Positions 1 to 64,000 of a stretch of DNA of 64,000 nucleotides are shown one piece after another. The position numbers and the translations under genes are program-made. A model generated the notes under the pieces. That model had not been told where the DNA came from. It made no database searches and worked only from the letters and a program-made list of their open reading frames with translations. The stretch is taken from sequence record MT161459.1; one strand, written 5' to 3'. Each line of letters begins with the position of its first letter. Position 1 is the first letter of the stretch.

Positions 1-861
1 GTCCTCAGCCCTTTCTTTACAGATCGGGAGACCTTCCGGTTGGTGGAGCTGGAAGAGGTTGTTCGTCAACAAGCTGGGAATCCGATCATCGAAGTGGCTA
101 ACAAGATTCGTGTTGGTGGATGGTTTGAAACTAAGTGGGATCGCGAGAACAAGCGCGGTGTGCTGCAAGTCAGTGGTGCCAACAAGATGATCGAGGCTAT
201 CCTCAAGAAGGTGAAGTGTCCGGAAGATCTCCTGAACTACCGACTACTGGCTTATACCAACAACGTAGTGGATCGCATGAATGCTGTCGTTCGACGTCAC
301 GTGTACAACACGTCTGAACCGTTCGTGGATAACGAATACTTGGTCATGCAACAACCGGTGACTAAGGAAGAAGAGATCGATGGGACCATGTGCACTGTGG
401 TTGTACTGAATAACGGCGAGATCGTGAAGATCAAACCCGATTCCATTCAGCGTCGGACTATGACCATCAATCTGCCGTACGTCGATACGTTCGATGTTGA
501 AGTTGCAGATATGGTTGTCTTCGATAGTGAGGAACAGGAGAAGGATATTCTCGTCATTTGGGACAATGATAGTCAGATCCAATTGGATTCTGCATTGTCC
601 AGAGCTGCCGCGCAGTACAAATCGATGGGAGCTCGGAAGACTCGCGGCGTGAAGGGTCCATGGGACTACTTCTGGGAAGTAAAGGGTCAGTTCGCTGATA
701 CCAAATCTCTCGGGGCAAGCACGATCCACAAAAGTCAAGGGATCACACTGAAAGGATGTGGGATCTACACCGGCGATATGAATTTCGCTACATTTGAAAT
801 CCAAACGCAACTAGCGTACGTTGCCGTCACTCGTGCAACCGACTGGGTGCTTTACTGCTAA
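1..861 (+). CDS. dda: Dda-like SF1B DNA helicase, C-terminal part (5' end lies outside the window)
   Basis: Frame is open from base 1 (VLSPFFTDRETFRLVELEEVVRQ...NPII). Contains SF1B motifs LLAYTN, ASTIHKSQG and QLAYVAVTRA, matching T4 Dda. Confidence 0.9.
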   Translation, partial: VLSPFFTDRETFRLVELEEVVRQQAGNPIIEVANKIRVGGWFETKWDRENKRGVLQVSGANKMIEAILKKVKCPEDLLNYRLLAYTNNVVDRMNAVVRRHVYNTSEPFVDNEYLVMQQPVTKEEEIDGTMCTVVVLNNGEIVKIKPDSIQRRTMTINLPYVDTFDVEVADMVVFDSEEQEKDILVIWDNDSQIQLDSALSRAAAQYKSMGARKTRGVKGPWDYFWEVKGQFADTKSLGASTIHKSQGITLKGCGIYTGDMNFATFEIQTQLAYVAVTRATDWVLYC

Positions 862-893
862 TGATGGGCCTTCGGGCCCAATAAGGAACCGAA

Positions 894-1376
894 ATGTTGT
901 TAGACCAAATCAAACAAGACCAACTGACCCTCCGCAAAGGTGACCGTTCCGATCCGACCGTTCAGATGAAGATCAACGCCCTGACTACACTGATCGGCGA
1001 GGCATCTCCTGCGGGCAACCAAGTGGCTACGGACGAATCCGTCCAAGCTGTCGTTCGTAAGTTCGTGAAGAACTTGGACGAATCTCTGGCAGTCATGGTA
1101 CAGCGAACTAAGGATATCACGGAAACCAGTACCAATGCAGACGTAATGTCTATCCTGCAAGACGATATTCGCTACACTAACATGCTGATAGAACGCGCCA
1201 TGTACGCAAGCTATCTGCCGGCAGTCTTCGATGTTGCTGACATAAATAAAATCCTGGATACTATGCCAAGCATCATCATCGGAGCTGCTATGGGTGCCTG
1301 TAAGAAGGCTGCTTCTGCAAGTGGCAAAATGTTCGACGGTGCTCTGGTTCAAAAGGCAATCAAAGAGAGGGTTTAA
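894..1376 (+). CDS. GatB/YqeY-domain protein
   Basis: MLLDQIKQDQ...LTTLIGEA...VQAVVRKFVK...YLP...IGAAMG...FDGALV pattern is typical of the YqeY family. SD AAGGA upstream. Confidence 0.75.
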   Translation: MLLDQIKQDQLTLRKGDRSDPTVQMKINALTTLIGEASPAGNQVATDESVQAVVRKFVKNLDESLAVMVQRTKDITETSTNADVMSILQDDIRYTNMLIERAMYASYLPAVFDVADINKILDTMPSIIIGAAMGACKKAASASGKMFDGALVQKAIKERV

Positions 1377-1549
1377 TGGGAAAGCAATGTGTAGTGTGTA
1401 AGCAGCCAATCCTCGATCACGAGCGTTTCGATCTGACCGAGTCTGGAGCTGTCCACGAAGGTACCTGCAAGATGTATCTGAAAGAACATCGAGCCAAGCT
1501 GAACGAAGGGACCTCCAGTCAACATCTGGCTGATGTGGAACTCCTATGA
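1376..1549 (+). CDS. uvsY.-2: UvsY.-2-like small protein (57 aa, not in the ORF track)
   Basis: Manual translation MGKQCVVCKQPILDHERFDLTESGAVHEGTCKMYLKEH... The CVVCKQPI...VH.G.C motif and position directly before uvsY match T4 uvsY.-2. Confidence 0.8.
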   Translation: MGKQCVVCKQPILDHERFDLTESGAVHEGTCKMYLKEHRAKLNEGTSSQHLADVELL

Positions 1550-1953
1550 CTCTGGATGAACTGAAGTTAGAGTTCGAGAAAGACATGCCCATCGTCCTGA
1601 CGCAGCTTCAATCCGAAGCTGCTAATACGCCAGTGTTGTATGGGAAGTATTGTCGGTACGTCAGCGACTTCAATCGAGAGTTGACTCAGCGCAAGAACCA
1701 TCAGAAGACCGTCCTGCGAGATCGTCTGAACTACTACCTCGGTCGTGGCGATGACGTTTGTTTGGATGTCTATAGTTCCACCGAACTGCGAACTGTGCTG
1801 CCTGGGGATGAAGAAGTCATCAAAGCTAACACCGCAGTCGAGATCGTTGAAAATAAGATCGAGCTTTGTCGATCTGCTATGGAGGCCATCCGTCAACGCG
1901 GATTCTCTATCAGCAACGTTGTTAACTTGCGGAAGTTGGAAGCGGGAGAATAA
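1546..1953 (+). CDS. uvsY: Recombination mediator UvsY
   Basis: 135 aa with LQSEAANTPVLYGKY, YYLGR and AIRQRGFSISNVVNLRKLEAG. Synteny with uvsW. Confidence 0.92.
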   Translation: MTLDELKLEFEKDMPIVLTQLQSEAANTPVLYGKYCRYVSDFNRELTQRKNHQKTVLRDRLNYYLGRGDDVCLDVYSSTELRTVLPGDEEVIKANTAVEIVENKIELCRSAMEAIRQRGFSISNVVNLRKLEAGE

Positions 1954-1982
1954 AAAAGGCCACCCAATTTGGGTGGCCTTTT
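1954..1982. terminator. Bidirectional intrinsic terminator between convergent uvsY and uvsW.1
   Basis: AAAAGGCCACCCA-ATT-TGGGTGGCCTTTT. Confidence 0.85.
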
Positions 1983-1986
1983 GTTT

Positions 1987-2253
1987 TTAGAACTCCTCGG
2001 GTTCTGCAACGTCGTCAGATGATAGTTCCTTCTTGCGTCCTGCTAGCGCGTCGCGAATCTGGATGTCTTCTGCATCGGTGATCTCTACTTCCTTGACTCG
2101 CGCCTTGTAAAATTTCTCAAGCTCAGTCACGCCTTCTGGAGTCCTGCACGCTTCGATTTTGGCGAGGAAGCCATCGATGGCCACCCTCGCTTTTTGTTCA
2201 GCTGCTTTGACTTGGTCTTCTGCTTCTGTTAGATAAATGTCAAACGTTTTCAC
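1987..2253 (-). CDS. uvsW.1: UvsW.1 protein
   Basis: 88 aa with FLAKIEACRTPEGVTELEKFY..R.KEVEITDAEDIQIRDALAGRK. Lies immediately downstream of uvsW. Confidence 0.88.
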   Translation of the reverse strand: MKTFDIYLTEAEDQVKAAEQKARVAIDGFLAKIEACRTPEGVTELEKFYKARVKEVEITDAEDIQIRDALAGRKKELSSDDVAEPEEF

Positions 2254-3752
2254 AATGTTACCTCTGCTGTTTTGTACGTGAATTGTTCGGCGTTGTATCT
2301 GGCAATTCGCTCCAGTCCATGCTTGAATGCATAGTTCTGGTGGGTGTATCGCTTCTTGGCGTTAGCAGACTTTGGTTTAACGCAGAAGTCATCGATGATG
2401 TCCCACAGCTTAGCTTTGAGCTTGGACTGATGTTTACGCAATACGCGACCCAACGACTGTAATACGATGACCTTCGATTTTACCGGATGTGCAAAGATGA
2501 TGTGGTGCAGTTTCTTGATACTGATACCAGTCGAGAATACGCCGTAGGACGCAACGATGATAATGCCATCTTCGTTCTCAGCATCTCCCTTCAACTTCAC
2601 ACGATCGTCAGTTTTGGTCTCGCCAGACACATAGTGAACCTTATCTCCGTATTTAGCGACTAGCGCCTCGTACAGCATTTTGCCATGCTTGACGTTCTTG
2701 AACATGACCAACACGTTTTCGTTTTTGTCGCGAGCGAGCTTCAACGCTAGTTTGCAAATCCAAGCGTTTCGTTTGGTGTGCTTGGTAATTACCTTGATCT
2801 CTTCGGCGTACGCAACCCCTTTGTACAGGATGGTCTCTTCATCTGGATACCGTAGAAACACGCTATTAATTTCAAGCTCGGTGACCTGACCTTCATCCAT
2901 CAACGTCTTGGTTGATACTGGACGGAAAATATCACCAAACATGCCAATGTATTGCATGATGTTGGTGTTACCGTCTTTCAACGATCCGCTCATTCCAAAC
3001 TTGAAACGGCAATGACCAAGTCGCGTGACGATGTTGTTAATCTCTTTGCCGGTCGCCAAGTGACATTCATCAACGTTGACCAACCCAAATTGACTGAACC
3101 AGGCTGAGTCCATTTTGCAGGCACTCTGCCACGTGGATACGTATATCAACGCGTCTGAATTTTTTCTGGTCCCGCTCATGATCCCCAAGCACGCTGCACG
3201 AGGAATGATACGGTAGTCGGCGTAGTCGTCTATCATCTGTTGGACGAGGGCTGTAGTTGGAACAATGACTAGGATCTTGCCATCATAGTTTTCCATGTAC
3301 CAGCGGTTGATGAGCGCGCTTATCAAGCTCTTGCCAGCTGATGTTGGAAGGTTGAGGGTTCTGCGCTGGCTGTTGATAGCTGTGAACACGGAATCTGCTT
3401 GATACCAGTGAGGCTTGATCCGCTGATCGCCGGAGTAGATCTCCAGGTTATCCAGCCACTTGTCAAAATCTTCTCGAGAAATCTCGTTGCTCTTCTTGAA
3501 GTCTTCATCGATAGTAACTGTCAGGTCATTGTTCTGGCAATACCGAACGAGAGTATCAACCAGTCCGATAGGGAGAGTTCCTTCGTTGGATAGTAGACGG
3601 ATACGTCCGTCCCATGCTCCATAGCGAAACTTTGGATTGAATCTCGCGCCCTCAACTTCGAACGAGAAGTAGTTGCGGAGTTCCATGAGGGTTGAATTTT
3701 CAGCTTCGATCAATGCGTAGCTGTAGTCCCTGAATTTTATATTAACGTTCAT
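2250..3752 (-). CDS. uvsW: SF2 DNA helicase UvsW
   Basis: FNPKFRYGAWDG, PHWYQ, Walker A LPTSAGKS, DECH box, SYGVFSTGISIK, QSLGRVLR. Confidence 0.97.
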   Translation of the reverse strand: MNVNIKFRDYSYALIEAENSTLMELRNYFSFEVEGARFNPKFRYGAWDGRIRLLSNEGTLPIGLVDTLVRYCQNNDLTVTIDEDFKKSNEISREDFDKWLDNLEIYSGDQRIKPHWYQADSVFTAINSQRRTLNLPTSAGKSLISALINRWYMENYDGKILVIVPTTALVQQMIDDYADYRIIPRAACLGIMSGTRKNSDALIYVSTWQSACKMDSAWFSQFGLVNVDECHLATGKEINNIVTRLGHCRFKFGMSGSLKDGNTNIMQYIGMFGDIFRPVSTKTLMDEGQVTELEINSVFLRYPDEETILYKGVAYAEEIKVITKHTKRNAWICKLALKLARDKNENVLVMFKNVKHGKMLYEALVAKYGDKVHYVSGETKTDDRVKLKGDAENEDGIIIVASYGVFSTGISIKKLHHIIFAHPVKSKVIVLQSLGRVLRKHQSKLKAKLWDIIDDFCVKPKSANAKKRYTHQNYAFKHGLERIARYNAEQFTYKTAEVTL

Positions 3753-3777
3753 TGAAAGTTTTCCAGTTTGAAAATGA

Positions 3778-3784
3778 TATTTAT
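3778..3784 (-). promoter_or_regulatory. T4-type late promoter (CATAAATA) for uvsW
   Basis: ATAAATA on the minus strand about 25 nt upstream of the uvsW start. Confidence 0.65.
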
Positions 3785-3833
3785 GTTGATGTAGCGTAGA
3801 TCATTCCCTATTATACCCTAGGATTTACATGTA

Positions 3834-3840
3834 GTAAATA
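3834..3840 (+). promoter_or_regulatory. Probable late promoter (GTAAATA) for the 3888 ORF
   Basis: NTAAATA core, divergent from the uvsW promoter. Confidence 0.5.
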
Positions 3841-3887
3841 CCACATAGGGTTCAATAATGTTCCCTATGAAATAGAGGAAGTGTTTA

Positions 3888-4271
3888 GTGTCGATACGCG
3901 AAAATGTCGTAGCGATCTTAACCATCTTTGTGTCAATGTGGGGAAGTGTATTTGCATACAACACGTTTATTGGAGATCAAAAATCCTATGAGTTGAAGCA
4001 AGAAATCACTGGACATTTTGACGAAAGTATGGGAAAGTTACGCGAAGATATCAATAAGCTACCCACTAACACCGACGTTGAAAACTCGCAGCTCAAGTCT
4101 ATGCTGTACGCGAAGGACTTACTCGATGAGAAGAAAGCTGATGAAGTTCGTAGACTAAACCAGCTGGAACTCCAGCTAGAACAATTGTCAAGAAAACTTG
4201 ACGTGCAACAACAACGATCGGGTGAGGTGGTGCCGGAAAAGGATACCTGGCAAACTAGGGCTACGCAATAA
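3888..4271 (+). CDS. Hypothetical membrane-anchored coiled-coil protein
   Basis: N-terminal hydrophobic helix (VVAILTIFVSMWGSVFAY) followed by a heptad-rich region. SD GAGGA with GTG start. Confidence 0.7.
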   Translation: MSIRENVVAILTIFVSMWGSVFAYNTFIGDQKSYELKQEITGHFDESMGKLREDINKLPTNTDVENSQLKSMLYAKDLLDEKKADEVRRLNQLELQLEQLSRKLDVQQQRSGEVVPEKDTWQTRATQ

Positions 4272-4368
4272 AGAAGAGCCCAGTAATACGGATCGAGAGG
4301 GTCGATACGCGCAACATATTAGATGTTGGTCGTCCCTCATTTCATAACTATGCACGAGGATAAACTCA

Positions 4369-4650
4369 ATGGACTTACGAACTGTATGTTTGATAGTCGC
4401 AATAATTGTGCTGCTTGTATATCTCATCGTCGATCGAGAAAAAGAAGACCCAGACGACAATGAAGCGCTGGTACAGGCAGCTAGGTTGAAACACAAGTAC
4501 CGAGAAGCAATCTCGCCGTTGATCCTGAATGGTATGAGGCGAGACAAAAAGATCAAGGGCCGCAGTATGATGAGGACCGAAGTGTGTCCAATATATGCAG
4601 CACCTTGTACCAACCACACGACCAAAAGTAGGAAGAAGAAACGCAAATGA
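4369..4650 (+). CDS. Hypothetical membrane protein
   Basis: N-terminal TM segment, basic C-terminus, SD GAGG, ATGA overlap with rnlB. Confidence 0.65.
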   Translation: MDLRTVCLIVAIIVLLVYLIVDREKEDPDDNEALVQAARLKHKYREAISPLILNGMRRDKKIKGRSMMRTEVCPIYAAPCTNHTTKSRKKKRK

Positions 4651-5636
4651 TCTTCAAAAGCTATCCTGAAATGGAAAACCACAGCAAGAGTCGCATCATC
4701 AACGCAGTGATCGAGCAAGGCCACGGTGCAGCAGATGTAGTTTGGTGCGCGCGCGAAAAGATTCACGGTACCAACTTCTCGCTCTGGTACAACGGCGTAG
4801 ATGACGTCCGAGCTGCAAGACGCACTGACTTCCTGGAGTTCGCTGACAAGTTCTACGACTTCACCAACATCGAACGTCGATACCAGTTGTGCGTCCAAGC
4901 TCTGTATCTGCGGTTGGGCCTGACTACTGAGGTGATGGCGGTGTACGGCGAGTATGCTGGGATTATGTCGAGTGGGAAGTGGATCCAAACCGGTATCGAA
5001 TATGGCCCTCAAGACTTCTACGCGTTCGACGTCATGGTAGATGGAGTTCCCATCGATGATGATGTCATGGAGTCTGCTTGCCTGGATTGTGGCATGAAGA
5101 CAGCTCCGCTGCTGAAAGTTGGGACCTTCAAAGAAGTGATGGGAGTTCCGAATGATCTGCAGTCCGTGGTCATGACCAAGAACGAAACTGGCACTTTCGA
5201 GATCGTCAAGGGCACCGACAACATCGCCGAAGGTTACGTTGCTAAGCCGCGCGTAGGTCGCCGGTTCTGGAACGGAGCTCGGGTAGCGATCAAGTGCAAG
5301 AACGAGAAGTGGTCCGAGACTGCTAAGGGCAAGGGCGTCAAGATTGAGGTCAAAGACATCTCCGATAAAGATGCGTCCATTCTGGCTATGCTGGGCGACT
5401 ACATCACCGAGAATCGTTTGAAGAACGTGCTCTCCAAGATCGGCGTACCGGAGACCAAGGAGTTCGGCAAGGTCATGGGCATGCTGTCCCAAGACATCAT
5501 CAAAGACTATGAGTCCGACACCGAGACTTTGGTCAAAGATGCTGACGAGCCAAGTCGAGTATGTCGGATGATGAATACTGCAGTGGGTAACTTCATTCGT
5601 CCTCTGTGGGTTGACATCTGCGACGGTGCATGGTAA
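4647..5636 (+). CDS. rnlB: RNA ligase 2
   Basis: Motif I REKIHGTNFS, YGEYAG, FYAFDV, motif IV EGYV, motif V AIKCKNEKWSE, and a C-terminal domain with NVLSKIG. Confidence 0.95.
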   Translation: MIFKSYPEMENHSKSRIINAVIEQGHGAADVVWCAREKIHGTNFSLWYNGVDDVRAARRTDFLEFADKFYDFTNIERRYQLCVQALYLRLGLTTEVMAVYGEYAGIMSSGKWIQTGIEYGPQDFYAFDVMVDGVPIDDDVMESACLDCGMKTAPLLKVGTFKEVMGVPNDLQSVVMTKNETGTFEIVKGTDNIAEGYVAKPRVGRRFWNGARVAIKCKNEKWSETAKGKGVKIEVKDISDKDASILAMLGDYITENRLKNVLSKIGVPETKEFGKVMGMLSQDIIKDYESDTETLVKDADEPSRVCRMMNTAVGNFIRPLWVDICDGAW

Positions 5637-5643
5637 GTAATCG

Positions 5644-5672
5644 GGAGGACTTCGGTCCTCCTTAATTTTTTT
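5644..5672 (+). terminator. Intrinsic terminator after rnlB
   Basis: GGAGGAC-TTCG-GTCCTCC followed by a T-rich run. Confidence 0.85.
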
Positions 5673-5677
5673 TGCCT

Positions 5678-5706
5678 GTTGTCTTATCACTTCAATTGAG
5701 TATAAT
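5678..5706 (+). promoter_or_regulatory. Sigma70-like early promoter
   Basis: GTTGTCT-N16-TATAAT. The same spacing and -35 word recur at 8578-8606. Confidence 0.65.
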
Positions 5707-5736
5707 CCGCCATACAACATTCATAGGAGTTATGTA

Positions 5737-5994
5737 ATGATTACTGCCGATAGCGCATTCGCGCAAACTGAAGCAAACTTCAAGAATCAAATGGATCACG
5801 AGCTGGGCAAGATCGAATCCCTGATCACCAAAGCCATCGCAGAACGTAAATACACTGCCACTGCATACAACGTTCCGCGCGACATGCTCAAATCCATTCA
5901 GGTTGAGCTGGAATCCAAAGGGTTCCGAGCTTCCATCAAGAAAGCTCTTCATCAGATGGACACCGACACCATCGAAATCCACTGGGGGATCTGA
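5737..5994 (+). CDS. Hypothetical protein, paralogue 1 of 3
   Basis: SD AGGAG. Shares an N-terminal MITA helix and a C-terminal L..xG(F/Y)...I.W pattern with the next two ORFs. Confidence 0.8.
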   Translation: MITADSAFAQTEANFKNQMDHELGKIESLITKAIAERKYTATAYNVPRDMLKSIQVELESKGFRASIKKALHQMDTDTIEIHWGI

Positions 5995-5996
5995 TC

Positions 5997-6257
5997 ATGT
6001 TTGCAGCTAAAGATGCAGCAGCTCTGATGGCTGAAGCCGTAGAGCGCAAGAAAACTCCGGAAGCAAATCGTATGCTGGTTGCCGTTCAACGCGCCGCGAA
6101 TGATGGAGGAGACTGCGCAACGTATCAAACTGATGTGGAATTTCCGATCATCCGCGCTGCAATGGAAATCCTCATAGGTCTCGGGTACACCGCTACAGCT
6201 GATCGTCGTCCAGAATCTACCGTATACGATGTCAAAATTGCATGGAGACACATCTAA
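5997..6257 (+). CDS. Hypothetical protein, paralogue 2 of 3
   Basis: MFAAKDAAA...AANDG...LIGLGYTA...VKIAW. Confidence 0.8.
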   Translation: MFAAKDAAALMAEAVERKKTPEANRMLVAVQRAANDGGDCATYQTDVEFPIIRAAMEILIGLGYTATADRRPESTVYDVKIAWRHI

Positions 6258-6547
6258 TGATCACAGCTAAAGAAGCAGCTGCCCAGTCCCGCGATGCTAA
6301 CCACGGTGACCTGAAAGTTCTCACCGATTCTATTGACCGTTACATCAATACCGCATCCAAGAGTGGCAAGCGGAGCGTCTCCGTACAAACGTCAGTGGAT
6401 CGCGATGTGATTGACGCAGCTGTCCGGATTGTCGAACAGGCTGGTTACGTAGTGACGGTGCATGCCAACAACTACCCGTCTAGCCGAATGGTACCAGGCG
6501 AAGCGTTTGGTCACAAATATTCAATCAATGTGGTGTGGGGATTATAG
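6257..6547 (+). CDS. Hypothetical protein, paralogue 3 of 3
   Basis: MITAKEAAA...ASKSG...VEQAGYVV...INVVW. Start moved to the TAATG-coupled ATG at 6257. Confidence 0.8.
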   Translation: MITAKEAAAQSRDANHGDLKVLTDSIDRYINTASKSGKRSVSVQTSVDRDVIDAAVRIVEQAGYVVTVHANNYPSSRMVPGEAFGHKYSINVVWGL

Positions 6548-6774
6548 TGAACATTCTCGATCGTGTACATCAACAATGTACCGGCGATAGCGGTATGGTG
6601 ACGACCATCGTCACCTACTTGTCGGTGTGTCTTGGATATTGGATCCGATCTGGCAATCTTCCAGGATCTACATTCTGCTGGACTGCAATGGTAGCGACAG
6701 CAGGATCGTGCCTTCTGATAGGCAACGCATCAAAGTTTATTTCCAACAAATTACAACAACGGAAGACAAAATGA
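6535..6774 (+). CDS. Small hypothetical membrane protein (start uncertain; GTG at 6547 possible)
   Basis: Two hydrophobic segments. Fills the gap in the operon. Confidence 0.5.
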   Translation: MGIIVNILDRVHQQCTGDSGMVTTIVTYLSVCLGYWIRSGNLPGSTFCWTAMVATAGSCLLIGNASKFISNKLQQRKTK

Positions 6775-7151
6775 ATAATCCAGTGACAGCTGATCCGTAC
6801 AAAGAATCAAACATTAACAACAACTGGGAACACCATCGCCCAGGCAATATATGCATCTACATGGGTGATGGCGGCGAGCGTTGGTACGTCATTCGCGAAC
6901 GTCAGGAGACGGATGGCGATCCCAGAGGATACTACAAGGGCAAACAAGTGATGGTCGGTCTGCAGTTGGTATGTGGCGACGATCGCACGATCAACAACAA
7001 CGGCTCTCGCAAGCGTATTATTCAAAAGCACGCAAATGCTGTGAAAGTGGTGGATCGCGAAATGTACATGCAGTACATCGCTCAGAGACTCGAGCACATC
7101 TACGCTTGTGCAGAAGAGCGTATGGAACAACCATTCAACACATCATTCTAA
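6771..7151 (+). CDS. Hypothetical protein
   Basis: ATG at 6771 overlaps the previous stop and is preceded by GGAAG. Confidence 0.65.
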   Translation: MNNPVTADPYKESNINNNWEHHRPGNICIYMGDGGERWYVIRERQETDGDPRGYYKGKQVMVGLQLVCGDDRTINNNGSRKRIIQKHANAVKVVDREMYMQYIAQRLEHIYACAEERMEQPFNTSF

Positions 7152-7159
7152 GAGGCCAT

Positions 7160-7867
7160 ATGACAGACATCGACTTTGAAAGAGTATTCGAGATGCGGGA
7201 TAATCTCCCAGCAGCCGAAGCCAAGATTGCAATCCAATCATACGCCAAAAGCATTGGTATCAAGATTCCAAAGACTGGGATTGGTGTAAAGGGCATGATC
7301 GAGATGCTGATGGACAAAGCTGATCGAGATGCTAATGGATCATTCGAACCGGCAGCCAATTCCAGTCCGCCTGATGTAGACACAAACCGAGTTGTGATCT
7401 CGGATCCGGAACTGACTGAAGTCCTCCAGAATCAATACGAGGTATTGAGCGAACTGCCAGGCGGCCAATACACAGATCCTGGAGCGATTCTATCTCACGC
7501 ATCCGACAAGCGTATGATGGTCGTTGGCGAGCCTATCAGCGAGACTGGATTCACTCCGGATCAGGAAGAGAAGTTACAAGCGGCCATTACTCGTATCAAC
7601 GAGATCGAAGAGGGTGCGTTCGTTCTGCCGGAGAACTACGAACCTCGTAACGATCTGATCGGGCGTGCTCCTGACGCATATTTGAATCTGCCATACTGGA
7701 TCCTCGATTGGATCATCAGCGCTGGCCGAGATTGGAAGTGCAAGGTCAAGGAGTACGATGATGCGAGCGAAATCGTATATCTATACGACTTGCTGTACTA
7801 CATCCGTCTGAACGGTAAGGTCATCGTTCGCGAGACTCGCAACAGCCACTACCACCATTTGTCGTGA
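7160..7867 (+). CDS. inh: Inh, inhibitor of prohead protease / minor head protein
   Basis: AKIAIQSYAKSIGIKI, LPENYEP, LPYWILDWI and YYIRLNGKVIVRETRNS match T4 Inh as recalled. Start at SD GAGG + ATG 7160. Confidence 0.88.
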   Translation: MTDIDFERVFEMRDNLPAAEAKIAIQSYAKSIGIKIPKTGIGVKGMIEMLMDKADRDANGSFEPAANSSPPDVDTNRVVISDPELTEVLQNQYEVLSELPGGQYTDPGAILSHASDKRMMVVGEPISETGFTPDQEEKLQAAITRINEIEEGAFVLPENYEPRNDLIGRAPDAYLNLPYWILDWIISAGRDWKCKVKEYDDASEIVYLYDLLYYIRLNGKVIVRETRNSHYHHLS

Positions 7868-7874
7868 CTAAATA
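7868..7874 (+). promoter_or_regulatory. Late promoter CTAAATA
   Basis: Directly after the inh stop and upstream of the second Inh-like gene. Confidence 0.7.
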
Positions 7875-7920
7875 AAGCAACAGCCCCACAATCGTGGGGC
7901 TTCACCCTATGGAGATAAAA

Positions 7921-8550
7921 ATGATCGACCAAAGTAAGATCGACCAATTCCGTGCAATGGAGCAGTCGGAAGGCAAAGCAGCACTTCAAGCGTATGGCAA
8001 AGAACTGGGAGTTTCCCTGAAACAAAGCTGGACTTTTGATAAAATGGTAGCTGCTCTAGAGGCTGCTGTCAAACCGTCTGAGCCTGTTGTAGAGACTAAG
8101 CTGCCCGATGATACCACTCCAGTACCGGAGGTTGTAGATCCGGTTGTAGAGCAGATTCCACCGACAGATCTAGATGTCAGCTCTATCATCCCAAAAGAAC
8201 TGCCGTCCCCTCCGAAAGAGGAAATTGGTCCAGAACCGGAGCACATCCTCGAGCACATGTCATTTGATATGGTAGGTGAACAATTCCCATGGGCTTGGAA
8301 CATGCGCAACATCCAGGACAAATACTGGTATGGGCAAGTTAATTCCGGAATTGACGACACGTTCGTTAGCAAGATTGATGAGCTGGGAGCTGAATGGACC
8401 AAGGCCGAGACCGATGACGCATTCACAGAGTATTTGTCTAAGGTTATCCGATATAGTGGGATGATGATCATCCTGCGAGATCTGCGCACCGATAACTTCT
8501 ATCAGATCAGCGAATCTGGTTACCGTTTCGGACGAGACTTCCGCCTTTAA
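7921..8550 (+). CDS. Second Inh-like protein (paralogue)
   Basis: MIDQSKIDQFRAMEQSEGKAALQAYGKELGVSLKQSWTFDKMV and C-terminal LRDLRTDNF parallel Inh. SD GGAGA. Confidence 0.75.
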   Translation: MIDQSKIDQFRAMEQSEGKAALQAYGKELGVSLKQSWTFDKMVAALEAAVKPSEPVVETKLPDDTTPVPEVVDPVVEQIPPTDLDVSSIIPKELPSPPKEEIGPEPEHILEHMSFDMVGEQFPWAWNMRNIQDKYWYGQVNSGIDDTFVSKIDELGAEWTKAETDDAFTEYLSKVIRYSGMMIILRDLRTDNFYQISESGYRFGRDFRL

Positions 8551-8555
8551 TACTA

Positions 8556-8577
8556 AACCTCCTTCGGGAGGTTTTTT
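8556..8577 (+). terminator. Intrinsic terminator
   Basis: AACCTCC-TTCG-GGAGGTT followed by a T run. Confidence 0.85.
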
Positions 8578-8606
8578 GTTGTCTCGAATTTCAGTTCGTG
8601 TATACT
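8578..8606 (+). promoter_or_regulatory. Sigma70-like early promoter
   Basis: GTTGTCT-N16-TATACT, same layout as 5678-5706. Confidence 0.65.
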
Positions 8607-8653
8607 TCCCTTCATCGGAGCGATGTAGCTCAACTTCAAACGAGGATTAGACG

Positions 8654-9088
8654 ATGTCAGCATTCACCGTAGCTCAACTGGTATCCATTCACTTTGCTCG
8701 TACCGAACGTCAGGTTTCTGTTAAGGATCTGGCTAAGCAGTATAACGTTAGCGAGAGTACTATCCGTCGTGCAATTGCGAAGGTTGAAAGTCAGCAAGCC
8801 AAGTTCAAAGCTAATGCAGTTAGCGGTGCTACTGCTAACATCCCAACAATCGTTCGTCAACGTCCTACTCCGAAGAAGTTCGCGGATATCAAACCTCCAG
8901 TAGCTTATACTGTGGGTCGTCAGTTGGCCGAAGAGTCTGTATCGGGTCACCCAGAAGTGAAGCGTCCGACCAAGAAGTGGACTTTCGAAGGTCAATCGAA
9001 GGGTCGCATTATGCGTCCACGCAAACAAGTCGAAGTCCGTCCGTACCAGGAGACTGCAATGTTCCTGGCATTTGCAGCAGCTAAGTGA
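8654..9088 (+). CDS. HTH DNA-binding protein (DeoR-like HTH at the N-terminus)
   Basis: SVKDLAKQYNVSESTIRRAI. SD GAGG. Confidence 0.75.
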   Translation: MSAFTVAQLVSIHFARTERQVSVKDLAKQYNVSESTIRRAIAKVESQQAKFKANAVSGATANIPTIVRQRPTPKKFADIKPPVAYTVGRQLAEESVSGHPEVKRPTKKWTFEGQSKGRIMRPRKQVEVRPYQETAMFLAFAAAK

Positions 9089-9094
9089 GATCAG

Positions 9095-9295
9095 ATGAAT
9101 ATTATCGAGAAAGTACAAGCGCATTTCATGCACGAGAACGGAGCATCTGTAGCAGATCTCGCTCTCCAACATGGTGTAAGTGAACAGGTTATCACTGATG
9201 CGATCGCCGAAGTAAACCAACGTCGACTTGCTTACGGTCAAAAACCGGTCAGTCGCAAACCTAAAATGTGGGAGCACGTAAATGTCAAGAAATAG
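9095..9295 (+). CDS. Small HTH protein
   Basis: ASVADLALQHGVSEQVITDAI, similar to the preceding HTH. Confidence 0.65.
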   Translation: MNIIEKVQAHFMHENGASVADLALQHGVSEQVITDAIAEVNQRRLAYGQKPVSRKPKMWEHVNVKK

Positions 9296-9641
9296 TTCAG
9301 TTATCGGCACTATCGGGTTGGTGGCTGCTGCCGCACTGGTGATCATCTCCCAGTACGCGTGGATTGCAGTTACATCGGATACCTACGCCGGTTACCAGGT
9401 TACCGAGAAGGAGTCCATTGCCAAGGGCTCCGAGGGGATGATGGTGTACGTCAAGAAAGGCGAAGACTATCGAGAGTTTGAGAATGACAACAACTACCTG
9501 TTGTTGAAGTTTGACTCTCGCAATATCCAGAACCGAATGGAAGTAGGTAAGTGCTTCAATATCACTGCATACGGGTGGCGCATCGGTTTCCTGGGGTTGT
9601 ACGAGAATATCCGGAAAATCGAGCCTGTAGACTGCAAATAG
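9282..9641 (+). CDS. Membrane-anchored phage protein, DUF1523-like
   Basis: N-terminal TM, VTEKE...FEND...KFDS...YGWRIGFLGLYENI. Confidence 0.6.
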   Translation: MSRNSSVIGTIGLVAAAALVIISQYAWIAVTSDTYAGYQVTEKESIAKGSEGMMVYVKKGEDYREFENDNNYLLLKFDSRNIQNRMEVGKCFNITAYGWRIGFLGLYENIRKIEPVDCK

Positions 9642-9664
9642 TTGTAGTCCACTCACGTAGTTGA

Positions 9665-9673
9665 TGTTATACT
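9665..9673 (+). promoter_or_regulatory. Extended -10 promoter element
   Basis: TGtTATACT upstream of the 9702 ORF. Confidence 0.5.
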
Positions 9674-9701
9674 GCCTGCATACCAACTGAGGAGTAATCA
9701 C

Positions 9702-10811
9702 ATGAAGATCACCGTTGAACTGTATTTCATGCCGCTGTTGAATGAGAAGATGTCCAAACTGGCCAACATCGCGTCCAAATTGGGATGCGTGGCACCATCG
9801 TATAATATCATTCGGACTTACAGCGTCAAGAATCCGGACACATACAAAGTGACGGTATTCAACGAGATCGAGATCACTGGTGCTGCTCCGAAGTTGGAAG
9901 GTTGGGAGTTTGTAGCTAAGTTCGATCACGATGAGAAGATCGTGTATCAGCATGGCTGGATCCCAACCGAGTTTAACGTTAGCGTTTGTAAGTGCGATCA
10001 TTGTTGCGTTTCTCGTTATCGGAAGGTGTCTTATATCGTCAAGAACGATGTAGGTCTCCATATGCAGGTTGGCGGCTCTTGTTTGAAGCATTATACTGGT
10101 GGTCACAAGCTGCCAACAATCCTCGGCCGGTACTTCGATGGCCTGACCGATCTCGAATCCGATGGATGGAGAACCGGTCATGCATCTACCGAATACGATC
10201 TGATGACCGTGCTGAAATTCGCTCGTCATGCGGTCAATGTGTATGGATATGTCCGGTCCACTCAAGGCACTCTGGAAATCCCGAGTACATCGTCTATCGT
10301 GACCCAGATGATCTCCGGTAACCGCGATCTTAACGAGCTCGTGAAGGCGGCTCTCCGAGTTCCAGATTCCGAAGTATTCAAGATGCTGGAATTCGTCAAC
10401 GATATGCCGTCCAATGACGAAAGCTATGTGAACAACCTGAAATCCATTGCGACCAACGGGTACTGTACCTTCAAATCTCTGGGATTTGCCGTGTCCATCG
10501 TGTCAGCTTATGACAAGGATCAAGCAGTTCGTCGCGCTGCAGAATCGTCCAAGTCTGTACACTTGGGTAGCGTTGGTGAGCGTCTGCGCAATATGGAAGT
10601 TGAGGTCACTTCAGTTCGAGTCATTGAAGGTACATTCGACTTCACTACCGTCATCAATATGGTGGTAGGCGATGATGTCCTGGTGTGGTTTGCAGCTGGA
10701 TCGAAGGATATTTCCAAGGGCGATACTTTTACTCTGACTGGCACCGTCAAGAGCCACTCTGAGTATGCGGGGATCAAACAAACCGTATTGACACGGTGCA
10801 AAATCGATTGA
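9702..10811 (+). CDS. Hypothetical nucleic-acid-binding protein (Cys cluster plus C-terminal OB-fold-like domain)
   Basis: CDHC...RYR...QVGGSCL and C-terminal GSVGER...VWF...FTLTGTVKSHSEYAGIKQTVLTRCKI. Confidence 0.7.
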   Translation: MKITVELYFMPLLNEKMSKLANIASKLGCVAPSYNIIRTYSVKNPDTYKVTVFNEIEITGAAPKLEGWEFVAKFDHDEKIVYQHGWIPTEFNVSVCKCDHCCVSRYRKVSYIVKNDVGLHMQVGGSCLKHYTGGHKLPTILGRYFDGLTDLESDGWRTGHASTEYDLMTVLKFARHAVNVYGYVRSTQGTLEIPSTSSIVTQMISGNRDLNELVKAALRVPDSEVFKMLEFVNDMPSNDESYVNNLKSIATNGYCTFKSLGFAVSIVSAYDKDQAVRRAAESSKSVHLGSVGERLRNMEVEVTSVRVIEGTFDFTTVINMVVGDDVLVWFAAGSKDISKGDTFTLTGTVKSHSEYAGIKQTVLTRCKID

Positions 10812-10817
10812 GGAGTT

Positions 10818-11381
10818 ATGGCCAAATATGTAACACTAGTGGGGAGTCGAGAGGCTCCCCAATCCATTTGTAAGGTAGCGGAGCGCATCGGTCAGTTCCT
10901 GAGCGATCGGGGGTTCGTCGGGAGATCCGGACGCGCGATCGGAATGGATTCCGCATTTGAACGGTTTTACAACCCAGATATGTTCGAGGCATACGTTATC
11001 AAGGATCTCCCGAACGCGATCAACGTTCGGCACCACGATATGGACGCATATGAGGAACTGGCGGCGAGCTTGATTCCTCACTACGAGTACCTGGACTTCT
11101 ACTCCAGGTGGTTACACGCTCGCAATACATGTCAGGTTCTCGGGCTAGATCTGAATACTCCGAGTATGCTGCTGATATGCTGGGCTCCAGAGCCACGAAG
11201 GGGCGGCGGAGTTCGAGGGGGAACTAAGTCAGCGGTTGCTCTGGCCAGACGTCATGGGATCCCAGTATCCAATCTGTATCATCGAGATCAGTTGATCAAA
11301 TGGTGTGAGAAGGTAGGATGCGATGTTCCTGCAGATCCGAACCACAGTTCTCAGCAGGACTTATCCTTTCTTGATAAATAA
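10818..11381 (+). CDS. SLOG-superfamily (DprA/Smf/YpsA-like) protein
   Basis: LVGSRE, SGRAIGMD, ARN..QVLG.DL.TP, GGT..AVALARRHGIPV.NL. Confidence 0.75.
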   Translation: MAKYVTLVGSREAPQSICKVAERIGQFLSDRGFVGRSGRAIGMDSAFERFYNPDMFEAYVIKDLPNAINVRHHDMDAYEELAASLIPHYEYLDFYSRWLHARNTCQVLGLDLNTPSMLLICWAPEPRRGGGVRGGTKSAVALARRHGIPVSNLYHRDQLIKWCEKVGCDVPADPNHSSQQDLSFLDK

Positions 11382-11409
11382 AATCAACAATAACAAGAAG
11401 GATTTTCGT

Positions 11410-11757
11410 ATGATGGAATTACCAGCAGTCGCCAAATTATGCTATGAAAATGTCCGCTGCTTTGCCAAGGTATTCGGCGATCACGGTTATGCACCGTGGG
11501 ACGAACTAAGTGAGGATAAACGGAACGATTTGATCTTAGACGTTCGGTCTATTATTAATGATCCAAACATCACAGCATCAGAGCTACATGATATTTGGGT
11601 ACGCCGCATGGTAGATAGAGGATGGACTTATGGTCCAGTCAAGGACTCCGTTGCTATGACTCGCCCCGACATTTGCGCGTACGAGTTCAAGTCTCCGATC
11701 CACCAACAGGAACTGAGGTTGATTATTTGTGTAGTGCGTATTGCTACATCCTGCTAA
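11410..11757 (+). CDS. RyR-domain protein
   Basis: LHDIW.RRMVDRGWTYGPVKD...RPDI. Start moved to ATG 11410 after AAGGA. Confidence 0.75.
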   Translation: MMELPAVAKLCYENVRCFAKVFGDHGYAPWDELSEDKRNDLILDVRSIINDPNITASELHDIWVRRMVDRGWTYGPVKDSVAMTRPDICAYEFKSPIHQQELRLIICVVRIATSC

Positions 11758-11761
11758 AAAG

Positions 11762-11791
11762 AAAGCCCCTGTCCATCGACAGGGGCTTTTT
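11762..11791. terminator. Bidirectional terminator
   Basis: AAAGCCCCTGTC-CATC-GACAGGGGCTTT between convergent genes. Confidence 0.85.
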
Positions 11792-11792
11792 G

Positions 11793-11999
11793 TTATCTGA
11801 TAGAATTCAGGATGGTAGCTCGGTCTTCTGGACCAAACGTACTCAACCAAGATCTCATCTTACCGATACCTTCTACCATACGCTTGCGATCGTGCTCTTT
11901 CTTTTCAGCTAGCAGTCTCGCGCCGCGCGTCTCGTTACTTTCATTGAGGATCGCAGCAGCAGCAAGCGTTGCTTCATGATCCGTGTTGTACATTGACAT
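11793..11999 (-). CDS. Hypothetical protein (68 aa)
   Basis: MSMYNTDHE..., SD AAGGA after the gp24 stop. Confidence 0.6.
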   Translation of the reverse strand: MSMYNTDHEATLAAAAILNESNETRGARLLAEKKEHDRKRMVEGIGKMRSWLSTFGPEDRATILNSIR

Positions 12000-12012
12000 C
12001 TTCGATTCCTTA

Positions 12013-13209
12013 TTATAGTACCACTGGGATAGTGTGGACAAACTGGCTGGTATTGGCGAGTAGGTCCCAGTCATCACATTGAACGACAATATCGTGACGG
12101 GTTACATCGTCGTACGTTGGGAACGCACTGAGCGCATATCGAGTCATGATGCCGATCATTGGCTGCAAAGAACTGTAGTCTGCAGTCACGAGGAATGATC
12201 CAGCTTCATCAGATTCTTGGAACGGAGAGTAGAACAGTCCACTCGCGTGATCCAACCCAGTCGGATCTTCCATCTTGCCGCCAACCATCATGTAGTCCAC
12301 CATAGAGTTGCCGTCCATGATCAACTTCAATCCAGTGCCACGGATAATGTCGTCATCGCCAACTTGACCGCTTGCACGGATCAGACCACACACCTTGAAA
12401 CTAGCTACGAGGTACGTTGCTGGGATGGAAGTCCACCACTCGATCTCTGCCGCTGCTGAACATGCGCGCGAAATTAGCTCTCGACCTTTGTAATACGGTA
12501 CCGTGGACACCAGCGCAGCAGGCTCTTCTTTCTTACTGATAGTGATCAGTTTGGTAATGATATCGATGTTAATCTCTTCAGCGATCGCTGTTGACAATAG
12601 GTCCTCAACTGCCAGGTCAGCATTCAAACCCTGACGCTCCATATCGTACAACAGTTCGATAGTCGTTGGGCTCTTCAGTTTGCGACTGCATACCCGAGCA
12701 GTCCATTTGTTGATCAAGAATCTGGACTCCGCTACGCTCGAATTCGGATCCTGGTACGTATCCGGATCAGCAGCATCCGACACGAAGCGAAGTTTGCCGC
12801 GCATAGCGAGCTTATGAGCGTCTTCTATTGCCTTCGAGTTGAGGTAACTGTAGTCTCCATCTTCGATCACGCTAAACACGAAGTCGTACAGTACAAACAT
12901 ATCGCCCTTGACCATTCCGTCAGTAGGACCTGGCAACCCGCTATTACCAAATTGGTATTTACCACCGCTAGTGATATAATCCAACTGGATGTCGTGGTTG
13001 TTATCCTCGTTATCCGCTTGGACATAGTCGTATCTCATTCCAAACACAGTAGCTATTGGTTGGGATGTCGGTTGAGTTGATACCAACTCCTTGTAGATCT
13101 TCTCTTGTGTCTTGCGCGTCAATGAGATCAACGCTTCACGTCCGGATGCAATTCCAGCAGTGCCACTAGATTCTTGTATTAGCTGATTAATCTTGCTAAC
13201 TTTAGCCAT
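12013..13209 (-). CDS. gp24: Capsid vertex protein gp24
   Basis: MAKVSKINQLIQES, capsid-like motifs RKLKSPTTIELLYD, GLFYSPF, GIMTRYALS. Follows gp23. Confidence 0.92.
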   Translation of the reverse strand: MAKVSKINQLIQESSGTAGIASGREALISLTRKTQEKIYKELVSTQPTSQPIATVFGMRYDYVQADNEDNNHDIQLDYITSGGKYQFGNSGLPGPTDGMVKGDMFVLYDFVFSVIEDGDYSYLNSKAIEDAHKLAMRGKLRFVSDAADPDTYQDPNSSVAESRFLINKWTARVCSRKLKSPTTIELLYDMERQGLNADLAVEDLLSTAIAEEINIDIITKLITISKKEEPAALVSTVPYYKGRELISRACSAAAEIEWWTSIPATYLVASFKVCGLIRASGQVGDDDIIRGTGLKLIMDGNSMVDYMMVGGKMEDPTGLDHASGLFYSPFQESDEAGSFLVTADYSSLQPMIGIMTRYALSAFPTYDDVTRHDIVVQCDDWDLLANTSQFVHTIPVVL

Positions 13210-13235
13210 GTTAAGATTCCTCTTGGTTTATCCTT

Positions 13236-13242
13236 TATTTAG
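13236..13242 (-). promoter_or_regulatory. Late promoter CTAAATA for gp24
   Basis: 27 nt upstream of the gp24 start. Confidence 0.75.
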
Positions 13243-13248
13243 GGCAAC

Positions 13249-13274
13249 AAAAAGGGAGAGCTTTCGCTCTCCCT
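13249..13274 (-). terminator. Intrinsic terminator after gp23
   Basis: On the minus strand AGGGAGAGC-GAAA-GCTCTCCCT-TTTT. Confidence 0.85.
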
Positions 13275-13294
13275 GTTGGTTTTGCTTTGGTCTA

Positions 13295-14875
13295 TTATAC
13301 ACCAGCAACCAGAACACGACGGAAGAAGGAGTTCTTACCGAACATGTTGGTGTGCTGCGGCATACCGTTGGAGATCTTAGCGAAGTCACGGTTAGCAGTA
13401 CCGTCAGCCATTGGGTGCAGTTTAACACCGTAGCGAGTCTTGAAGCCCAGAACTGGTTGGAAGTTCTTAGGATCGGTACCACGCAGAGGGGTCAGAGCAA
13501 CGTATGGGCAGTAGTAGATACCAGCGTCCATTTCGGAAGCGCCTTTGTAACCTACAGTGAAGTAATCTTCAACTGCATACTGATCGATGAACACGCGATA
13601 CTTGCCTGCCAGAACACCAGCGAACACGCTAGAGTTGGTGTCAGTGTTCATGGTGGTGTTAGCACCTTGAGCAGCGTAACCAACCATCATGTCGGTGTGG
13701 CCCAGAGCAGCAGCAACGTTACGGGAACAGATCAGGAAGTTACCTTGACCACGACCAGTTTGACGACCGATTTCAGCAGCTTCTTTGTCGATCTGGATTA
13801 CCAGAGCTTTGTAGGATTCACCAGCCCAACGAGCGCCACGAGTATCTTTCACGTCAGCGAAGTCGAAGGTACCAGCTTTACCACCAGCTTGGTTGGTCCA
13901 ACCAGTCTTACCAACACGTGCAGTAGCGTTGATCCACAGAATCATTTCACGGTTGATCTCGTGCATGATTTCGTTAGCCAGGATGGTGCTCAACTCGGAG
14001 TCGGCGTCCAGACCGTGAACAGCGCGCAGATCTTGTGCCAGTTCGATGGAGTACTGTGCTTTCAGTTGACGGGACTTGGCTTCAACTACTTGCTTGTCGA
14101 TACGGAAGGACATTTCATTCCATTCATTACCGGAGGAACCGTTGAAACCTTGTTGGAGTTCAGCGAAGCTGGTAGCCATTGCAGAACTGGTTTCAGCAGC
14201 CAGACCAGTAACAGTCAGCTTCTTGTAGATTGCTGTCGGTTTGGTCTCGGTAATGGAGTTTGCAGTGATCGGGGAGATAACTTGCATGGTCTTGGTACCA
14301 GCCAGTACACCGTCAGCTTCTTCGATGTGCAGCTTGAAGAAATCGCCAACTGCGTATGCTGCTTTAGCATCGAATTCGGAGATGTCTTGTGCAGCGCCAC
14401 GACCGGAGAAATCTGCGTCAGGACCGTACATTGGGTGGAATGCTTCACGAGCGGCTGCATCCAGAGCTTTGTCGCCGTAGATAGCACGCAGGGTAAACAC
14501 TTGACCGGTAGAGCTAGTCATCGGTTGAACGCCGCAGATGTCGAACGCGATCAGTTGCGGAATGGAACGACGAACCAGACCCATAACAGCAGGACCTACG
14601 TTAGTCACTTGACCAGTGGTTTCACCAGAAGCGATCTTGCCAGCGTCATACCCGTGATCGCCGCCGATATTGGCTTCGTTCATGCGCTTGACGTCTACCA
14701 TGGAGGTAACGACTACCGGATCGGTATACACGCCACCTTCGTTGTGGGTGATATCTTCGTGTTGGTTTTCGAACATACGCGAAACGATATCTTTGCGCTT
14801 CATGGTAGCGATTTCCGGTGAACCTGCTTGCTCAACCAGTTTCTGCCACTTGGTCATCAGATCTTTCTTAGACAT
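13295..14875 (-). CDS. gp23: Major capsid protein gp23
   Basis: EANIGGDHGYDA, GPAVMGLVRRSIP, SRQLKAQYSIELAQDLRAVHGLDADSEL, YYCPYV, GFKTRYG. Confidence 0.99.
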   Translation of the reverse strand: MSKKDLMTKWQKLVEQAGSPEIATMKRKDIVSRMFENQHEDITHNEGGVYTDPVVVTSMVDVKRMNEANIGGDHGYDAGKIASGETTGQVTNVGPAVMGLVRRSIPQLIAFDICGVQPMTSSTGQVFTLRAIYGDKALDAAAREAFHPMYGPDADFSGRGAAQDISEFDAKAAYAVGDFFKLHIEEADGVLAGTKTMQVISPITANSITETKPTAIYKKLTVTGLAAETSSAMATSFAELQQGFNGSSGNEWNEMSFRIDKQVVEAKSRQLKAQYSIELAQDLRAVHGLDADSELSTILANEIMHEINREMILWINATARVGKTGWTNQAGGKAGTFDFADVKDTRGARWAGESYKALVIQIDKEAAEIGRQTGRGQGNFLICSRNVAAALGHTDMMVGYAAQGANTTMNTDTNSSVFAGVLAGKYRVFIDQYAVEDYFTVGYKGASEMDAGIYYCPYVALTPLRGTDPKNFQPVLGFKTRYGVKLHPMADGTANRDFAKISNGMPQHTNMFGKNSFFRRVLVAGV

Positions 14876-14931
14876 TGAAAAAATTCCTTATGTTGTTTGA
14901 AGTGTGAGAGAAATTCTTCTCTTCATGAATC

Positions 14932-14938
14932 TATTTAT
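14932..14938 (-). promoter_or_regulatory. Late promoter (CATAAATA) for gp23
   Basis: Intergenic between gp22 and gp23. Confidence 0.75.
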
Positions 14939-14956
14939 GGGACTTGTTTTGGGCCA

Positions 14957-15739
14957 TTACAGATTCAGGTACTGCATTACCTCGGGGTCGATAGCTGGTT
15001 GAGCTTGTTCAACGACGGGTTGTTGGACTGGTTCATTCTCAGGCGGAACGAAATTCAGACCTTCTGCGATCGGCTCTTGTTTGGTAGGTTTGGTAACGCT
15101 AACCATTTCGACGATTGCGGACAGTTTGGTGCCAAAGGATTCGCCATAAGACATACCTTCTGACAGGGCAATAACTTTCTCTTTCTGGATGTCAGTCAGA
15201 CCAGCAACAGCTTCGTGGATCTCTTGATCACGCTTGATGGTTTTGATGGACTCTTTCAGGGCCAAGTTGTTGTCCAGAACTTTATTCAGTTCGACCTTGG
15301 ATTCTTCCAGTTCGCTCTGCAGTTCGGAAACTACATCAACTGCTTCATCTGGAACAATTACGTTGTGCTCAACGAAGGTAGTCTTCATTGCGCCCAGCAG
15401 GCTTTCGAACATTTGAACCTTGATACCATTTTCGACAGCCAGTTTGTTCTCAGTCATCCATTCTTCAACCAGATGTTCGAAGTATTTGTTGACATTTTCG
15501 GCCAACACAGCGTTCTTTTCAGAAGCCTTTTCTTCTACCAGTTGATCGGCCATTTCAGCCATTTGAGCGACGTGGGATTCAGCCAGCTTGACTGCATTTG
15601 CTTTCACAGTAGTTTCGAAAACGGCACTGAACTTGGTCTTGACTTCGTCAGACAGTTCGATGGATTCGAAAATGCTGTCCAGCTCAACATCAGTCTTGAT
15701 GTTCTGCGCTTCTTGCAACAGAGTTTCTTTGATGGACAT
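14957..15739 (-). CDS. gp22: Prohead core scaffold gp22
   Basis: Acidic coiled coil with MSIKETLLQEAQNI and EWMTENKLAVENGIK. Synteny. Confidence 0.93.
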   Translation of the reverse strand: MSIKETLLQEAQNIKTDVELDSIFESIELSDEVKTKFSAVFETTVKANAVKLAESHVAQMAEMADQLVEEKASEKNAVLAENVNKYFEHLVEEWMTENKLAVENGIKVQMFESLLGAMKTTFVEHNVIVPDEAVDVVSELQSELEESKVELNKVLDNNLALKESIKTIKRDQEIHEAVAGLTDIQKEKVIALSEGMSYGESFGTKLSAIVEMVSVTKPTKQEPIAEGLNFVPPENEPVQQPVVEQAQPAIDPEVMQYLNL

Positions 15740-15767
15740 TTTGTTTCCTCGAGTTTGTTGTACGTAT

Positions 15768-15774
15768 TATTTAT
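15768..15774 (-). promoter_or_regulatory. Late promoter (CATAAATA) for gp22
   Basis: Overlaps the gp21 stop. Confidence 0.7.
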
Positions 15775-16412
15775 GCAAGCGTTTTCAGCGCTTCGCTTAG
15801 AGCGAGGAACGCGGTATCTTGCGAAATTTTTTGGGGCTCTACTACTGCAGGATGTTCCACGGTAGGTTCCTTGGATTCGTATACCGGTTTGACGTATGCA
15901 TTTGGCGCACTTGGGCCCCAAACCACATCAACGCCAACTGTCAGTTTGAATCCTTCCTGCACTTCGTTAATCCCGTAGGAGTTACGTTTCAGAGTTCCGA
16001 GTCCGCGAGAGCTGACTCCAGGAATCCATCCAGCACGAATAAGCGCTGCAGTTTTATCCCCCTCCGCGTAATCCCCCTCGACGATTCGAGCTCTACCCCA
16101 TACATCGTTGCCTCTCCACTCCAAATGCTCTATAATAATAGCGGCGTGTAGTGGATCTGGCATTGATCGTTGTGGATGGTTCAACTCCCCAAGGGCTTGG
16201 TTTGTGTTTACTTGTTCCTTGATGTATTTAGCAACCGCTTCTTGAAGGACCTTTTTTGGGTAGAGACGCTCGTTGCCATTCACTACCTCAGCCTGCAAGA
16301 ATACACCCTCGATGTACAACTTTCCGTTGACTTCTTTGGACTCCACAAACATTTTCTGATCGCCAGCTTTACCTGGCTGACCCCAATCTTCTACTAGCAG
16401 GATCGGTTCCAT
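15771..16412 (-). CDS. gp21: Prohead protease gp21
   Basis: LYIEGVFLQAEVVNGNERLYP, ALGELNHP, GVSSRGLG, VDVVWGPSAP. Confidence 0.97.
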   Translation of the reverse strand: MEPILLVEDWGQPGKAGDQKMFVESKEVNGKLYIEGVFLQAEVVNGNERLYPKKVLQEAVAKYIKEQVNTNQALGELNHPQRSMPDPLHAAIIIEHLEWRGNDVWGRARIVEGDYAEGDKTAALIRAGWIPGVSSRGLGTLKRNSYGINEVQEGFKLTVGVDVVWGPSAPNAYVKPVYESKEPTVEHPAVVEPQKISQDTAFLALSEALKTLA

Positions 16413-16413
16413 T

Positions 16414-16893
16414 TTAGATCCCCATCTGCTTGCGCTTCTTCAAAGCCTTCTTAGTCTTGCGAAGTGCGCGAACTTGTCCACTTGGGTTAGCGCGTCTGGT
16501 TTTTGCAGCTTTGCGTGCAATTTGACGGCGTTGACCTTTAGACAGTCCAGTTGTTTGAGTTGCGTTGCGCTCGCGAGTTTTACGGTCTTTCGTTCGGGTA
16601 ATGATACCCATCGAGTTGACGTGACGCACGATTGATTCTTCCACACTAACTTCTTCTCGAAGTGACAGCATCGCCAGCGCTTCGATTGATTCATCAGTAT
16701 TTAGCATGCGTTCCAACAGCGTGTCAACATCGGATCCGAATGTTGACTCCAGTGTCAGCAACTTTTGTTTTGATTCTTCAACTTTTGCAGTAACGAGACT
16801 CTCCAGTACGTCGAACTCTTCGTCCGATTCAACCATACGGCCTGTTTGGGAGACGCGCCATTTTGCAACCACTTGTTCTTTTGTGATGGACAT
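16414..16893 (-). CDS. gp68: Prohead core protein gp68
   Basis: IVRHVNSMG.ITRTKDRKTRERNA.QTTGLSK..RRQIARK. Start moved to ATG 16893 with SD AAGGTG. Confidence 0.93.
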   Translation of the reverse strand: MSITKEQVVAKWRVSQTGRMVESDEEFDVLESLVTAKVEESKQKLLTLESTFGSDVDTLLERMLNTDESIEALAMLSLREEVSVEESIVRHVNSMGIITRTKDRKTRERNATQTTGLSKGQRRQIARKAAKTRRANPSGQVRALRKTKKALKKRKQMGI

Positions 16894-16911
16894 TTTAGCA
16901 CCTTGTGTTAT

Positions 16912-16936
16912 TGACGGCGGGACACTCCCGCCGTCA
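16912..16936. other. Strong intergenic hairpin between gp67 and gp68
   Basis: TGACGGCGGGA-CAC-TCCCGCCGTCA (11 bp, no U tract). Confidence 0.6.
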
Positions 16937-17092
16937 TTATTCGTCGTCTTCCTCAAAGGGAGCAGCGTTAGCTGCAATCTCTCTACGGGTAGCTTCAATC
17001 GCTCCGCGCGTTCGTGTGGACATCTCGTACTCGAACGCTTGTTTTGCGGCCATGAAATCCCCATCCTGCACAGCTTGCATAAATTCATTCAT
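16937..17092 (-). CDS. gp67: Prohead core protein gp67
   Basis: MNEFMQAVQDGDFMAAKQAFEYEM..., acidic C-terminus. Lies between gp20 and gp68. Confidence 0.85.
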   Translation of the reverse strand: MNEFMQAVQDGDFMAAKQAFEYEMSTRTRGAIEATRREIAANAAPFEEDDE

Positions 17093-17093
17093 T

Positions 17094-18647
17094 TTAGAAA
17101 TCCTCTGGTTCTTCTTCTTTGTCTTTGAGGACAGGGTCCTCCAATTCTTTCTCGATGCGTTCGCGCTCCTGCTCAATCTCTTCATCGGACATCTTCAAGA
17201 CGTTCTTCATGATGTAGTCGTGGGATAGATACTTGCCAGTAATGTCAGCAAGTGCTTGGACTAACCCAACGCGTCGTTCCATGATTTCAACGTCTTTGAT
17301 CTCTTCGAAGTATGAGTCCTTGGAGAACACTACGCGAATATTTTCTCGTTCATCTTCCCACTCCTGTTCGGACATCTTGCCTTTCAATAGCAGGTTGGTC
17401 TTGAGCGGATCGGTGAAAATGACTTCAAATTGTTGCTGCAGACCGCGGATCAATTTGGTGAACTGGAGCTCATCGCGCGTGATATCGCTACCGCCGCCAA
17501 ACTGAACGCCACCACCTTCTTGAGGTAGGCGGGAGAGAGGAATTTTCATGCTCTCGTACAGCTTGCGGTTGAACCAACGCACGTCATCCATTTCACCCAT
17601 AGATTGGGCACCAGGAAGTGTCGAAACTTCGGTAGTTGCTTTACCATCTCGGCGCATCAGCCAGTAATCTTCTGTCATAGACAGGTTGTTCGAGCTGTTC
17701 TTGACTTTGCCAGTAGCACTATCGTAAACTACGCGGTTCTTCATCCCCTGCATGACATTATTTAGATGCATGGTTGCTTTCTTGTTTGGCATGTTGCCAA
17801 CATCGATGTAGAACACGCGACGTTCTGGAGCTCTGGTGATACGATAGATGACCATCGCATCTTCCAGCATCTTCAACTGGTTTGCAGGTTTGATGACGTT
17901 GTGCAGGTATCCAATAATGCTTTTGCCGTCAATGTCACATTTCCCGCTATGAGAATATACCATCGCCATCGCTGGAATGATTACGCGCGTGTTGGTATTG
18001 ATGATATTGTAGCGAGCATCGTCGTTGCCAGTATATGTGAAAAATTCACGATATCCCTTGTATACATCGTTGCCATTTTCGTTTTCTTTGTAGATCTCAC
18101 GAACGTATTCAACAGATCGCGGATCCAGAAGTCGAAGCTCCTTGATTCCCTCTTTTGGTTTCTTAGGGTCGATCATCTTGTGGAAATACAGACGACTGTC
18201 GATATACCATCTACGGAAATGACGCTTGCCTTCACGCTCAAAATTCAGCAGCTTGAGGATCTCACGAAACTCATCACGGACAGTGTTCTTGACAGACTCA
18301 GACCATTTGGTTTTGTCGAGATCCAAGTACACCGTATCTTTGTTGTCTTCTTGAACGATCGCATCGTTGATAATCTCGTCAATTGCGTTGTCTACCTCGT
18401 GGTATTTGGATAGCGATCTATACTGGTTGACGAGATCTTTCGTGTTCTGAATTCTAGGAGCGCTGCCATAGAATGCTTGATTGAAACTCTTACGAGGAGC
18501 TGACGTATCAACGTGTTCAAGCTCTGTAGCTCCGTCCGCGTTGTCGGGCATCGCAAAGCTGTCAATTCGATTGTCAAGATCCTTATCGAGATCTTTGCCT
18601 GAGGCTGTAAACCACGGCATCAAAAAACTTAGAATTGGGTTGCTCAT
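17094..18647 (-). CDS. gp20: Portal protein gp20
   Basis: FRRWYIDSR, LEDAMVIYRITRAPERRVFYIDVGNMP, EDYWLMRRDG, ITRDELQF. Confidence 0.98.
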   Translation of the reverse strand: MSNPILSFLMPWFTASGKDLDKDLDNRIDSFAMPDNADGATELEHVDTSAPRKSFNQAFYGSAPRIQNTKDLVNQYRSLSKYHEVDNAIDEIINDAIVQEDNKDTVYLDLDKTKWSESVKNTVRDEFREILKLLNFEREGKRHFRRWYIDSRLYFHKMIDPKKPKEGIKELRLLDPRSVEYVREIYKENENGNDVYKGYREFFTYTGNDDARYNIINTNTRVIIPAMAMVYSHSGKCDIDGKSIIGYLHNVIKPANQLKMLEDAMVIYRITRAPERRVFYIDVGNMPNKKATMHLNNVMQGMKNRVVYDSATGKVKNSSNNLSMTEDYWLMRRDGKATTEVSTLPGAQSMGEMDDVRWFNRKLYESMKIPLSRLPQEGGGVQFGGGSDITRDELQFTKLIRGLQQQFEVIFTDPLKTNLLLKGKMSEQEWEDERENIRVVFSKDSYFEEIKDVEIMERRVGLVQALADITGKYLSHDYIMKNVLKMSDEEIEQERERIEKELEDPVLKDKEEEPEDF

Positions 18648-18665
18648 TAATATCTCCTTTGCATG

Positions 18666-18684
18666 TATTTATACTTCTATTTAG
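18666..18684 (-). promoter_or_regulatory. Tandem late promoters (CTAAATA and TATAAATA) for gp20
   Basis: TATTTAG at 18678-18684 and TATTTATA at 18666-18673 on the plus strand. Confidence 0.7.
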
Positions 18685-18723
18685 AGGGGACATTAATGAG
18701 GGGAGCGATTGCTCCCACCCATA

Positions 18724-19212
18724 TTACTGCCACCAGTCCATGGACAGAGTTACTTCGAATGTTTCCACTTCGGAGTTCTGATCCCAGCTCAGTTGCAACT
18801 CTGCGATGTTGGTCGGCCAGATACCGTAGAGAGTGTAGCTGCGCGTTACGTTGGTCTTGCGATCCAACTGACGTACAGTTGCTTCTTTTTTGTAGCTGGA
18901 TGGACTTTCGCCGGAGATGTTGCGGTCCATAGCTTGAGCAAGGTTCTGCCAAGCGATGAATTGCTGACGGACATTGTGTTCCGTGTCGTTATACACGGTA
19001 ATGGTCCAATCTTCGTAAGTTCGATCGCCAGCCAGTTTCAGTTTTTTGTTCTGATAGCTGACTGGGATTGGTTCAACCACACCAGATGGCATGGATGCAC
19101 CCTTACACTTGAATTTGAAGTCTTTGCCCAGGAATGGGATCTCTACTTCAAACAAGTTGGGGCGAGCTAAGTCGCCCCCTACATATGCTTTAGTGATGTC
19201 TGTCAGTTCCAT
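18724..19212 (-). CDS. gp19: Tail tube protein gp19
   Basis: GDLARPNLFEV, KLAGDRTYEDWTITVYND, ETFEVTLSMDWW. Confidence 0.97.
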   Translation of the reverse strand: MELTDITKAYVGGDLARPNLFEVEIPFLGKDFKFKCKGASMPSGVVEPIPVSYQNKKLKLAGDRTYEDWTITVYNDTEHNVRQQFIAWQNLAQAMDRNISGESPSSYKKEATVRQLDRKTNVTRSYTLYGIWPTNIAELQLSWDQNSEVETFEVTLSMDWWQ

Positions 19213-19221
19213 AAGTCCCCC

Positions 19222-21261
19222 TTATTGTTGGAAGCTGCCTACAAGCTCATCGAAATCTGCACCAGTTGAAGTGGCTACAAAATTCAAAGAAATGAAATTT
19301 ATCGAGCGAGCAGGTTTGATCAAGATCGTGGCTACGAACTCGTTGCGGTCAATGACAGTTGGGCTGTTATTGCTTTCGTCACAGATTACGCGGAAGTCGT
19401 AGATGCCACCCAGCGACCGAATAGTATCCAGATAGGAGCTTACTTCGCTGCGGAAACTGGAGCGAGTGAACGCATCGTTCAGTTCGAACAGCTTGTACTT
19501 GGCACTTTCACTGATGGATTTCTTCAACAGGTTAAACAGTCTGCGGACGTTGATACGGTCAAACGGAGTCGGAGCCTGTGAAGCTGTCTTATCGCCATAC
19601 AGAACGTAACCTTGTCCAGCAAAACCAACAACTGGGTTGATTCCATTCTGGTACATTTCATCACGATGCGGCTGACGAGTTTCGATTGCCAGTTTGATGA
19701 CGTTTGCGATCTGACCGCGGTTGAATCCAGCTGGAGACATCCAAGGTTGACCAACGGTGTCTGTACGAGCACACAGTCCAGCAATGTCAGCAGCCAGTGG
19801 GATCCAACGGTTGATGTCATTGTACTTGTCGTACTGGTATTTATAGTTGCCGTCAATCGTGGCGTACGTAGTTCCAACGTTCATGTTGTCATCGATAGCA
19901 GCACCGGAAGTCGTGATACCGCGACGCCAGTCAACAATCTTGCGAACTGCAGTGGCTACCGGTTGATTGATCACAAACTCACGCGGAGGAGAGACGGACA
20001 CCAGACAGTCGCGACGTTCGTCAGCAATTGCAATGACTGCTTTCTGTACAGTAGATGCCAATTTAGCGCCTTCGCCTGCACATGCCCCTGCAATCAGCAG
20101 GTTGATGTCGGTATGCTCACGGTCTGCGAACATGTCCCAACCTTTGATCCAGTCACCAGCACTCACAGTTGAACTTCCAGCATTACCACCACCAAATGAC
20201 AGAACGCCGGTGTACGTTGCAGGCCAAGATTCAGCAGTTGCTTGAATATACGAGCTGTAACCGTTGCCAAAGTACTCATCTACGTGGATACTAGTCCCGT
20301 AAACATCACGATCGCCAACTTTGGTGGATAGGATCTTGGATTCTACTGCCACTCCGTTGTTGAATACAATGAACGCGAACTGGTTCGGGTTTTGCGGGCC
20401 GTACTCGAGGAAGCTGCTCGGAGTGATGTTACCATATTGAAGACCGCTTGGGTAAACCACTGGATCGATAGTCTTCACGCTAGTTACGCGACCATTGGCA
20501 TCGAAGTTGTAATAGTCTTTATACGCGATGATCGCTACCTTGAGGTTATCTCCGTAGTTACCTGCGTAACGAGCAGCCATGACTGGGATGCGTTGTTCTT
20601 CGCACACGTCGATGAACGTTGCTTTCAAGTCATCGCGCATGGACAGAGCGGACTTCGCAAACTCGTCGTTCGGGAAGTAGATGTTACTGTCCAGTTGGAT
20701 GGAGTCAATAGTTGCAGTTGCACTTTGACCGCTTCCTGGGCCACCGCTGACGAATTGCATTTGCCACGCGACATCCAGATTCGGATAGTCATTCAGGGTC
20801 TTAGCTTTTGCGATGATCGCTGCAGTTGGGATAACCACTGCAACAACGCCACCAGAAGCGGAGACTTTGGTAACTGCGCCAGTTGCGACGATAGCACCAG
20901 CTTGCAGTACGTTGACTACAGATCCTGGTTTGTAACCAACACCAGCAGAGGTAATGGTGTATTTCAGAGTTTCGTACTGCGGAGAAGAATTTCGTGCGGT
21001 CAGTTCATTCAGAACGCGAACTACACGAAGATCGTTTCCGTATTGTAGGAAGTTGATACCGCTGAAGAAACTATCTGCGGTCTGGTCATCTGGACGACCA
21101 AACTTATCAACCATATCGACTTCGGAGACCGTTTGCGTAATCTGGAATGCAGCACCCCAGTTATACTTACCAACCAGAGCAGCACGTCCAGTGGACGATC
21201 TTGCGATGGTGGTCTGCAGGTTGATCTCTTTGGTCTCAATTCCTGGAGAGAGTAATGTCAT
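19222..21261 (-). CDS. gp18: Tail sheath protein gp18
   Basis: MTLLSPGIETKE, YKYQYDKYND, WMSPAGFNRG, FDRINVRRLF, IKPARSINFI. Confidence 0.98.
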   Translation of the reverse strand: MTLLSPGIETKEINLQTTIARSSTGRAALVGKYNWGAAFQITQTVSEVDMVDKFGRPDDQTADSFFSGINFLQYGNDLRVVRVLNELTARNSSPQYETLKYTITSAGVGYKPGSVVNVLQAGAIVATGAVTKVSASGGVVAVVIPTAAIIAKAKTLNDYPNLDVAWQMQFVSGGPGSGQSATATIDSIQLDSNIYFPNDEFAKSALSMRDDLKATFIDVCEEQRIPVMAARYAGNYGDNLKVAIIAYKDYYNFDANGRVTSVKTIDPVVYPSGLQYGNITPSSFLEYGPQNPNQFAFIVFNNGVAVESKILSTKVGDRDVYGTSIHVDEYFGNGYSSYIQATAESWPATYTGVLSFGGGNAGSSTVSAGDWIKGWDMFADREHTDINLLIAGACAGEGAKLASTVQKAVIAIADERRDCLVSVSPPREFVINQPVATAVRKIVDWRRGITTSGAAIDDNMNVGTTYATIDGNYKYQYDKYNDINRWIPLAADIAGLCARTDTVGQPWMSPAGFNRGQIANVIKLAIETRQPHRDEMYQNGINPVVGFAGQGYVLYGDKTASQAPTPFDRINVRRLFNLLKKSISESAKYKLFELNDAFTRSSFRSEVSSYLDTIRSLGGIYDFRVICDESNNSPTVIDRNEFVATILIKPARSINFISLNFVATSTGADFDELVGSFQQ

Positions 21262-21275
21262 TGTGTTGTCCTTTA

Positions 21276-23676
<2,401 letters not shown>

Positions 23677-23685
23677 TTTATCTCC

Positions 23686-24507
23686 TTATGGTATATTGAC
23701 ACGTGGGTGTGGCGGTTCAGGTTCTACAGGGATTGGGATATTCTCGGATTCAGTCTGCTTGACTTTTCCATCCCAGTTTTCTTTCTGCGCTGTTCTCGGA
23801 TCTACTTCCATATCAACAGATTCGAAGCTGCCTTCACTATTGAGCTCCACGCGGTTAGAGTTGAAATCCAAATATATGGTCTTGATTTCACCCTTCAGAT
23901 CGACAATTGGAGGATATAACCATCCGTCCATTTCGAATATCAGATCCCACTGGAGTCTGCGACGACTCATTTTATCGCCTTCCACTTCCTCGCTCATACT
24001 CAGCGACTGGTGCGTAATTTGGATGTCTCTGTCCACCGGACTAAGGCTATCGTGCAACTCCGTAATTCTGGTTGTAAAATTGGGCTGGAAGTATGGGAGG
24101 ATCTGCTCCACTATTTGAAGCATATCGTCTTCGAATCTGGTGTATATCGACAGCTCGAACATTAGCTTGTACGGAACTGGATTTGATCTACTGACTGTAT
24201 TCTTGGCGCCTAGCGTAGTACTCCGAACGTTCACCCCAGTTTTGAATGTGGGATTATAGATCATGTCTACCATGGACAGGTTCATGCGCGGAAGAATAGT
24301 TTCCACCTTAGCGATTCCAGATTGGTCCATATTGCTAAGCATGCTGTTCAGTTTGACAGCAAATCGCTCTTTGCTGGAGTATGTAATCGGAACCTTGATA
24401 TAGCTGACGACCCCATCTCGTTCTCTCGCTACTTGGACGCCATTAAACAGCTGTCCCATTAGCACTATGTATCTGCGGATACTGCTGTTGTAAAAATAGC
24501 CAAACAT
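23686..24507 (-). CDS. gp15: Tail sheath stabiliser / tail terminator gp15
   Basis: MFGYFYNSSIRRY, VPITY, ILPRM, QIVEQILPYFQP. Confidence 0.96.
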   Translation of the reverse strand: MFGYFYNSSIRRYIVLMGQLFNGVQVARERDGVVSYIKVPITYSSKERFAVKLNSMLSNMDQSGIAKVETILPRMNLSMVDMIYNPTFKTGVNVRSTTLGAKNTVSRSNPVPYKLMFELSIYTRFEDDMLQIVEQILPYFQPNFTTRITELHDSLSPVDRDIQITHQSLSMSEEVEGDKMSRRRLQWDLIFEMDGWLYPPIVDLKGEIKTIYLDFNSNRVELNSEGSFESVDMEVDPRTAQKENWDGKVKQTESENIPIPVEPEPPHPRVNIP

Positions 24508-24525
24508 TGTGGTCTCCTTTTAATT

Positions 24526-24532
24526 TATTTAG
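24526..24532 (-). promoter_or_regulatory. Late promoter CTAAATA for gp15
   Basis: Directly downstream, in the transcription sense, of repeat copy 1. Confidence 0.75.
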
Positions 24533-24534
24533 CG

Positions 24535-24711
24535 GTGGAGCGTAGCGACACTCCCCGAAGGGGGAGAAATAGAATCTCCTTATACCCTTTAAAGAGACTC
24601 TATAAGTCCCCCCTCTACCGACCTACGGTCGGAGATGTCGCTACGCTCCATCCATTTAAACCTTCTATAACCGTCTATACGGAATCCCATCACTAACCTG
24701 ATAGATCGTAC
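24535..24711 (-). repeat. ~180-bp dispersed palindromic element, copy 1
   Basis: Reverse complement closely matches 52874-53061. The core is bounded by a 15-bp inverted repeat TGGAGCGTAGCGACA (24536-24550) / TGTCGCTACGCTCCA (24636-24650). Confidence 0.9.
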
Positions 24712-24720
24712 TGATGCTAA

Positions 24721-25509
24721 CTAGAACGCTTCTAGATCATCGAAAGAATCGGGTATAGACAGCTTGTGGGGTTCTACTGGGAATACTACTGGATTGACTC
24801 CGCCTCCGATGAGGTTATCGAACTCTTCCACGAAGGTATCAGCTTCCGCAGCAATTGCGTTATCCTCGGAATATTCTTCGATATTGGTATCGGCACGACC
24901 GTCCAACATACGGATTGGGTCCAACTGAGAGTCGAACAGCAGATCTGTAGCGTCGAACTCCGGCTTGAGTTCCTCTCCAGAATAAACAAACTTCTGAGCG
25001 GTGATTTTGTACTGACTAACTTGACCAGCTTGTAGGAATGGAGCATTCGGTTCCACCCAGATCACCTCAAAGAGACCCTTGCTCATCGGGAAGAATATCA
25101 AGTCCCCTTCTTTAACTACTTCGCCATCGGCCTGTATACTGAATAACTCTGGACTGACTACAAGAGTCATCTCATCATTCACCTGCATACCGAACTTGCT
25201 AAAGAACTCTTGCTGACCGCTAAACCCATCGAAGCTCTCGATATACATAGCAACTCGATACGCTTTCTTGAATTTGGATTGAAGGTCCTCTCCAAACAGT
25301 TTATCGAAGTTGACAAACTCTCTCCGGATATAGAACATTTCAATCCCCTTCATTTGAACCGCTTCCGATACAAGCGATCGAGCGAGAGCTTGGGTATTTG
25401 CGTTGTTGAAGTTATTCACGAACGGATTTGTAATGTGATTGTCGTGGGTATCGTTATAGCCAGACTGATTTTCCAGTCTGGCAAATAGATGCGAACTTTT
25501 CTTGTACAT
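24721..25509 (-). CDS. gp14: Neck protein gp14
   Basis: FGEDLQSKF, FFSKFGMQVNDE, EGDLIFFPM..LFEVIWVEP..PFLQ.G. Confidence 0.95.
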   Translation of the reverse strand: MYKKSSHLFARLENQSGYNDTHDNHITNPFVNNFNNANTQALARSLVSEAVQMKGIEMFYIRREFVNFDKLFGEDLQSKFKKAYRVAMYIESFDGFSGQQEFFSKFGMQVNDEMTLVVSPELFSIQADGEVVKEGDLIFFPMSKGLFEVIWVEPNAPFLQAGQVSQYKITAQKFVYSGEELKPEFDATDLLFDSQLDPIRMLDGRADTNIEEYSEDNAIAAEADTFVEEFDNLIGGGVNPVVFPVEPHKLSIPDSFDDLEAF

Positions 25510-25512
25510 GTC

Positions 25513-26433
25513 TTACCCCATGATAATCGGTAGGGGCTCTTCTAGAAGCAGAAGTTCCTGACGCAACGTTTCTTTCTCCATCCTCGCTTCCTCGATCAGA
25601 CGCTGACCGTCGATGGTAACACCACCAGGGAGAGCCATGCCTTGGTGTTTGGCCAATATCTGACCCCACACCTCTTTGACGAGCGTAGTGGAGTAGTCTT
25701 TGACCCAACGAACGTTGAGCACGCCTTGATCGGGGAATTCAGATCGCTTTTGACCTGCGAGATTTTTGGGCAGTCGCTTGAACGGATCTACCCACATATC
25801 AGCGATACTAGCTGGGTCTTTTGATGATCCAGCGCGACCATTTGATCCAGCGATGCCTTGGACAGATCTTTCGATTTCCACAAAGTTCTGGACATACACT
25901 TCCATGATAATGAGATCATCCTCGCGGAAATTGCCAGTCAGTTGCAGGATGCCGTTGATGGGATCCAACCAGTAATCAGGAAGTGGATCTAGTTGATCCA
26001 TCATGAGATTCTGGTAGCTATTGAATTGAGCAAAGAACCCGATGTTGCCTAGAGCTCCAAATGGACCATGGTAGCTGATCCCTTGTGGGCCGCCACCGAG
26101 CACCGTCATGAAGTCTGTCATGAAGTTCAATGTAGCGCCTCCCCCAAGTCCGCCCCAGAGTAAACTCTTCTGGCGAATGATTTTGGAGATGGCAAAAATT
26201 GGATAATGGCTTAGATCGATGTAACCAGACTCCGCTTGAGTCTTGTCCATCTTGACGGTGATGTAAGCCTTGTTGAGAGCATCATGATGATACTCTTTGT
26301 ATAGCTCGAGAGCTCGCCCGATGCTATCATAAATCTGATCCTCGGTGATCTCGATCTGGATCACAGGTGCACCAAGACGGCGCAAAATTAGATCCTTGAG
26401 ATCCCTTGGGTTCTTGACGTAATTGAGCGCCAT
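25513..26433 (-). CDS. gp13: Neck protein gp13
   Basis: NPRDLKDLILRRLGAPVIQIEITEDQIYDSI.RAL, WGQILAKHQGMALPGGVTIDG. Confidence 0.96.
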   Translation of the reverse strand: MALNYVKNPRDLKDLILRRLGAPVIQIEITEDQIYDSIGRALELYKEYHHDALNKAYITVKMDKTQAESGYIDLSHYPIFAISKIIRQKSLLWGGLGGGATLNFMTDFMTVLGGGPQGISYHGPFGALGNIGFFAQFNSYQNLMMDQLDPLPDYWLDPINGILQLTGNFREDDLIIMEVYVQNFVEIERSVQGIAGSNGRAGSSKDPASIADMWVDPFKRLPKNLAGQKRSEFPDQGVLNVRWVKDYSTTLVKEVWGQILAKHQGMALPGGVTIDGQRLIEEARMEKETLRQELLLLEEPLPIIMG

Positions 26434-26442
26434 GGTGTTTCC

Positions 26443-26631
26443 TTATTTGTGAACGATAGGTTGAGCTACTTCATCGCGAGCATTCTGGACGCGACTTTCG
26501 ATAGCGGTAGTGTCATCGGAACAAATGTTGTTGTCTTTGCGTCCTTCGAGGATGCGAACCAACTCTTTCAGGATACACAGAAGAACTTCTGTGCCAACCT
26601 TGCGGAGAATGGCTAATAGGATTAATTGCAT
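26443..26631 (-). CDS. Small hypothetical protein
   Basis: 62 aa, SD AAGGA, in the minus-strand operon. Confidence 0.6.
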   Translation of the reverse strand: MQLILLAILRKVGTEVLLCILKELVRILEGRKDNNICSDDTTAIESRVQNARDEVAQPIVHK

Positions 26632-26640
26632 AACTTTTCC

Positions 26641-26814
26641 TTATTTGGAATGGCGCACCGTGCCCCAATGGCCGCTGCGCACTTTAATTGAAACGTCCGT
26701 CGACTCGATGAGCTTGTATGCTCCATCGACCTTGATATACGCTTGTGCAACCTTATATTTACCGTTGCACTTAATCAATGGAACTCCCACCCGATCTATA
26801 TGTTCAGCTGTCAT
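26641..26814 (-). CDS. Small hypothetical fibre-associated protein (57 aa, not in the ORF track)
   Basis: Manual translation MTAEHIDRVGVPLIKCNGKYKVAQAYIKVDGAYKLIESTDVSIKVRSGHWGTVRHSK. SD GGAG. Confidence 0.65.
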   Translation of the reverse strand: MTAEHIDRVGVPLIKCNGKYKVAQAYIKVDGAYKLIESTDVSIKVRSGHWGTVRHSK

Positions 26815-26855
26815 AAGCTCTCCAGTTAGGAGTGGTGGACGAATCCACCACTCCC

Positions 26856-27479
26856 TTAGTATTTCAAGTAAAGGTGACCGTCTGGATAACCATCGTCGTC
26901 CTGCGGTTCTTCCGTGCCGTACGTGTACATATGGTGCATATGCAACACGATATAATCCTTGATATTACCGTCATCCACCAAACAGTGGTCAGCCCATTCG
27001 TCACTGCCAGGAGTAATTTCTCTCCGGACGGACGCTGACTGGTTCGGCCCACGAATAAGAACAATGGACGATGTCGGATTCCCTACAGTCACCTTGTTAT
27101 CGGTGCCTATTCCAATTAAGGATTTCTGCTCGCGATCTTTCGTCCAACCGTCAAACGTTTGGCCGTAATCTACACTCACATCACTCAACACTACGCCAGA
27201 CAACACCATATCGGTTACCGGCTTAGAGTTTCCATTATTCTTTGGACCAACATAATAATGGAGTCCGTCTTTACTCATCTCGATCAAGTTTTTTCTGCCA
27301 CTATCGGTAGCAGCCTTGATTGAATACTCGTACGGAACAACGAACTCCTTATTGGTAGAATCAGAGAAGAGCAACACAGCTCTCTTGCTCTCATCTCCCT
27401 GCACTACTTGACCGCACTCCGATCCATCTCCATTGTTATGGATGATTTCTGGTAGGTCGGTAATCTTCACGATTGACAT
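26856..27479 (-). CDS. Hypothetical fibre-associated protein
   Basis: Ends YTYGTEEPQDDDGYPDGHLYLKY, resembling the Wac C-terminus in this window. Confidence 0.7.
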   Translation of the reverse strand: MSIVKITDLPEIIHNNGDGSECGQVVQGDESKRAVLLFSDSTNKEFVVPYEYSIKAATDSGRKNLIEMSKDGLHYYVGPKNNGNSKPVTDMVLSGVVLSDVSVDYGQTFDGWTKDREQKSLIGIGTDNKVTVGNPTSSIVLIRGPNQSASVRREITPGSDEWADHCLVDDGNIKDYIVLHMHHMYTYGTEEPQDDDGYPDGHLYLKY

Positions 27480-27493
27480 ATTCTAAGTCCTTC

Positions 27494-29092
27494 TTACGGG
27501 GTAATGACATTTCCTTCTTCTGTACCCATTAGTCGCCCGGATTGTGTAGCCATTAGGTTCTTCTTGGAACTGACTATTCTAGTTGTGTTTGTTTGCACTG
27601 TTCCAAATCGATTAGAGTACTCTGCGTAGTACTGGAGTCCGTAGTCGTAGGATGCACCTATTACCACAGTCAATACAGGCTTTGTAGCCCCTTCAATTGG
27701 TCCATACTGCGTTCTCCACTGAACCTTATCCCATCCAGCTGCAGTTGTTGGGATATTCAGAGTTGCTCCTGACGTACCTACGTATGACGGATCTGGCTGC
27801 TTGGTGATCTGTGGAAGTAACTTTCCGATCCATCGGAAATCTTTATCCTCGACTCCGGCCATGGTCACGAACCAAGGTTCGAAACTCCCAAGCACAGATT
27901 CTCTGGAAATATTGCCCGACCCCTCTTCGAGGTTGAACAGATAGTTGGTCTGGTTGAAATACAGCGCAAACTGTTCTACAGTCAGACCCTTCGTCTTGTA
28001 GAACTTCGATCCGAATATAGAATCGAAAGATCCTATGATTGGCTGCGCTGGCTTGATCTGGCTTACCAACTTACCATTCACGTGAAGTCGAATATTGCCT
28101 ACATATCCACCGGCTACGTCGAACCATAGACCGAACCCCAGAACCACATTCGGTGGCAGAGTTCCAACTACATCAGATTCAGCTACGATAACACCATCTG
28201 ACATGACAAACATAGTGTGACTCGATTTGCGATAGCCGATACCAGTTGACCTAAAGTCATCGGATCTCGATAGCATCATGATTGAGTCGCTAGCTGTATC
28301 CGACATGACGATACTAGACTCAACGTGATGCGTACCTTGATCCAGATTCAATGTGTGGTCGAATTGCATCCAAGAATTATCCAGAATCACCGCATTGTAC
28401 GTCACGGTACGCGGAGTCGCTTGGTAGCTTAACAATGCGCTAGATTTCGTCACCTGCGGAGCTTGAATCTGGATATCGCCACTGTCGTTGTAATCCACAC
28501 CAACCCCAATATTGAACTGAATTAGACAATCCTTGAGCGCTTTGAACACGCATTGGACTCGCGTATTAGCTACCAGTTCCGGTACTGTGGGGAATGGTGT
28601 AATGATCTGCAAATATTCAGATTGACGATCTGCTGGGACTCCATCCGCGTAGATATCCAAAGACTTGCGTCCAACTTGCAGATTGATTCGCTTGATCATA
28701 GCGCTAGCGTTGTACGTCTCGCCTTGTCTCACATAGATGCGAGCTTGGAAGAACATCCGACTCTGAGCAGCCTTGAACGTATATGATCTGCTGTATTCTA
28801 GATCGCTATTCGCATACGTAGCGTACGCATTGCCACCAGCTGATGGAGCGTTAGAGAATGCACTCCACCCAGGAGGTGGAGTCCCAATTACAGTACCGTC
28901 GATGTATGTGAAGTAGTCAGATCCATTAAGCATCCGACTATTCGTTACAAGGTTTTCGTCAACTGGATCGTAAGTACGTCTCCACGTTCCGCCGGAGAAA
29001 ACCCAAGCTACTGCATCTCTCCAGTAGCCACCATAAACTTTTGGCGCTGCCTCGTGCAGCGCCAGTTTGTCGTCGTAAATTTTGATAGGCAT
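27494..29092 (-). CDS. Putative virion adhesin / whisker-associated protein (carbohydrate-binding-like, LamG-like and Ig-like segments)
   Basis: Beta-rich. Contains GNIRLHVNGKLV (LamG-like) and C-terminal PQITKQP...QW...IEGAT...Y.AEYSN.FG.V (Ig-like). Follows wac. Confidence 0.6.
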   Translation of the reverse strand: MPIKIYDDKLALHEAAPKVYGGYWRDAVAWVFSGGTWRRTYDPVDENLVTNSRMLNGSDYFTYIDGTVIGTPPPGWSAFSNAPSAGGNAYATYANSDLEYSRSYTFKAAQSRMFFQARIYVRQGETYNASAMIKRINLQVGRKSLDIYADGVPADRQSEYLQIITPFPTVPELVANTRVQCVFKALKDCLIQFNIGVGVDYNDSGDIQIQAPQVTKSSALLSYQATPRTVTYNAVILDNSWMQFDHTLNLDQGTHHVESSIVMSDTASDSIMMLSRSDDFRSTGIGYRKSSHTMFVMSDGVIVAESDVVGTLPPNVVLGFGLWFDVAGGYVGNIRLHVNGKLVSQIKPAQPIIGSFDSIFGSKFYKTKGLTVEQFALYFNQTNYLFNLEEGSGNISRESVLGSFEPWFVTMAGVEDKDFRWIGKLLPQITKQPDPSYVGTSGATLNIPTTAAGWDKVQWRTQYGPIEGATKPVLTVVIGASYDYGLQYYAEYSNRFGTVQTNTTRIVSSKKNLMATQSGRLMGTEEGNVITP

Positions 29093-29101
29093 GCGTATTC
29101 C

Positions 29102-32100
29102 TTAGTTGACAAACTCGAAGAATACATCGCCTTCTTTCGGGTTTGCTGGTTTATCGGTTGCGAAGTTGCCGTAGTAATATGACTCGGTCCAAGCTCCGTC
29201 GCGTCTTGAGAATCGTTTACCGTTCTTCGGCGCTTCGTATGCATTGGATGTCATTACTATATCTCCATTCACCGTTACTGCACTCTTAGAGTTGATCACG
29301 GTGTCTGCAACAATATCCCCAATAACAACTTGGTTGTTACTAGCTCCGTTGTCGGCGATAGCAATCACGTTAACATCAACTCTGTCCAACATTCCGCGAA
29401 TGCTGGTGCGTTGACTTTCGGACGGCTGTGCGAGGGCAAACGACATTACCTTACCATTTAGCTTGGTATACGAAGCAGCGTTGCTCAGATCTACAACTGT
29501 GTCGGATCCTTGAACGGAAGCGCTACCGACAACTACTCCAGCAGCCTTGTAACTCTTGCCGGCGTTGATCGACACATCAGCATCTGGGTTGACCCCGTTG
29601 AATATCTGCGTCCATGAGTTGTTGCGTCTTGCGTAGTACTTCTGATCGTTCGGAGCATCAATACCATCGTGCCACACTCTATGAGTTGCCTCACCGATGG
29701 TAACGCTTGGAACTGTTGCGAAGATCGTTGGAGCCTTGATGTCACCAATAACCAGCTTGTCGGTCAGCATAGTCAGGATATTGACGTCCTGGCTCAGGAT
29801 ACGACCGGTTATTTTGGTCCCTTCCGCCATCTTAACGTTGTCCAGCGTACCACCAATCGTGACTTTCCGGTTGGTTTTATCGCCGATCACAATCTCGCCA
29901 GTCGGAGCTGCGTAGATGATGTCTACTACACCGCCGTTGGTGTTCCCAGTCAGTTTCATTGCACTTTGCAGTGCAATACTCTGAGCGCCAACCAGATCCC
30001 ACTTACCAACTCCAGCCTTGCAAACGCGAGTGTATTGCATTCCGTTGTTTGGAGCTTCTTCGCCAATTCCGCCGCCACCGCCACCTGGGTTGAACGCTGT
30101 CCACGCATGGTCTTTGCGAGCGTAGAATGCGCCATCTGCTGGAGCATCCAGTCCGTCGTGCCACACTTTGTGATCGAAGTTGCTACCACGAATATGGACA
30201 GACGATAGATCGTCTCCCTGAGCACGAATCACAGTCTTGTGAGAATCGTTTCCGACGACCAACTCATCCGACACGTTGATAGCCATCAAACTTACGGCAT
30301 TGCCATCAGTATCGCGACTAGCAATACTGCTACCAGCTGCGATTGTCAGATCCGCAATATCACTACGCACAGACATCGGGATCTTAGTGTCGCCGAGATC
30401 CAACCGAGAACCTGCAGTGTTGTTGCGAACGATGTTATACGTGGTAGTTCTTCCATCAGATCCGGAAATTGCAGTATCTGCAGTCATCTCAAATCCAACG
30501 CGCGGATCGATGTCTTGTACGAACTCAGCGAGGTTGCCGGTGTGCAGCATTTCTTTGGTTTCTGCGCCGTAGGTCACGGTCATGGACTCGCCATCAGCTA
30601 CACGGAAGTCGATCGAGCTGCGCTTGATCGTCAACTTATCGGTCGTTGCGTCGATAGCAGGCAATCCGCCAAATGTAATGGACGTTGCATCCAACGGCTC
30701 GACCAGCTTGCCGCGGATTGCTATGTCTGTCGCCGATTGGCCAATCACGATCAGGTTGGGCTTCGATTCGCGAGCTTCGTGAGATACCAGCACAACGCCT
30801 TGTGGAGTTCTCAGAGTTCTAGTTGCGCCAACCACGATGTCATTATTGAACGCATCGACCCACTCCCACTTACTATTCACAAACTTACGAACGTATGACG
30901 CGTCAACGTTCTGCGCAGTTGGATCGAGAATGAAACCACTACCAGCGATATACGGTTTGTACATCCGGTCGTACATCAAACGCCCAGCCTCTCCGACCCC
31001 AATTTGTTGGTATTCGGTATCAGCGACGTCTTTAGTACCGCGGATAACTTCCTTCAACCCAGTTTTGGGAGTATCGATCGTCTCGCTAAAGTTTTTCAGT
31101 TTTGGAGTGTGATCCAAGTTAACTACGTCACTCAAAGATTTCAGGATGCCATCATGGCGATCGTAGTCATTAGCTTGTTTGAGGACCTGAGTTGCTAAGT
31201 CGCCACGCAGGCCGTCAGTTGGGCTTAGACCAACCAAACCTTCGAGGTTTGCAACCTTTTCTTGGCTGATCTCAATCTCTTGCCAAGCGGTCTTTTGACT
31301 GACTGTCGGCTTCCCGACGTTGTATTTCAGCTCGATAATATCCCGCTGAGCGGTAAACAGATCGGTCTGGTTGGCACCAACGTCTCCGCGTACAGATCGC
31401 GTATATTCCCAGATGTTGTTGACTGTAATCTGTTCCCCAGCGCGGTTGTTGTAAACCATTGGGAATCCCGCGGTATTAACAGCCACGTCTAACCGTGCAA
31501 TATCCTTAGACCCTTCGTCAGCATGCAGCTCGGTTGCAGTCAATCGGTCGTAGATTGTCTTCCCTTCGATGGCAGATGTCGTCGGACCCATCTCGTTACG
31601 CAGATCGCGAGTGTTTCGGATTAGTACATCTGGCGTATCGCCATCCCACCACTTTTCCAAACCGGTAATACGTGTCTCATGGTTGGTAATGGTTTCCCAG
31701 TCGCGTTCTACTTGACCTTTGACTCCAAGTCCTGGAGCGTCTACATCTGGATTGCCGTTGACGTCAAACCCTTTGTAGTTACCCAACATGGTCTTGATGT
31801 TGCGAATCTCTTGGCGTACGTTAGCTTTTGGCTCAGTTGGTTCCTGAGTCCCGATATCTACTTTGATTCCAGCAACGTTGCCGTCAGTGACAGCCAGCGC
31901 ATCGTGAACCTCAGTGACCTGGAGCTTCAACTCAGCTTCCGATTTCTCAACGGCAGTGACTCGATCGTATATGTTAGTGCCATCACCGGTAGCGTTGATG
32001 ATCTCGTCGTGTACGTTGATCAGATCAACTACTTTATCCAGCACGCCTTTGGATACGTTGATGTTGTCGTTCAAGGTAGTGACGTTGACTTGGACCTTAA

Positions 32101-32263
32101 CCGACCCGCGGTTCAGCGCACCTTCGTTGGTTAGTGCACTGTCAGCTCCATCTAGTTCCTCCCCGTCTTGGATCCAGTCAATACGAGATTGGCCTGCTGC
32201 TGGCAGGCCATCTACATACGGTAACTGGTGCAAATCTTTTTTCTCAATCGTCATAGATTTCAC
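29102..32263 (-). CDS. wac: Fibritin Wac, extended with multiple foldon-like repeats
   Basis: N-terminus LPYVDGLP..GQSRIDWIQDGE.L.GA...NEG.LNR, coiled coil, and APxDGxxYxRKxxxW repeats. Confidence 0.9.
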   Translation of the reverse strand: MKSMTIEKKDLHQLPYVDGLPAAGQSRIDWIQDGEELDGADSALTNEGALNRGSVKVQVNVTTLNDNINVSKGVLDKVVDLINVHDEIINATGDGTNIYDRVTAVEKSEAELKLQVTEVHDALAVTDGNVAGIKVDIGTQEPTEPKANVRQEIRNIKTMLGNYKGFDVNGNPDVDAPGLGVKGQVERDWETITNHETRITGLEKWWDGDTPDVLIRNTRDLRNEMGPTTSAIEGKTIYDRLTATELHADEGSKDIARLDVAVNTAGFPMVYNNRAGEQITVNNIWEYTRSVRGDVGANQTDLFTAQRDIIELKYNVGKPTVSQKTAWQEIEISQEKVANLEGLVGLSPTDGLRGDLATQVLKQANDYDRHDGILKSLSDVVNLDHTPKLKNFSETIDTPKTGLKEVIRGTKDVADTEYQQIGVGEAGRLMYDRMYKPYIAGSGFILDPTAQNVDASYVRKFVNSKWEWVDAFNNDIVVGATRTLRTPQGVVLVSHEARESKPNLIVIGQSATDIAIRGKLVEPLDATSITFGGLPAIDATTDKLTIKRSSIDFRVADGESMTVTYGAETKEMLHTGNLAEFVQDIDPRVGFEMTADTAISGSDGRTTTYNIVRNNTAGSRLDLGDTKIPMSVRSDIADLTIAAGSSIASRDTDGNAVSLMAINVSDELVVGNDSHKTVIRAQGDDLSSVHIRGSNFDHKVWHDGLDAPADGAFYARKDHAWTAFNPGGGGGGIGEEAPNNGMQYTRVCKAGVGKWDLVGAQSIALQSAMKLTGNTNGGVVDIIYAAPTGEIVIGDKTNRKVTIGGTLDNVKMAEGTKITGRILSQDVNILTMLTDKLVIGDIKAPTIFATVPSVTIGEATHRVWHDGIDAPNDQKYYARRNNSWTQIFNGVNPDADVSINAGKSYKAAGVVVGSASVQGSDTVVDLSNAASYTKLNGKVMSFALAQPSESQRTSIRGMLDRVDVNVIAIADNGASNNQVVIGDIVADTVINSKSAVTVNGDIVMTSNAYEAPKNGKRFSRRDGAWTESYYYGNFATDKPANPKEGDVFFEFVN

Positions 32264-32283
32264 CTTATTGGTTGTAATACTTG

Positions 32284-32290
32284 TATTTAG
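32284..32290 (-). promoter_or_regulatory. Late promoter CTAAATA for wac
   Basis: Intergenic between gp12 and wac. Confidence 0.75.
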
Positions 32291-32293
32291 CTA

Positions 32294-33604
32294 TCACGCA
32301 ATGGTATACTTGACGCCAAATATGTTCCATATGTAGCTATTCTCCGCATGTGGAATGAACGTTCTGCCGGATGCGTCAAAGTGTCCGTACCAGAACAATC
32401 CTTCGCAAGGGAGAAGGTTGATTTCGCCGTATCGATTCATCATGCTCTCGATCTGCTGCTTGCTGAACTTGTTGGAGTTGTAATACCCACGTCCATCTGC
32501 ACCACCTTCGACAACAATAGCATCGAAGTTCCACCACGGTTGGTTCATAGTGAATTTACCGCGATCCAAAGGTCCGGCCCAAATGTGAGTCCAGCTCTCG
32601 ACGAGGGTACCGTGGCCGTGGCCATTTGGAGATCTGGTTCCCACTTGCCCATCCACATAGTCTTTGCGCGTTAAAGCGTCTCCGCGTCCACTTTGTCCAA
32701 CAGCTGAATACACGTTAGTTGTGACCAGATCGCCAGCCATCGAATCGCCGTAACGATTGATGAATAGCGTAGCTCCATGAGCAGACAATGCTTTGTTGGT
32801 GACATTAGCTGCAGCTCCATGTAAGAGTGCTGTGATCCCATACTGGCTATCCGATGCGATTGGCATAGTTGCTGGAGAAATAGCTACATCTCCGAGAGAT
32901 CTTGCGTTGGCTTCAGCTTGAGTAGCCATTCGAATGGTACCAACTTGGGATTGGGACGCTCTCGTGTTGATGAATCCTTTCGGAGTCACTGCATATCCTT
33001 CGTGCAGAGCTGCGTTCGTGATCGGAGATGCTGCGTTCTTGACTGTCCCAGAAGTTGTCTCCGATGCACCGCTGATTGACGTCACGGCGAATGTGTCAAT
33101 TGCCGCCTTTACCTTCATTGGAGTCATTGCAGTTGTATCGTCAACGCCACCCTTCGCTGCAGTCAATGTTGATATGGACATCGTACCACGTTTGCCCTCC
33201 GTAGGAATGGACTTGGTTCGCAGAACGTCCCATAATGTGGATGTGCTCACAGACAGATCGATCTTAGCAGCAGCTTCCTCGCGTTCCGCTACGGTGCTAT
33301 ATCGAACCAGACCGTATACCGATTCGGTAGCATTCGGGCGCGACATCTTGGTGTGTAACGTGAACGGTGTGACAATCTTAGTCTTGTCGGTACCGGCCAA
33401 CACTTCGTCTAGTGTAGCCAACTCGCCGATCCCACTCGCGGTTTCGGTTGCAATTGGAAGTGGCTTGGTTGCATGAGCGCTGATGGCATTAGCCATCAGC
33501 TGGAGGTCAATAATCGTGGGTCCAAATGCTGCGGTTTTGGTCGGATCCAGAATAACCGCGTCAGCTTTCGAGCTAATATGCTGACTGTTGTTGTTCGCTC
33601 TCAA
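32294..33604 (-). CDS. gp12: Short tail fibre gp12
   Basis: MRANNNSQHIS..A..V, repeated ASET.xG.xxxAT..E motifs. Position between gp11 and wac. Confidence 0.9.
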   Translation of the reverse strand: MRANNNSQHISSKADAVILDPTKTAAFGPTIIDLQLMANAISAHATKPLPIATETASGIGELATLDEVLAGTDKTKIVTPFTLHTKMSRPNATESVYGLVRYSTVAEREEAAAKIDLSVSTSTLWDVLRTKSIPTEGKRGTMSISTLTAAKGGVDDTTAMTPMKVKAAIDTFAVTSISGASETTSGTVKNAASPITNAALHEGYAVTPKGFINTRASQSQVGTIRMATQAEANARSLGDVAISPATMPIASDSQYGITALLHGAAANVTNKALSAHGATLFINRYGDSMAGDLVTTNVYSAVGQSGRGDALTRKDYVDGQVGTRSPNGHGHGTLVESWTHIWAGPLDRGKFTMNQPWWNFDAIVVEGGADGRGYYNSNKFSKQQIESMMNRYGEINLLPCEGLFWYGHFDASGRTFIPHAENSYIWNIFGVKYTIA

Positions 33605-34575
33605 GATATTCTCTCCCAGTAATAAAGCGTGCTGACTTTCTTATCTAGATCTGTGATGGGGACCTCTGCAAACTTCCGCCATTGTCCGTATCCAAACGCT
33701 GCTGGAGATGATACAACTCCACTCATGGTGACGTTGAACTGTGTCCAGAATTGGGGGACGTGCGACGCGTGATCTCGATGACGGAATGCGATGCCATCAG
33801 AACCAACCGTCTCAACATTTTTGACGTATTTGCCAGAGGCCTCCATGTCAGTCAGAATGGCCAGAGCTGCATCTCGCACTTGCGTCGCGATGGCAGAGTC
33901 TGGTAGACTCACTCGACGACCAAAAATGTTCATTTGAACTGGTTGCCCAGAGATTGGCGATTTGACGGTCCCAGCAAATGTCAGGATTGTTTGCTGAGCG
34001 TTACCGCTCGGATCGATGTTGTTTCTGTTGATGATAACTGATTTGATTGGCATCATCATGCCGCTAGCAATCCCAACGATTGCAGCTTGTACGTTAGGAT
34101 GATCGATGTGATCTGAAGCATCGTCGAGGGTTGCTGTCCCCAAACCCATGTTCAAGAATATGTTGGACAACGCTGGGTCCAATTCGAACTCTGAGTGGCG
34201 AGCCAATCGAGATCTGATGTTTGCAGCATCTCGAGTTTTCGATCCACTCGCTTTCGTCCGACCCTCGAACATAGTTGCTTTTGCTGTCGTCGAGATGAGC
34301 TCGGTGACTTTCACTCCAGCGTTCGTATAATCAGTTATGACACAGCGGAACCAGTTAGTTCCATAAGGTCCCGTCATTGACGGAAGAACCGTCAATGACA
34401 TGGTCTCAGCGCTAGGGTGCTGAATAGCAGCCCACGCTGTGGTTCCAGGAGCGGTGTACTCCCAACGATATTTGAGATATCCGCCTGGACTATCGGTATG
34501 AGCACCTACGCTCATACCGATCTTGCTCGATTTCGCGAACGTCATGCTCGCAGGTTGTTGGTATATTGTGATCAT
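33601..34575 (-). CDS. gp11: Baseplate wedge gp11 with an N-terminal Ig-like extension
   Basis: C-terminal ~220 aa resembles gp11 (IRSRLA.H.EF, NIDPSG.AQQ...F.GTV, GYGQW...YYWERIS). Start moved to the ATGA-coupled ATG at 34575. Confidence 0.85.
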   Translation of the reverse strand: MITIYQQPASMTFAKSSKIGMSVGAHTDSPGGYLKYRWEYTAPGTTAWAAIQHPSAETMSLTVLPSMTGPYGTNWFRCVITDYTNAGVKVTELISTTAKATMFEGRTKASGSKTRDAANIRSRLARHSEFELDPALSNIFLNMGLGTATLDDASDHIDHPNVQAAIVGIASGMMMPIKSVIINRNNIDPSGNAQQTILTFAGTVKSPISGQPVQMNIFGRRVSLPDSAIATQVRDAALAILTDMEASGKYVKNVETVGSDGIAFRHRDHASHVPQFWTQFNVTMSGVVSSPAAFGYGQWRKFAEVPITDLDKKVSTLYYWERIS

Positions 34576-36722
34576 AGAACCCTTACCCAAATGTTGACCG
34601 TGATGAACGGTTGAAGGTTATTCATTGCATTGGCGACCTCGCCTGGACGGAATTTAACTTGATCCTCACGATACCGCTTGAATCCAGGACCATCATCATC
34701 CGGATCGAATTGGCATCCGCCGATCAATACATCACCCACTGGATCTGCGATCAACGCTTTCTCGTTACTGACTAGAGGAGGAAGGTTGGTCGTCAGAATA
34801 GTGTTTCCGATCGATCCGCCAGTTCCGCCCGCCGAGTGTCTCGGATTGCCGTTAAGATCCTTGTCGTTGTTGTTCAACCCAAAGTTTGGATCATTCGGGT
34901 TGGATTCGTTCCATGATACCAGAACTTTGCCTTCTCCAAATCTACGCCATTCTCCAAATCCCATGTAGGCTTTGGGGTTGTTCGGGTTGTTGGCATTCAT
35001 GTAGATTGATCCGACTGGGTACATCGACATCATGATACTGCTTACATCATGGATCCGAACCTTGACCTCATCGTCCGGATCGTCGCGCGCAGTAGTTGCA
35101 CTTGGATTGTTGACGTCCACATATTCGATCTTATCGACTCGACTCACGAGCTGTTCACTCACTAGATATCGAGCGTCAGCCTTTTCTTGGATTCCGCCAG
35201 CGCCATCCCAATCGAGAGTGGTTCCGATATCGTTATTGAACCAGCGGATACACACGATGTCTTCGTGATGCAGCTCTTCGTTGATGATAAACTCGCGCCA
35301 CCGATCATTCAGATCCATCGCAACGCTGAAGTCGCCGCCAGATTGAACCCACGCACCACCCTGGGAGATACATTGGACTTCATCGGACGCGTCAGCTCCC
35401 TCGCAGATAAACGCTGGAAGATCCGCATCACCAGCCTTCGTCAGATGACGACCGTTGACCGTTACCTCGAAGCTGAATGGGTTGAAAGTCTCGCGTTCGA
35501 GCAGATCGAACTCATCCAAACTGAATCGAACCTTATTCGGAAGATCGCCGACCCAACGCTGACCAGCAATAGTTGTGATATCAGTCGGAGCCATCTTGAC
35601 GTCATACATCCGGATCGTGTACCGTTGATACGAGCTACGATACGTTGCAAGTCCGTCCATGTATGTCACGATGGTGATGACGTCACCACGATCGCAAGGC
35701 TCATTCAGACGGATGGTTTTGCCATCCAGCACATCCAGCTTATAAACGCTGAATTTGTACGTCTGAGCTGTTGCAGACTTCAACTTCGTTGCTAGTCCAG
35801 CATCGTTGCCGATATACTCCTGAGTGCTCTCATCGTATTGCAGGAATGCTTTGTTAAGCGCATCCACGACGATGAAAATGACATCGGCGTCCATCGGTTT
35901 AGCGCCGGCGGTAAACTTGACTCGAATTGAGTTGGTCGTCTTTTCCGCAGCAAATTTGATGATGGTTGTCGATTCCAATACGCTTTTGGTAATGGATCCA
36001 AACAATCCAGCCCAGTATCCAACATACCCATTAGTTCCACCTGCTGAGGTAATTGTGATGTCAGCAGGAACCGGAGTTCGGTTGGTCATGGAACCGTAGT
36101 CGGAGTCCTCGTTGATCTTGTCTCCGTAGTACAGCAGGTTACCACGACGGTATACCTCGATAGCTCCTGGATTGTAACTGGATGAGAAGATGTCTGTGAA
36201 GTCTGTCTGACCTGCCGTAGCGATGATCTCCTTCTTGGCTACGGTACTCAGATCGGAACTAGTGATCCCAGTTACCAACTTGTTGTCTGCATACTCCCAC
36301 TTACCAGGAGTGCAGTAGACGAGCTCAGCATCCAAGTAGTTGCGCCACAGTTTGTGAGACGTATTAGATCCCTTGATCGTGTCAGATCCGCCTGGGATCA
36401 ATCGAACTGCGTTGACGGCCCAAGAACCGTTGACGTCTCGAACGCGGATGACCCGACCATAGTCGGATGGTTTGCCGGTTGGCAATTTCACATCAACCGG
36501 TCCGCGAGTAGTGTCGATCGTATACGCTGCACCGAAGTTGACAGTCAATGGAACTGCTGGATCGGAATAACGCTTCCAGTATCCTGCAGCATGAGGAACT
36601 AGACCATCACCTAGTTCCGAGTAAAGCTCTTGGAAGTTATTGTTGATTTTTTCGCCACCACGACGCATGTAGTCGCCAGTACCGTCATCAACAACGTTCC
36701 CGATTATAATATTCTGTTTCAA
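34572..36722 (-). CDS. gp10: Baseplate wedge / tail pin gp10
   Basis: MKQNIIIGNVVDDGTGDYMRRGGEKINNNF, MYPVGSIYMNA.NPNNP..YMGFG.W, NLQPFITVNIWVRV. Confidence 0.96.
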   Translation of the reverse strand: MKQNIIIGNVVDDGTGDYMRRGGEKINNNFQELYSELGDGLVPHAAGYWKRYSDPAVPLTVNFGAAYTIDTTRGPVDVKLPTGKPSDYGRVIRVRDVNGSWAVNAVRLIPGGSDTIKGSNTSHKLWRNYLDAELVYCTPGKWEYADNKLVTGITSSDLSTVAKKEIIATAGQTDFTDIFSSSYNPGAIEVYRRGNLLYYGDKINEDSDYGSMTNRTPVPADITITSAGGTNGYVGYWAGLFGSITKSVLESTTIIKFAAEKTTNSIRVKFTAGAKPMDADVIFIVVDALNKAFLQYDESTQEYIGNDAGLATKLKSATAQTYKFSVYKLDVLDGKTIRLNEPCDRGDVITIVTYMDGLATYRSSYQRYTIRMYDVKMAPTDITTIAGQRWVGDLPNKVRFSLDEFDLLERETFNPFSFEVTVNGRHLTKAGDADLPAFICEGADASDEVQCISQGGAWVQSGGDFSVAMDLNDRWREFIINEELHHEDIVCIRWFNNDIGTTLDWDGAGGIQEKADARYLVSEQLVSRVDKIEYVDVNNPSATTARDDPDDEVKVRIHDVSSIMMSMYPVGSIYMNANNPNNPKAYMGFGEWRRFGEGKVLVSWNESNPNDPNFGLNNNDKDLNGNPRHSAGGTGGSIGNTILTTNLPPLVSNEKALIADPVGDVLIGGCQFDPDDDGPGFKRYREDQVKFRPGEVANAMNNLQPFITVNIWVRVL

Positions 36723-37651
36723 GATAAGCCTCCGATTGCTTCGATCGCTTTAATGTAGACGTCGATAGCTAGTGTGCCGATGTTCTTCACGACCAACTTC
36801 ACCTGAGTTCCGCTGACGATGTACTCACTCTCGTACAGCAGATCGCTCTTCGAGTTGGCGGTTGGCGCGGTGCGAATTCTGGCGTATTCCGTTGAATACA
36901 CGTTAGTGTCTGGTCCACTGTTATTTACCATCAGCAGAACTTCGCTCGCCTCTTGACGAATGTTGGACCCGCGTTCAGTTACGTGAATCAAGTGCTTGGT
37001 CAAGTTGTATTGCGACTTGTTGAACAGCACAACTTCTTTGGTAGTGCCAGCAGCAATGTTGGAGATCGTCGTCTGGTAAGGAATGCTGGTGTCCCCAATA
37101 ACGCTATCCATTTTGAACGCCCAGTGGGATCCAGTTGGACTAGATTTATCGACCCACAACCGGAGATGGAAGTAGGATTTTTGCAGCTTCATCTGAGTAC
37201 CAGCTAGCCCAATGCTATCACCAGACCCCGATGTACGGATCGTCACTTCTTTACCAGCGCCTAGACCGATAGATCCATCAATGTTAATGAAATCGATGTA
37301 CTCGCCAGCGTGACCATTCCCAGCTGGAAGTGTGACAATCAAGTCACCTGCACCATCTCGCGTTACGGATAGATCGTGCATGGATCCAAAATCAACGGGG
37401 TTTCCGCTTGGGTTTTCTTGACCGGAGTAGTACGACCGAGTATGCTTCTGGTAATATCCACCGGAGTGGATAGTCATCTGTTGGTTGCCTTGGTTTGCAT
37501 CGGCACGGAAGATGCGATAGTCTCCAAACGCGTTATAAAGACTATTCAAGTTGCGGTTGATGCTCGTACCACCTTGGTACAGAGTGTCGCCAGTGCCTTC
37601 AACGCCCTCATCGCCAGTATCAACGAGGATCTTTGGTTGTTGTATTGACAT
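36719..37651 (-). CDS. gp9: Baseplate wedge / long-tail-fibre connector gp9
   Basis: QQPKILVDTG.EG..GTGDTLYQGG..IN.N...LYNAFGD, IHSGGYYQKH. Confidence 0.93.
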   Translation of the reverse strand: MSIQQPKILVDTGDEGVEGTGDTLYQGGTSINRNLNSLYNAFGDYRIFRADANQGNQQMTIHSGGYYQKHTRSYYSGQENPSGNPVDFGSMHDLSVTRDGAGDLIVTLPAGNGHAGEYIDFINIDGSIGLGAGKEVTIRTSGSGDSIGLAGTQMKLQKSYFHLRLWVDKSSPTGSHWAFKMDSVIGDTSIPYQTTISNIAAGTTKEVVLFNKSQYNLTKHLIHVTERGSNIRQEASEVLLMVNNSGPDTNVYSTEYARIRTAPTANSKSDLLYESEYIVSGTQVKLVVKNIGTLAIDVYIKAIEAIGGLS

Positions 37652-37676
37652 GTTAATTCCTTCAGTGGTTTATATG

Positions 37677-37683
37677 TATTTAG
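37677..37683 (-). promoter_or_regulatory. Late promoter CTAAATA for gp9
   Basis: Intergenic between gp8 and gp9. Confidence 0.75.
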
Positions 37684-37694
37684 CAACAGACAAT

Positions 37695-37718
37695 AAAAAA
37701 CCCACCGAAGTGGGTTTT
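37695..37718 (-). terminator. Intrinsic terminator after gp8
   Basis: On the minus strand AAAACCCAC-TTCG-GTGGGTTTTTT. Confidence 0.85.
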
Positions 37719-37720
37719 GA

Positions 37721-38704
37721 TTAGAACTCGAACACCAAGTTGAATTCTTCAGTCTGGTCCCGAGAGCGGATGATCGGCTGTCGGTTTTCCATGTAGATCA
37801 TCTCGCCACTATGACGCTCCAGCTGAGCTGGTAGATAGTTGCGAGCTGTTGCCTTGACGTCTTTATCGTTCGGAGATGCCTTGCGCAAGATTGGATCCAG
37901 AACCACTGACATCTGCCGGAAGCCTTCGTTACCAATTCTCGACGCATCTTGGAAGTAGATGCTGTCGATATACGCTCGGAAGCGTATTGTGTTGCATCGC
38001 ATACGATAGATCAGATCATACTTGGCTGGATACCATCTCAGAACATGCTCGTACCCCCATCGAACTGGATTTGCCATTAGCTCCTGTGGGGTTGGGATAA
38101 TGATATGCTCGTTGGTGCACTCGTTGATAGCTACATCCGGAGGGATCATATACATGTACTCCCAGAGGTATCCGTCCTTCATGTCAACTGCATCGCTCTT
38201 GCCAACTGGCAGTAGGGATTGACGCGATGGAGTCCAACTACCACCAACCGCAAGACACTTGGCCTTCTCGGTAATAGCCTTGATCGAGCACGATCCAACG
38301 TCCGGCACATCCACACAGCGGTATACAAACCACCCACTACCGATCTCAGTACGGTTGTACGGTGCGCTGTTAGTTACAACGATGTCTCCTATGTGGAACG
38401 TGAACGGATCTGAGAACCGCTGATCGCCCCAGTCATCCCGAGGGACAACTGGGCGCAACATTTCTTGTTGGATCTTGACTAGACCTAGCATTCGACTCCA
38501 CATATCAGAGATCCCAGGGGTGGAGTCGTCTGGATACGGAGGAGCGAAGTTGGGTTCTGTCTCATTCTCTGCCCATCGTTCAGATCGACCAAAACTCGCA
38601 TAGATTGTATGCTTGCCTTCGGGGTCTCCGATCGAGTTATAGAAGTTGAGCAAGTTCTCAGTTCGGAACTTGCTCGTGATAATAGAACGGTAAATTACTG
38701 ACAT
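37721..38704 (-). CDS. gp8: Baseplate wedge gp8
   Basis: IYRSIITSKFRTENL, PPYP, DGYLWEYMY.IP, SGEMIYMENRQPI. Start set at ATG 38704. Confidence 0.96.
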   Translation of the reverse strand: MSVIYRSIITSKFRTENLLNFYNSIGDPEGKHTIYASFGRSERWAENETEPNFAPPYPDDSTPGISDMWSRMLGLVKIQQEMLRPVVPRDDWGDQRFSDPFTFHIGDIVVTNSAPYNRTEIGSGWFVYRCVDVPDVGSCSIKAITEKAKCLAVGGSWTPSRQSLLPVGKSDAVDMKDGYLWEYMYMIPPDVAINECTNEHIIIPTPQELMANPVRWGYEHVLRWYPAKYDLIYRMRCNTIRFRAYIDSIYFQDASRIGNEGFRQMSVVLDPILRKASPNDKDVKATARNYLPAQLERHSGEMIYMENRQPIIRSRDQTEEFNLVFEF

Positions 38705-38705
38705 C

Positions 38706-41700
38706 TTATTCTCCAATGCGTTTTTGTGATGGTGCGGTTGGGTTCAACTTGCCGCTCACATCGCGTGGCGCGTGCAGATCATCCTTCATCCGTTTGTCGA
38801 CCAATCTTCTCAGATCGGACAATCGAGAACTAAAGTCGCTGAACAGCGGGCTCCACTTCAATCTACGTTGCGATGGAAGATACTTGATTCCATTCCAAGT
38901 AATTGGATCTTCATCCGTATCATACTTCCGCGTTTCAAACGGCTTGCCGGTTTTGATATCGATCGCTTTCTCCCACTTGGCAATATCGAACGGAGTCGGA
39001 GTGAGGTCAGTCTCTACCAACTCGCCGGTGAGTGGATCAAACAATGGATCTGGGTTAGCTGCTGGGGAGTTCGGATCCACCGCCGTCTTCTTCAATGGGG
39101 TCGTCTCCGGAAGTCCGGCATCCCAACGGTATGCCTTGTTCATCTCAACTATCGTTTGTTGAGGGAACATGCTGATCCCACCGTTGATGAAAACAGTCAA
39201 CAGGGTCACTCCAATGAAACCAAACCCAACCGGATGGACGAAGCGGACCACATCATCACGGTATCTGGCAGTATTTAGTTCCGATTTGATCTTCATGACG
39301 TAGTACGATCTATTTCGGTTGATGTAATCGATATCCGAATATGCTAGCTCTTTACCAGTTACACCGCGAGTGATACTACCCGTGAACGCGGACGTCTCGC
39401 ACAGCAAAGTCTGTCCTTCTTCGTATTTCCCAATCAGGTTGTGAATAGTCAATTTCCATCTCAGAAGGCCCTTATCGTATATCCGCTCGATGTACGTGAC
39501 GTTGGCTCTGCCAGTTGGCGTGTAAATTGTGCGTCCAACCAGACTCTGATCGATATTCGTTGAACTAACCACGATATCGTAGTCGATCCCTACTGCAGAT
39601 TCCACCTCAATTTCCACATCGGCGTTGTACAGTAACTTGAACAGGAACTTATATGAGTCCGCGGTGCCCTTCGAACTGTAGAAGTTAGTGGCCTTGCTTT
39701 CAAAGAACCGAATAACCGAGTCACGCTTTTCTTGATCGAGATATATGTTTCTCCGACGAATCTCGGACCACAGGTACTCGAACGAGTCCTTCTCTCTGGG
39801 GTATTTGTTTCGAATCAGATTGACCATTCGATTGTAATACGACTCCGTGCCCTCGGAGATAAACTGGAGATAATACTCACCGAACTTAGTGAATAGCCCA
39901 TCATCGTAGTATGCTTCCGGACCCATCTTCAATAGCAGCGGTCTCAGATCGGGGTCCACCAACCCAGTTTGGACAACTGGCTCAAACGGAACCTCGCGTT
40001 CCTGCTTCTGCAAGTTAGCTTCTAACATGATGTGTTCTGGACGCCACACCACGGTTGCTTCATTACGAACGCGATATGGGTACTCGTAATATGCTATGAT
40101 CTCACCACCTGAGTTGAATTCGCGGTCATACGCCTTGTGGAACATGATGCCGTTGCAGTATTGACTGAACCCTTCGAACTTGACGTTATCGAGGTACAGC
40201 TTGACGTTGCCCTTGTCCCAAACTTCTTTGTTGATCAAGAACTCCGGATCGATGCGGTAAGTGTGGCGTTGCTCAGCGTTAATAACAACCGCTTGGTTAG
40301 AGTGACTGATCCAGCATCGCTGCCCAGTTGTGCCCATCCAGTTGAAGTTAGCTTCGTTGTAGTACTGTTGCGGACGTCTATTGAACTTCTTGCCATCTTC
40401 TGTAGACCACAGATAGAAGTGGAAGCGTTTGTCGGATAAGTAGGGATACTCAGATTGATACTTCACAGCAAAGTCAACATCATCGTATCGTGCAACTGTG
40501 TCTGGATCCGCAATGGTACTGTCGAACTTGTACGTCGCGCTACCAATAAACAGCTGTCGGCCATTGGTGCTCATGTTGGAGTATTTGTGCTCAATCGAAT
40601 CTCGTTCCAGCTGAGTATTGCCGAATACGCGCACCCAAGATCCGCCATTCGGGATAACTGGCTTAACCGGAACTCCGCCATCGATGATCAACTCAAACTT
40701 AGCGGGGTATTGGAACGCGGCGTTAAAGGCAGCTACCTTCGTCGCATCTAGTTTCCCAGCTGCGTCATACAGATCCGCTTCGAATTTGAATGCATCGCGG
40801 TTCTTGGATCCCAGTGACGATTTAACGGTCATCAACACACCATTCTTCCCACGGAATACACGATTCTCCCACGTTCCGGATACTTGCCCAGCGTGAGTTC
40901 CACCGTTGACGAATGTGGCTGTCATGTTGGTGATGTCTACCCCCTTGACGTAGTTCGATGTCGCGTTAGTCAGAGTAAAGTTGCCAAGAGTAAACACCTC
41001 CGGAACATACACTTCGTCGAAGCGATACACACCAACCTCCGGACAAGGCTTGACGTTATCTACATTGCGACGATCCAGCTTCATGTCAGCAACAGCACCA
41101 GTTACCAGTGCGTAGCATACATCGTTGAATACTTCCAATTTCTTGACCACAGTCTTTTCGTTGTTGGTAATGCGATAAGTCGTCGCGTCCCACAAACGAA
41201 CGGAGTTGCCTGATCCGTCATCCCCGATTGGAGCATTTTTGGTCAGGATCCGGCGGAACTTATCTTCCGCAACTGCATACACCCAAGTATCGTTAGCGCT
41301 CTGAGCTTCGACCTTGCGCTTGATGTTTTCTGGATACGCAGTGTACTTCCCAAACACGAGAGTATTGAATGGGATGGAGGCATCTACGTCCAATCGCACA
41401 AACGTGATCTGATCATCAGACCAGAAGTGTTGGTTGCTGCTGAATCTGATCTCATCGGACGCTCGGCCATAATACAGATCGTCATATCCTAGGATAAAGC
41501 TGGTATTGCGATTCTGGCTCATGGCAGTACGCGCAATTGGATAACCGCACCGACCGGTCAGAGCTTGGTAATACCACCAGTTCTGACCGCCATCATTGGA
41601 TACTTTGGCCATATTTTGGTAGCGTTCAAATAGGTACAGTACATCGCCCTTGTACCCTAGATATGTACGATCCTTATTGACACACACTTGCTCGATAGGG

Positions 41701-42209
41701 CCTTGAATCTCGTGAAACTCTGGATCCGATACCACGTAGTTCTCAACGTTCGTGATGTTGGCAATACCAGCATCATATACAAACGTGTCACTCATAAGAG
41801 TTGCATATATTGGATCCTTCCCGAAGTTGACGTACGATTTATTTTTGCGTAGCTTTTGATCCACAAATACTCGGTTTGGAATAAGCTGAGATACCGATGT
41901 TGTGGTATACGCATTCTCGGAGAATGTTTCGAATACCTCCGTATTGACCCAATCGGATTGATCCATTCCAGGGAACGTCGTTGCAACCCTGAAGATGTAT
42001 TTCGTATCAGGAGCTAGGATTCTATCTTCGAACCACTCGGGATCGGACACCACGTCCCGAGAGTTCCAACTGTAGATGCCATCTCCATTGTCGATGGCGT
42101 ACTCTACGTTGTAAAAGAAGTTAGAACCCACGTTATCCCACTTCAAGTGGGCAAAGTTTGCTCCTAGTTGAACTATTCGCAAACTGGTAATAGTGGGTGC
42201 TTTTGTCAT
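38706..42209 (-). CDS. gp7: Baseplate wedge initiator gp7
   Basis: KAPTITSLRIVQL, KYPREKDSFEYLWSEI, NFYSSKGTADSYKFLFK, FVHPVGFGFIG. Confidence 0.96.
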   Translation of the reverse strand: MTKAPTITSLRIVQLGANFAHLKWDNVGSNFFYNVEYAIDNGDGIYSWNSRDVVSDPEWFEDRILAPDTKYIFRVATTFPGMDQSDWVNTEVFETFSENAYTTTSVSQLIPNRVFVDQKLRKNKSYVNFGKDPIYATLMSDTFVYDAGIANITNVENYVVSDPEFHEIQGPIEQVCVNKDRTYLGYKGDVLYLFERYQNMAKVSNDGGQNWWYYQALTGRCGYPIARTAMSQNRNTSFILGYDDLYYGRASDEIRFSSNQHFWSDDQITFVRLDVDASIPFNTLVFGKYTAYPENIKRKVEAQSANDTWVYAVAEDKFRRILTKNAPIGDDGSGNSVRLWDATTYRITNNEKTVVKKLEVFNDVCYALVTGAVADMKLDRRNVDNVKPCPEVGVYRFDEVYVPEVFTLGNFTLTNATSNYVKGVDITNMTATFVNGGTHAGQVSGTWENRVFRGKNGVLMTVKSSLGSKNRDAFKFEADLYDAAGKLDATKVAAFNAAFQYPAKFELIIDGGVPVKPVIPNGGSWVRVFGNTQLERDSIEHKYSNMSTNGRQLFIGSATYKFDSTIADPDTVARYDDVDFAVKYQSEYPYLSDKRFHFYLWSTEDGKKFNRRPQQYYNEANFNWMGTTGQRCWISHSNQAVVINAEQRHTYRIDPEFLINKEVWDKGNVKLYLDNVKFEGFSQYCNGIMFHKAYDREFNSGGEIIAYYEYPYRVRNEATVVWRPEHIMLEANLQKQEREVPFEPVVQTGLVDPDLRPLLLKMGPEAYYDDGLFTKFGEYYLQFISEGTESYYNRMVNLIRNKYPREKDSFEYLWSEIRRRNIYLDQEKRDSVIRFFESKATNFYSSKGTADSYKFLFKLLYNADVEIEVESAVGIDYDIVVSSTNIDQSLVGRTIYTPTGRANVTYIERIYDKGLLRWKLTIHNLIGKYEEGQTLLCETSAFTGSITRGVTGKELAYSDIDYINRNRSYYVMKIKSELNTARYRDDVVRFVHPVGFGFIGVTLLTVFINGGISMFPQQTIVEMNKAYRWDAGLPETTPLKKTAVDPNSPAANPDPLFDPLTGELVETDLTPTPFDIAKWEKAIDIKTGKPFETRKYDTDEDPITWNGIKYLPSQRRLKWSPLFSDFSSRLSDLRRLVDKRMKDDLHAPRDVSGKLNPTAPSQKRIGE

Positions 42210-44164
42210 TATCGAACCACTGCCTCCATTCGGATTTTGGTATATTGAGGACGAAGATTGTTCTCGAAAACGATCATCGTGCCATCGGATGTATAGATGT
42301 TGGTTTCAACTGGGGTACTGTGCAGCTCGATATAAGCGGCTACGAACTTGTCTGGATTCTGGTTCAGGACGCCGAGATCAAATGTTATCTCATCACTAAC
42401 GTAATCGCATTCGCCCACAGAGTAGTACAAGCTGCGTCCATCAATCGCTTTGCGATCAAAGTCAGATCCGGTGTACGGTTGGATTGTGATATCGCCTGCC
42501 GCGAACGGTCCAACGAGCATGAGTCCAGAGTCCGGATTGACCTTGCCATCTGGTCCTGGAACTGAGTTCTTCTTAGTCGATACGTAGTGGACGTTGTAGC
42601 TGACCTTCGCTCGTGGAGTGAAAGTCACATCGCTGCTGTACACAGACCCTTCTGTTATCTTATTTAGGTACTTGATGCCAATCATTGGAGCGGTGTAGAA
42701 GTTCTCAACCTCGCGCACTAATCCAATTGCGGTGGTTGTACCCAATACAGACGTATCCGCATCATCAACTCGACCATTCAGTTTGGATGTGTAGAACCCT
42801 CGGTTGAAGATCTCTACCTCCTCGATGTAGTATCGATCGATCGCATCCAACACACGACCTTGTAGCCATTCTTCTGTTTGACTCAGGTTGTTCAGCGCGT
42901 ACGTCACCTTGACATCTTTCTTGATATACAGGTAGTTTGGCGAGTGAACAATCGGTGTAATCGTTGCAACGTTGTATTGGCGCAAGAAGTTCTGCATATC
43001 TTCTTTCTGCACGGTAGTCAGGTACAAACCATCTTTCGGTTTGATAGCAATGAATGCGTATCCAGGCTTCTCCGAATCGGTATAGCATTGAACCGCTTGA
43101 ACGATATTACCAAACTGGTAGCTGATAAACGCTTCATAGTCAGATGCAGTTACAGCTCGACGTTGAGTCTCGCGCATGATCGGACCAAGCTCACGGATGC
43201 GCTCGATGTCCTCAGCTTCACCACCGCCAATCGCCCCAACGTAGTTCCGGTCCTTAGGTCCCAGTTCAGAGCTTGGGTTCTCATCGATACGCTCTACCAC
43301 AATGGATGGGATCGTATCCACATATTCAAATCCGCGAGCGCCGTTGGAGCTCTTACCATCTGTGCTCAGATATTCGATGACGATGGTTGCACCTACGGAT
43401 GGCTTGAGACCCCCAACGTAGTTTGCAGCCAGCTCACCAGACGCTGACACGGAGTTGGATCCCTCTCCAAAAAAGATCTCCGTATAGCCGTCGATAGTCT
43501 CGCGCTGATAGAATACGGTGCTCGTGCCACCAAGTTGTACTACCGGTTTGGTGGTCCAGTCGGTCCACGATGCGCCATTGACATACACGCGAACGTATCG
43601 GCGATCGATGTTTGGATCGTTGATCTCGATAATCCCACCTTGTTCGTATACGATCTCTTGACGAACGATACGACCCTGATGCAGAGCAAGATCAGCGATA
43701 TATCTATTGTTGATACCACGAATGATCTCAACGTCATCCCAAGTCACGTAATCGAAGAAGTTGACCTTCTCGATATTCCCAGTAAACTTAGTTCCCTTGG
43801 GAATGGTGATACTGATGGGGCTACTCTCGATTGGAGAGTAATATGCAGTCATTCGCACAGTAGTTCCACTTGCCGCTTTTGTACTTGGGAGGTATCCCAT
43901 ATCCTGAACGTGCTGAACCACGGACGATCTCAGCTTTGCAAGACGGTGGAAGCTCTCATACAGTGCAGCGTTATTAAATTGTTGCATGTATAGAGTGTTC
44001 AACGCAAGCAGGTCGATCAATACTGATAGGCGGCTGCCCGCGAAGTTGTAGTCCTTGAACTCGTCTTGGTTCCGCAACCACTGAATGAGCCGAGTTCGAA
44101 TCTGGTCAAAGGTAGCGCCTGTGAAATCATTCGGCAAGTCTACCGCGTTTACTTTATTGGCCAT
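42209..44164 (-). CDS. gp6: Baseplate wedge gp6
   Basis: EFKDYNFAGSRLSVLIDLLA.NT, RETQRRAVTASDY, LRPQY. Confidence 0.97.
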   Translation of the reverse strand: MANKVNAVDLPNDFTGATFDQIRTRLIQWLRNQDEFKDYNFAGSRLSVLIDLLALNTLYMQQFNNAALYESFHRLAKLRSSVVQHVQDMGYLPSTKAASGTTVRMTAYYSPIESSPISITIPKGTKFTGNIEKVNFFDYVTWDDVEIIRGINNRYIADLALHQGRIVRQEIVYEQGGIIEINDPNIDRRYVRVYVNGASWTDWTTKPVVQLGGTSTVFYQRETIDGYTEIFFGEGSNSVSASGELAANYVGGLKPSVGATIVIEYLSTDGKSSNGARGFEYVDTIPSIVVERIDENPSSELGPKDRNYVGAIGGGEAEDIERIRELGPIMRETQRRAVTASDYEAFISYQFGNIVQAVQCYTDSEKPGYAFIAIKPKDGLYLTTVQKEDMQNFLRQYNVATITPIVHSPNYLYIKKDVKVTYALNNLSQTEEWLQGRVLDAIDRYYIEEVEIFNRGFYTSKLNGRVDDADTSVLGTTTAIGLVREVENFYTAPMIGIKYLNKITEGSVYSSDVTFTPRAKVSYNVHYVSTKKNSVPGPDGKVNPDSGLMLVGPFAAGDITIQPYTGSDFDRKAIDGRSLYYSVGECDYVSDEITFDLGVLNQNPDKFVAAYIELHSTPVETNIYTSDGTMIVFENNLRPQYTKIRMEAVVR

Positions 44165-44585
44165 CTGATAGTTCCATTTTTAGTTGAAGGATGTAGTTGA
44201 GGTCCGTGATCAGGCGATAAAACAGAGTCACGATGTACATGTTAGCATCGTATAGAGGAATTACCTCGACCATGTCCATTTGAACCCGAGGTTCGTAGTT
44301 TCTAATGGCATCGTATATGGACCTCTCGATCGCCATCGCGGATGCTTCGTTCATGTTCTCGAATAACGTTGCGTGGATGTCACATCCAAATAACGGATCA
44401 AATGGACGCTCACCTTTGCGGGTGCTGATAATGCCAGCCATCGATTGTTGAACTGCGCTGACGTTAGACACCGACGATAAGTCGTTGTCTCGGAAATCCT
44501 TGCCGAAATCTGCAGCGATGTCCGAATAGAAATCTTTTTGTTCGACCGCAAGTATTTTCAAGCGGTTGCTGAATGTAGAAGCCAT
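44154..44585 (-). CDS. gp25: Baseplate wedge gp25
   Basis: FYSDI, QQSMAGIISTRKGERPFDPLFGCDI, AIRNYEPRV. Confidence 0.95.
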   Translation of the reverse strand: MASTFSNRLKILAVEQKDFYSDIAADFGKDFRDNDLSSVSNVSAVQQSMAGIISTRKGERPFDPLFGCDIHATLFENMNEASAMAIERSIYDAIRNYEPRVQMDMVEVIPLYDANMYIVTLFYRLITDLNYILQLKMELSDGQ

Positions 44586-44594
44586 GATGTCTCC

Positions 44595-44891
44595 TTATGA
44601 TGCAAATACATTGGATGATGATTTGATGATGACCTCGCCCAGATCGCACACATCGCCTATTTGAGCGAGCGGTTTTCCTTGGACAAATACTTTGGACGTG
44701 CGCGCAATGACCTTGCCGGAAATTGGTTGAGGGTCGTCCCCTGGTTTGGTGTGCGTCTGTACACGATCATCTTGTCTCACTACTATTTGTTTTCCGTTTG
44801 CAAAAACGGTTGTGCTGGTTCCCAGGACCTTGGATGGACTCCAAGGTCCTGGACCTATTGTGGGGGCGTTATGAAGTACTAATCCGGCCAT
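44595..44891 (-). CDS. gp5.4: PAAR-like spike tip protein (gp5.4)
   Basis: STTVFANG..IV...D...TH..., TSKVFVQGKPLAQIGD.CD.G.VI..SS.NVF. Confidence 0.9.
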   Translation of the reverse strand: MAGLVLHNAPTIGPGPWSPSKVLGTSTTVFANGKQIVVRQDDRVQTHTKPGDDPQPISGKVIARTSKVFVQGKPLAQIGDVCDLGEVIIKSSSNVFAS

Positions 44892-44900
44892 TATCGATTC

Positions 44901-45452
44901 TCACATTCTTGGGAAGGGTCCGCTCTTATTTATGTACTCCACTAGCGTGTTGCACCAACTTTGGTAGCTTCCCATAATAGTCTGTGTGAATGTGGATTGG
45001 ATCGTTGTACGAGTAGGATTGACAGCTGGAGGTACTGGAGGAACTTCCGTCACCAGTGTTACTGTGTATGTGACGTCTTTAGTCATACTTCCGGATGGAT
45101 TGAACTCGATTACATCGCATGTAGTCGGGGATGGCAGATTGCTAAATCCATTGACTGTTGCGATTTTTAGGGTTTTGCGATCTCTATATGTGAGAGCTAG
45201 CACAGCTCCATTCTTCTCAAAGAAGTTTCGAATCTGTCCAGATACTCGAGCGCCAGCAATCGTTACTCCGTATGGAGCTAGATCTACGCTTGATGCTACA
45301 GTCATGCTGATAAACTTTTCCGGCGGACTGAGCTGATACAGAAATGTGAAGTCGAGGTTGACGGGAGTATTATCTCCCGCCTTCCTGTCATAGAACTCTG
45401 ATACTTTGGAATGTGCTGCCCAGCCACCCGAAGGTGGCAGGATTGTTGCCAT
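44901..45452 (-). CDS. gp5.1: gp5.1-like protein
   Basis: YTVTLV...P.V.P.R.T...FTQTIMGSYQSW.N.L..YI. Position between gp5 and PAAR. Confidence 0.75.
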   Translation of the reverse strand: MATILPPSGGWAAHSKVSEFYDRKAGDNTPVNLDFTFLYQLSPPEKFISMTVASSVDLAPYGVTIAGARVSGQIRNFFEKNGAVLALTYRDRKTLKIATVNGFSNLPSPTTCDVIEFNPSGSMTKDVTYTVTLVTEVPPVPPAVNPTRTTIQSTFTQTIMGSYQSWCNTLVEYINKSGPFPRM

Positions 45453-45462
45453 TATTGCCTCA

Positions 45463-47385
45463 TTAGTTCAGGTTGATTGTAGCGCCGGATACTTGTGCAG
45501 TACCAGTTGCGTCCAACGTTGCATTCGCGCCATGGACCTTAGCGTCACCAGATGCGGTAGCGTTAAACTTACCAGCAGTTTCCATCGTGATGTTCGCCGC
45601 TTTGAGTTTATAGTCCCCAGTAACTTCTTGGGTCATCGATCCAGAGATCGTTGCAGAAACATTGCCTTTCACAGTTGATGTGACGTTACCGTTGACCGAC
45701 TCGGTTACGTTCCCAGTTACTTTGGAATTGACGTTGCCCTCAACAGTCTCAGTGACGTTTCCTCGAACAAACTGCGTGAGGTTGCCATCTACTGTTTGAA
45801 TACAGTTGCCCATGTAGTACAGCGTAGCATTACCCTCAACCACTATGTTCATATCACCTTTGACGTTTAGGTTACGGCCACTTTGAACGATCAAAAAGTC
45901 ATCGCCAACTATCTTAGTCACTCGGCGTCCATCTGGGCTAATCTCCTCGTAGGTACCAGATGGGTGTTTACGGTGGTACCGTTCAGCTCCAGGAGTATCA
46001 TCGAACTCGACAATGTGACCACTCTCAGACTCATACACATGGTTGTACGGATACTTGGCTGCGTATGATGATTTGGGCTCCTCGAATGCAATCCTCGTGT
46101 CTTCTGGGACGTATGGATCTTCTGGACTAGGTTCGGGATCAGCGGCGCGTGCAGAACGCGATAGAACGCGTTGTACAGTTGCCATTTTCATAGGTGCCCG
46201 ATCGTACTGCGATGCCATCTGGGATGCAATAGACACCGGTTCAGACGCCATAGCCATGGATTTTAGCTTCAGAGGTTCCGGTTTCTCATCCATGGATTTT
46301 AGCTTCAAAGGTTCCGGTTTCTCTATGGGATTATCTGGCGCTTTGACCCCATAGGATTCCAAGTTGCCCGTTAGCACGATACGGGCTACGCGAGACGATC
46401 GTCCAGGAGTCTGTCTAGCCCACAGAGAATCTCGCAATCCGTCATATGCGCCCTTCCAATCCTTGGCCTTCATCTTCGCGAGCGTGTTTTTGAACTTAGC
46501 TAGACCGCCAGCTCCCATCTGGAAGCACATGTTCTCCATGGACATCTGACGAGATCGATTCAGAGTGACGTACACTTCACGAAGAGATGAGATGCGAGCA
46601 ATATCAGCGCGGACCTGAGCTAGATCGCGAGCAAACAACTCACTGACCTCAGCGTTGGTGATAGTTCCATCCGTACACACTCGACCGACTTGAGCTGATA
46701 TAGCCGCATTGATCAACCTTGTATCTCTCGTCACTTGGTGGATAAGTAGGTGTCCGATACCAATAGTCGGATAACCCAAGGAATCTGCGTACCACTGCAA
46801 ACGGTATCCTTCATCCTGCCTTAGCATCTTTTCGATAGTAAAGTCAGGATTGTCATCTTCTGCGATGTCTTCTAGTGGCACGTCCGTGGGCGCTACCGCT
46901 AAAGTTGTATTGTCATCTTGAATGTCGACGCTGATGGGACGATTATCTTCGCCGACTATCGCGCCAGATCCAGATGATCCAGATCCTGGCTGTCCTCCGC
47001 CCGCCAACACGTTAAGGTCATTACCGATATATCTCGGATACTGACCTGACGGATCAGAAAATCCTTTGGCTGGATTAGGCTTCTCGACATACGTTCCACC
47101 TAGAGTGCCGATAACCACTCCATCTTGCTTGAATGCATCCCGAAAGAATCCAACTACGTGAGTTCCCTCTACTGCTCCGAGAGGAGTTTGCCCAATGCCA
47201 GACATCGAAGCTGATGTGATACTAGACATTGGGTGCATCCACAACAACTCCTCTGTTGGGATCCCTTGCTCCGCATTCTTCGACTTCTGATCTGTGTGAT
47301 ATGCAAACACCCTGACGCGGATCCGGCCTTGTTTTAGCGGATCGAATCTATCCTCCACCACCCCAGTAAACCATTCTCCTACCAT
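45463..47385 (-). CDS. gp5: Baseplate hub needle / tail lysozyme gp5
   Basis: OB domain WFTGVVEDRFDP...GRIRVR, lysozyme MLRQDEG...D..GYPTIGIGH with the E/D/T triad, and C-terminal VxGNxxxx beta-helix octads. Confidence 0.97.
   Translation of the reverse strand: MVGEWFTGVVEDRFDPLKQGRIRVRVFAYHTDQKSKNAEQGIPTEELLWMHPMSSITSASMSGIGQTPLGAVEGTHVVGFFRDAFKQDGVVIGTLGGTYVEKPNPAKGFSDPSGQYPRYIGNDLNVLAGGGQPGSGSSGSGAIVGEDNRPISVDIQDDNTTLAVAPTDVPLEDIAEDDNPDFTIEKMLRQDEGYRLQWYADSLGYPTIGIGHLLIHQVTRDTRLINAAISAQVGRVCTDGTITNAEVSELFARDLAQVRADIARISSLREVYVTLNRSRQMSMENMCFQMGAGGLAKFKNTLAKMKAKDWKGAYDGLRDSLWARQTPGRSSRVARIVLTGNLESYGVKAPDNPIEKPEPLKLKSMDEKPEPLKLKSMAMASEPVSIASQMASQYDRAPMKMATVQRVLSRSARAADPEPSPEDPYVPEDTRIAFEEPKSSYAAKYPYNHVYESESGHIVEFDDTPGAERYHRKHPSGTYEEISPDGRRVTKIVGDDFLIVQSGRNLNVKGDMNIVVEGNATLYYMGNCIQTVDGNLTQFVRGNVTETVEGNVNSKVTGNVTESVNGNVTSTVKGNVSATISGSMTQEVTGDYKLKAANITMETAGKFNATASGDAKVHGANATLDATGTAQVSGATINLN
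46254..46323. repeat. 36-bp tandem duplication within gp5
   Basis: CCATGGATTTTAGCTTCA(G/A)AGGTTCCGGTTTCTC twice, encoding EKPEPLKLKSM twice. Confidence 0.9.
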
Positions 47386-48611
47386 TAGTATCTCCTAAGG
47401 TCGCTATCACTAATGAGCTCTAAGTCCATTGTGTACGACTCTCTTGTTATCTTGTGAACTATTCGATTGACTAGCCATCTGCCAGAATCTCTAGTGTTAG
47501 TACCTCCATTTAGGTCTGGCGTTTTCAGTTCAATAACAGATCCAGACGTAATGTCGGTATTCCCAGCAATGCTAGCAAGCGCTCTCTTGGCTAGGAGGGA
47601 CGATCTATTGACTCTACGAATTCCAACGCTGTTCCCATTGGACCCCATGTTGATAAACTTGTACATCTGGTCTTCTGACGATTGAATATTCACAACAGTC
47701 ACATTGTCGGTGATGGATCCTCCGTACCAGCTATCCGAGTTCATCGGTTTGTATATCTTTTTGACGCCCGACGCAGCTACTGGAGTGACCTTCATTCTCT
47801 TATCGACGAGGCTATGAGAATGAATGGAACAACCAAGACCGCCATCACGAATCTGCTGCCTAATATTCATTCCTCGCACACGGTGGTATTTCAGGACGCG
47901 GTTGTACATCACGCTATCGTTCTCGTGGTCATATACCAGACTAGCGATGGGGTCGGATTTCAATAATGTAGTTCCGCTCACAAAATTGACTTTGTCTCTA
48001 TTCTCAAAGAAGTAGAAGTTGCTATCGCCCTTGCTATTGCTATCTCCCGACTGAACGAGAGCAGACAGGTGTCCAATCACTTCTAGTGGGGTAATGTTGG
48101 GGATGACTATGTCGCGGTTATACAGAGTGGGTTCGATGTTCTGGGCATCTACGGGATACCCAATGAGACTCAACATTTCTGACACGATAGCGTGAGCGCC
48201 AGTGTTGGAATAACTCTTGCTGATTGACAGGAACTCATTATTGATAGATCCAATACTCTCGATCTTCATAGTCACGATGCGACGTGCCATCGTGCTCGAG
48301 TGTGCAACATCATCGTAGCTGTTGATTCGGAACTTCTTCGCAAATCTGGATGCTTTGGTAAGATCCGGACGTTTGCTGTAGAAGCTCAGTTCGATCATCT
48401 CATCTCCCCTAAGGTTCAACTGAGTATCGAAAATGTTGACGTCATCGTTGAACGAAATAGTGCCTGTCATCAACCCATTGGAGATTCCTTCACACAATTC
48501 AATAGTCAAAAATGCTGTGCTCATCTCAAATCCATTATCACCTTGAATGACCACGATGCGTTCGATAGCGAAGTTCTCGAACGCGGTCATACTAATTCTA
48601 TCAAGAGCCAT
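47385..48611 (-). CDS. gp27: Baseplate hub protein, gp27-like
   Basis: About 400 aa. I.L.E.I..GLMTG.I.F.D..N, FYFFENRD..NF and C-terminal G...I.SG..I.L...GRWLV..IVH fit the gp27/VgrG-hub layout. Adjacent to gp5. Confidence 0.72.
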   Translation of the reverse strand: MALDRISMTAFENFAIERIVVIQGDNGFEMSTAFLTIELCEGISNGLMTGTISFNDDVNIFDTQLNLRGDEMIELSFYSKRPDLTKASRFAKKFRINSYDDVAHSSTMARRIVTMKIESIGSINNEFLSISKSYSNTGAHAIVSEMLSLIGYPVDAQNIEPTLYNRDIVIPNITPLEVIGHLSALVQSGDSNSKGDSNFYFFENRDKVNFVSGTTLLKSDPIASLVYDHENDSVMYNRVLKYHRVRGMNIRQQIRDGGLGCSIHSHSLVDKRMKVTPVAASGVKKIYKPMNSDSWYGGSITDNVTVVNIQSSEDQMYKFINMGSNGNSVGIRRVNRSSLLAKRALASIAGNTDITSGSVIELKTPDLNGGTNTRDSGRWLVNRIVHKITRESYTMDLELISDSDLRRY

Positions 48612-49167
48612 CGCGTATTCTCTCCAAGCGTCTTGTCAGCATATCCAAGAATTTGGATATGTCATTTGGCGCAATAATCGTAATCGTTCGTTTGCGTTCA
48701 TTCTCGTTCATCTCGTGCTCGATTGCAGTAACCGGAACGAGAGTCCCGCGATGTTGAAGATACTTATTATTCAAGTCCCCAATGTCGTACCAGTTGCCAG
48801 AACCGATAGGATATTCTCTCATTCTCCAATACGGATTTCCTTCGGAGTCGACGTGATACAATATCTCATTCACTCCATTCGGTTTATTCTTGTACCGTTG
48901 CGCGCAACTCTTGTGAACCGCTTCTTCGTCCTTGATCCAACCGTGAAACGGATCTAGGATTTCGTTGATCATCAGCAGCACCCAGTAATAACTCACATCA
49001 CCATACAGCTTGTACGACAACAATTCGGGACGTGGCGATCCGGTAATGTAGAACTTCTGCAACACGAAGTTGGAGCTAACCTCATCAAAGTACTTCTTGT
49101 AGCTTCGAAATATGTCAGCCATTGGAACCCCATCGTAATTGACGGGGTCAAAGAATCCAAAAATCAT
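48601..49167 (-). CDS. gp53: Baseplate wedge gp53
   Basis: MIFGFFDPVNY, GSPRPELLSYKLYG..YYWVLLMIN.ILDPFHGW, ENERKR.I.II. Confidence 0.95.
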   Translation of the reverse strand: MIFGFFDPVNYDGVPMADIFRSYKKYFDEVSSNFVLQKFYITGSPRPELLSYKLYGDVSYYWVLLMINEILDPFHGWIKDEEAVHKSCAQRYKNKPNGVNEILYHVDSEGNPYWRMREYPIGSGNWYDIGDLNNKYLQHRGTLVPVTAIEHEMNENERKRTITIIAPNDISKFLDMLTRRLERIRDGS

Positions 49168-50213
49168 TTTTGATCTCCATAAGAACCAAAGAAGAATTGA
49201 CCGGAATCAGTTCCGCCCAGATTGCTTGTAAGCGCTTCCCAGTATTCTCTGAATACAGGACGCAGTTCGGTAAATGTCAGCTCCAGATCGATGGCAATTG
49301 GATCACCAGCAGTCTCAGAGAATGACTCGTATATTTGTTCCGGAGTCTTCGTGATACGGACGTTGGAAATAGCACAAGGTCCCATTGCGAACTTGGGAGT
49401 AAATCGTCTATTCTCCTTACTAACACGACTGTTAATACGCTCTTCGATATACCACAGTGGCGGAACCTTCAATACAGTGAACGCAGATCCATCAGCACCT
49501 TCTCCGAACTTCCCAAGTCCAGCACCTGGAACTACTTTGCTGATGAGAGCGTTGGCGCTTGGCGCTCCTTGATTGGAAGCGGAGCTGTATATCAAGAACG
49601 TACGCAGTATGTTCCCAACTTCTCGGAGCTCTGCCATATTCTTTGGTCGAAGTTGGAACATCAGAGTTTGGGATCGAATCGAAGTATTTTTGTACATGTT
49701 AGCACTTCGACTGCCCATTATCTGACCGCTAATCTGAGCGTTGTATTGCTGAGCAGCCTTCCCCACGTTTGCGGACATTTGAGTAATACCAGTTTGCAGC
49801 GCAGCAGCTCCCAACAATGCTCCATTCTCGAGCGTTGGATCCATAGTGCCTTTGTAGTTCATCATCAGATCTTGCAGGAATCCACCATCATTGTCTGAGT
49901 ACTCGTGTGACAAGTTCTCGTTAATTGCAGGCATATACATCTGAACTACAGCCAGTGTAGTTTCCTTGAACTTCCCGCTCACGGAGTTGAGGCTTCTGCG
50001 ATTGATATCTGAATTGGACAATCCACCAGACATCGGATCAACTGCGTACATAACCAGGAAGTTACTATGGCGATCTTCATCGCCTGACATGCTTAGCGGG
50101 TATTGAAATGCCTGTACTCCGGTATTACCAGTCTCGTTAGGCAATACCAACTTTCCGGCCATTTCATTTGTGATGGTCTTGACTCCATCTTGTATAATTT
50201 TTAGTGTTGCCAT
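49164..50213 (-). CDS. gp48: Baseplate tail-tube cap gp48
   Basis: MYKNTSIRSQTLMFQLRPK, VPP.W.I, GPCAISNV, DLELTFTEL. Confidence 0.85.
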   Translation of the reverse strand: MATLKIIQDGVKTITNEMAGKLVLPNETGNTGVQAFQYPLSMSGDEDRHSNFLVMYAVDPMSGGLSNSDINRRSLNSVSGKFKETTLAVVQMYMPAINENLSHEYSDNDGGFLQDLMMNYKGTMDPTLENGALLGAAALQTGITQMSANVGKAAQQYNAQISGQIMGSRSANMYKNTSIRSQTLMFQLRPKNMAELREVGNILRTFLIYSSASNQGAPSANALISKVVPGAGLGKFGEGADGSAFTVLKVPPLWYIEERINSRVSKENRRFTPKFAMGPCAISNVRITKTPEQIYESFSETAGDPIAIDLELTFTELRPVFREYWEALTSNLGGTDSGQFFFGSYGDQK

Positions 50214-50232
50214 TATTCACCTCGTTTATGGT

Positions 50233-50255
50233 TATTTAGCAGTGGCGCCTAAATA
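50233..50255. promoter_or_regulatory. Back-to-back divergent late promoters (CTAAATA on each strand)
   Basis: TATTTAG at 50233-50239 (drives gp48 leftward) and CTAAATA at 50249-50255 (drives gp4 rightward). Confidence 0.8.
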
Positions 50256-50284
50256 AAGGCGCGACGACTAACTGGAGAATAATC

Positions 50285-50746
50285 ATGACAGCATACCGAG
50301 GGAAGTTCCTTCCCGAGAACAAAGAGAAGTATCGAGGTAGTGTGTTGAACATCACATACCGAAGTAGCTGGGAGCTATTCGTGATGAAGATGTTGGACAA
50401 CAATCCGGAGGTAAAGCAGTGGTCCTCCGAAGAAACGATCATTCCATATTTCTCGAACGCGGACGGCAAGAAGCGTAGATACTTTATGGACTTTACTGTC
50501 TTCTGGAAGAATGGGAGCATCTCGCTATGGGAAGTTAAACCTGAGGCCGAAGTCCGACCACCAATACCGCCAGCCAGAGCCACCGTTGCAGCCAAGAAAC
50601 GATTCTTAAACCAGATCTACACATATCAGGTCAATACCGACAAATGGAAGGCTGCCGTCAAGGTTTGTGATCAGAAGGGTTGGCGATTCAACATCATCAC
50701 AGAGACAACTCTGAAGAAATTAGGATTTAAGGGGCTAGAACGATGA
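50285..50746 (+). CDS. gp4: Head completion nuclease gp4
   Basis: AYRGKF.P.N.EKYRG, YRSSWE, WSSEE.IIPY...DGKKRRYFMDF, EVKP, NTDKWKAA. Confidence 0.95.
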   Translation: MTAYRGKFLPENKEKYRGSVLNITYRSSWELFVMKMLDNNPEVKQWSSEETIIPYFSNADGKKRRYFMDFTVFWKNGSISLWEVKPEAEVRPPIPPARATVAAKKRFLNQIYTYQVNTDKWKAAVKVCDQKGWRFNIITETTLKKLGFKGLER

Positions 50747-51741
50747 TCTTCGAAGTAACAGAACGACCAGATACCCCAGCCGAGAAGCGAACTAAAGCTG
50801 CTTGGATTGATATGGGCGTCAAATACATGGATGCCAAGAAAAATAAGCCCTCATTAACTGCAAAGCAGTTTGCCGAGGACAATAAGCTGAATTACGAAAC
50901 GTTCAGACGAGCGATGAACAAATACAAGGATCAGATCAAGAGATACTACTCTGCTGTCAATCCGAATAAGACCAAGGAGCAATGGATCGAACTTGGTGTG
51001 GCTTATTTGGACGCCAAAGACAAGGGCGTCAGCTTTGATCGGTTCGCCGATAAGTACAAGCTGAACCCAGAGACTGCTGGAAGATCGTTCCGCAAGTTTA
51101 AGCAGGAGATCGTTGATGCTCGAGCTTTGCGTAACGCTCTGGACAGCAAGAAGAAGTTGAGCTCCAAAGAGAAGTATCAGCTCATGCTGCGAGATTTCAG
51201 ATCACAAGTCAAGGTCAGATCAGCTGATTCCGTAACACGAAATGAGAAGAAGTCGGCGGATTGGTTCACCACCACTCTCAAGAAGAATGTGCGCGGATAC
51301 AAAGTGTCCAGACCGTCAGCAGGTAAGCTGTACGCGTTCATATACGATGCCAAACACAAAGCAACTCTGCCATATTGGGATATGTATCCACTGATTGTGT
51401 ATCTGGGCGAGAGTATCCGACATCCAGGATTAATGGTTGGGCTGAACTTGCACTATATTCCACCAAAGGCTCGTCAAGAGTTCCTAGAGGAGTTGTTGAA
51501 GTTTGCAAGTACTGATCGGATCACTAACAAGACCATGCTGAAAATAGATTGGGGCAAGGTTCGTGGAATGAGAGGTGCAGATCTTCTGATCAAGACGTAT
51601 ATCCCAGCTAACATCAAGGGGAGCATGGTCGAGATCAAGCCTGCTGACTGGTATAACGTGATTTACCTGCCTACGCAGAAGTTTATTTCCGGACCAGAAT
51701 CCAAAGGATACAACGTTCGCTCTGTGTGGAGCAAATATTGA
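50743..51741 (+). CDS. gp2: DNA end protector gp2
   Basis: GKLYAFIYDAKHK.TLPYWD.YPLI, GLNLHYIPPKAR. Confidence 0.95.
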   Translation: MIFEVTERPDTPAEKRTKAAWIDMGVKYMDAKKNKPSLTAKQFAEDNKLNYETFRRAMNKYKDQIKRYYSAVNPNKTKEQWIELGVAYLDAKDKGVSFDRFADKYKLNPETAGRSFRKFKQEIVDARALRNALDSKKKLSSKEKYQLMLRDFRSQVKVRSADSVTRNEKKSADWFTTTLKKNVRGYKVSRPSAGKLYAFIYDAKHKATLPYWDMYPLIVYLGESIRHPGLMVGLNLHYIPPKARQEFLEELLKFASTDRITNKTMLKIDWGKVRGMRGADLLIKTYIPANIKGSMVEIKPADWYNVIYLPTQKFISGPESKGYNVRSVWSKY

Positions 51742-51786
51742 TAACAATCGGGAGGGCATTGCCCTCCCCTTCAGAGAGACACGCAC

Positions 51787-52761
51787 ATGAATTTTAATTT
51801 AGACACAGCTACCAACTACATCAAGAGTATTCCAGATAAGTTTACGCTGGAGAACGCTCAGGAGCTTGCCAATAACGCACTCGAGAGTTACGCAGATAGC
51901 ATTGTAGAGACTCCAGACTATGCCAAATTTATGAGGGTCGTTGAGAACCAAGACCTAGCACGAACCAACACTTTCGTTGTTCGATTTGAGGATTTTCGGA
52001 GCACTATCAATTCGGATGGTATTTTGGGAATGGCGGAAGGTATTATTCCAGATGGAGTAAAGGGGGCGTTTGGTGGGATTACCGGAGGGATCTCCAAAGC
52101 TATTGGAGGAAATAACTGGTCACGCATACAAGACATTGCGTACAACCAATCTCAGAAATTTCTGACTCCTAAGATCAAGAGTATCATGGGTGCATATGAC
52201 CCAAGTCTGGTTCGGTTGATCCCAGGCGCTGGGGAGTTTATCGATATGTTTACCGGAGCTGGATATGACGTCAACAAGGACTTAGCACTTATGGTGAAGT
52301 CCGTCAACTTGCCAGGTACAGCGTTCGAGACTCAAGTCAACAAAACTGACCGCAAGCCGTTTCACGAAGTTCGTGGACGTACATACGACAATATCAGGAT
52401 GACTCTGTATTGTACTCCTGGATATGCAGAGCGTATCTGGTTCCTGGCATGGATGAATAGTGTACAGAATCCCAAACGAGGAACTTATGGATTTTATAGC
52501 AAATATGCCAAGAACATCGACATTGTTACTCTGGACCGAAAGTCTATCAAAACATCTGTAGTACACTGCGATGGATGCTTCCCGATCAGAGTTGGAGAAA
52601 TCCAGTTGGATTTTGATCAAGGGAATCAAGTTGCAACATTCGAGGTAGAGTTTGCCATTAGCACAATGACACACTTGGAATCCAAAGGATCCCAGAACTT
52701 TGTTGCTGGCGCGGAGAGTATTTTCCATCGAGTCAAGGGCGCTATTGGCGCACTACGTTAA
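51787..52761 (+). CDS. gp54: Baseplate tail-tube initiator gp54
   Basis: DLARTNTFVVRF, MVKSVNLPG, WMNSVQNP, CFPI.VGEIQLDF...NQVATFEVEF (tube-like fold). Confidence 0.85.
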   Translation: MNFNLDTATNYIKSIPDKFTLENAQELANNALESYADSIVETPDYAKFMRVVENQDLARTNTFVVRFEDFRSTINSDGILGMAEGIIPDGVKGAFGGITGGISKAIGGNNWSRIQDIAYNQSQKFLTPKIKSIMGAYDPSLVRLIPGAGEFIDMFTGAGYDVNKDLALMVKSVNLPGTAFETQVNKTDRKPFHEVRGRTYDNIRMTLYCTPGYAERIWFLAWMNSVQNPKRGTYGFYSKYAKNIDIVTLDRKSIKTSVVHCDGCFPIRVGEIQLDFDQGNQVATFEVEFAISTMTHLESKGSQNFVAGAESIFHRVKGAIGALR

Positions 52762-52764
52762 TCA

Positions 52765-52790
52765 GAGGCCACCTTCGGGTGGTCTTTTTT
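52765..52790 (+). terminator. Intrinsic terminator after gp54
   Basis: GAGGCCACC-TTCG-GGTGGTCTT followed by a T run. Confidence 0.85.
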
Positions 52791-52873
52791 GTTGGTAACG
52801 CCATTGTACCGGAAGTTAGCGTTGAACCAAACTCCTTCCTATAACCGTGTATAAGCGATTGGTGACCAATCCT

Positions 52874-53061
52874 GTACGATCTATCAGGTTAGTATTCGAA
52901 ATCGATTTTAGCGGTGGTATAGAAGGTTTAAATGGATGGAGCGTAGCGACATCTCGACCGTAGGTCGATAGATGGTGAAGAGGGGGACTTATAGAGTCTC
53001 TTTAAAGGGTATAAGGAGATTCTATTTCTCCCCCTTCGGGGGAAGTGTCGCTACGCTCCAC
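52874..53061 (+). repeat. ~180-bp dispersed palindromic element, copy 2
   Basis: Inverted copy of 24535-24711 with the same 15-bp inverted repeats at 52937-52951 and 53046-53060. Confidence 0.9.
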
Positions 53062-53083
53062 GATCCATCTGATCCCTATCTTG

Positions 53084-53090
53084 CTAAATA
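53084..53090 (+). promoter_or_regulatory. Late promoter CTAAATA for gp26
   Basis: 24 nt upstream of the gp26 ATG. Confidence 0.75.
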
Positions 53091-53114
53091 AGTGAAATAA
53101 CCAAGGGGTGACAA

Positions 53115-53876
53115 ATGTCAAAATTTACGAAGGACATGCTGCTAGAAGCGGTCCAACAAACTAACGTCAAACTGTCCAACGGTAAAACGGTTCGTGTGCG
53201 AGCCATGCTTATCAAGGAGTTCAAGATCCTCATGCTTGCTGCTGAGTCAGATAGCGGTATGGAGGACTCCATTGTTCAAGTGCTACGCGGATGCGTTCTG
53301 GATGACAAACTTGATATCGGTACTCTACCAATCTTTGACGTCGAGACTCTGTATGTGACCATCTGGAAATTGTCCAAGGGTACTTCTATCGTTCCAGTTA
53401 AGTTCCGTTGCGTCAACGAGATCGAGAAGCCCATTCCTGACGATGAGGAAGGCAAGACTTACATGGGTCGGTGCGACACTGAGATCAAGGTCAACATCAA
53501 CTTGAATCAAGCTAAGCTGTCCAAGGTTCCGAAGCCGATGGTTAAGATCAGTGACAATCTGACCGTTGAGATGCGTTACCCCAACGTGTACGAGACTGAG
53601 TTCTTTAACGTCCAGAAAGATTCTGATTTGTTTGATCTGGTACTCCGTTGTATTAGCAAGGTCCACTTGAAAGGGGATGCGCTTGTCGTGGGTACGGATA
53701 TCCCATACGAAGAGCTAAGCGAGGTAATGGATTACATTGACGATAAAGGATTTGCAAAGATGGCTGCCTTTGTGAACGAGCTCCCGCAACTGTCTTTGAC
53801 TGCTGCGGTGAAGTGTCCACACTGCGGTCATTGTGAGCCAGTCGAGATGATCGGCCTTGCGGATTTTTTCGGCTAA
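53115..53876 (+). CDS. gp26: Baseplate hub assembly chaperone gp26
   Basis: V.VRAMLIKEFKILMLA, LPIFDVE.LY..IWKLSKG, MRYP, C-terminal CPHC...GLADFF. Confidence 0.9.
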   Translation: MSKFTKDMLLEAVQQTNVKLSNGKTVRVRAMLIKEFKILMLAAESDSGMEDSIVQVLRGCVLDDKLDIGTLPIFDVETLYVTIWKLSKGTSIVPVKFRCVNEIEKPIPDDEEGKTYMGRCDTEIKVNINLNQAKLSKVPKPMVKISDNLTVEMRYPNVYETEFFNVQKDSDLFDLVLRCISKVHLKGDALVVGTDIPYEELSEVMDYIDDKGFAKMAAFVNELPQLSLTAAVKCPHCGHCEPVEMIGLADFFG

Positions 53877-54046
53877 CCCTTCTAAATGATTCGGTGTACG
53901 ATTATTTCAACTTGAACTACAAGTTGCATCGGGAGGGCTGGAGTTTGACAGAGCTTGATACTATGACGCCTTTCGAGCGCACCATCTATCAACAGCTGTA
54001 CATCAACGATTTGAAAGAACGCAGACGCAATAAAGAGGAAACATGA
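53870..54046 (+). CDS. gp51: gp51-like C-terminal module in the -1 frame, probably reached by ribosomal frameshift from gp26
   Basis: Manual translation RLTLLNDSVYDYFNLNYKLHREGWSLTELDTMTPFERTIYQQLYINDLKERRRNKEET*. The Y..N..L.....SLTEL..M.P.ER pattern is gp51-like. No SD or ATG precedes the conserved part. The stop overlaps the gp29 ATG. Confidence 0.8.
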   Translation, partial: RLTLLNDSVYDYFNLNYKLHREGWSLTELDTMTPFERTIYQQLYINDLKERRRNKEET

Positions 54047-55863
54047 AAACAGAACAACAGATAGTGGAGGACTCCAGTCTAAAGCTGGCTGTCCAGCTTG
54101 ATGATGTTCGGAAGCAGACTGTTGATTTGGGAGTCGCGATAGATCTAAACACAGACGCCAACGTGGATGTCGCCAAGTCGAATGAAACGTTGGTTAAGGC
54201 AATAGATCAAGAAACGAGTTCCATCAAACGAGCTACCGAATACGTAGACACCGCAGCTTATTCCAAACGGAATGAGATAGATGTCAATGAGAAGTACCAA
54301 AAGGCGTTAGAACGCCGAACCGAGCTCGAGAATAAACTCAATGCTCAACAACCAATCATTCCATATTCAGAAACCGATCCGGAACGATTTAAGCCCAAAC
54401 AAAACACCAAACCGGAAGCTCCTGCTACCCCGAATGAGCCGGCATTTAATGGAACGCTTGAAGAATATCTCAAGGCCAATCTTGGATCGCTAAGTGATTT
54501 CAAGAAGCAGTTGCGCGAAGAACGGAAGGCCAAGGATAGAGAGAATGGAGAGGGGCTTGGAATAGCTAAGATTGCCAAGAATGCCATCCAGACGACGATG
54601 TCAGCAGGTTCCAATGCTATTTCATCTCTAGCGGATACCCTCCTACAAGGAATTCCTGGAGCGAGTATGGCTCGCAATGCGATATCTGGGACTACCAAGT
54701 TTGTCAAGGAGTCTGTCGTAGGTGGGTTCGAGTCAAGAAAGAAAACAAGGGAGCAATACGAGGCCAAGAAGTCTGATCTGACGTCCAAGTTCGAGAAGAT
54801 GCCACAATCTGCAGCACCTGCACCTGAATCTGCGCCTCCATCAACCGACGAGAAAATCCGACAGGATAGAGAGAACAAGAAGTCGGGAGAAGAGCGGACG
54901 GATCGCAAAGAGAATAGTCGCGAGCGCAAAGAAAATGAAAAGCGTCACAAATCCTTGATAGACGTGCTCAAGAATAACCAGATGTGGACATTGTTGGGTG
55001 GGATCTTCACTATGCTAGTTCCGATGTTTACTGGATTGCTGGGAACGACGAGAGGTATTCTCGGGGGCGTATTGAAACTAGGTCCAGCGCTGATTGCAAT
55101 GGGAGCTAAGCTCGTATCTGGAATGGGAGCAGCCATCGCTAACAGCCTGAAGCGAATAATGCCAGACTTCATGAAAGGCAAACTACCGGATGCCAAATCT
55201 CCAAGGATGGATCCGAAGTCAGGCAAGCCAACTGCTGAGGTTGATCCAAAGACGGGCAAACCCAGAACTACTACCACAACGACGACGACCAATACATCAT
55301 CATCTAAAGAGACGTCGAAGATTGAGCGCGTTAAAGATGGTATGAAGGGAGCTCAAACGGCGGGCGGTGAAGCGGCAGAAGCAGCTGGATCCAAAGCAGC
55401 GTCAGCTGGTGCCAAAACTGTAGGCAAGGCAGCTGGTAAGGGAGCGGCGGTCAAAGTAGCAGCTAAGGTATTGGGCAAGACCCTACTACGATTCATTCCG
55501 TTTGTTGGAACGGCTATGCTAGCTTACGACGCGTATACCATAGCGGATGAATTGTCCGGCGGAAAACTGACCGACTCGTTAATGTCCCTCAAAGACAAGG
55601 CCGTATCTGGAGCGACTGAAGCTCTTGGAATGTCGGCTGGCACAGAACCAGTTTCTGATGAGGTTGACGTTCACGAGAAAGGCGTCCAACAAGCTGAAAA
55701 GCAGGCAGAGGCTAAGAAGACGCAGGATGCCAGAGCTACAGCGGCTTATCAAGCAACGGCATTCAATACAACCAACAACAAGACTTATGCTGCATCCGGA
55801 TTTGCATTCGGTAGTGATAGCATGATGCAGTTGCAACCATATGGAGTTCAATCGGCGCGATGA
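54043..55863 (+). CDS. gp29: Baseplate hub / tape-measure protein gp29
   Basis: 606 aa, helical and low-complexity, with hydrophobic segments LLGGIFTMLVP and LLRFIPFVGTAML. Lies after the chaperones. Confidence 0.8.
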   Translation: MKTEQQIVEDSSLKLAVQLDDVRKQTVDLGVAIDLNTDANVDVAKSNETLVKAIDQETSSIKRATEYVDTAAYSKRNEIDVNEKYQKALERRTELENKLNAQQPIIPYSETDPERFKPKQNTKPEAPATPNEPAFNGTLEEYLKANLGSLSDFKKQLREERKAKDRENGEGLGIAKIAKNAIQTTMSAGSNAISSLADTLLQGIPGASMARNAISGTTKFVKESVVGGFESRKKTREQYEAKKSDLTSKFEKMPQSAAPAPESAPPSTDEKIRQDRENKKSGEERTDRKENSRERKENEKRHKSLIDVLKNNQMWTLLGGIFTMLVPMFTGLLGTTRGILGGVLKLGPALIAMGAKLVSGMGAAIANSLKRIMPDFMKGKLPDAKSPRMDPKSGKPTAEVDPKTGKPRTTTTTTTTNTSSSKETSKIERVKDGMKGAQTAGGEAAEAAGSKAASAGAKTVGKAAGKGAAVKVAAKVLGKTLLRFIPFVGTAMLAYDAYTIADELSGGKLTDSLMSLKDKAVSGATEALGMSAGTEPVSDEVDVHEKGVQQAEKQAEAKKTQDARATAAYQATAFNTTNNKTYAASGFAFGSDSMMQLQPYGVQSAR

Positions 55864-56423
55864 CTACATTTAAGAACATGACGCACAAGACCAACTTCAG
55901 GTTGGTCATTCCTGATATGGGAGCAGTGGATTTCGAAGCATCGCTCCAGAGTGTCACGATTCCTGGGTTGGAGATAGAGCCAACCCAGATTAACGTCAAC
56001 CAACAGACTATGGGAAACCTTCCAGGCAGCGCAGTGAGATTTGATCCTCTCAACGTAAGGATATTGCTTGATGAGGAACTCAGTGCGTACACAGACATAT
56101 ACAAGTGGATGATTTCGATTGTGGATTACGCTGGCAATAAAAGTACAGCTCAAGATCCAGGAACTGTCCCAAAGAATATATCCATCCACGTATTAGATAA
56201 CAGCAAAAGCTCCATTATCCTCACGTGGAAATTCTATGGGGCGTGGCCATCGTCGATCGGAGGTATTGATTTCGAATATACTGACGAATCTAATACAGCC
56301 ATGACCACTGATGTTGTGTTTATGTACAAAACGTTTGAAATAGAGAAAAATGGCGTTACGATAAGACCTAAAGAATCGGGAACGGGCAGTGGCATTAAAG
56401 GAATGCACCCATCCTTCAATTAA
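55860..56423 (+). CDS. gp3: Tail tube terminator gp3
   Basis: TNFRLVIPD, QSVTIPG, LPGS...FDPL.VRILLDEELSAY..IYKWM, FYGAWPSSIG. Confidence 0.93.
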   Translation: MTTFKNMTHKTNFRLVIPDMGAVDFEASLQSVTIPGLEIEPTQINVNQQTMGNLPGSAVRFDPLNVRILLDEELSAYTDIYKWMISIVDYAGNKSTAQDPGTVPKNISIHVLDNSKSSIILTWKFYGAWPSSIGGIDFEYTDESNTAMTTDVVFMYKTFEIEKNGVTIRPKESGTGSGIKGMHPSFN

Positions 56424-56434
56424 CAAGGTCCATA

Positions 56435-57103
56435 ATGATATACGCCATCCACGGTAAAAAGCGCGTGGGCAAAGATACTGTTGCATATATGATTCATGAT
56501 GCAACGGGAGCTATGCCTTACGCGCTAGCCTATCCAATACACGAGTCCCTAGCTTACGCGTTTGATAAAATTGACTACAATATCACGTACAAAATGGTTA
56601 GCGGACAAACTCCGTTCGATCGTGAGCGCGGGTTCTTCAATGAGATTGAAGTTAAACGAATACTTCACCACGCTCTTGATTGGAACCATCATAAACGACC
56701 ATTCCTGAAACTCGAGATCACACGCGCTCATAGCATAGTAGATCAAATCGAATTGCAGGATGGGGAGCTCTGGAGTGTTCGCAGACTGATGCAAGCTCTC
56801 GGAACGGATATTGTAGTTCGAGTGCGTCCGTATTACTGGCTTGATGCAGTTGAGCCTCTGGCTATAAATAACGATATAGTGGTTATCGATGTGCGACAGC
56901 AGCACGAACTGGATTATTTCCGGTCACGCGACGCTGCCATCATGTTTGTTTACAGACAGACTAACCTATCGGATAATCATGTAACGGAACAAGGACTAGA
57001 TCCTATTCCAACCGACTTTATCATTCACAACAACTCGGGTGTAAATAACCTGCGTAGCAGAGTGAATGAGATCATCCAATTGAACCAATCCCTAAGGAAA
57101 TGA
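56435..57103 (+). CDS. gp1: Deoxynucleoside monophosphate kinase gp1
   Basis: P-loop GKKRVGKDT, SVRRLMQALGTDI, DVRQQHE, HVTEQGL. Confidence 0.93.
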   Translation: MIYAIHGKKRVGKDTVAYMIHDATGAMPYALAYPIHESLAYAFDKIDYNITYKMVSGQTPFDRERGFFNEIEVKRILHHALDWNHHKRPFLKLEITRAHSIVDQIELQDGELWSVRRLMQALGTDIVVRVRPYYWLDAVEPLAINNDIVVIDVRQQHELDYFRSRDAAIMFVYRQTNLSDNHVTEQGLDPIPTDFIIHNNSGVNNLRSRVNEIIQLNQSLRK

Positions 57104-57104
57104 A

Positions 57105-57335
57105 ATGCAAGACCAAAACCAAGCTGTGATCAATACCCTGAAAGTGCGTCTGTTTGACGCAGAAGAATCCCTCCGTGGCGAAAGTCAGTTCAAAGAACAA
57201 TTCTTCGGCGAGCTCGCTCAGATTCTGGGTCTGGCTGGTGAAGAAGCAACCGATCCGCGCAACTACATTCTTGGCGTTCAGCATCTGAAAGATCAGCTGA
57301 CTCCGAAAGAAGTTGCTGGCGAAGTGGTAGCCTAA
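57105..57335 (+). CDS. gp57A: Tail fibre chaperone gp57A
   Basis: QAVINTLKVRLFDAEE. Position between gp1 and gp57B. Confidence 0.88.
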   Translation: MQDQNQAVINTLKVRLFDAEESLRGESQFKEQFFGELAQILGLAGEEATDPRNYILGVQHLKDQLTPKEVAGEVVA

Positions 57336-57336
57336 T

Positions 57337-57810
57337 ATGAAAACGTTCTCGCAGTTTTGTGAGAACAAGCAAGGCGGATCATACGTTGCTGTCAAGTACG
57401 GCAACGTATGCTCAAATGAGATAGTCGCGACGTGCAGAGCTCTCGGGATTCCGAATCCGGTTGTGCCGGAAGATCTGCACACTACAATCATCTATTCGAG
57501 AACGGAGTTGACAAAGTACAAGGTTCCGCGTAACGTCAATCACGTCGTATCTGGCGAATTGACTCCAGCGGTATTCGAGACCTCTAAGGGGAAGCGAGTA
57601 CTTGTGTTGAAGTTGAACGATGAGTGGTTTGGACAACGTCACAGAGAAATCATGGATGCTAATAAACGAGCGACCTATGACTTCCCAGACTTTGTTCCTC
57701 ACATCACTCTCAGCTACGATCTTGGCGACTTTCCAGTTCCGACCAAGTTTGTTCTCGAAGAACCACTAACGGTGGTACGAGAGTATCACGAGGAGTTAGA
57801 TTGTGACTAA
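57337..57810 (+). CDS. acb1: gp57B / Acb1 anti-CBASS 2H phosphoesterase
   Basis: Two HxT motifs (DLHTTIIYS, PHITLSYD), G.YVAVK, and position after 57A. Confidence 0.9.
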   Translation: MKTFSQFCENKQGGSYVAVKYGNVCSNEIVATCRALGIPNPVVPEDLHTTIIYSRTELTKYKVPRNVNHVVSGELTPAVFETSKGKRVLVLKLNDEWFGQRHREIMDANKRATYDFPDFVPHITLSYDLGDFPVPTKFVLEEPLTVVREYHEELDCD

Positions 57811-57889
57811 TGATCAACGCATTGATAAGATGTACCAGCTAGCACTCCGTTTAAACGAGATCGTTGACGAGATGGCTAGTCGTAAGTAA
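57803..57889 (+). CDS. Possible 28-aa peptide
   Basis: GAGGAG then GTG. Translation MTNDQRIDKMYQLALRLNEIVDEMASRK*. Confidence 0.35.
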   Translation: MTNDQRIDKMYQLALRLNEIVDEMASRK

Positions 57890-57901
57890 TCACGAAAGTG
57901 G

Positions 57902-57922
57902 GGCGCTCGATGAGCGCCTTTT
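57902..57922 (+). terminator. Terminator-like hairpin
   Basis: GGCGCTC-GAT-GAGCGCC-TTTT. Confidence 0.65.
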
Positions 57923-57936
57923 AAGAAGTATTTGTT

Positions 57937-58038
57937 CGGGGGTTCGTACAACCGGAGAGTACTGGGGCCTTCTCATGGTTATTAAATAGTGACCATGAGA
58001 AGCCCTCAATCCCAGTTCGAGTCTGGGACTCTCGACCA
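57937..58038 (+). tRNA. Atypical tRNA-Arg(UCU)-like gene with a 26-nt insertion in the anticodon loop
   Basis: Acceptor CGGGGGT/ACTCTCG-A-CCA, D arm GTAC-AACCGGAGA-GTAC, anticodon stem GGGGC/GCCCT around a 33-nt loop, T arm CCCAG-TTCGAGT-CTGGG. Confidence 0.8.
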
Positions 58039-58127
58039 AATACTTCTTGTGTTCAAACGGACTTCCCAGTACGCAACCTAAGTGGTTAACAACGAAGGGC
58101 TGGTTTGCAACGCAAGAAATAAACATT

Positions 58128-58212
58128 GGGGATGTGGTGTAATTGGCAGCCACCCAAGTTTCAAACGCTTGTGTCGAAAGACGTCTCGGTTCGAGTCCGA
58201 GTATCCCTACCA
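58128..58212 (+). tRNA. tRNA-Leu(CAA)
   Basis: Cloverleaf with a long variable arm. CAAGT-TTCAAAC-GCTTG. CCA end. Confidence 0.9.
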
Positions 58213-58218
58213 AACTCC

Positions 58219-58304
58219 GCGAGATTAGCCGAATTGGTTTAGGCAGCAGATTTAAAATCTGTCGGCTTTGCCACCTGTGGGTTCGAGTCCCACATCTCGC
58301 ACCA
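58219..58304 (+). tRNA. tRNA-Leu(TAA)
   Basis: GCAGA-TTTAAAA-TCTGT, long variable arm, CCA end. Confidence 0.92.
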
Positions 58305-58317
58305 ACTAAGGAACACC

Positions 58318-58785
58318 ATGAAACAGAAACGTGTATTGTTGGGTACCTATGGTTATGCGTGTCGTAATGGCACCTTCATGATCATGGATCCAAAAGTTAT
58401 TGAAGCGTTCAATGAGCATCTCAAGGCCAACGGCCCATCTGCGATGTGCTTTGGTCAATCTCAGTTCAATTGCGCCGATGACGTGACTAAGTTTGAAACT
58501 GATCTGACTGACGTCATTGGCCGTCTGCACTCTGTGGAGTGGTTTGTCAATCCGAACAAGACTGTCAGCGTCTACGGTACCGTAGAACCTCTCAAGCACC
58601 CTGTGTGGAAAACCAGGAGTGTTGAGTTTAGCCTGCGGTCAATTGCTGATGTGATCCGAGAAGATATGATCAAGCCTGACGTTCCGCGTCAACGCGGCGG
58701 TAGATACGTAGTCATCAAACGCATCGTGTCTTGGGACATTCAAGATCCCGCACAATGTGCGCTGACGATCGATGATCTGAAATAA
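58318..58785 (+). CDS. Hypothetical protein, possibly a degenerate prohead-protease-fold protein
   Basis: SD AAGGA. Weak colinear resemblance to gp21 motifs by eye. Confidence 0.65.
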   Translation: MKQKRVLLGTYGYACRNGTFMIMDPKVIEAFNEHLKANGPSAMCFGQSQFNCADDVTKFETDLTDVIGRLHSVEWFVNPNKTVSVYGTVEPLKHPVWKTRSVEFSLRSIADVIREDMIKPDVPRQRGGRYVVIKRIVSWDIQDPAQCALTIDDLK

Positions 58786-58794
58786 GGAGTTGTC

Positions 58795-59046
58795 TTGTCT
58801 AAATACATCGGTATAGTAGACGGCAATGACAAAGATGGTTATAGCGGCTATGTAGCCAACCTCAATGGATCCTGCTTGTTTGCAGGATCCACGATGGATG
58901 AGCTAATTCAAGATGCTGACGAATCTGTTGTTGCTCATGTAGAGTTTTTGCTGGAGAATGACTTCAGTTTACAGCCAGACAGTATTGATCTGGTCATCAA
59001 TGACGATCAACAAGTAATCGTCATTCAATACCCCAAACCAATTTAA
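58795..59046 (+). CDS. Solo HicB-like antitoxin domain
   Basis: Y.GIV....DGY.G.V.NL.G.C...G.TMDEL...A.E.V..H.E.LLE pattern. SD AAGGAG with TTG start. Confidence 0.7.
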   Translation: MSKYIGIVDGNDKDGYSGYVANLNGSCLFAGSTMDELIQDADESVVAHVEFLLENDFSLQPDSIDLVINDDQQVIVIQYPKPI

Positions 59047-59054
59047 GGATTTGT

Positions 59055-59459
59055 ATGCCACGCTTTGTAGTCACTCCAGTATCAGGTTCCGCGCTGTCTC
59101 GTTTCATGATGAATACCGACAACGTGACTGGCCTCGTTGAAACTCACGATGGTCAGACTCTGATCCGTTTTGTGAATGCTGAAAGTCCGGAAGGTTCCAA
59201 AGGTCAGCTGATCCAAATCAAAGAGACCTTTGATCACATCCGTGCCAAGATGAAGATGGGGTACAAGCAACACGTTGCTGTTCACCCATACGACTCTCAA
59301 TATGCTCGTGTCTTGATTGACATTGAGAAGGTTGTAGGTCTGGCCGAAACTGTTCGCGGTGAAGTTGTGATGACCATCAAGGTCTCCGAGTTCTCCACTC
59401 CGGCTATCTTCGAAGTTGAAGAATCTTTCGATTACGTAGCTGAGGCTATCTCAGTTTAA
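59055..59459 (+). CDS. Protein with two tandem FlbD/SwrD-like domains
   Basis: Two ~65-aa repeats: (N/D)xxxVxGLxET...IQIKETFDHI / FEVEESFDYV. Confidence 0.65.
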   Translation: MPRFVVTPVSGSALSRFMMNTDNVTGLVETHDGQTLIRFVNAESPEGSKGQLIQIKETFDHIRAKMKMGYKQHVAVHPYDSQYARVLIDIEKVVGLAETVRGEVVMTIKVSEFSTPAIFEVEESFDYVAEAISV

Positions 59460-59499
59460 AGTTGAATCTCAGGAGATTATCGTTGATAGTCTCCTCATC

Positions 59500-59587
59500 G
59501 GAAGGTTGGCAGAGAGGCCGATCGCGACACTTTGCTAAAGTGTAGAACGGAAACGTTCCATGGGTTCGAATCCCATACCTTCCTCCA
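59500..59587 (+). tRNA. tRNA-Ser(GCT)
   Basis: ACACT-TTGCTAA-AGTGT, long variable arm, CCA end. Confidence 0.92.
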
Positions 59588-59607
59588 ATTTTACAGAGGA
59601 TTTTGTC

Positions 59608-59736
59608 ATGAAAAACATGAAACAAACAGGCTTTACCTTAATCGAAATGATATTTGCCATCTTCGGACTTGCTAGTCTGATCGGCGCTGGATTTGGGGTA
59701 TATGCCATCGTTCACTTTGTAACCAAATACTGGTAA
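59608..59736 (+). CDS. 42-aa prepilin-like peptide (class III signal peptide)
   Basis: SD GAGGA. MKNMKQTG|FTLIEMIFAIFGLASLIGAGFGVYAIVHFVTKYW*. Not in the ORF track. Confidence 0.8.
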   Translation: MKNMKQTGFTLIEMIFAIFGLASLIGAGFGVYAIVHFVTKYW

Positions 59737-59739
59737 CCT

Positions 59740-59907
59740 ATGTCAAGAACAACCCAAAATGAACTGGAAGCCCTCCAGGTTCAATCCGCTCGTATCCGTC
59801 TGGATCTCGATCGGGAATGTCTGAAACAGCAGCGTATCGAAACTGCCCGTTTAGTTGAAAACGCTAAGCGTGACAACATTCCGCTGACTGACGACCTGAA
59901 GCAATAG
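59740..59907 (+). CDS. Small coiled-coil hypothetical protein (55 aa)
   Basis: Manual translation MSRTTQNELEALQVQSARIRLDLDRECLKQQRIETARLVENAKRDNIPLTDDLKQ*. Confidence 0.6.
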   Translation: MSRTTQNELEALQVQSARIRLDLDRECLKQQRIETARLVENAKRDNIPLTDDLKQ

Positions 59908-59972
59908 TATCGTGCTCCTTCTAACGAGGGGGCATATCAAATCATCTTTGATATGCCAACGAGGAATACATC

Positions 59973-60245
59973 ATGGAACTGAATGAAATAGATTTCGTTA
60001 AAGATGTGCTGTGCGTACCGGATCGCTATGACCATTTCGCAGAAGCATTGGAAGTCATGGTCAAGGACTATTACAAAAGTAGTCGATCGATTATCTTCCG
60101 CGGATACCGCTTAGAGGAAACCTCCGTGCGTACATTCGCTAGCGTCAGCAACTGCTCATGCTGCTATCCAGATCAAGAAGAAGATAACTTCCCAATTGAG
60201 GAAGTGATCAAAATGATGTACACCTTGGGAGCGTTCGATGTTTAA
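59973..60245 (+). CDS. Hypothetical protein
   Basis: SD GAGGA, 90 aa, contains CSCC. Confidence 0.65.
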   Translation: MELNEIDFVKDVLCVPDRYDHFAEALEVMVKDYYKSSRSIIFRGYRLEETSVRTFASVSNCSCCYPDQEEDNFPIEEVIKMMYTLGAFDV

Positions 60246-60456
60246 GTATCTATTGGTTACCTACATGCAACTGTATGCTGGGATGAACAGTTCCATTGGA
60301 TCTCACTCCACAGAGAGTTACAAAACTCTGGCTGAATGCGAGGGAGCAAAGACTGCGTACATCCAGATGATGGAAGAGCACAAGATCAAAGATAGCGGTA
60401 TGATCGTCAAAAACATCGTCTGGGCGGATTGTAAAGCAATCTTCGTAGATCAATAG
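60238..60456 (+). CDS. Hypothetical protein
   Basis: SD GGAG. Overlaps the previous stop. Confidence 0.6.
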   Translation: MFKYLLVTYMQLYAGMNSSIGSHSTESYKTLAECEGAKTAYIQMMEEHKIKDSGMIVKNIVWADCKAIFVDQ

Positions 60457-60469
60457 TTTAGACACCGTG

Positions 60470-60476
60470 CTAAATA
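60470..60476 (+). promoter_or_regulatory. Late promoter CTAAATA upstream of a non-coding structured region
   Basis: Same GCTAAATA octamer as the structural-gene promoters. Confidence 0.65.
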
Positions 60477-60484
60477 CTAGACAA

Positions 60485-60983
60485 TAAGGATAACAGCGCG
60501 TTGATCTCTGCTCGTCACGTCAACGCCTTTTTAGAATGGAGAATCTCCCACATCCTGGATGTGTTCTAGTCGCCATTCAGCAGCCTTACTATACCTACCG
60601 CAAACGAGTTACAGCTCGGGTGGGAACTGTATGGAATAAATGTGGTTGCTTGCCAGCGTCAACTGCATCTGCAATAGCTGGTTGGACGGACCGTTCCACC
60701 TAACACGGTTGATAGGCTGTAACCTATCTTAGAGCGTCCCCGATGAGCCAGACTTGGCCTGGGGAACGCTTGCTAATGGGATCCAATTGGATGTCATTAT
60801 CAAGCGATGTTTAACTGCGCAAGAGCTTGTATGTGTCCGTCGCTAGAACGGCGGTACCTACCTTGGGCGGTCATGCTTCTAGGCACTGACATGGATAGAC
60901 ACTAACGTGATCTTGGAAAATCTTCGGATAGCTAGTACCGATACGCTAACAAGATGCTGCGGATCCATCAGTTTACAACGCTG
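60485..60983 (+). ncRNA. Candidate large structured ncRNA (~500 nt)
   Basis: No ORF in the track, many nested helices, a cUUCGg loop, and possible 5'/3' closing helix. Confidence 0.55.
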
Positions 60984-60990
60984 CTAAATA
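60984..60990 (+). promoter_or_regulatory. Late promoter CTAAATA
   Basis: GCTAAATA at the boundary between the two structured regions. Confidence 0.6.
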
Positions 60991-60999
60991 GATGTATAG

Positions 61000-61260
61000 T
61001 TCACTGGTGAGTGCAACTAAATGGGTATTCTCGCGACCTTCGGCTAGACTGTTGGAGCGTATGTTGATCAAAACAGCCCATTTAGTTGCGTTTACTTCGG
61101 ATACTAAAGCTAGTATGCTTAGTCTCTGTATACTGTAATTCGTAAGTAAGTAGTTGAAACAGTTAGTATGCTTCGGCGGAAGACTCGACTAAACAAACGC
61201 GAGGCGTGGGTATACAGAGATAAGTTTACTACGGAGGTGATCTGGCGTATACTTAAACAC
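61000..61260 (+). ncRNA. Candidate structured ncRNA (~260 nt)
   Basis: 13-bp helix 61013-61025/61077-61089, 11-bp helix 61123-61133/61210-61220, three TTCG motifs. Confidence 0.55.
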
Positions 61261-61261
61261 A

Positions 61262-61318
61262 AGGATGCTTACAGCAAACAAAACTCATTCTGCATATGAA
61301 ACGAATGCATCCTGTTAA
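61262..61318 (+). ncRNA. CAGCAA-motif hairpin element, copy 1
   Basis: AGGATGC-TTACAGCAA...GCATCCT-GTTAA. Confidence 0.5.
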
Positions 61319-61323
61319 AATCC

Positions 61324-61408
61324 GGAGGAGTGGCTCAAAGGTTGAGCGGCGGACCGTTAATCCGCGAGCGTATGCTCTATGTAGGTTCGAGTCCTACCTC
61401 CTCCGCCA
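61324..61408 (+). tRNA. tRNA-Asn(GTT) with a long variable arm
   Basis: GGAGGAG/CTCCTCC-G-CCA, GCGGA-CCGTTAA-TCCGC, variable arm GAGC-GTAT-GCTC. Confidence 0.85.
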
Positions 61409-61437
61409 AATTCGTCGAAAGACAACAAGAACGCATA

Positions 61438-61548
61438 GGGAATAATTCAGCAACAATACTTCTTTCCTTTATAAAAGAACGTCATTAAGGTTCGATTCCT
61501 TAACCAGCGCGTACTGGATGGTATAGGCGTACAAAGTATTCCCGTTAA
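61438..61548 (+). ncRNA. CAGCAA-motif element, copy 2, containing a T-arm-like hairpin
   Basis: GGGAATA-ATTCAGCAA...TTAAGG-TTCGATT-CCTTAA...TATTCCC-GTTAA. Confidence 0.5.
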
Positions 61549-61549
61549 T

Positions 61550-61624
61550 AGCCATGTAGCTCAGCGGTAGAGCACACCCCTGATAAGGGTGGGGTCAGCA
61601 GTTCAATCCTGCTCATGGCTACCA
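61550..61624 (+). tRNA. tRNA-Ile(GAT)
   Basis: CACCC-CTGATAA-GGGTG, CCA end. Confidence 0.93.
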
Positions 61625-61632
61625 ATTTTCAA

Positions 61633-61708
61633 GCTGATGTAGCTCAGTAGGTAGAGCAGCGCATTCGTAACGCGAAGGTCGCAGGTTCGATTCCTGTCCT
61701 CAGCACCA
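61633..61708 (+). tRNA. tRNA-Thr(CGT)
   Basis: Loop TTCGTAA, weak anticodon stem, CCA end. Confidence 0.85.
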
Positions 61709-61714
61709 ATTTGC

Positions 61715-61789
61715 GCCTCTATAGCTCAGTGGTAGAGCAGTTGCTTTGTAAGCATCAGGTCCTCGGTTCAATCCCGAGTGGGGGCTCCA
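61715..61789 (+). tRNA. tRNA-Thr(TGT)
   Basis: Loop TTTGTAA, CCA end. Confidence 0.9.
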
Positions 61790-61870
61790 AGTTGTGGGAT
61801 CTAGATGCCCCTTTGAAGCATCTGGCATGTAACTAGTTACATGAATGGTTTCTTGAGAGTGACCATTCAT

Positions 61871-61946
61871 GTGACGGTAGTTCAGTTGGTAGAGCTCCAG
61901 GTTGTGATCCTGGTAGTCACGGGTTCGATCCCCGTCCGTCACCCCA
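61871..61946 (+). tRNA. tRNA-His(GTG)
   Basis: CCAGG-TTGTGAT-CCTGG, C73, CCA end. The -1 base is T, not G. Confidence 0.92.
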
Positions 61947-61953
61947 AACACTG

Positions 61954-62026
61954 GGGATGTTAGTGAAATGGTGTCACTCCAGGGCTTTTCGCCTTGGCAA
62001 GTCCGTTCGATTCGGAACATCCCCCA
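61954..62026 (+). tRNA. Atypical tRNA-like gene (UUU anticodon, Lys-like)
   Basis: GGGATGT/ACATCCC followed directly by CCA. 6-bp anticodon stem, loop CTTTTCG, 4-bp T stem with TTCGATT. Confidence 0.55.
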
Positions 62027-62032
62027 TATTAC

Positions 62033-62106
62033 GGGAACGTAGTTAAACTCCAAACGCTGGTCACTGGGACCAGAGATGCGAGTAGTAAGCCTCGTCGTTT
62101 CCACCA
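62033..62106 (+). tRNA. Degenerate tRNA-like gene (loop CACTGGG, no TTC loop)
   Basis: GGGAACG/CGTTTCC-A-CCA, CTGGT/ACCAG stem, T-like stem GCGAG/CTCGT with loop TAGTAAGC. Confidence 0.5.
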
Positions 62107-62447
62107 GATCCGCTAGCAATAGCAGATATAAAAAGCTGACCGAGACCTCTTATTCAGGCAGGTGGTTTGATACCCACTGTGAATAATGTAGCTTCCTTTC
62201 CTGTAATAAGGTTCCAGACCGCGTCGGGTAAAAGGTTACATATCGAATCTGGTTGTTGTTTGGCAACAACCGATGTACAGTTAGAGGGTTGTAGCGTCGT
62301 CTAGCTATCTGTACGTTGAAGTTATCCTGACGAAAAGCTGTCGTATCCCGTAGAGGACTTTGGGTGATCATCACGATACGAGCATCAGATCACCGACCCA
62401 TTAAGTTGGCCGCTCGTGAAAACTAAACACGTGTCGCAAGGCACGAT
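62107..62447 (+). ncRNA. Candidate structured ncRNA (~340 nt)
   Basis: GCAA tetraloop hairpins at both ends and several internal helices. The only tracked ORF here is a short minus-strand shadow. Confidence 0.5.
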
Positions 62448-62449
62448 AT

Positions 62450-62525
62450 CGTGACATAGCTCAGCTGGTAGAGCAGGTGCTTCATACGCATCAGGTCAGT
62501 GGTTCGATCCCACTTGTCACGACCA
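62450..62525 (+). tRNA. tRNA-Met(CAT) (elongator or Ile2 type)
   Basis: GGTGC-TTCATAC-GCATC, paired C1:G72, CCA end. Confidence 0.9.
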
Positions 62526-62548
62526 ATTTCAAAACTCAAAGGTGTAAT

Positions 62549-62692
62549 ATGTTTGGAACTCTGTTTGGCGAATCCACTATTACCAAGATTGCTGACATCG
62601 CTGTTGGTGTTGCGGTAGGTGCAGTAGTCGCGGATGTAGCAGTTTCTGCTGCAGAAGAAGTAATCGAACTGATCACTGGTGAAGATGATTAA
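62549..62692 (+). CDS. Small hydrophobic hypothetical protein (47 aa)
   Basis: ATG at 62549 after AAAGGTG. The earlier track start lies inside the tRNA-Met. Confidence 0.55.
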   Translation: MFGTLFGESTITKIADIAVGVAVGAVVADVAVSAAEEVIELITGEDD

Positions 62693-62708
62693 TAATTGGG
62701 GTTCGCCC

Positions 62709-62847
62709 CAATTTCAAAACGATCTACCCTAACACGCCCATGGGACGAGCTAAGCACTCGTATGAAGCTAAGGACCGCAAGTCTGTGCAATCAAATGCTA
62801 GCCTGATAGATGGTCAGGTGGGGACGCGATAGATCGTTTTGAAATTG
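62709..62847 (+). ncRNA. Candidate ~140-nt multibranch ncRNA
   Basis: Perfect 18-bp closing helix CAATTTCAAAACGATCTA/TAGATCGTTTTGAAATTG enclosing several small hairpins. Confidence 0.6.
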
Positions 62848-62857
62848 TGGAGGATTT

Positions 62858-63073
62858 ATGTTTAAACTTGAATGTAGATCTCCGGAAGATTTGGCCGTTG
62901 CAAATGCGACCATAAATACCGGTATAGGGGAAAGATCAGCAGCTAATGGAAAGGCACTGTTTGTTTCTGGATTGACGTCCAGTAGACTTGCAGAAGTGAT
63001 GGTATTAGCTTACGCATATCCCGTAGATCCAACGAATGAAGATAGGAGTTATTTCGATGAGCACCGATGCTGA
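62858..63073 (+). CDS. Hypothetical protein
   Basis: SD GGAGG, 71 aa. Confidence 0.6.
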   Translation: MFKLECRSPEDLAVANATINTGIGERSAANGKALFVSGLTSSRLAEVMVLAYAYPVDPTNEDRSYFDEHRC

Positions 63074-63269
63074 CGCACGCGAAGGTCGCGGAGCTGCCAA
63101 CGGCGGTAACCAGAACTGGTATAACAGTCCATTGTGGGACAATATCGGTCCGAAGAAAAAAGTTTACGAAGCTGCTAAAGTAGAGGATACTACAGAGGTA
63201 GCCAAGCCTAAGACTGAAGAAGAATTGATTCGGGAAAGGCAACGTGCAGCGTTTAAGTACGCGTACTAA
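63057..63269 (+). CDS. Hypothetical protein
   Basis: SD AGGAG before ATG 63057 (MSTDADAREGRG...). Confidence 0.6.
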   Translation: MSTDADAREGRGAANGGNQNWYNSPLWDNIGPKKKVYEAAKVEDTTEVAKPKTEEELIRERQRAAFKYAY

Positions 63270-63278
63270 AAGAACAGA

Positions 63279-63354
63279 TCTCCGTTCATCTAGCGGTCTA
63301 GGATATCGCCCTTTCAAGGCGAGTACACGGATTCGAATTCCGTACGGAGAACCA
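63279..63354 (+). tRNA. tRNA-Glu(TTC)
   Basis: TCGCC-CTTTCAA-GGCGA, CCA end. Confidence 0.92.
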
Positions 63355-63360
63355 AATTGT

Positions 63361-63439
63361 TGCGGGTTGGAGGAGTCTGGTCGTCCTCGCGAGTCTCATA
63401 AGCTCGAGATCGGTGGTTCAAATCCACCACCCGCATCCA
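63361..63439 (+). tRNA. tRNA-Met(CAT), initiator-like
   Basis: CGAGT-CTCATAA-GCTCG, T loop TTCAAAT, CCA end. Confidence 0.85.
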
Positions 63440-63486
63440 ATTTAACGGTGATACGCTACCGTAAGTGCGACTTTGAAATAGTTTTT

Positions 63487-63569
63487 GGTCGATTAACCGG
63501 TAATTGGTAGCCGCGCGGTCTGTAAAACCGTTCTTATGACTCTTGGTTCAAGTCCAAGATCGACCACCA
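63487..63569 (+). tRNA. tRNA-Tyr(GTA)
   Basis: GCGGT-CTGTAAA-ACCGT, variable arm, CCA end. Confidence 0.92.
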
Positions 63570-63643
63570 AATTCCTATGGAAGCTAAAGCCACGAAGGCA
63601 AGACGAGCGTTGAAAGCTATACGCAAAAACCTTCCCGAATTCA

Positions 63644-63718
63644 GGTGCATTAGTATAATGGCTATTATTCGCGACTGTCTATCGCAAGATACGAGTTCGA
63701 TCCTCGTATGCACCGCCA
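63644..63718 (+). tRNA. tRNA-Asp(GTC), copy 1
   Basis: GCGA-CTGTCTA-TCGC, G73, CCA end. Confidence 0.88.
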
Positions 63719-63724
63719 AACAAC

Positions 63725-63811
63725 GGAGAGCTAAGAGATAAAGAGTCTCAGTCCCTCGTAATGGGACCGCTTTACAAGCCTTTCTGGAATCGAAGCCAGA
63801 GCACTCCACCA
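63725..63811 (+). tRNA. Degenerate class-II tRNA-like gene (GUA in loop)
   Basis: GGAGAGC/GCACTCC-A-CCA, GTCCC-TCGTAAT-GGGAC, long variable arm, non-canonical T loop AATCGAAG. Confidence 0.55.
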
Positions 63812-63817
63812 TACAAT

Positions 63818-63894
63818 AGTGATGTAGTTTAGTTGGTTAAAATCCCGGCCTGTCACGTCGGAGAGCGCGGGTTCGAGTCCCGTCATCACTGCCA
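63818..63894 (+). tRNA. tRNA-Asp(GTC), copy 2
   Basis: CCGGC-CTGTCAC-GTCGG, G73, CCA end. Confidence 0.93.
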
Positions 63895-64000
63895 AACATA
63901 GTAGAACGTTGTTCTACTGTTAAATTGCTCTTGATCTTAGAGTCATTCAACAGTACAATAATGAGGTTGTTTATGAAAGATGAATGGCCAGATTTTTAAT

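Follow-up and report, generated by a model that had tools for sequence, protein, structure and literature searches.

At the right end of the genome of Ahp1_CNU-2021 (MT161459.1), a T4-like Aeromonas phage of the Straboviridae (218 kb, host A. hydrophila), a gene of 42 codons encodes a peptide that begins like a type IV prepilin and ends without a globular head, which raises the question of what use a phage could have for the stem of a pilin. Here, we address this question by comparing the peptide with curated models, with its homologues in phages and metagenomes, and with the phage proteins that are known to act on pili. Throughout, the window denotes the whole stretch of 64,000 nt that was analysed, which corresponds, with 100% identity, to the right end of the record.

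Results

The reading frame and its surroundings

The reading frame consists of 42 codons and a TAA stop on the plus strand, and its translation (protein P0001) matches exactly the peptide quoted in a first-pass annotation of this DNA; the good Shine-Dalgarno sequence claimed there is present as GAGGA, 7 nt before the ATG (Table 1). GenBank lists the frame as CDS AHP1_3091 (QIW87140.1), named 'hypothetical protein' only, and it has therefore not been overlooked by annotation. A second in-frame ATG at 59617, read from the sequence, offers an alternative start, and were translation to begin there, the leader would shrink to 5 aa. The gene is a member of a same-strand series of small genes and 15 tRNAs. 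For the 55-aa ORF that follows it, Pfam gave no match, and this ORF is unrelated to the neighbour of the homologue in phage TS3 described below.

Table 1. Features in and around the mini-prepilin gene (positions refer to the window)
Feature	Position	Strand	Evidence and remarks
tRNA-Ser(gct)	59500..59587	+	ARAGORN, Rfam, GenBank; directly upstream, 20 nt before the mini-prepilin gene
Shine-Dalgarno sequence GAGGA	59596..59600	+	Read from the sequence; 7 nt 5' of the ATG
Mini-prepilin gene AHP1_3091	59608..59736	+	Translation; GenBank CDS; N_methyl 22.1 bits; TIGR02532 16.3 bits
Basic leader MKNMKQTG (Q-3, G-1) with predicted prepilin-peptidase cleavage site	59608..59631	+	Family statistics; MshA/PilA alignment
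Predicted mature peptide, 34 aa, modelled as a single continuous transmembrane helix	59632..59733	+	Family lengths; AF2
Pilin core FTLIEM (+1 to +6; T+2, E+5)	59632..59649	+	Family conservation
C-terminal signature Y24-x3-H28-F29-x-x-K32-(F/Y)33-W34, here YAIVHFVTKYW, then stop	59701..59733	+	Family conservation; leaderless relatives; only copy of the tail motif in the window
Downstream 55-aa ORF	59740..59907	+	Starts 3 nt past the mini-prepilin stop; context, not a conserved partner

Ten metagenomic contigs that are close relatives of Ahp1 keep the ORF in the same synteny, and the near-identical metagenomic copies show 2 amino-acid changes (N3S, I15A) as against 6-7 codons with synonymous changes only. 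A word-indexed protein search with the single window peptide as query returned near-identical copies only. Scans for sigma-70 promoters, terminators and T4 late promoters near AHP1_3091 gave results at background level, and the timing of its expression cannot be read from such signals.

Several further observations concern this part of the genome. From 58128 to 63894 (+), ARAGORN finds 15 tRNAs as against 12 in GenBank (one pseudo-tRNA); those lacking annotation are Lys(ttt) at 61953-62025, Glu(ttc) at 63279-63354 and Tyr(gta) at 63487-63569, and Rfam confirms Glu(ttc), and not Lys(ttt) or Tyr(gta), at the gathering score. Between about 60460 and 61320 (~850 nt), from the small-ORF cluster to tRNA-Asn, neither a convincing ORF nor an Rfam match at the gathering score was found. 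The gene at 57337-57810 (+), again a 'hypothetical protein' in MT161459.1, encodes a 157-aa protein that matches the Pfam model of the anti-CBASS phosphodiesterase Acb1 with 112 bits and adjoins a dNMP-kinase gene, a position that T4 57B shares. An 83-aa ORF at 58795-59046 (+) scores as a HicB-like antitoxin with 25.5 bits, just below the Pfam cut-off of 27, and no HicA-like partner was seen near it. Lastly, the 606-aa protein encoded at 54043-55863 (+), between a baseplate chaperone and a tail-completion gene, combines a poly-threonine tract with a long Ala/Gly-rich hydrophobic middle and has no Pfam match on record.

The N-terminus carries a class III signal

The first-pass annotation had read the N-terminus as a class III signal and had named an HMM search with the N_methyl motif as a way of checking this. 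Both curated prepilin models are reached by the window peptide, as Pfam N_methyl (PF07963) gives 22.1 bits and thus passes its cut-off of 21.2, and TIGR02532 gives 16.3 bits, which is exactly its threshold of 16.3. Higher values were obtained for two relatives, with 39-41 bits for N_methyl and 30-31 bits for TIGR02532 (P0003 and P0011). The class III signal in the window peptide is statistically real. By definition, the hydrophilic leader of such a signal has Gly or Ala as its last residue, and the 20-25 residues behind it are mainly hydrophobic and in many cases include Glu at +5 (PMC10191384); the window peptide shows this order with MKNMKQTG, then FTLIEM and a hydrophobic stretch. Positions 1-24 of the family profile described below align with full-length MshA and PilA precursors in the PDB (e.g., M-K-R-Q-Q-G-F-T-L-I-E-L), and the consensus signal of the mini-prepilins, M-K-K-Q-K-G before and F/Y-T-L-I-E-L after the cleavage site, is type IVa-like.

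Structural pilins are recognised by a 'lollipop' fold with alpha1C on a globular head. In agreement with the head-less prepilin that had been postulated for this locus, AF2 models the window peptide as a single continuous helix of residues 11-41 with a mean pLDDT of 91.5, and the mature part comprises 34 aa. As the lollipop fold is lacking, we class the window peptide as a carrier of a prepilin signal only and not as a pilin, and with the head missing it is unlikely that it polymerises into a filament.

A large family with a fixed length and an invariant tail

By tblastn, a 37-aa homologue was found in the Aeromonas phage vB_AdhS_TS3, a T5-like member of the Demerecviridae that is unrelated to Ahp1. 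This homologue (OP820700.1, 7483-7596; locus L002, 2995-3108 (+)) is not annotated in GenBank. It starts with an ATG that overlaps the stop of an 81-aa gene just upstream, and it is located about 5 kb away from the A1 gene, among small ORFs that form a divergent cluster. The Ahp1 and TS3 peptides have in common the leader, the G before FTLIE and a C-terminal HF-x-x-K-(F/Y)-W. A comparison of the neighbours showed the flanking genes of the two copies to be unrelated, and hence the mini-prepilin gene moves alone.

Back-translated motifs retrieved another 13 loci from IMG/VR, with ORFs of 37-47 aa and of like design, and among 1.84 billion cluster representatives, a 15-member profile matched 706 at E<=1e-3, 84 of them at E<=1e-10. 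The 149 representatives that were read are almost all about 40 aa long, most of them exactly 40 aa. In the 148 that are of the prepilin type, which were selected by the profile and are thus biased toward it, the residues whose loss among homologues would, according to the first-pass annotation, have refuted its reading are kept, with G-1 in 100%, F/Y+1 in 94% and E+5 in 98%. The same sample has Q-3 in 89%, T+2 in 100% and L+6 in 82% (L or M in 88%), and at the other end of the peptide Y24 in 87%, H28 in 99%, and F29, K32 and W34 in 100% each. Information content of the family profile resides in an N-terminal block (1-6) and a C-terminal block (24-34), and the end of the latter, HFVTKYW in the window peptide, is conserved more strongly than any other part of the family, a feature beyond what had been noted before. 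The general form of the C-terminal block is Y-x3-H-F-(I/V)-x-K-(F/Y)-W-COOH, with the stop directly after. In the profile, the residues L6-I10-L13-L16-G20-Y24-H28-K32 form a stripe with a spacing of 3-4 residues, i.e., one face of the helix.

The length of the mature part is similarly constrained. Measured from +1 to the terminal Trp, it is 34 in 141 of the 148 representatives, the others having 31 (4), 35 (2) or 38 (1), and a motif-anchored IMG/VR sample without length selection gave the same picture, with 34 (11), 31 (3), 35 (1) and 38 (1). Lengths of 32, 33, 36 and 37 have zero cases in both samples, the profile-selected and the motif-anchored one. Since the variants mostly lie about one helical turn apart, the two ends of the helix would keep their relative orientation, that is, the helical phase. 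The window peptide shows every one of these family features, from the ~40-aa precursor and the 34-aa mature part to Y24, H28, F29, K32, W34 and the stop.

The mini-prepilins with an HF-x2-K-(F/Y)-W tail are a large and previously undescribed family that is specific to phages. Pfam, NCBIfam, PHROGs and PADLOC hold no model that spans the whole peptide or the tail; the prepilin-type members match only the generic N_methyl and TIGR02532 models and, weakly, the N-terminus of pilin PHROGs, the leaderless members introduced below have no match in any of these four collections, and the defence-system models of PADLOC-DB gave no match among 8 family members. Some JGI records name members automatically as 'prepilin-type N-terminal cleavage/methylation domain-containing protein' or 'PulG/PulJ', and the tail and leader motif strings were not found in the searchable literature. 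The possibility that the C-terminal aromatic residue is an OMP-like or DegS-type signal was set aside; the tail motif of the family does not, we presume, fit the Y-x-F of such signals.

The tail also occurs without the prepilin signal

When IMG/VR was scanned for the C-terminal heptad plus stop alone, 82 stretches were obtained, of which 77 are ORFs of 29-59 aa in which a single hydrophobic helix links a short N-terminus to the motif. As a control, a DNA pattern with reversed residue order gave 5 matches as opposed to 42 for the matching true pattern. Among the 66 unique peptides with the tail motif, 16 have a prepilin signal and 50, about three quarters, have none. These leaderless peptides begin near the start of the mature prepilin-type peptide and have the final 12 residues as well as a Gly at -15 in common with it; they often carry F-W-G at -17 to -15, and their N-terminus is basic in one way or another. 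Within this set of sequences, it is thus the tail and not the leader that is the most conserved element, and the class III signal is a trait of a subfamily. As one-helix phage peptides without a leader share it, the tail may be the effector part, in which case the target need not be a pilus machine. Moreover, with 50 of the 66 peptides lacking a leader, whatever core function the wider family has would not require processing by a prepilin peptidase.

Two observations on single leaderless members may be added. The 196-kb phage contig IMGVR_UViG_3300033121_002101 bears two differing ones (L040, 9880-9972 (-); L103, 2495-2587 (-)), which therefore are paralogues within one genome. Ten IMG/VR contigs with a GC content of about 40% and with neighbours in common (L078, L082, L083, L089, L090, L094, L099, L100, L102 and L106) carry one identical 34-aa member, of which L095 has a near-identical variant; this member appears to mark a common environmental phage lineage.

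Distribution and genomic context

The loci of the family range from 24 to 67% GC and include jumbo phages, namely a 353-kb contig and the 462-kb uncultured phage LR756500.1. A DNA pattern combining leader and tail gave a single match among 185,579 species-representative bacterial genomes, a 40-aa peptide on contig27 of Paraburkholderia antibiotica (L026, 277-399 (-)). This peptide is identical to one in the IMG/VR provirus 2902767014_000002 and lies ~3.5 kb from a LysR-type host gene, from which we conclude that some members reside on temperate phages. Isolate phages in which a member was detectable by tblastn are Ahp1 and TS3 only, both of them on Aeromonas, and this count is a lower bound, the low-complexity filter of tblastn probably hiding further members.

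Clustering of the neighbours revealed no partner gene conserved across loci, save within one near-identical group. The PHROG-annotated neighbours of the prepilin-type loci are genes of early functions and DNA metabolism (RecE-like exonuclease, NinB, SSB, endonuclease VII, hydrolase), and there is no lysis gene among the annotated neighbours of 16 loci. In Ahp1, AHP1_3091 resides in the tRNA/accessory region, 1.8 kb downstream of the Acb1 homologue.

Discussion

Our reading of the mini-prepilin, which we put forward tentatively and with rather less than even confidence, is that of a head-less pilin stem that would jam the assembly of type IV pili and/or the T2SS once it has been matured by the prepilin peptidase. 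The peptide would insert into the membrane with its N-terminus in the cytoplasm, a topology suggested by the basic leader; in prepilins, the leader stays on the cytoplasmic side upon insertion, and it is there that the prepilin peptidase cuts (PMC10191384). The enzyme of the host, TapD in Aeromonas, would then remove the leader and N-methylate F+1, leaving a head-less stem of 34 aa. That the host should be piliated, as the first-pass annotation had surmised, agrees with what is known of the genus, which has two type IV pili: in A. hydrophila, the PilD orthologue TapD is needed for Tap pili as well as for type II secretion, and Bfp pili are also present (PMC4997093). By means of T2, E5 and L6, the stem would be brought into the assembly site of a type IV filament in a pilin-like manner, given that Glu5 docks a pilin by forming a pair with the N-terminal amine of the next subunit up (PMC10191384). 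The helix face and the aromatic/basic tail would subsequently bind either the platform in the inner membrane or the base of the filament, and this binding would stall extension, with the peptide acting as a chain terminator or as a jam. The tail would be located at the periplasmic edge of the membrane, where the platform would grip a pilin; how the platform protein handles pilins is an open question in the field, and one current model has it clamp the extra-cytoplasmic part of the pilin helix for extraction (PMC10191384). As an outcome, type IV pili and/or the T2SS pseudopilus would be shut down early in infection, which would exclude pilus-dependent competitor phages and serve the take-over of the host. 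There are precedents for such an action of phage proteins, namely PfsE, which blocks type IV pili (PMC8764522), and, as proposals, phage FimU and the 60-aa truncated PilA of lytic phages (PMC12952977). Cleavage, target and phenotype are what we infer from the sequences.

Cleavage of a prepilin itself is known to need little beyond G-1. The near-invariance of T2, E5 and L6 exceeds this need and thus suggests selection on a step after cleavage, i.e., pilin-like docking, and the conserved face together with the fixed length points to a defined helix-helix partner that spans the membrane. It is for this reason that, of the two modes of action that the first-pass annotation had offered, a decoy or a peptide that caps or poisons assembly, we favour the poisoning of assembly as the part that fits best with T+2, E+5 and L+6, and see the decoy disfavoured by the tail, the 34-aa length and the leaderless relatives. 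Among the observations that speak against a jam of type IV filaments are that the window peptide barely reaches the curated cut-offs and that the majority of the tail-motif peptides (50/66) are leaderless, so that the target could be unrelated to these filaments. The span from 24 to 67% GC also counts against it, as it points to a very general target, although the platforms of type IV filaments are general as well.

As the foremost alternative, it is possible, if doubtful, that the peptide is instead a membrane effector whose helix face and tail bind another widespread inner-membrane or periplasmic protein, with the DNA-entry route of a superinfecting phage, a sensor kinase, a protease or a membrane defence effector as candidates, and that the class III signal serves topology and processing only, allowing the basic anchor to be cut off and the new N-terminus to receive its methyl group. 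The leaderless relatives with their shared last 12 residues and G at -15 would be readily explained in this way, as would the very broad GC and host range, the stand-alone gene without a partner and the location near counter-defence or host take-over genes such as Acb1. A signal for topology alone, however, would not need T+2 at 100%, E+5 at 98%, L+6 at 82% and Q-3 at 89%, the leaderless members insert with any basic N-terminus, and the N-terminal 24 residues of the mini-prepilins resemble those of real major pilins. The decoy, a competitive substrate or inhibitor of PilD/TapD that would starve all type IV filaments of mature subunits, could draw on a canonical leader with G-1, Q-3 and a basic -2 as in major pilins and on the fact that in Aeromonas pili and the T2SS depend on one and the same enzyme. 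We nevertheless consider it improbable, as a decoy has no need for an invariant tail on the periplasmic side, for a length of exactly 34 aa or for a helix stripe, leaderless relatives cannot act as one, and a substrate that is turned over would presumably be a poor inhibitor unless present in large excess.

Being small and having a single transmembrane helix, the peptide could also be thought of as a holin, an antiholin or a small toxin, and some small single-helix phage peptides are indeed holins or membrane toxins. Such a lysis or permeabilising role is quite improbable in view of the 16 loci, at which the annotated neighbours are early and recombination genes and no lysis gene is found, of the location of the Ahp1 copy in a tRNA/accessory region, of the invariant terminal motif and the pilin-type signal, both atypical of holins, and of the fact that no holin match was obtained in PHROG or Pfam. 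For a stub that is built along the pilus and alters the receptor surface while assembly continues, there is a precedent in the FimU of prophages (P-FimU), a short P-PilA has been proposed to be incorporated (PMC12952977), and E5 is conserved; such a structural substitute is very improbable all the same, since a mature peptide of 34 aa has neither an alpha1C nor a globular head to offer to the filament surface, and most members are found on non-integrated phages, whereas P-FimU acts from prophages. Lastly, 42 codons and curated scores at the threshold are what one would expect from a chance reading frame beside a tRNA, a notion that is rendered negligible by the mainly synonymous changes in related phages, by homologues both in TS3, an Aeromonas phage unrelated to Ahp1, and in metagenomic clusters that number in the hundreds, and by the 42 matches of the true C-terminal DNA pattern against 5 of the reversed control. 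By the same comparisons, AHP1_3091 is a real and probably translated gene, accessory to the T4-like phage that carries it.

Returning to the stem that would jam type IV filament assembly, one could go further and speculate, as a doubtful possibility, that phages of many hosts carry in it a general terminator of filament chains, armed by the prepilin peptidase of the host, whose tail locks onto a conserved platform of the PilC/GspF class, and that the leaderless relatives would hit the same site unprocessed. If this were true, the family would provide a minimal, peptide-sized general inhibitor that acts on pili, competence pili and type II secretion alike, and at the same time a natural probe of the grip of the platform on pilins.

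What is new, as far as can be read from the sequences, is the size of the family, its restriction to phages, the rigid 34-aa design, the invariant tail and the link to leaderless peptides; phage pilin mimics and small inhibitors of type IV pili are a kind of protein that is already known. If our proposal is correct, a natural peptide of 34 residues that enters the pilus machine would offer a simple means of probing, both genetically and structurally, how pilins are docked and extracted. It would also stand for a new class of phage factors for superinfection exclusion or host take-over, and peptides that inhibit pili and secretion could be modelled on it. Whatever the function may be, more than 700 clusters of small phage proteins have been defined that gene callers often skip, as in the case of TS3.

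Comparison with known systems

In type IVa major pilins, MSHA pilins and T2SS pseudopilins, the same order of elements is found as in the mini-prepilins, namely a basic leader up to Q-(K/R)-G, F/Y+1, T+2, E+5, L+6 and a hydrophobic helix. Unlike those pilins, the mini-prepilins lack alpha1C and the head, have a mature part of 34 aa with an invariant tail of their own, and are encoded by phages and almost absent from bacterial genomes. A prepilin-type N-terminus is likewise present in a 'pilin' of T4-like cyanophages (phrog_3433, ~127 aa; e.g., Synechococcus phages S-CAM7 and ACG-2014f), which is, however, three times longer and has no HF-x2-K-(F/Y)-W tail, and the match between our family and this PHROG (E-values 0.0016 to 0.19) is confined to the N-terminus.

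Closer in kind are the truncated PilA-like proteins of six lytic Pseudomonas phages, which comprise approximately the N-terminal 60 residues and for which it has been proposed, in a passing mention, that they enter type IV pili or inhibit their assembly (Sztanko et al., 2026, PMC12952977). Like these, the mini-prepilins are head-less N-termini of pilins encoded by virulent phages; unlike them (~60 aa, with no tail motif reported), they are ~40 aa long with 34 aa in the mature form and have a distinct tail, a comparison that is made by description. The same work describes P-FimU minor pilins and prophage PilA homologues as pilin mimics encoded by phages in phage-versus-phage competition (PMC12952977). 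Pilin mimicry that exploits the pilus machinery of the host is a trait in common, but P-FimU and prophage PilA are full-length proteins with globular domains that are expressed from prophages and built into functional pili, whereas the mini-prepilins are head-less.

The small inhibitor PfsE of the Pf filamentous phages, finally, is a 30-aa peptide with its N-terminus inside that blocks the extension of type IV pili by binding PilC through an aromatic motif. This motif is indispensable, activity is lost when a tag is placed at the C-terminus, and the peptide confers superinfection exclusion (PMC8764522). PfsE stems from temperate filamentous phages, has no prepilin signal, and bears its YxWGW in the middle of the helix, as opposed to the HF-x2-K-(F/Y)-W at the C-terminus of the mini-prepilins, again compared by description. 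The YxWGW motif is absent from the window peptide and from the profile of the prepilin-type family, and the FWG at -17 to -15 of some leaderless relatives bears a loose resemblance only to it. The mini-prepilins may share with PfsE the design of a tiny single-helix peptide of the inner membrane with its N-terminus inside, the helix being predicted by AF2 and the topology suggested by the basic leader, and PfsE is similar in architecture to the leaderless relatives.

Follow-up and report, generated by a model that had tools for sequence, protein, structure and literature searches.

Region A, as we call positions 60470-60983 (plus strand) of the window, the whole 64,000-nt stretch of DNA that was analysed (record MT161459, Aeromonas phage Ahp1_CNU-2021, Straboviridae), looks like a genuine structured RNA of an unannotated, lineage-specific locus. 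With a probability of about one half, it is part of a structured leader that is co-transcribed with the tRNA operon, or a stable by-product of that operon. The gap upstream of tRNA-Asn carries no annotation in the record. The bounds of region A are arbitrary and the unit is not 60470-60983, because the ORF-free structured stretch begins at 60457 and goes on to tRNA-Asn at 61324. In a preliminary description, region A had been presented as a discrete unit of ~500 nt. This was not supported: there is no terminator or 3′ end at 60983 for a discrete 500-nt transcript, and two more strong hairpins lie downstream (z = -3.8 and -4.5). The features of the stretch are given in Table 1.

Table 1. Features of the locus from promoter P1 to tRNA-Asn, in window positions
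Feature	Position	Strand	Basis and remarks
Promoter P1	60457-60485	+	sigma70-type TTTAGA-N17-GACAAT, CTAAATA (60470-60476) in spacer
5′-proximal hairpin CAGCGCGTTGA / TCAACGCC, then a run of 4-5 U	60494-60532	+	z = -2.0 (shuffle block 60490-60533)
Bipartite hairpin: outer GAATGG/CCATTC, inner CACATC-CTG-GATGTG	60534-60579	+	z = -3.2 (shuffle block 60534-60580), 86% of ensemble
Stem-loop H-a: outer CCTACC/GGTGGG, inner CGAG-TTACAG-CTCG	60594-60624	+	variant alignments
Motif GGACGG-[helix ACCGT/ACGGT, CCACC loop]-TTGATAG, candidate P3	60684-60715	+	pattern search
Hairpin GATAGG-CTGTAA-CCTATC	60711-60728	+	sequence; invariant save one variant with one broken pair
Hairpin H-c: AGCGTCCCC / GGGGAACGCT, variable inner hairpin	60733-60770	+	covarying pair 60741/60761
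Near-palindromic long hairpin H-d: CGCTTGCTAATGG..ATCC-AATT-GGAT..CATTATCAAGCG	60767-60806	+	variants
Invariant block with hairpin CCGTCG-CTAGAA-CGGCGG	60814-60871	+	58 nt, all 17 variants
Candidate helix ACTGA(CA)TGGAT (60885-96) / ATCCATCAGT (60963-72)	60885-60972	+	sequence; columns invariant
Promoter P2	60972-61000	+	TTTACA-N17-TATAGT, CTAAATA (60984-60990) in spacer
Hairpin B: 13-bp perfect stem GCAACTAAATGGG/CCCATTTAGTTGC, UUCG-capped inner arm	61006-61096	+	z = -3.8
Domain 2 homologue, long hairpin with CUUCGG apex	61112-61230	+	model R1; fold z = -4.5
Promoter P4	61225-61253	+	TTTACT-N17-TATACT; promoter scan
Small hairpin RNA whose stem is GGATGC/GCATCC and whose large loop, CUUACAGCAAACAAAAC..., is conserved	61262-61314	+	directly 5′ of tRNA-Asn
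tRNA-Asn (GUU)	61324-61408	+	first gene of downstream tRNA cluster; anchors syntenic locus

The structure of region A was assessed by comparing fold energies with those of shuffled sequences. Folded as a whole (521 nt), the region reaches -169 kcal/mol (z = -2.7), and 2 of 100 shuffles were equally good. The z of the overall fold is modest and does not differ between the plus and minus strands. The claim that the region is highly structured beyond chance applies to four blocks with z between -2.0 and -4.5, namely those of the two 5′-most hairpins, 60581-60640 (z = -2.4) and 60733-60806, which comprises H-c and H-d (z = -4.5). It does not extend to three blocks that behave like shuffles and are not significant (60640-60732, z = -1.6; 60812-60884, z = -1.2; 60884-60975, z = -1.0).

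Substitutions were analysed in 17 natural variants, a shallow and mosaic set with a mutual identity of 93-99.7%. As expected of an RNA-type structure on the plus strand, four local helices keep pairing via two-sided changes or G-U intermediates, and compensatory pairs were found at 60605/60618, 60692/60707, 60741/60761 and 60773/60800. The covariation score of region A is 0.073 compared to 0.054 in shuffles, with none of 500 shuffles reaching it, although related sequences may beat shuffles in this tool without any structure. Ten cells changed on both sides, compared to 3.9 in shuffles and 0-5 with partners slid. Variable columns are depleted from the stems of the minimum free energy fold of the window sequence alone (odds ratio 0.44, p = 0.0016). 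Among changed pairs, 16 of 31 stay paired on the plus strand and 7 of 28 on the minus strand; on the plus strand, pairing survives in roughly half of the changed pair types, close to the chance expectation from transitions. The minus strand's own RNAalifold consensus equals that of the plus strand in percent paired, and the strand call is not decisive by this measure. Overall, the substitution pattern favours a plus-strand RNA. Between the window and variant L222, region A carries 6.6% mismatches and indels, similar to other intergenic gaps, and therefore conservation alone signals no constraint.

Every helix of the preliminary description could be located in the sequence where it had been placed. 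The 5′-proximal hairpin includes the helix GCGTTGA (60498-60504)/TCAACGC (60520-60526). In variants, its loop position 60519 changes from G to A (U-G to U-A), one pair is broken in one variant and the U-run varies from 3 to 5. This hairpin could protect the 5′ end, or it could serve the ORFs upstream of it as a weak intrinsic terminator. In the bipartite hairpin (inner stem CACATC, 60549-54, with GATGTG, 60558-63) the stems are invariant and changes fall into the loop and internal loop (60555, 60566-69). At pair 60605/60618 of H-a, 13 variants have C-G, three have U-A and a single one has U-G; pairs 60596/60622 and 60597/60621 show changes to G-U only, and position 60619 swaps its partner along with 60599 and 60604 (C,A,G versus G,U,A). 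In candidate P3, 11 variants carry C-G at 60692/60707, 3 carry U-A and 3 the mismatch C.A; GGACGG is replaced by GGATTG in 3 variants. The arms of H-c (AGCGTCCCC, 60733-41; GGGGAACGCT, 60761-70) enclose GCCA-GACT-TGGC, which is swapped out whole in 6 variants with a hairpin still formed; at 60741/60761, ten variants show C-G, four U-A and one U-G. In H-d, the C.U apposition of the window at 60773/60800 is A-U or C-G in variants and 60769/60804 pairs as C-G or U-G. Five variants, however, have a symmetric 2x2 change at 60779-80/60793-94 that opens an internal loop and counts against the helix. The invariant block (alignment columns 386-444; CCGTCG, 60837-42, with CGGCGG, 60849-54) contains one single-base insertion in one variant.

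The end-to-end helix that had been listed as possible joins CAGCG... to CAACGCTG (60976-83). Support for one globular, 'ornate' fold was not found: the helices with support are all local and the long-range ones sit in invariant columns. The candidate helix at 60885-60972 encloses ATC-TTCG-GAT (60920-29), whose closing pair 60922/60927 of C(UUCG)G is A.G in 5 of 17 variants, which weakens that inner hairpin, and RNAalifold favours a rival long-range pairing of 60680-90 with 60964-75. A hammerhead-like GATGAG at 60743 was rejected, its core being incomplete and absent from variants. The loop-loop pairings GGUGG:CCACC and GACGGA:UCCGUC were rejected as well, as not testable or contradicted by the GGATTG variants.

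CTAAATA is the late-promoter consensus published for phage Aeh1 (PMC1524935), and the late motif GCTAAATA noticed earlier at 60470-60476 fits it. A second copy lies at 60984-60990, and 19 copies were found in the window compared to 4.9 expected (about 4-fold), often just 5′ of late-gene starts. A predicted late promoter is thereby supported by the motif, but not late-only expression: both of these copies sit in the spacers of sigma70-type promoters, so that expression is likely to be early as well as late. P1 is an inferred promoter that scores under the threshold of the promoter scan. Its predicted starts are ~60482 (late) and ~60492 (early); hexamers and CTAAATA are invariant in the 17 variants and four spacer positions vary. 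P2 has 10 of 12 consensus matches in the promoter scan, is invariant among variants and has the same architecture as GTTTACAGTCACTAAATAGTAGTGTATAGT of Aeh1-type phages. The end point originally chosen for region A, 60983, falls within P2. P4 overlaps the 3′ strand of domain 2, likewise in the relatives. The promoter tables of Nolan et al. have no entry at the Aeh1 locus.

In Aeh1-like Aeromonas phages the order of the locus is conserved: small ORF, structured RNA, tRNA-Asn. The small ORF of the window, ORF72, is an orthologue of a 74-aa ORF in PX29, Aeh1, avDM12 and phiWae14, all four of which have an unannotated gap of 573-585 nt before tRNA-Asn. Upstream of tRNA-Asn, we found an unannotated RNA of 275 nt in Aeh1, PX29, Ah1, AsFcp, avDM12-TAAL, phiAS5 and phiWae14. 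In this Aeh1-type RNA, two-sided changes affect 24 of 71 pairs, compared to 5.8 in shuffles (0 of 500 reached this) and 0-5 with partners slid; it is a real structured RNA with strong covariation. Covariance models were defined for the Aeh1-type RNA (R1) and for the core of region A (R2). Both RNAs lie on the plus strand between the ORF72/ORF74 orthologue and tRNA-Asn, both have GTTTAC-type promoters with CTAAATA in the spacer, and in both, small conserved-loop hairpin RNAs come next. Domain 2 of the Aeh1-type RNA, a hairpin of ~115 nt with a CUUCGG apex, was detected by R1 in the window with E = 0.0027 (whole window) or 3.8e-5 (gap only), and in variants L222 and L210 with 19.3 bits (E = 4.7e-5). 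For no other part is homology to the RNA of the sister lineage statistically supported, and domain 2 lies outside 60470-60983.

Domain 1 of the Aeh1-type RNA is 140 nt long and has a closing helix around four hairpins, one of which is P3 with its CCACC loop, whereas the window has ~640 nt in its place and, unlike the Aeh1-type RNA, a promoter and hairpin B between region A and domain 2. The motif GGACGG..CCACC-loop hairpin..TTGAYAG is common to the Aeh1-type RNA and 60684-60715; this pattern, which was chosen post hoc, has a single occurrence in the window, where 0 are expected, and each relative has one in its syntenic gap. Blastn detects no similarity between the two RNAs, the R1 score at the 60684-60715 site is -0.7 bits, R2 found nothing significant in the Aeh1-type relatives, and a Smith-Waterman score is only ~2.5-3 SD above shuffles. 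Region A may be homologous to domain 1, as the short motif and synteny suggest. In a further lineage, L268, the element shrinks to ~170 nt.

Between region A and tRNA-Asn, hairpin B starts at the predicted P2 start, and its pair 61014/61089 is G-C or G-U. The small hairpin RNA has 1-3 paralogous copies per lineage, with the loop kept and the stems all different. A resemblance of 61000-61026 to a type I-F CRISPR repeat was judged by eye to be coincidence.

Searches for further occurrences returned little. The source record alone was matched when the gap was compared by blastn and megablast to 50,697 phage records. IMG/VR gave no match to the flanking proteins ORF72, ORF90 and 57B; the ORF72/74 profile was matched in known isolates only within IMG/VR and had no match in GTDB genomes. 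Almost all of the matches listed from a motif scan of IMG/VR were chance matches, and a 277-kb contig with a motif match in a tRNA island (L029) was rejected, as it had no match to R1 or R2. No account of this RNA was found in the literature.

To place the RNA among known classes, cmscan was run against Rfam including GOLLD and ROOL. At gathering thresholds, the whole window gave tRNAs only. A permissive scan of 60200-61400 (E up to 10) gave tRNA-Asn and two sub-threshold matches to unrelated families, both outside region A. For the element, neither Rfam nor ARAGORN gave a match to tRNA, tmRNA, RNase P RNA, SRP RNA, 6S RNA, group I/II introns, known ribozymes or riboswitches, in agreement with the earlier failure to match RNase P, tmRNA, SRP or ribozyme cores. 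Since none of the Rfam families, including GOLLD and ROOL, gives a match, the RNA can be called undescribed, as had been suggested; the GOLLD model is part of Rfam 15. GOLLD and ROOL are large structured ncRNAs that are often found beside tRNA genes in phages and prophages, and we know of no function for either. The element differs from them: it matches no Rfam model, whether at the gathering score or with E as high as 10, long-range covariation gave no evidence of multi-stem junctions or pseudoknots, and it is restricted to one small phage clade. ROOL was not matched in the gap of PX29 either, when this was scanned against Rfam.

The species 1 and 2 RNAs of T4 (rnaC and rnaD) are, like the window element, stable or structured ncRNAs whose function is not known. 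They lie in a phage tRNA cluster with a 57A-57B-tRNA neighbourhood (T4 annotation), and the earlier comparison with them is correct as to location, inside the cluster and downstream of 57A-57B. They differ in length (139 and 119 nt) and in their position at the 3′ end of the cluster. Additionally, rnaC has a tRNA-like T-arm, whereas positions 60200-61323 of the window contain nothing tRNA-like; ARAGORN and the Rfam tRNA model gave no match on 60457-61323. Both T4 RNAs are co-transcribed with tRNAs. Homology to them was rejected, R1 (filters off) and R2 having no meaningful match in T4 70908-71171.

In the reading that we prefer, region A would be the upstream, lineage-expanded part of a non-coding multi-hairpin RNA of ~840 nt (~60482-61323). 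Rightward transcription of the plus strand would start at promoters in which sigma70 early -35/-10 elements and the late CTAAATA are fused, and would continue into the tRNA cluster. Hairpins a few bases past each predicted start may shield the 5′ ends. RNase P at the 5′ end of tRNA-Asn, together with RNase E or III, would free the structured segments, which would make the RNA a leader of the tRNA operon or a stable by-product of it. The released RNA would be a functional analogue, not a homologue, of the T4 species 1 and 2 RNAs. Against this reading, 840 nt is unusually long for a tRNA-operon leader, and the invariant 58-nt block suggests a sequence-specific role beyond that of a passive leader. 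Additionally, the 5′-proximal hairpin with its U-run could end P1 transcripts after ~45 nt.

For fifty years, the stable RNAs in the tRNA clusters of T4-type phages have lacked a known function, and here a second, unrelated RNA family sits in this neighbourhood. It has one covariation-proven member of 275 nt, a probable much larger version in the window, and an array of small hairpin RNAs with predicted promoters next to them. The unannotated gaps of 570-870 bp in a dozen deposited genomes are not empty, and they document predicted promoters in which the Aeh1-type late CTAAATA is nested in an early sigma70 promoter. Culturable Aeromonas phages with natural size variants from ~170 to ~840 nt offer a tractable system in which tRNA precursor handling, RNA stability and interference with host factors can be addressed.

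Clearly less probable than a leader is a discrete large ncRNA of a new class that acts in trans, is released from the transcript or made from P1 and has a defined fold with an end-to-end helix. Its partner would be from host or phage, with the RNA serving, for instance, as decoy or scaffold within an anti-defence-rich accessory island; Acb1 (57B) and a HicB-like ORF are indeed among the neighbouring genes. The lack of an Rfam match, the region's own early and late predicted promoter, the invariant 58-nt block and the exchange of the inner hairpin of H-c as a whole with the stem retained all speak for it, as does a candidate closing helix CAGC/GCUG at 60494-97/60980-83 predicted by RNAalifold. 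However, 60983 is not a 3′ end or terminator and P2 overlaps the proposed closing helix, only local helices have support, and a partner is not known. Furthermore, the element measures ~170 nt in L268 and ~140 nt (domain 1) in the Aeh1 type, and therefore the family as a whole can do without most of the 500 nt. About equally doubtful is the joint claim that region A is an enlarged member of a new phage RNA family acting in trans as a discrete RNA. In this family a core of ~140-170 nt (L268 and Aeh1 types) would accrete to >500 nt; fused early and late promoters would drive its expression during the whole infection; and, together with the small conserved-loop hairpin RNAs, it would act for example as decoy or scaffold, with a host nuclease, a defence protein or a phage protein as its target.

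We consider it unlikely that the region has no RNA-level function and is intergenic filler in a recombination-prone tRNA island, consisting of promoters, a single terminator, and palindromes or decayed genes left behind, with compensatory changes that hitch-hike in a few recombining haplotypes. The gap-like divergence and mosaic pattern would agree with this, as would the large size differences among lineages and the pair-breaking changes at 60707 (3 variants), 60922 and 60779-80/60793-94. Only 3-4 pairs covary among sequences at least 93% identical, for which the caveat on related sequences and shuffles holds. On the other hand, the sister RNA at the same locus covaries strongly, G-U intermediates are consistent with the plus strand, and the stems predicted from the single sequence are poor in variation. 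Four CUUCGG-capped hairpins were counted by eye within 867 nt. Protein remnants were not found: a pseudogene reading was rejected after ten stop-free pieces, searched singly against Pfam and PHROG, gave no credible family.

A DNA-level element is improbable, be it a T4-type replication origin, a recombination or homing target or a set of protein-binding palindromes. Origins of the T4 type consist of a promoter and an unwinding region, and there are 3-4 predicted promoters within 800 bp here, near-perfect palindromes such as 60767-60806, equal fold energies on both strands and metagenome contigs that often end at hypervariable hairpins. However, G-U is tolerated and C-A is not, which is strand-specific (16/31 versus 7/28, see above), UUCG tetraloops stabilise RNA and not DNA, and the cumulative GC skew has no inflection.

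That the region encodes one or more short peptides is very improbable: a 55-aa ORF at 60536-60703, the longest in the region in line with the earlier count of no ORF of at least 60 aa, and further ORFs of 25-40 aa are present, but they have no match to Pfam or PHROG families and frameshifting indels separate the window from variants 93-98% identical to it (60600, 60637, 60761, 60784). Across the 17 natural variants, ORF position, frame and length shift in every case, as expected for the non-coding region described earlier. Gene callers place 0 genes within the gap in contigs that span it, and their only calls are short ORFs at cut ends, where contigs are truncated.

Region A (60470-60983), previously described as an ORF-free structured RNA candidate, sits in the tRNA island of Aeromonas phage Ahp1_CNU-2021, downstream of the gene 1, 57A and 57B homologues. 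The window is 100% identical to the phage record (MT161459, Straboviridae, 218 kb), window position 60400 being record position 214717. ARAGORN places 15 tRNAs within 58128-63894, and the 867 nt separating the small ORF72 from tRNA-Asn carry no annotated feature in the record. All helices named in the preliminary description were found in the window sequence at the positions given there. The predicted fold of the 521 nt has an energy of -169 kcal/mol (z = -2.7), with an equal z on the reverse strand. Local folding was significant for blocks 60733-60806 (z = -4.5), 60534-60580 (-3.2), 60581-60640 (-2.4) and 60490-60533 (-2.0), whereas 60640-60732, 60812-60884 and 60884-60975 did not fold above shuffles. 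Region A exceeds chance structure in parts, not uniformly. Rfam 15 at gathering thresholds, GOLLD and ROOL included, returned only tRNAs in the window, and a permissive scan of 60200-61400 added two sub-threshold matches, both outside region A. This leaves GOLLD, ROOL, RNase P, tmRNA, SRP, 6S, introns and ribozymes without a match, in agreement with the earlier failure to recognize RNase P, tmRNA, SRP or ribozyme cores.

Natural variants were obtained from two ENA metagenome contigs (motif scan) and from many Logan and ENA contigs (exact or near-exact ORF72 look-ups). They form a shallow, mosaic set of 17 distinct whole-gap versions with mutual identities of 93-99.7%. Four helices vary with their structure preserved (see table). 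Near 60605/60618, position 60619 switches partner jointly with 60599 and 60604, and at 60741/60761 the inner hairpin is swapped wholesale with the hairpin form retained. About ten more pairs vary to G-U only. For a 167-nt core, the covariation score was 0.073 versus 0.054 in shuffles (0 of 500), and both-side changes occurred in 10 cells versus 3.9 (0-5 when partners were slid). When the window's own sequence is folded singly, variable columns avoid the resulting stems (odds ratio 0.44, p = 0.0016). Pairing survived in 16 of 31 changed pair types on the + strand, about the 50% expected from transitions alone, versus 7 of 28 on the - strand. Pair-breaking changes were found at 60922 in the UUCG hairpin, symmetrically at 60779-80/60793-94, and as GGACGG to GGATTG. 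In the long-range helices (60885-96/60963-72 and the end-to-end helix) the columns are invariant across variants, and RNAalifold gives a competing pairing. A 58-nt block (60814-60871) of unremarkable fold never varies among the 17 variants. Divergence of region A from the close variant L222 amounts to 6.6% mismatches plus indels, no lower than in other gaps.

A blastn search of the gap against phage records returned the source record only. The nearest genomes (Aeh1, PX29, Ah1, avDM12-TAAL, phiWae14, phiAS5 and the AsFcp phages) have a 573-585-nt unannotated gap ahead of tRNA-Asn, preceded by a 73-74-aa ORF orthologous to ORF72 (BLASTP 9e-8; Cys and SH positions conserved in the full-length alignment). 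A genuine structured RNA, here termed the sister RNA, makes up the first 275 nt of this gap and has 13 helices in two domains. Among its seven distinct sequences 98.2% of cells are paired, and both-side changes occur in 24 of 71 pairs. Shuffles give 5.8, with none of 500 attaining the observed count, and sliding the partners gives 0-5. This RNA is absent from Rfam and unannotated in every relative's record. Two to three units follow it, each a GTTTAC-type promoter and then a hairpin. In the sister RNA itself, an invariant CACUAA-loop-UUAGUG hairpin includes the late motif CTAAATA. Neither the P2 loop GGUGG nor the P3 loop CCACC varies, and the two loops could contact each other. In a third lineage, Logan contig L268, a 73-aa orthologue (30% identity) is followed by CTAAATA (part of a small inverted repeat), by an RNA of about 170 nt that resembles domain 1 and lacks domain 2, and by three promoter-plus-hairpin units before tRNA-Asn. 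Its P5 loop GGAACCCC.UUG.GCUAA is retained and the stem CAGUG/CACUG is changed to CUCG/CGAG. Across lineages the locus RNA therefore spans about 170 to about 750 nt, the window's version being the largest.

Domain 2, a long hairpin whose apex is CUUCGG, is recognized by a covariance model of the sister RNA (R1) at 61112-61230, outside region A. The match has E = 0.0027 against the window as a whole and 3.8e-5 against the gap; in close variants E is 4.7e-5 (19.3 bits). Within region A, 60684-60715 combines GGACGG, a CCACC-looped helix of 5 bp and TTGATAG. The same string surrounds helix P3 of domain 1, where the helix differs in a compensatory way (CCGU/ACGG versus CCAGC/GCUGG). The pattern, a motif picked after the fact, is found a single time in the syntenic gap of each relative. 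Other tests lend it no support: pairwise alignment lies only 2.5-3 SD over shuffles, R1 gives 60684-60715 no score, and R2, a model of the region A core, has no significant match in relatives. That region A is homologous to domain 1 is therefore plausible, though unproven. Alternatively, hairpin B (61006-61096) and 61112-61230 may be the sister RNA counterpart, with region A an extra upstream module. These two hairpins are very stable (z = -3.8 and -4.5, respectively), and the promoter downstream of each has its -35 hexamer within the 3' strand of that hairpin.

The preliminary description placed a late promoter, GCTAAATA, ahead of the RNA; it is unlike T4's TATAAATA in appearance. CTAAATA, beginning at -12, is the published Aeh1 late-promoter consensus (Nolan et al. 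2006, PMC1524935). The window holds 19 copies versus 4.9 expected (4-fold enrichment; 0 shuffles reach 19), usually preceded by G, many of them 20-40 nt upstream of the Shine-Dalgarno sequence and ATG of baseplate or tail genes. As a late promoter the motif is therefore credible, and the Aeh1-type consensus now extends to Ahp1. One divergent back-to-back pair lies at 50233-50255. The two copies at the ends of region A are also nested between the hexamers, 17 nt apart, of a sigma70-type promoter with a T4-early -35 element, as in Aeh1-type relatives (e.g. GTTTACAGTCACTAAATAGTAGTGTATAGT). Among the 17 variants hexamers and CTAAATA are invariant and adjacent spacer positions vary. We infer that these predicted promoters are active both early and late.

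In T4, the annotated small stable RNAs rnaC and rnaD share the 57A-57B neighbourhood and lie at the far end of the tRNA cluster. A tRNA-like T-arm is present in rnaC, and neither RNA is matched by R1 or R2; they are analogues of the locus RNA by position and kind, not homologues. Region A is real and undescribed, but its boundaries were wrong and it belongs to a longer unit. The original observation is confirmed, and its interpretation as a large ncRNA of an undescribed class is partly supported. Our preferred reading, at a probability of roughly 0.5, is a structured RNA putatively co-transcribed with the tRNA operon, either as its leader or as a stable by-product. Such an RNA would be made early as well as late, would carry 5'-proximal hairpins directly behind each predicted start, and would be freed by RNase P and E. 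A discrete trans-acting RNA, as first proposed, is doubtful; the proposed end simply coincides with the next predicted nested promoter. That region A has no RNA-level function is less probable still, and a DNA-level element is improbable. Short peptides are hardly credible and protein coding very unlikely, as the longest ORF has 55 aa (none of 60 aa or more, as originally stated), ten stop-free pieces searched separately gave no credible Pfam or PHROG family, no ORF retains frame, position or length across the 17 variants, several 1-3-nt indels fall within candidate ORFs, and gene callers placed no gene inside the gap in gap-spanning contigs, their sole calls being short ORFs at truncated contigs' cut ends.

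Features of the RNA locus in the window and in related sequences
Feature	Position	Remark
ORF72	60238-60456	72 aa; last annotated gene ahead of region A
snoRNA	inside ORF72	sub-threshold Rfam match
Candidate promoter TTTAGA-N17-GACAAT	60457-60485	read from sequence; under scanner threshold
Base pair	60605/60618	C-G in 13, U-G in 1, U-A in 3 variants
Base pair	60692/60707	C-G in 11, U-A in 3, C.A in 3 variants
Base pair	60741/60761	C-G in 10, U-G in 1, U-A in 4 variants
Base pair	60773/60800	C.U mismatch in window; A-U in one group, C-G in another
Predicted promoter TTTACA-N17-TATAGT	60972-61000	10/12 consensus matches
Small hairpin RNA	61262-61314	
Dictyostelium class I RNA	61263-61314	sub-threshold Rfam match
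tRNA-Asn	61324 (start)	next feature after ORF72
Small hairpin RNA	L004 4668-4721, about 4791-4853	
Small hairpin RNA	L268 871-923, 977-1026, 1075-1131	
Sister RNA	L002 4394-4668, L003 4438-4712, L004 4302-4572, L005 4586-4857, L006 5374-5650, L269 721-996, L270 2726-2999	275 nt

Directly ahead of tRNA-Asn lies a family of small hairpin RNAs; the window has a single copy, Aeh1-type phages have two and L268 has three. The 6-7-bp stem differs in every copy, and the large loop carries a conserved YUNCNGCAA.CAAA.AC, after which UCAUU...AUAUGAAA often comes. All copies have individual GTTTAC-N17-TAnnAT promoters, whose spacer often includes CTAAATA; in Rfam, the only match was the sub-threshold Dictyostelium class I RNA. 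In metagenome variants L249 (about 1369-1505) and L250 (about 1101-1235), divergence begins exactly at the tRNA-Asn 5' end (window equivalent 61321 onward), where an ORF starting ATGAATGTCGATCAG replaces the tRNA. RNA region and tRNA cluster are therefore separable modules.

Within the island, GenBank omits or marks as pseudo-tRNA the ARAGORN-predicted tRNA-Lys, tRNA-Glu, second tRNA-Met(CAU) and tRNA-Tyr (61953-62025, 63279-63354, 63361-63439 and 63487-63569). The tRNA-Asn/tRNA-Ile spacer (61409-61549) is 100% identical to L222, whereas neighbouring gaps differ by 7-10%; its T-arm-like AAGGTTCGATTCCTTAA (about 61489-61507) is probably a decayed tRNA. A second ORF-free gap (62026-62449, 424 nt), between tRNA-Lys and tRNA-Met, has 90% identity to L222 with many indels. 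Four tRNA genes overlap the minus-strand 139-aa ORF at 61700-62119, which is surely spurious. According to precomputed annotation of identical proteins in related contigs, the 57B homologue (57337-57810) belongs to the Acb1 (anti-CBASS) Pfam family and an 83-aa ORF (58795-59046) has a weak HicB-like antitoxin match; the tRNA island therefore lies among likely counter-defence genes.
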